A DNA stretch of 15,456 nucleotides from Octopus sinensis (Eukaryota): assembly GCF_006345805.1 (NCBI RefSeq), contig NW_021825522.1, forward strand, positions 1 to 15,456, read 5' to 3'. Made by a program: the position numbers and the translations under genes. Every line of letters starts with the position of its first letter. Within the stretch, counting starts at the first letter, position 1. This document shows positions 1-15,456 of the stretch, piece by piece. The notes under the pieces were generated by a model. It was not told the origin of the DNA, did no database searches, and saw only the letters and a list, made by a program, of their open reading frames with translations.

Positions 1-9
1 CATATAATA

Positions 10-97
10 TATACATACACACAAACACACACATCACCACACACACACACCCAACACACACTCACACACACACTCCCAACACACACACACACACATG
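10..97. repeat. Imperfect (CA)n microsatellite
   Basis: Direct reading: cacacacac runs with a few interruptions. Confidence 0.95.
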
Positions 98-134
98 AGT
101 GTTATATGGAATAAATGATACAGACATATAAAAC

Positions 135-304
135 AAATAAATAAATAAATAAATAAAATTCTTTGATTTGAAACTGAAATAATCAATCGTAATCAATTCA
201 TTGAACTTCACCGATAGGATTTCTCTGCTTGTTTTATTTTGTTTTATTTTGTTTTGTTTTGTTTTTGCGATTTTCTTTTGTTTGTTTGTTTGTTTGTTTG
301 TTTG
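135..304. repeat. (AAAT)n at ~135-158 and (TTTTG)n/(TTTG)n at ~229-304
   Basis: Tetra- and pentanucleotide tandem runs read directly. Confidence 0.9.
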
Positions 305-393
305 TTATGAATTCTTTAGATTGTTTCTTTGTAATTTTCCTATAATCTGTCTCCCCAGCACGCGTCTCTTTATGTACGCATATGCGCATGCTC

Positions 394-930
<537 letters not shown>

Positions 931-1523
931 CGTGCGTGGGTGTTTCGTCTTCTATTTGATCCCCCGAAGTGTTCATTAACAGTTAAAACTTAACATAAGC
1001 TCTAGCACCTGAATACCGCCATTTTAACGAGATTGTTTCATTTTATTTTTACCGACACAAAACAAATCTAGATGCGTCATTTCGTAATATTTATCGGTGA
1101 CAGGGCAGAATTTATCTCCTCTAAATATAATTTCCTGCAGGCTTAACTTGTGTCGCTAATGCATTGATGTGCTTCGATATATACATCTCAGTAAAATAAA
1201 TTAAAGAGATTATAACAAAAGAGAAAAAAAATTCTAATTGTTTTTCATTGTTTCCCACCTGCTTCCCTGTGAATTACTCACAATCTAAGTGTCATAGTTA
1301 CATGGCTGTAACAAGTTCGAATACTTCCTGAATTTTTTTTTCTGTCAGGGAAAGCGGGACAGTTTCTTCAGTTGTTAGTTTTGTAAGAATTCCAAGACTG
1401 GAGTAGAAAAACATAAGTTGATCATATAAAGTAAGAACGCAACCTTTCTGTTATCTAGAAAAACAAAAACTCCTAAATTCACATATTATTAATTTCTGAG
1501 ATACCGAAATTTTTCTTGCACAG

Positions 1524-1583
1524 CTGTGACTCTGTCACTGGTACGTTCCCCATTGAAGAACTGTTTCAAAGACAAGATTGCGA
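1524..1583 (+). CDS. Candidate 60-nt internal exon, product unknown
   Basis: Flanked by ttttcttgcacAG and GTGAGT, and the length is a multiple of 3. Two frames are open (VTLSLVRSPLKNCFKDKIA or CDSVTGTFPIEELFQRQDC). No family recognised. Confidence 0.25.
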
Positions 1584-2406
1584 GTGAGTAACAAAACTTT
1601 CAAAAATTCCAAGAAAAACATACGAAAATTTAGAATTTTGATACGATTTTAGAAATTTCGTCCACGATGCAACAGCATATAATTACACATAGCCACATAC
1701 ATAGAAACACACACAAGCACACAAATACAAATTCTAACATAAGAACTCGCGCATATCAAGTCCTTGCTCAGGCACTGCAACTCTGAAAGGCCCTCGAAAT
1801 CTTCAAACAAAAAAGCAGTTGAGTTCAGGTCCTTGCCATCTGTTTTTCTCATGTCTCTGGAGGATAGATATTTCCTAAAATCCTTATATTCACAAGATTA
1901 CCTAGGGAAAGAAAACAACCATTTAATCATCCGATAATTCACAAAACTTCACAGACACGTCCACTGAGGTGTTGCTCTGAGAACAGATTGCAATTGAGCT
2001 ACGAAATTTATTAAACAGTGAAGAAATGAATAAGTGAATCTAAGATTACGCTAAGTTTCTAGATTACTAAAACGGTTCTGTCACGATGTAGTTGATTCAC
2101 TTTCAACACGTGGTGTCATATATATATTAATCGACAAGTACAGCTACGAAGGGTCTCCCTTATCTTTGTTAACTTTATTTTTATGTCTGTGAATAATAAG
2201 AGTTTCCATATTCTATATTTTCGCAATAACTCCAAGATTGCTGTAGCGTGGCTAAAATTTTGATACCTCAAGAAATAAATCACTTCTTAAAGTTATTTCT
2301 ACAGATTTCCTAAAACAAAATTAGAGCCAGTACTGAAAGTTACAGTGTTTTGTATACGAATACGTCCATGTAAACAATGCGATCAAAGGTAGAAAATAGG
2401 TTATAG

Positions 2407-2452
2407 GTGTATATGCATGTTTCGGGAGTCCTTGCTCCTTCATCAGTACTAC
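2407..2452 (-). ncRNA. Minimal (PLE-type) hammerhead ribozyme-like motif, degenerate
   Basis: Minus strand reads gtagta-CTGATGA-A-GGAG-caagga-CTCC-C-GAAA-CATGCATA-tacac. Core boxes and a 4-bp stem II are present; stems I and III are weak. Confidence 0.55.
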
Positions 2453-2790
2453 ATACAACACAGTAAAAAGATATGAACGGTATTTGAATGTGTGTGGTTT
2501 TTATGATTGCTAGAATGACTCTTCTACAATAGAACTGATTCCACATCGGCCCATGGACTCATATTTATTCATTTCCTCGGCATCAACAGCTCTAAATTAT
2601 TATATCTCTGATATCGTGTGAACGGAAACCTAATCCTAACATTTGCAACAGATTGCACTCTGTCAGATAAGTTTTAGTATTCTCCCTGTGTGTTCCTTTT
2701 CTTATGTGCTTTCTTACACACCACCCTACTGTATATCTATCCAGCTATACAATAGGATAACTTCAACATGGACGTTTTGTTATTTTGCAG

Positions 2791-2861
2791 AAGATTTCCC
2801 AAGGAAGAAGTGGGTAATCGATGAAATGCATTCGCCGATCTTCAAAGAAGAATGTAGTAAA
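2791..2861 (+). CDS. Candidate internal exon (DFPRKKWVIDEMHSPIFKEECSK), product unknown
   Basis: Acceptor ttttgttattttgcAG and donor GTGAGA; an alternative donor GTAATC follows 2813. The phase is compatible with 1524-1583. No family recognised. Confidence 0.2.
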
Positions 2862-2873
2862 GTGAGAAATCTA

Positions 2874-2876
<3 letters not shown>

Positions 2877-2971
<95 letters not shown>

Positions 2972-2985
2972 TGTATATATATATG
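2877..2985. repeat. (CT)n followed by (TA)n microsatellite
   Basis: Direct reading. Confidence 0.95.
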
Positions 2986-3126
2986 TCTAACAAAGTGAAC
3001 AGCGCGCCAAAGTGAAGGCATTTGAAAGATACACAAAAATATAATCAGTTGGACTCCATGCATGCGAGACTCCGGTCAAACGTTTTTGCATCTAGTCCTG
3101 CAAATTGTATGTTCTATATTGACAGA

Positions 3127-3191
3127 CCATGCTGACGAGATTACAGTTTATCCTTGCGGATATTAATAATCGAAACTGATTCAGTACATGG
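3127..3191 (+). ncRNA. Canonical type I hammerhead ribozyme; predicted cleavage after GUA (A3186)
   Basis: Stem I CCATG(3127-31)/CATGG(3187-91). Core CTGACGA (3132-38). Stem II GATTA/TAATC with an inner TATCC-ttgc-GGATA hairpin. GAAA (3172-75). Stem III A-CTG-att-CAG-T, then A as the cleavage nucleotide. All core nucleotides and three stems are intact. Confidence 0.9.
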
Positions 3192-3502
3192 GTAATCATT
3201 TTTATTTCGTATATTTTCATTTGTCTTGCTTATTTTTAATGCTTTAGTTTTGTGCTGATTTTTTATTTGAGAACATATTCTTTGTGGAAAATAGCGATTT
3301 GACGTCTATATCTAGCATGTTGACGGTCCACTTTTAGTGGTCAGTCCTTTAAATTTTGTATGTAAAAATATTTTAATCTTCAGATTTTTTAATATGCTGG
3401 GCCACTGGTTTTAATTGATTAATATCAATTTCTACCTTATAAATTTTAAATTAATATATATATATATATATATATAATATAATATATATATATATATATA
3501 TT

Positions 3503-3534
<32 letters not shown>

Positions 3535-3826
3535 ATATATTATATATAGACATATATATATATAATTTAAAATTTAATAAGGGTAGAAATTGATATTAAT
3601 CAATTAAAACCAGTGGCCCAGCATATTAAAAAATCTGAAGATTAAAATATTTTTACATACAAAATTTAAAGGACTGACCACTAAAAGTGGACCGTCAACA
3701 TGCTAGATATAGACGTCAAATCGCTATTTTCCACAAAGAATATGTTCTCAAATAAAAAATCAGCACAAAACCAAAGCATTAAAAATAAGCAAGACAAATG
3801 AAAATATACGAAATAAAAATGATTAC

Positions 3827-3891
3827 CCATGTACTGAATCAGTTTCGATTATCAATATCCGCAAGGATAAACTGTAATCTCGTCAGCATGG
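3827..3891 (-). ncRNA. Canonical type I hammerhead ribozyme, mirror copy; predicted cleavage between 3832 and 3831
   Basis: Reverse complement of the 3127-3191 motif. The single difference (A>G) lies in the stem II internal region, outside the core. Confidence 0.9.
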
Positions 3892-3919
3892 TCTGTCAAT
3901 ATATATATATATATTATAT

Positions 3920-4153
3920 ATCAACAATCAAGGAACGGCCATGATAGGCCATTCACCCACTAGAAATAACAGCCAAAGCTTCAACCGCAAATAAAGATTA
4001 ATTCCGTAAACAGGAGAAAATTAAAAACATTTACCCTGTAATGTTTTTTAAATTTTCTCTGGTTTTACGGATTAATCTTTATTTGCGGTTGAAGCTTTGG
4101 CTGTTATTTCTAGTGGGTGCAATGGCCTATCATGGCCGTTCCTTGATGTTGAT
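3920..4153. repeat. Second foldback: ~115-bp arms with a 3-nt loop (cct, 4035-4037), MITE-like
   Basis: atcaac...gaacggccatgataggccatt...ctagaaataacagccaaagcttcaaccgcaaat is matched by its reverse complement at 4038-4153. Differences are mostly 1-bp indels. Confidence 0.92.
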
Positions 4154-4254
4154 GTTGAACTTTAAAATGGTCTATGACTATTTATTTTTTTCCCACTAGG
4201 CCGCTGGTGGTAAAAAGAATTTACAAAAATTTTTTTTTGCACACCCTATATTGA

Positions 4255-4307
<53 letters not shown>

Positions 4308-4312
4308 ATATA

Positions 4313-4518
4313 GGGAGAGTTTACGAAAAAACAAAAGACAAGAACAGATGGTGTACAAAACAAACAGATGTATTAGTATAACGCTCAGGAATAGAAAATG
4401 TCTTTTATGTTTCGAGCCTACGCTCTTCTACAGAAAGGAAAACAGAAAAAAACAAGGCGAGAAAGAAGGAGAGAAAAAAATGTGTGTAGTGGCTAACGAT
4501 CTATCATGGCGATTGACT
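4313..4518 (-). mobile_element. Probable PLE-derived non-autonomous repeat fragment lying between (TA)n and (CA)n
   Basis: Carries a minimal HHR-like motif and abuts (TA)n. Family assignment is inference. Confidence 0.4.
4402..4437 (-). ncRNA. Minimal hammerhead-like motif with variant core (CUGUAGA)
   Basis: Minus strand reads CTTT-CTGTAGA-A-GAGC-gtag-GCTC-GAAA-C-ATA-AAAG. Stem I CTTT/AAAG and stem II GAGC/GCTC are perfect. Core A6 is U, and ACATA could be CpG-decayed ACGTA. Confidence 0.55.
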
Positions 4519-4519
4519 G

Positions 4520-4566
4520 TACACACACACACACACACACACACAACACACACACACACACACACA

Positions 4567-4632
<66 letters not shown>
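4520..4632. repeat. (CA)n/(TA)n microsatellite
   Basis: Direct reading; another (TA)n lies at ~4257-4312. Confidence 0.95.
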
Positions 4633-4638
<6 letters not shown>

Positions 4639-4768
4639 ATTATGTATTTGTGTGAGAGTGCTCTTTCTTTTTTAAATACAAAAACCTTCCTGCTGGAGCC
4701 ATTCCCTTTTTCAGCTATTATGTATCTAGGGCTACATTATCCAATGTAACTTTAGAAAAAATTACAAT

Positions 4769-5127
4769 ATGTGGCTGTGTGGTAAGAAGTTTGTTCCCAA
4801 ACAATATGGTTCTGTGTTCAGTCCTAATGCGCGATACGTTGGGCAAGTGCCGGTGGATTTGGTAGACGGGAACATTTATATGTGTGTGTTTGTGTGCGTG
4901 TGTATATATATGTCTTTCTGTCTGTGTTTGTCCCTAACACTGCTTAACAACCGGGGCTGGTGTGTTTACGTCTCCGAAACTTAAAAGTTCATCAAAAGTT
5001 ACCGATAAGACATGTACCACGCTTTAAAAAAAACTAGTACTGGGGTCGATTAGCTTGACTGGAATTATTCAAGGCAGTGCCCCAGCATGGCCATATGATA
5101 ATGACTGAAACACTTAAATGATAAAAG
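4769..5127 (+). mobile_element. tRNA-derived SINE (family 1, resembling octopus CORE/OR-type), with internal (TG)n and 3' module; internally deleted
   Basis: A-box-like TGGCTGTGTGG (4772-82) and B-box-like GTTCAGTCC (4816-24). Homologous to in-window copies at 6195-6352 and 9516-9675 but lacks the segment after gggcaagtg. The family name is recalled knowledge. Confidence 0.8.
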
Positions 5128-5515
5128 TCAAAAGATATGGTTTAATTTAGGGGAAAATTTCACTGCTATTTCTAAAGAATCATGTGACCACGTAAATATT
5201 CTTTGAGACAAAGTTTAGAATTCAAAGAACGAATGAAAATGGAAACCGAGGCTGAAGTGTCAACTTTTAATATTCAAATTTATTCAGTAGGTGTGAAAAT
5301 GTTGGATTCAATGAAGCAACGGACAACTTTCTCATACAAGAAAAGTTAAAGTGGTATGAAAGAATGAACATTCAAATAAAGATCTAAATATACCTCTTGG
5401 CCACACAAGAATACCATGAATATATTATTGATATTTCTCCCGTATGAATTAAACAGATGGAAGAGAACAAGAAATGCCTCTAAAGTGGGTTTCCAGATAT
5501 ATAAAGATTCATTAC

Positions 5516-5547
<32 letters not shown>

Positions 5548-5680
5548 GTGTGCGTGTGTGGGCGTGTGTATATGTATGTATTTCTGTCTGTGTTTGTCCC
5601 TACCACTACTTAACAACTGGGGCTGGTGTGTTAACGTCTCCGAAACATAAAAGTTCATCAAGATTTATCGATAATATATC
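5516..5680 (+). mobile_element. Partial copy of the family 1 SINE 3' module, preceded by (TG)n
   Basis: 5583-5675 aligns closely with 4918-5010 (tctgtctgtgtttgtccct...ggggctggtgtgtt...acgtctccgaaac...aaaagttcatcaa). Confidence 0.8.
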
Positions 5681-6106
5681 TATCACACTTAAAAATGCAG
5701 AATTCTCTTCATTTAGAAATAGAGGTTTAGAATTGGAAACTAACGTGAGACATGTATTATCAGAAATCAAAGATCTGATAACTATTGCACATCAAATCGA
5801 TTAAAATATAATGCATATAAAAATTGTTGTATATGGAACCACGCAATCTAAAGATGAATAATTATTGTTGTAAATAACATTTATCAAAAGAAAATTTTGT
5901 TTATAAGTGGAATCAATGTGTGAAATTATAAGAAGGCCGATGACGTGCCTGGCAGTACATTCCAAACGTTGGTGTCAGGTTTTGTATCTTTTTCTTAAGG
6001 ATTTATCGACTGATTAAAGACGGCGTCATTGTAATTTTTTGTGAAAATTGGTGAAATGGGCGGGTAAAAACATGATGAAACATATGTGTAAAACATGCAA
6101 ATATAC

Positions 6107-6352
6107 GTATGTCCATGTATGTATGCATGTATGTATGTATGTATGTATGTATGTATGTATGTATGTATGTATGTATGTATGTATGTATGTATTTACGACG
6201 GAGTTACGCGGTTTCCGCCTACTGAATTCACTTATAATAGCAATGGTAGGGATGAGGGTATCGCGGAATCATTTGACCCCAGTGCAACGCAGTGGGACTG
6301 AACCCGAAACTTCGTGCTTCCAAACTAAATTTCTTAACCACACAACGGCGCT
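6107..6352 (-). mobile_element. Old family 1 SINE copy with adjacent (TATG)n tract (6107-6192)
   Basis: Plus strand shows gcagtgggactgaacccgaaac...ttcttaaccacac, the reverse complement of the tRNA-like head. Confidence 0.7.
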
Positions 6353-6361
6353 TATACTTAT

Positions 6362-6580
6362 AGATGTATTTGCGTTCCCACGGGTATTACGTTCCAAAAC
6401 CCCTGCGGTAGGTGAAAATACTGTGCTGTATATTTTAAAATTTATTTTCATGATATGTATACATTCATTTTATTATAAAGGTAAAACAACATCACGGAGG
6501 AATCGACGTAAGCTTAAATTTAAAAAACGGGATAGGTGAACCGCGATAGATGGACCGCGATATGGCGAGGGATTACTGTA
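6362..6580. mobile_element. Tc1/mariner-pogo (Tigger-type) MITE remnant
   Basis: The right end ccgcgatatggcgagggattactg-TA resembles a CAGTAATCCCTCG-type TIR with TA target. The left end is decayed (cacgggtattacgttccaaaacccctgcggtaggtgaaaat), and subterminal ccgcgata motifs repeat. Confidence 0.6.
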
Positions 6581-6610
6581 TACACGTACATATATGTACA
6601 TGTATATATA

Positions 6611-6649
<39 letters not shown>

Positions 6650-6661
6650 CATACTATACAT

Positions 6662-6694
<33 letters not shown>

Positions 6695-6800
6695 TATATA
6701 TATAATATATATATATATATGTATATATATTGACACACACGCACACATATATATATACATATATACATACATATATATCTGTGTGCGCTTCTATATGTAT

Positions 6801-6859
<59 letters not shown>

Positions 6860-7050
6860 AACTGTACTTGGAGAAGGAGAAACGAAACGAAACGAATCGA
6901 ATCGACGCGAGGGCGCTCAGTCATACAATAGTGTAAAAAATAAAATATATGCATACATACATACATATATGTACGTACCTACATCTACATGTATATATAC
7001 ATGCATATATAAATATAAATACGTGGCACATATATATATATATATATATG
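6580..7050. repeat. Compound (TA)/(CA)/(TACA) microsatellites with a short (GAAAC)/(GAATC) run at ~6888-6904
   Basis: Direct reading. Confidence 0.9.
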
Positions 7051-7519
7051 AAATCACTCACACGCTTATGCAAAAAAAAAATAAGAAGAGAAGCAAAACA
7101 AAATTTGTATAAACATAAGAATATAATAAACACCAATTTTGAAAATGTAATAAAAACGGAAGAAAGAAAAGTAACAACAACGAAAAAATATCGATAGTTG
7201 AATTACAGGAGCCAAACTGAAGGACAGAAGATTTCTCCAGTGAGTTTGTTTGAGCAGACGATATGTATTTCGGCTGTCAATTATTTTTGCTCGTGTCGAC
7301 GACAAAATTAATTAGTTGATAATATTTGAACAAGAAACACTCCCTCGGTGTTCAATACACAATTTTTTTTTTCTTTGCTTTTATTTATTCATTTCTTTAT
7401 TTATTTACTTATTTTATTTATTTATTTATGGATTTCATTTATTCCTGGTAAGCCCACAAACATGAATTAAGAGTGCAAAGTTGTTTTTGAGTTGAGAATG
7501 TGAAATCTTCAACAAAAAT

Positions 7520-7556
7520 GTATGTACATACATATATGCTATTATGTATATATATA

Positions 7557-7631
<75 letters not shown>

Positions 7632-7906
7632 ATCAATCTATACTGGGGACATGTGAATTATTAAGACATGCAGGTTTTCATTCAAAATGTCTTTGCTCAA
7701 GACAGGTTGTCATCCTTGTAAAAGTATTATTTCAACATTCTTCATGTGTAAAGGCCAATCAAACACATGTACGTACATATGCTTGCGTGTTTGTGTGTGT
7801 GCATATGTGTGTGTACCTGTTTGTGTGTGTGTCTATGCAGGTATGTACAAGATATGCAGAGTTGTGTAAGATATGCATAGTTGTGTATGTATGTGCATAT
7901 ATACAT

Positions 7907-7942
<36 letters not shown>
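7520..7942. repeat. (TA)n/(TG)n microsatellites at ~7520-7630 and ~7780-7942
   Basis: Direct reading. Confidence 0.85.
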
Positions 7943-7943
<1 letters not shown>

Positions 7944-8039
7944 CGGCTTTAGTTTTGTCAAACGTTTCAATGAAGTTCCTTAAAATTGTCATCATACGAA
8001 ATGTAATTTTTCACATTTTTAGACATATGAATTTCTTTG

Positions 8040-8262
8040 TACGTCATCATTGCGATCATCATCGTCGTCGTTACCATCGTCTTCAATATCATCATCATCA
8101 TCATCCTCATCGTCATCGTCAACAACATCATCGTCATCATCATCATCATTGTCATTATTGTCATCGTCAACATCATTTTCATCGGCGTCGTCATCGTCGT
8201 TATCGTCGTCATCGTCGTCGTTATCTTCGTCGACATCATCATTATCATTGTCCTTACCGTCG

Positions 8263-8294
<32 letters not shown>

Positions 8295-8564
8295 GTCATC
8301 GTCAACAACATCATCGTCATCATCATCATCATTGTCATTATTGTCATCGTCATCATCATCATCATCATCACCATCACCATCACCCTCACCATCACCTTCA
8401 GCAGCATCATTGTCAATATCATCATCACCATCATCATCACCATCACCCTAATCACCATCTTCAGCAGCATCATTGTCATTATCATCATCATCATCATCAT
8501 CATCATCATACTCATCATCATCAACATCATCATATTCAGCAGCAAACATCACCATCATCATCAG

Positions 8565-8597
<33 letters not shown>

Positions 8598-8800
8598 TAT
8601 TGTCATTATTGTCATCATCACCATCATCATCATCATTTTCGTCGTCGTCATTGTCGGAATCGTCGTCGTCTTTGTCGACATCATCATTATCATTGTCCTT
8701 ACCGTTGTCGCTGTCGTCATCATCATCATCATCATCGTAGTCGTCATCACCATCAACGTTTCCATCGTTGTCGTCGTGTTCGTCGCCGTTTCAGTCGTCA
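8040..8800. repeat. Long degenerate (CAT/CGT/CAC)n trinucleotide tract with internal block duplications
   Basis: Triplet periodicity throughout. It yields poly-H, poly-S, poly-I and poly-M ORFs in several frames. Confidence 0.95.
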
Positions 8801-9515
8801 TCGACCTCCCCGTTAAAATTCGTCCTTGTTGCCACATTTGCTCGGATTGTATTCTTCTTCCCTACACCCACATTCTTGCCGGCACCATTTCTTTTCTTAG
8901 TCTTAACATCTTGCGTTAGACTTAACCATTTGTCTCATATCTCCTCCGGAAATATGCTTCTTCTAGTTAAATCACGTGACATTTCCCCCGCCAATCAGTC
9001 TTCATATTCCATACCAGCGCGGTCTTTTCTATTGTACCCTACCTCCGTAACAGCTGAAGATAACCCTACTTAAAATATTGGGTATCCTTAACGGAATTGG
9101 TGAGAGACATAATGATTATTACTCTGAAGAATCTGAAGACTGTTTGCGTATATACGTACGCTGGTCCTTATATCTGAGCGATGGTCGATCAACATTCCTG
9201 TGTCCACTATCAAGCTGGCTGCACGTGAAGACTTAATGAATTATTTCGTCATTAATTCTGAAGAGATGACTAGCAGAATGCGATGGCGAATGCGTAACGA
9301 ATCTCTCATTTTCACCAATCTTACACTTGCTAAACAGGTCAACATTAGACAATCTGTCCGTTAGTGAATGGCCTCAGATTGTCCTGAGACACCTTTTGTG
9401 GAAAATGTTTAGCTGGTTTATGTGCCTCGTATAGGGTGTCCACGATTCCGAGCCATACAAGACTGTTGTAAAGATGCCAGCTTTATAGACATGCACTTCA
9501 GGTAGGAGGGAAGCA

Positions 9516-9675
9516 GACTTCTTTTCAGTTTCCGCATTTCAAATTCACTCACAAGACTTTGGTCGGCCACAGACTTTAGTAGAAGACACATGACAAAGCT
9601 GCCACACAGTGGAACTGAACCCGGAACCAAGTAGTTGGAAAGCAAGCTTCTTACCACACAGCCATGCCTGTGCCT
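9516..9675 (-). mobile_element. Family 1 SINE copy (tRNA head plus CORE-like body)
   Basis: Minus strand reads ggcacaggcatggctgtgtggtaagaagcttgc...gggttcagttccactg...gtgtcttctactaaagtctgtggccgaccaaagtcttgtgagtgaatttg. Confidence 0.85.
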
Positions 9676-9799
9676 GGATGTAATTTTGGCATAAAGGAAT
9701 GGAAAACCGTACCTTTTCCAAATCATTATTAAATATTTGCACCTCATCTCAGGTCAACTTGAAATGTAAACTTACAACTGGAATAATATCGTATTGAAC

Positions 9800-9801
9800 A
9801 C

Positions 9802-9880
<79 letters not shown>

Positions 9881-9894
9881 CATACATACATACA

Positions 9895-9925
<31 letters not shown>

Positions 9926-9962
9926 GCGTCTACGCATATATGTGTGCGTGCGTGTGTGTTTG

Positions 9963-9993
<31 letters not shown>

Positions 9994-10110
9994 GTGTGTG
10001 TGTGTCTGTATATATATATGTTTATGTGTATATATATATATACATAAATACACACACACACATATATATAGGCTTATATATGTATGTGTGTATGTATATG
10101 CGTACGTCTG
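9800..10110. repeat. (TATC)n, (TACA)n and (TA)/(TG) compound microsatellite
   Basis: Direct reading. Confidence 0.95.
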
Positions 10111-10523
10111 TGTAAAGGTATGTTCTAAGATTAACGCAAAGATATCACGTTTTCAATAAACCATATTATCATTACTTCCCGTTTTTTCTCCTCCCTTATA
10201 TTCATATTAATCAATGCCCAGAACCACAGATATCAGGAGAAGAACAAAGAAACATATTTCCTGCTTTTTTCCTCTTTTTCTGTCATTTTTTCTCTTCTGT
10301 CGGGAAGATTTAATTAAAAGTTGCCAGATCAAAAACAAAAAGACATAAACCTGGAAATACGAACGCAAAACAAAGAGCTTTCAGTTTAGCCTATAGGTAC
10401 GTCGTTGATTAAATATATATTGTAAATATTTTATTTGTCGGATTTTAATGTCTGAAAGAAAAGTCTTGAAAAGAAGATAGTTTTTGCATATTATAGTAGA
10501 ATGTATAGAATCAATATTTTCAT

Positions 10524-11545
10524 AGAATTCAAGGTGGCGAGTTGGAAAGGATTGTAAGGACGCCAGACCAAATGCTTAGCGGCATTTTATCTGCCTTTAC
10601 GTTCTGAGTTCAAATTCCGCCGAGGTTGACTTTGCCTTTGATCCTTTCGGGGTCGATAAATTAAGTACCAGTTACACACTGGGGTCGATATAATCAACTT
10701 AATCCGTTTGTCTGTCCTTGTTTCTCCCTCTGTGTGTAGTCCCTTGTGGGTAGTAAAGAAATAGGTATTTCATCCGTCCTTACGTTCTGAGTTCAAATTC
10801 CACCAAGGCTGGCTTTGCCTTTCATCCTTTCGGGGGTCGATAAATTAAGTACCAGTTGCGTATTGGGGTCGATCTAATCGACTGATACCCCTCCCCCAAA
10901 ATTTCGGGCTTTGTGCCTAAAGTAGAAAAGTATATTTTAAGGCGGTGAGCTGGCAGAAACGTTAGCAAACTGGGCGAATTGCTTAGCGATATTTCATCCG
11001 ACCTTACGTTCTGAATTCAAATTCCGCCGAGGTCAGCTTTGCCTTTTATCCTTTCGGGGTGGATAAATTAAGTAGTAGTTGCGTACTGGGGTCGATCTAA
11101 TCGATTGACACCCCTCCTCCAAAAGTTGGGGCTTTGTGCCTGGAGTAGAAAATAATATTTTCGTAGAATTTAAGGTGGCGAGTTGGTAAGGATCGTTAGC
11201 ACGCCGGGTAAAATGCTTAGCGGCATTTCATTCGTCTTTACGTTTCTATTTCAAATTATGTTGAGGTCGACGTTGCATTTCATTCTTCGTGGTCGATAAA
11301 ATAAAGTACCAGTTCTGCAATGATGTCGATGTCATCAACTTAACCTCTTCCCCCCGAACTCACTGGCCTCGTGCCAAAACTTGAAGCCAATTTTATACCT
11401 TTTTACTTTAATACAATTGTTTGTAATTTTAAAATTGAGTTCAAATTCCAACGAGGCCGACATTGCCTTTCATCCTTTCGGGGTCGATTAAATATGTCCC
11501 AACAGAGTACTGAGATGTATGTAATCGACAAATCCTGTCCCATAG
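10524..11545 (+). mobile_element. Head-to-tail array of five family 2 tRNA-derived SINE copies (~10524-10768, 10769-10938, 10939-11160, 11165-11392, 11436-11545)
   Basis: Copies share gagttcaaattcc (B-box-like) followed by ttgcctttcatcctttcggggtcgataaattaagtaccag, with varying decay. Copies 1, 3 and 4 retain the aaggyggygagytgg head. Confidence 0.9.
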
Positions 11546-11850
11546 AATTTGCTTAGGGGTTAGAGGTATTGCACTCGCGATTCATTCCAAAACCGTGATT
11601 TCAATTCTTGATTAGACAGTGTAGAACATATCAATTCACGTTGCTGCAGTCCACACAGGACTAAATGAGCAACCCTGCACGACGGACCTGTATCCCACTC
11701 AGGAGTAATGTTGCGATATCATTTACTTATAGAGACCGAGTAAGAGAGTCAAATGATTCCTAGTACTCGAGGCTGTAACTGTCTAGGGCTCCCTAGTTTA
11801 AGCTTGCCAATCGTTCCTCTGGTGCTTTTAGGCTTAATGGTTTCTGATTT

Positions 11851-12053
11851 AGGCAAAAAGGCAACAATTTTAAGAAAAAGTAGTTTTAGATGATTTCACA
11901 TCTATCCCAGCACTTCAATCGTGCTTTATTTTATCGACCCCGAAAAGAGGAAAGGCAAAGCTGATCTTTGCCTAATTTGAACCCAAATCCTAAAAATTCT
12001 GCAATTCACTTTTTCGATGCACTACTTACTCTGCCAGCTTATCACCGCCTTTG
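11851..12053 (-). mobile_element. Degenerate family 2 SINE copy, opposite orientation
   Basis: Plus strand shows ttttatcgacccCGAAAagaggaaaggcaaag...aatttgaaccc...ctctgccagcttatcaccgcctt. Confidence 0.75.
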
Positions 12054-12199
12054 GCTGTCGTTTATTAAAATGAATTGAGGTTGGACTTGAAAATCGGTAG
12101 ATCATCTAATAAAATTCATTATGGTGCTTAGTTTCCGTTCACTTTACATTCCAAAAAGCTTATCTCGAAAATCTATATTTACTGTGTCCTTAACTGTTC

Positions 12200-13090
12200 G
12201 TGTGTTAATGTCAAATGCAAATGATTCACCTGGTTTCCATTTGCTCCATCCAGGTGATGCTCAACCATCACCTTGGGCATTATAATCACCTTCCTTGTAG
12301 GTTCATCTTTCGGAGGAGAACTTTTTTTTTGGGGGGGGCGCTCCCTTTTTCAATTTTCCCTTTTAGTAATTTCCTGCTGTTTGTCACATTTGCTCATTTT
12401 TCGTTCCTTTTTCCTTTTGGATTCAAAGCAATAGGATGGTGCCAGTGACAGGCGTTCTGCGACTACTTGAGTCTTGCGACTGACAACAGACTGAATAATC
12501 CGTATATCATAGATTTTGCAACCAATGGTGGAAGTAGTGGGGGCCTTTTTCTCTGGGGTGTTGTTTGGAGCATCAACTGGAACTTACTGAATCTGATGAT
12601 GTTATTGGTTCTGCTGCTTTCTATTTCTCAACATCACTAATTATTACTGGCAGAATACCCCCACACTGTTATTAACTGAGCTAGCCTTCCTTTCAGCACA
12701 TCTGACGGGAGATTGCTCTGGTCTACTAATACTCTGACCTTCCAATGCCATTAAGAGTTCTTTCTCTAATAACAATCCATAGAAATACGTGAAATTCCGT
12801 CTTACCACGGCGTTCACTAACTGCTAGTTCTGTTCCATCAAAGTAACATCAAATCAACACGATTATGCTGAATTCAATCTGTCAATATAATTACTACGAC
12901 ACCAGTACAAGGACACGTAAGTGGCATACCACCACGGTTTCCTTTTTGCACCAACTTGTTTAAAATTAACCATATGATTACATAGTCATTCTTTTCAAAA
13001 TAGAGCAGACACCTTCTTATACATCGGCTGCATGTACCTCACATTACTATTTTGAGATCACGTGGAAAAGTGTCTCACATTTGGAAATGC
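12200..13090 (-). pseudogene. Possible heavily decayed LINE ORF1 (zinc-knuckle, gag-like) remnant
   Basis: Unique, non-microsatellite sequence. Minus-strand frames give Cys/His fragments (CETLFHVISK*, YG*F*TSWCKKETVVVCH, RISMDC) followed by LLEKELLMALEGQSISRPEQ and a basic/low-complexity tail. Many stops and frameshifts; similarity judged by eye only. Confidence 0.3.
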
Positions 13091-13425
13091 AGATCTAAGT
13101 AAATATTTTCTGTCGCTCGGGCAAAGAAGCGCTTGCTTTAGATATGAAACCTTGCCACGGTAATCATTTTGCAGATCTGGGTAAATGTTCTTTTCTGTTG
13201 CTCGGGCAAAGAAGCGCTAGCTTTAGATATGAAACCTTGCCACGGTAATCATTTTGCAGATCTGGGTAAATGTTCTTTTCTGTTGCTCGGGCAAAGAAGC
13301 GCTTGCTTTAGATATGAAACCGTGCCACGGTAATCATTTTGCAGATCTGGGTAAATGTTCTTTTCTGTTGCTCGGGCAAAGAAGCGCTTGCTTTAGATAC
13401 GAAACCGTGCCACGGTAATTACTTT
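13089..13425. repeat. Minisatellite, 85-bp unit, about 4 copies
   Basis: gcagatct starts at 13089, 13171, 13256 and 13341. The unit is gcagatctgggtaaatgttcttttctgttgctcgggcaaagaagcgcttgctttagatatgaaaccttgccacggtaatcatttt; the first unit is 82 bp and more diverged. Confidence 0.95.
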
Positions 13426-13659
13426 CTCTGCTCGGCAGTTCATACTGAAAACACGCGTGTTACTTGCAGCCTGAGCGAAAGAAAAACCTACCGTCTTTTA
13501 AAATCTTTCCTTCATTTCACAAGTTTCAATTCATTACCCCTGTTGCAGCTGTTGTAGATGTCGCTGTTGTTATTATTATTTTGATTATGTCATGCAAATT
13601 TCCGTTTTATGATATTAGATTTTGACAGACTGGACTTGAGCGTCTATCTCTTTATTTTA

Positions 13660-13750
13660 TTGTTATTTCCCCCAATTATTTATTTATTTATTTATTATTT
13701 ATTTATTATTTATCTGTCTATCTATGTTTCTGTTTATTTTATTTATTTTT
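13660..13750. repeat. (TTAT)n-rich tract
   Basis: Direct reading. Confidence 0.8.
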
Positions 13751-14089
13751 AAAAATAAATCGTTTCAGTGTGTTCGAAGATTAAATGACTGTTTTCTTTC
13801 AAAGGGGCGTATCCAGTGCCATTTCCTTTTTCTTGCAGCTCTTCTGACAGAGTAAGGCATACTGAAAATTATTGTAAACACAACAATATTCTGGAAAGAA
13901 ATTACAATGATATGTAAAACAGACAGTCTACCTACATTAGTTATTGAAACAGATATGAAAGCCGGCATCCTAACGACGGCTCCTGTTTGTAAAATGATCC
14001 AAAAGGATATAATTTTCATCCACAAAACATCTTAATAAATTAAAAACATCTTGAGAGTTTTATAACATTTCTGTCCGCGAAAATATAAA

Positions 14090-14200
14090 AATACATACAA
14101 CAACAACAGGAGTAAGAGTAGCAGGAGCAGTAGTAGTAGCAACAGCAACAACAGCAATAGCAGTTGCAACTATTATTATTGCAAAAGTAAAAGCAATCAC
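14090..14200. repeat. Degenerate (CAA/CAG/TAG)n trinucleotide tract
   Basis: Direct reading. Confidence 0.8.
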
Positions 14201-14338
14201 AATAGAAATAATGGTTTCTCATTTTGAGGAGGAAGAGCGAATCCTTACAACCTACTCCAAGGCATAATTGATCATTTATTATATAGACGGAAGAAGCGAA
14301 CTTGACATTAGGTAGGATTAATGATGATAATAGTTTTA

Positions 14339-14547
14339 CAGTTCTATTTTTAAGAGATGAGGAATTATGTACATTATTTACATTATTTACATTCAACGGA
14401 TATTTGTCCTCATCTTGTTTTGTTGTTAACACAACGTTTTCGGATGATATACACTCCAGCCTTCATCAGGTATCTTCGGGATATTTCGAACCTAGATTCT
14501 CATTCCTAAAGTAGTTTTCGATGTTCTTCTTCTTCTTCTTCTTCTTC

Positions 14548-14580
<33 letters not shown>
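14339..14580 (-). mobile_element. 3' part of a putative tRNA-headed, hammerhead-bearing SINE, including a (TAA)n/(GAA)n linker
   Basis: Contains the HHR motif and a downstream 9-bp inverted repeat (agatgagga 14355-63 / tcctcatct 14407-15). Linkage to the head at 15261-15363 is inferred from shared orientation, the shared (TAA)n linker and recalled octopus repeat structure. Confidence 0.6.
14428..14474 (-). ncRNA. Minimal PLE-type hammerhead ribozyme motif, slightly mutated
   Basis: Minus strand reads GATAC-CTGATGA-A-GGCTG-gagtgtatat-CATCC-GAAAACGTT-GTGTT. Stem I GATAC/GTGTT, stem II with one mismatch, palindromic AACGTT stem III, and one extra A after GAAA. Confidence 0.7.
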
Positions 14581-14581
<1 letters not shown>

Positions 14582-15137
14582 GGAGTGAGAGAGAACTGCG
14601 TGCCATCAAAGTGACACTGAGGTAAAATATACAAAGCCCAGTATACCCACCATGACTACCCGTCTGATAAGGGTGCACCAGGCACATGCATCACAACCAA
14701 ATGTGCGCGACATGGTGATCTCATATCAAGATAAATAGCGCATGACCTTGCAGGTGGGGCCCAGTTAGAATGTTCTTCTGGTCAAGTAGCCCATCCCGCT
14801 CAAAAAGATCCCTGAATAAGGATTGTTTAAGGATGTTGAACGAAACACCCATGTTTCCAAAGGTGAATTATCCAAACCCCCAAGAATTCCTTTCAACACA
14901 CGGCTATGATGTTCCCCCGTTACTTCCGCTCGCGGTCAGAGATGCACATATCATCAGCCACTAAAGGACTTGGTCAAATGGTTATGGTCAAACTGACAAG
15001 CAAATCTGTGGTATTGAGCAGAATATTTGCTGTAGCCCATCTTTTATACCAAGACAAAACAATGTACATGATAACACTCCCACTCAGTTAATATCAGAAG
15101 TCATGAGAGCCACTGTCTGGTACTGCATCAGGGCATT
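14581..15137 (+). mobile_element. ~555-bp interspersed repeat ending in an (ATT)n tail, probably a LINE 3' end or non-autonomous retroelement, inserted into an (ATT)n array
   Basis: More GC-rich block bounded on both sides by (ATT)n. It resembles an abundant octopus repeat as recalled. No intact ORF. Confidence 0.7.
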
Positions 15138-15144
15138 TTATTAA

Positions 15145-15189
<45 letters not shown>

Positions 15190-15199
15190 GATTATTATG

Positions 15200-15237
<38 letters not shown>

Positions 15238-15359
15238 CATTATTATTATTATTATTATTATTCAGGTCACTGCCTGGAATTGAATTCGGAATCTTCAGGT
15301 TTGTAGCCCGCACTCTTAACAACTACACCACTACGCCACTACGCCATATGCCCGTGGGC

Positions 15360-15363
<4 letters not shown>
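15138..15363 (-). mobile_element. 5' tRNA-like head (15261-15363) and (TAA)n linker of the putative hammerhead-bearing SINE
   Basis: Minus strand has A box TGGCGTAGTGG, gttaagagtgcgggcta and B-box-like GAATTCAATTCC, then gtgacctgaa(TAA)n. Confidence 0.75.
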
Positions 15364-15395
<32 letters not shown>

Positions 15396-15404
15396 TAATA
15401 TTAA

Positions 15405-15456
15405 TAGTTTCATCGACCGCGGAAGGACGAAAGGCTATGGATATCTCGGCGACATT
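15405..15456 (-). mobile_element. Family 2 SINE fragment running off the window edge
   Basis: tttcatcgaccgcggaaggacgaaaggc...ctcggcgacatt matches the reverse complement of the family 2 core seen at 10620-10660. Confidence 0.6.

What the first reader, a model, noticed from the sequence alone, without database searches (positions are those of the whole stretch)
3115..3903. ~790-bp foldback with an intact hammerhead ribozyme near each end, on opposite strands, pointing inward
Seen: ~340-bp arms differing by 2 substitutions and two 1-bp indels, joined tail-to-tail through (TA)n, each arm starting with a complete type I HHR. Known: HHRs in animal genomes occur in PLE pseudo-LTRs and in retrozymes, usually as direct repeats that excise a monomer or circle, and PLEs can form inverted terminal arrangements. 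Inference: transcription from either side would self-cleave near the entry end and then fold into a ~270-bp dsRNA hairpin, making this a strand-symmetric self-processing element and possible endo-siRNA source. It may be an undescribed inverted 'foldback retrozyme' or a PLE-derived MITE.
Basis: partly seen in the sequence, partly recalled or inferred. Interest (0 to 1): 0.88.

Follow-up and report, generated by a model that had tools for sequence, protein, structure and literature searches.

The report
Inverted pair of hammerhead-ribozyme repeats
A 789-bp palindrome in a microsatellite-rich animal genome (probably an octopus) consists of two mirror-image copies of a ~334-bp non-coding repeat, each starting with an intact-looking self-cleaving hammerhead ribozyme; it is most likely a known kind of ribozyme-carrying retroelement folded back on itself at a (TA)n tract, a curiosity rather than a new kind of element.

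Summary
Window 3115-3903 is one near-perfect palindrome. The arms are 99% complementary, and their homology runs through the inner (TA)n tracts to a ~13-nt TG loop centred at 3509. Each outer end carries a complete type I hammerhead (HHR) core with three helices, facing inward. Predicted cleavage is at 3186|3187 (+) and 3832|3831 (-). A motif this good is expected about 4e-5 times per window by chance.

Caveats: no Rfam hammerhead model matches, even at E<=10, and I found no related sequence in any searchable collection. There is therefore no covariation, copy census or expression evidence.

The arm (334 bp, 29% GC, non-coding, HHR-bearing, embedded in (TA)n) fits the metazoan non-LTR retrozyme / SMalpha-like SINE class. 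It fails the defining direct-tandem arrangement. Its geometry (HHRs at the 5' ends facing inward, tails meeting in the middle) is the reverse of what Penelope-like inverted insertions should give.

The best reading is a solo HHR retroelement copy in a (TA)n microsatellite, recently palindromised by one fold-back duplication through the self-complementary TA tracts. The dsRNA/siRNA idea is physically plausible but untested. A second, unrelated perfect palindrome lies directly next door, so palindromes here are not specific to the ribozyme.

The parts
3115..3903 (.). Whole palindrome (789 bp), symmetry centre at 3509
   Evidence: It folds as one hairpin at -590 kcal/mol, z = -49.
3120..3453 (+). 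Left arm: 334-bp repeat unit in ribozyme-sense orientation (TGACAG...AAATTA), 29% GC, non-coding
   Evidence: No other copy in the window.
3565..3898 (-). Right arm: the same unit in ribozyme sense on the minus strand
   Evidence: 98.6% over 349 nt.
3120..3198 (+). Left type I hammerhead motif. Helix I 3127-3131/3187-3191 plus distal 3120-3122/3196-3198. CUGACGA 3132-3138. Helix II 3139-3143/3167-3171 plus distal 3149-3153/3158-3162. GAAA 3172-3175. Helix III 3175-3178/3182-3185 with AUU loop. Predicted cleavage 3186|3187.
   Evidence: hammerhead structure -14.4 vs MFE -15.4 kcal/mol. Not recognised by Rfam.
3820..3898 (-). Right type I hammerhead motif, mirror of the left. CUGACGA 3886-3880. 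Predicted cleavage 3832|3831. One difference from the left copy (G instead of A at the position mirroring 3165, in the helix II internal loop).
3454..3500 (.). Inner (TA)n tract of the left arm. It carries the phase-shift TATAATATA, which is mirrored in the right tract.
3501..3513 (.). Asymmetric centre / loop TTTGTGTGTGTGT
   Evidence: the repeat finder I10 shows arms 3435-3501/3516-3582 with 14 nt between them.
3514..3564 (.). Inner (TA)n tract of the right arm. Same length and same irregularity in register with the left tract.
3899..3921 (.). Flanking (TA)n on the right. The left flank keeps only TATAT (3115-3119). Together they look like the remains of the (TA)n tract that hosts the element.

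Best explanation
Each arm is a copy of one ~334-bp, AT-rich, non-coding, SINE-like retroelement. It starts with a type I hammerhead ribozyme and ends in a (TA)n tract. It belongs to the class of metazoan HHR repeats (non-LTR retrozymes, SMalpha-like elements), which are presumed to be mobilised by Penelope-like reverse transcriptases.

A solo copy sat in a (TA)n microsatellite. Because (TA)n is its own reverse complement, a nascent or broken DNA end in the downstream TA tract could snap back onto the upstream TA tract across the short TG run. It would then copy the element backwards to the TATAT at the element's outer edge, and rejoin the remaining (TA)n. One such event gives the observed palindrome with a ~13-nt loop.

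The event is recent: 0.6% divergence between arms, roughly under 1 My on an octopus-like clock, or younger-looking through gene conversion.

Consequences, all inferred:
- Read-through transcription from either side would make an RNA whose 5' hammerhead can cut after A3186 (+) or after position 3832 (-). This can only happen before the far arm end is transcribed and sequesters the ribozyme.
- The rest folds into a ~267-bp near-perfect duplex plus a TA stem.
- Such a duplex would be a natural substrate for dsRNA pathways (Dicer, ADAR).

What is shown: the anatomy, the motif integrity and the folding energetics. What is inferred: the retroelement nature, the fold-back origin, and any transcription or cleavage.
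For: 1. Complete HHR core and three helices at both ends. Chance expectation is 4e-5 per window.
2. Helix III plus its loop is self-complementary at 10 of 11 positions, as described for metazoan type I HHRs (PMC4209133).
3. Unit size of 334 bp and 29% GC match the published description of metazoan HHR repeats: 150-450 bp and <45-50% GC (PMC7229834). They also match the 335-bp SMalpha SINE-like element (PMC8490949).
4. The element is embedded in TA repeats at both outer ends and in the centre. Microsatellite/(TA)n and AT-rich targeting is documented for Penelope-like elements (PMC8557442; PMC11167929).
5. The host looks cephalopod. Cephalopods have recently active Penelope families and Rfam hammerhead hits.
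6. Arm homology continues through the inner TA tracts, with the same length and the same phase-shift in register, up to a 13-nt loop. This is what one fold-back event predicts. Two independent insertions would need to land 13 nt apart.
7. The flanks on the two sides are different unique sequences and the centre is asymmetric. That argues against a simple read-chimera artefact.
Against: 1. No Rfam hammerhead model matches, even at E<=10 on a 95-nt slice.
2. No second copy of the arm in 15 kb and none in the metagenome, viral, prokaryote or protein-derived collections. Neither repeat-family status nor HHR covariation is shown.
3. A hammerhead at the extreme 5' end is awkward for a retro-copied unit. 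Cleaved RNA would lose most of the ribozyme, so the template must have been uncleaved.
4. The arm RNA is not 'highly self-paired' as retrozyme circles are (z = -0.7).
5. There are no pol III A/B boxes in the arm and no RT/EN coding remnants nearby.
6. The adjacent unrelated palindrome fits a TA-targeting MITE landscape as well as it fits a TA-mediated fold-back habit.
Confidence: 0.5

Rival explanations
1. The ~780-bp palindrome is itself the mobile unit. It would be a MITE or foldback-type DNA element (TTGACAG...CTGTCAA, TA target duplication) or a true 'foldback retrozyme' family, with the hammerheads built into both termini.
For: It meets the descriptive MITE features: <800 bp, AT-rich, non-coding, long terminal inverted repeats, and TA at both ends. 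A second complete palindrome of different sequence abuts the same (TA)n, as expected if TA-targeting hairpin elements pile into TA tracts. Tc1/mariner families are numerous and recently active in Octopus vulgaris (PMC13282606). The inward-facing geometry needs no special explanation under this model.
Against: No second copy is available. The TA duplication cannot be told apart from the TA repeat itself. All described genomic HHR repeat families are retroelement-linked, and full-text searches found no HHR-in-MITE report. It would also require a transposase to recognise termini that are a ribozyme.
Confidence: 0.17
2. Two separate insertions (or one coupled Penelope-type event) of the same active HHR retroelement into one (TA)n/(TG)n microsatellite, in opposite orientations, tail-to-tail.
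For: PLEs make complex tandem/inverted insertions and prefer microsatellites. The PAc PLE nicks AT-rich DNA, including sites next to its own copies, and extends both strands. Each arm has its own TA tail.
Against: When both strands of one target are primed, the 3' ends (and, in PAc, the HHR, whose cut site at +26 lies ~90 nt upstream of the RT start at +111-118) end up at the outside, head-to-head. Here the 5' ends with the HHR are outside. Two independent hits would have to land 13 nt apart and carry TA tails of identical length and irregularity. None of the many other (TA)n tracts in the window carries a copy.
Confidence: 0.13
3. The hammerhead is a chance look-alike inside an ordinary palindromic repeat, and the ribozyme reading is wrong.
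For: No Rfam hammerhead hit at any threshold tried. The MFE fold pairs the core CUGA with UCAG instead of forming helix III. There is no covariation or activity data. About 7 motifs this good are expected by chance in a 2.7-Gb genome, and this window was picked because of the motif.
Against: Expectation is 4e-5 per window. The motif sits exactly at the end of the repeat unit. Both helix I and helix II continue into distal stems. Helix III is near-palindromic. The hammerhead structure is only 1 kcal/mol above the MFE. Unit size and GC match known HHR repeats.
Confidence: 0.1
4. Assembly or sequencing artefact (a foldback chimera collapsed into the contig).
For: Palindromes around low-complexity TA tracts are classic problem regions. 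Some arm differences are 1-bp indels in short homopolymers, a long-read error pattern. PLE-like structures are noted to cause assembly trouble.
Against: The palindrome is bounded, with different unique flanks on each side. The centre is asymmetric. The arms differ by two transitions. A second bounded palindrome lies next to it.
Confidence: 0.06

Closest known systems
Metazoan non-LTR retrozymes (type I HHR tandem repeats; Cervera & de la Pena 2020, PMC7229834)
   Same: Type I hammerhead, unit of a few hundred bp (334 here vs 150-450), low GC (29% vs <45-50%), non-coding, invertebrate host that also carries Penelope-like elements.
   Different: Retrozymes are direct tandem arrays, so two same-sense HHRs excise a monomer that is circularised. 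Here the two HHRs are on opposite strands, so no monomer or circle can be excised from one transcript. The arm RNA is not unusually self-paired. Solo monomers are known, but inverted pairs are not described in the papers I could search.
SMalpha / Sjalpha SINE-like retroposons of schistosomes (Ferbeyre 1998; Laha 2000; cited in PMC8490949)
   Same: ~335-bp dispersed non-coding element carrying a type I hammerhead.
   Different: No sequence similarity was tested (sequences not at hand). No pol III A/B boxes in the arm. Different phylum. Palindromic arrangement.
Penelope-like element pseudo-LTRs with HHRs, and PLE tandem/inverted insertions (PMC4209133, PMC8557442, PMC11167929)
   Same: HHR inside a terminal repeat that can be direct or inverted. 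Short helix I (5 bp) and long helix II. Insertion in AT-rich/(TA)n DNA. Inverted structures are a PLE hallmark.
   Different: No RT/GIY-YIG ORF in 15 kb. The HHR has a real helix III and no unpaired base before stem II, so it is not the PLE 'minimal' type, and no min-HHR occurs elsewhere in the window. PLE inverted copies are expected head-to-head with their 3' ends outside, whereas here the 5' HHR ends are outside.
MITEs / Foldback (FB-like) DNA elements and hairpin-RNA (hpRNA) loci
   Same: Sub-kb AT-rich palindrome flanked by TA. It would give a long hairpin RNA if transcribed, as hpRNA/endo-siRNA loci do (established knowledge, not tested here).
   Different: No family, transposase relative or unambiguous target duplication can be shown. 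No MITE is known to carry hammerheads in its termini (searches found none).

Membership tests
Hammerhead ribozyme, type I | Invariant core C3-U4-G5-A6-N7-G8-A9, G12-A13-A14, A15.1-U16.1, H17 not G | tested here: met
   CUGACGA 3132-3138, GAAA 3172-3175, A3175-U3185, A3186. The mirror copy is at 3886-3832.
Hammerhead ribozyme, type I | Three helices around the core, helix I open, helices II and III closed by loops, G10.1-C11.1 pair | tested here: met
   Helices of 5/5/4 bp plus distal stems on I and II. G3139-C3171 is the 10.1-11.1 pair. The structure is -14.4 kcal/mol against an MFE of -15.4.
Hammerhead ribozyme, type I | Match to curated covariance models (Rfam Hammerhead_1 and relatives) | tested here: not met
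   No hammerhead hit at gathering score or at E<=10 on 921 nt and on 95 nt. The ~22-nt extension of helix II is a likely reason, but I could not test that.
Hammerhead ribozyme, type I | Helices supported by compensatory changes among homologues | not testable with these tools
   No homologue found. The two arms differ at one non-helical HHR position only.
Hammerhead ribozyme, type I | Site-specific self-cleavage | not testable with these tools
   Needs an in vitro transcription assay.
Metazoan non-LTR retrozyme | Type I HHR in a 150-450-bp, low-GC, non-coding unit | tested here: met
   334 bp, 28.7% GC. Only short, non-conserved ORFs. Criteria from PMC7229834.
Metazoan non-LTR retrozyme | Direct tandem repeats giving at least two same-sense HHRs, so that a monomer is excised and circularised | tested here: not met
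   Only two HHRs in 15.4 kb, on opposite strands. No direct copy of the arm.
Metazoan non-LTR retrozyme | Monomer RNA predicted to be highly self-paired | tested here: not met
   Arm MFE -61.5 kcal/mol, z = -0.70; 20 of 100 shuffles fold as well.
Metazoan non-LTR retrozyme | Expressed as circular RNA | not testable with these tools
   No transcriptome access.
Penelope-like element (pLTR or inverted insertion) | Associated RT plus GIY-YIG ORF, or sequence identity to a PLE pLTR | tested here: not met
   No long non-repetitive ORF. No Pfam hit in the 10 best ORF pieces. A non-autonomous derivative would not need the ORF, and identity to a PLE of the host could not be tested.
Penelope-like element (pLTR or inverted insertion) | Inverted copies joined head-to-head, with 3' ends (RT start, near the HHR) at the outside | tested here: not met
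   Here the HHR-sense 5' ends are outside and the TA tails meet in the centre. The expectation is derived from PAc in vitro data and PLE structure.
Penelope-like element (pLTR or inverted insertion) | Insertion into AT-rich or microsatellite DNA | tested here: met
   TATAT on the left, (TA)~11 on the right, (TA)n in the centre.
MITE / foldback DNA transposon | Terminal inverted repeats, <800 bp, AT-rich, non-coding | tested here: met
   779 bp between 3120 and 3898, 99% arms, 29% GC.
MITE / foldback DNA transposon | Target-site duplication of fixed length | tested here: inconclusive
   TA or TATA is present on both sides but lies inside a TA repeat.
MITE / foldback DNA transposon | Many copies with the same termini, related to an autonomous transposon | not testable with these tools
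   The source genome is not searchable here. No copy in the window.
SMalpha-like SINE | Internal pol III A and B boxes | tested here: not met
   Only a 2-mismatch A-box-like site (3398-3408) and no B box in the arm. Window-wide counts are at chance level.

The most novel reading that the evidence does not exclude
The ~780-bp palindrome is the transposing unit of an undescribed family: a foldback element whose two termini each encode an inward-facing hammerhead. A transcript entering from either side is trimmed at its 5' end and yields a defined long hairpin RNA. This would be a ribozyme-delimited source of endo-siRNAs, or of ADAR substrates in a cephalopod.
Probability: 0.12. Interest if true: 0.75.

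Novelty: new member of a known kind. Interest (0 to 1): 0.36.

Why it matters
If the arm proves to be a repeat family, it adds a cephalopod-type member to the hammerhead-bearing SINE-like/retrozyme class. Its ribozyme has a long helix II extension, and current Rfam models miss it. Model-based censuses, such as the 235 Hammerhead_1 hits reported for the giant squid, may therefore undercount such elements.

The locus also illustrates a general point. Any element flanked by (TA)n is flanked by sequence that is at once a direct and an inverted repeat, which makes it prone to palindromisation.

Only if many genomic copies share the palindromic form would this become a new variant: a ribozyme-terminated foldback element producing defined hairpin RNAs. 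That would interest the ribozyme, transposon and small-RNA/RNA-editing fields.

Tried and rejected
1. Rfam at gathering score on the whole window, and at E<=10 on 921 nt and 95 nt. No hammerhead hit, only microsatellite-driven miRNA noise.
2. Exact/degenerate pattern scans for this HHR in metagenome, viral and prokaryote genome contigs. The only result was 5 metagenome loci, L001-L005. On inspection these are chance matches inside prokaryotic coding DNA and were discarded.
3. 'ORF trick' to reach other genomic copies through the protein collection. The 49-aa ORF of the right arm gave no homologue. It is interrupted in the left arm, so it is not coding. An exact look-up of 10 window ORFs found none in the collection, so no independent assembly of the locus could be fetched.
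4. Other HHRs in the window:
   - A CUGAUGA...GAAA site at 2446-2420 (-) fails at position 16.1 and in helices I and III.
   - Sites at 14957, 14469 and 1371 (-) fail the helix tests.
   - A PLE-type minimal-HHR descriptor found nothing.
5. The 85-bp tandem repeat at 13106-13419 shares GGTAATCATTTT with the arm and has a GAAAC-hairpin-UA look. It lacks any CUGANGA even with one mismatch, so it was rejected as an HHR.
6. Pol III A/B boxes are not present in the arm.
7. The sigma-70-like 'TTGACA' hits at the arm ends are irrelevant for a eukaryote and fewer than in shuffles.
8. Pfam on the 10 least repetitive ORF pieces gave nothing.
9. Literature searches for HHR with MITE, or with head-to-head arrangement, found no description of an HHR-terminated foldback. 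Lunse et al. 2017 is not held.
Full report
**The observation**

The region 3115-3903 is the longest inverted repeat in the window. The repeat finder reports arms 3115-3436 and 3582-3903, 322 nt, 99% complementary. Alignment of the left arm with the reverse complement of the right arm shows two substitutions in the unique part, at 3165 and 3247. Both are A in the left arm and G in the right arm when read in ribozyme sense. There are also single-base indels near the inner ends.

A pairwise alignment of the inner ends shows that the homology does not stop at the (TA)n. The two inner TA tracts have the same length (~49 nt) and the same phase-shift irregularity (TATAATATA) in register. Symmetry holds up to a 13-nt TTTGTGTGTGTGT centre, with the symmetry centre at 3509. 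The whole 789 bp is therefore one palindrome with a short asymmetric loop. As RNA it folds into a single hairpin of -590 kcal/mol, against -146 for shuffles.

The non-TA part of the element runs from TGACAG at 3120 to CTGTCA at 3898. It is flanked by TATAT on the left and by (TA)~11 on the right.

**The hammerheads**

Reading the sequence and scanning with a helix-aware descriptor gives exactly two hits in the 15.4-kb window, one per arm and on opposite strands. For the left copy:
- Helix I is 3127-3131/3187-3191.
- The core is CUGACGA at 3132-3138.
- Helix II is 3139-3143/3167-3171, with the conserved G10.1-C11.1 pair.
- GAAA is at 3172-3175.
- Helix III is A3175-U3185 plus three pairs, closed by an AUU loop.
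- H17 is A3186.

Cleavage is predicted between 3186 and 3187, and on the minus strand between 3832 and 3831. Helix I and helix II each continue past an internal loop into a distal stem, of 3 bp and 5 bp with a UUGC loop.

The hammerhead secondary structure costs -14.4 kcal/mol, only 1 kcal/mol above the MFE of the 81-mer. The MFE instead pairs the core CUGA with UCAG of helix III. Helix III plus its loop (ACUGAUUCAGU) is self-complementary at 10 of 11 positions. Published descriptions of metazoan type I hammerheads connect this trait with activity as dimers (PMC4209133).

The single difference between the two ribozyme copies lies in the internal loop of helix II.

**Is the motif more than chance?**

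- With a lax descriptor (helices >=4/3/3), 2 of 400 dinucleotide shuffles of the window gave a hit.
- 40 Mb of first-order Markov sequence gave one lax hit and none as good as observed.
- An analytic estimate for helices >=5/5/4 gives 4e-5 per window, or about 7 per 2.7-Gb genome.

The motif is therefore very unlikely to be chance in this window. Motifs this good do occur a handful of times by chance in a genome of this size, and this window was picked because of it. Against chance, the motif starts exactly at the first base of the repeated unit, and the unit has the size and composition of known hammerhead repeats.

The main caveat is that no Rfam hammerhead model matches at the gathering score, or at E<=10 on 921 nt or on a 95-nt slice. 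The long helix II extension probably explains this, but I could not test that.

**Surroundings and host**

- The window is 35% GC and dense with (TA)n, (TG)n and tetranucleotide microsatellites.
- It has no tRNA genes.
- It has no convincing ORFs and no Pfam hits in the ten least repetitive ORF pieces.
- tRNA-like SINE fragments at ~4760-4870 and ~9610-9665 resemble, from my memory only, the abundant octopus SINE. I treat 'octopus-like cephalopod' as a lead, not a result.
- Cephalopods have recently active Penelope families (30 families in O. vulgaris; PMC13282606). 235 Rfam Hammerhead_1 hits were reported in the giant squid (PMC6962438).
- Immediately to the right, sharing the (TA)n at 3899-3921, lies a second, unrelated, near-perfect palindrome at 3918-4155 (-174 kcal/mol, z = -28). 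Palindromic structure at this locus is not specific to the ribozyme element.

**Relatives elsewhere**

None could be found.
- The arm has no other copy in the window.
- Pattern scans of metagenome, viral and prokaryotic genome collections were empty or gave only chance hits in bacterial coding DNA.
- The arm's 49-aa ORF has no homologue among predicted proteins.
- None of ten window ORFs is in the protein collection, so no independent assembly of the locus could be retrieved.

Everything that depends on a copy census, covariation, orthologous sites or expression is therefore untested.

**What it is**

The arm is 334 bp, 28.7% GC, non-coding, headed by a type I hammerhead and embedded in TA repeats. 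This fits the published description of metazoan hammerhead repeats: non-LTR retrozymes of 150-450 bp, <45-50% GC, type I HHR (PMC7229834). Solo monomers are also known. It also fits the 335-bp SMalpha SINE-like retroposons (PMC8490949). These elements are thought to depend on Penelope-like elements. PLEs favour microsatellite and AT-rich targets and generate tandem and inverted structures.

Membership as a retrozyme proper fails on two defining features:
- There are no direct tandem, same-sense hammerheads that would release a monomer.
- The monomer RNA is not unusually self-paired (z = -0.7).

**How the palindrome arose**

The Penelope-type route does not fit the geometry. In the one PLE studied in vitro:
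- Reverse transcription starts 111-118 nt into the ORF.
- The HHR cut site is at +26.
- Both target strands are nicked and extended.

That predicts inverted copies joined head-to-head, with their 3' ends, and hence outward-facing hammerheads, at the outside. This matches the 'inverted 5'-truncated copy at the 5' end' described for PLEs. Here the hammerheads sit at the extreme outer ends facing inward, and the TA 'tails' meet in the middle.

Two independent insertions would have to land 13 nt apart and carry TA tails of identical length and irregularity. None of the many other TA tracts in the window carries a copy.

A single DNA-level fold-back accounts for all of this:
- (TA)n is its own reverse complement.
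- A 3' end in the TA tract downstream of a solo element can snap back across the short TG run onto the TA tract next to the element.
- It then copies the element backwards.
- At the TATAT that bounds the element's outer edge, it re-anneals to the remaining (TA)n.

The arms differ by 0.6%. On the rate implied by the O. vulgaris repeat study (JC 0.09 for about 25 My), that is under about 1 My. Gene conversion between arms would make it look younger than it is. This origin is inference.

**How it would behave**

This section is inferred; nothing here is shown. If read-through transcription enters from either side, the sense hammerhead is made first and can cut after A3186 (or after position 3832 on the minus strand). 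The remaining RNA pairs 3187-3453 with 3565-3831, a 267-bp duplex with one mismatch and two or three bulges, extended by the TA stem.

Two points temper the 'self-processing' idea:
- The other ribozyme copy in the same transcript is antisense. A hammerhead that relies on dimerisation gets no partner in cis.
- Once the far end of the second arm is transcribed, it can pair perfectly with the ribozyme and lock it in a duplex. Cleavage is confined to the time needed to transcribe ~700 nt.

A long perfect duplex would be a plausible Dicer or ADAR substrate. There is no transcript, small-RNA or editing evidence.

**Rivals**

- The palindrome may itself be the mobile unit (MITE/foldback family, 0.17). 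It meets the descriptive MITE criteria, and the neighbouring palindrome fits a TA-targeting landscape. No copies can be counted and no hammerhead-bearing MITE is described.
- Two insertions (0.13).
- A chance hammerhead (0.10).
- An assembly artefact (0.06). The different unique flanks, the asymmetric centre and the two transitions argue against the artefact.

**Verdict**

The locus is best filed as a new member of the hammerhead-bearing SINE-like/retrozyme class in an unusual, probably accidental, palindromic configuration.

Interest is moderate (0.36). It is a neat single locus with an Rfam-invisible hammerhead variant, and its more exciting reading (a foldback ribozyme element family, probability about 0.12) is directly testable by a genome census.

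Noticed in passing
window 3918-4155: A second, unrelated, near-perfect palindrome with ~115-nt arms and an 18-nt loop (RNA fold -174 kcal/mol, z = -28). It lies directly next to the hammerhead foldback and shares the (TA)n at 3899-3921. It is MITE-like and has no hammerhead motif.
   Followed up: partly
window 3165 and 3247 (mirror 3853 and 3771): Both substitutions between the arms are A (left) versus G (right) in ribozyme sense. That is the direction expected for A-to-I-edited RNA copied back to DNA, but two sites are far too few to conclude anything.
   Followed up: no
window 13106-13419: An 85-bp tandem repeat, 3.7 copies at 97%. Its unit contains GAAAC, a 4-bp hairpin, then UA, and shares the 12-mer GGTAATCATTTT with the arm just 3' of the cleavage site. 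It has no CUGANGA even with one mismatch, so it is not a hammerhead.
   Followed up: yes
window 10500-11530 and 11926-11994: A degenerate tandem array of a ~220-bp unit (77-86% between copies), with an inverted fragment of the same unit ~400 bp downstream.
   Followed up: no
window ~4760-4870 (+), ~9610-9665 (-), ~6290-6305 (-): tRNA-like SINE fragments with A-box-like TGGCTGTGTGG and B-box-like GGTTCAGTYCC. From memory they resemble the abundant octopus SINE. This is the only clue to the host, and it is unverified.
   Followed up: partly
window 4882-5029 vs 5548-5695: A direct duplication of ~148 bp at 87% identity. Each copy follows a (TG)n/(TA)n tract and may be the 3' part of another dispersed repeat.
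   Followed up: no
window 2420-2446 (-): A hammerhead near-miss, CUGAUGA-AGGAG...CUCC-C-GAAAC-AUGCAU. The core and a 4-bp helix II are present, but position 16.1 is not U and helices I and III fail. Judged to be chance.
   Followed up: yes
window 8055-8636: A very long imperfect (ATC)n trinucleotide array of ~194 copies. It creates spurious long ORFs in several frames.
   Followed up: no
window 402-499, 4521-4633, 6590-6837, 7543-7631: Compound (TA)n(TG)n / (AC)n(AT)n microsatellites recur throughout the window. The TA-TG-TA centre of the foldback is therefore an ordinary local sequence type.
   Followed up: no
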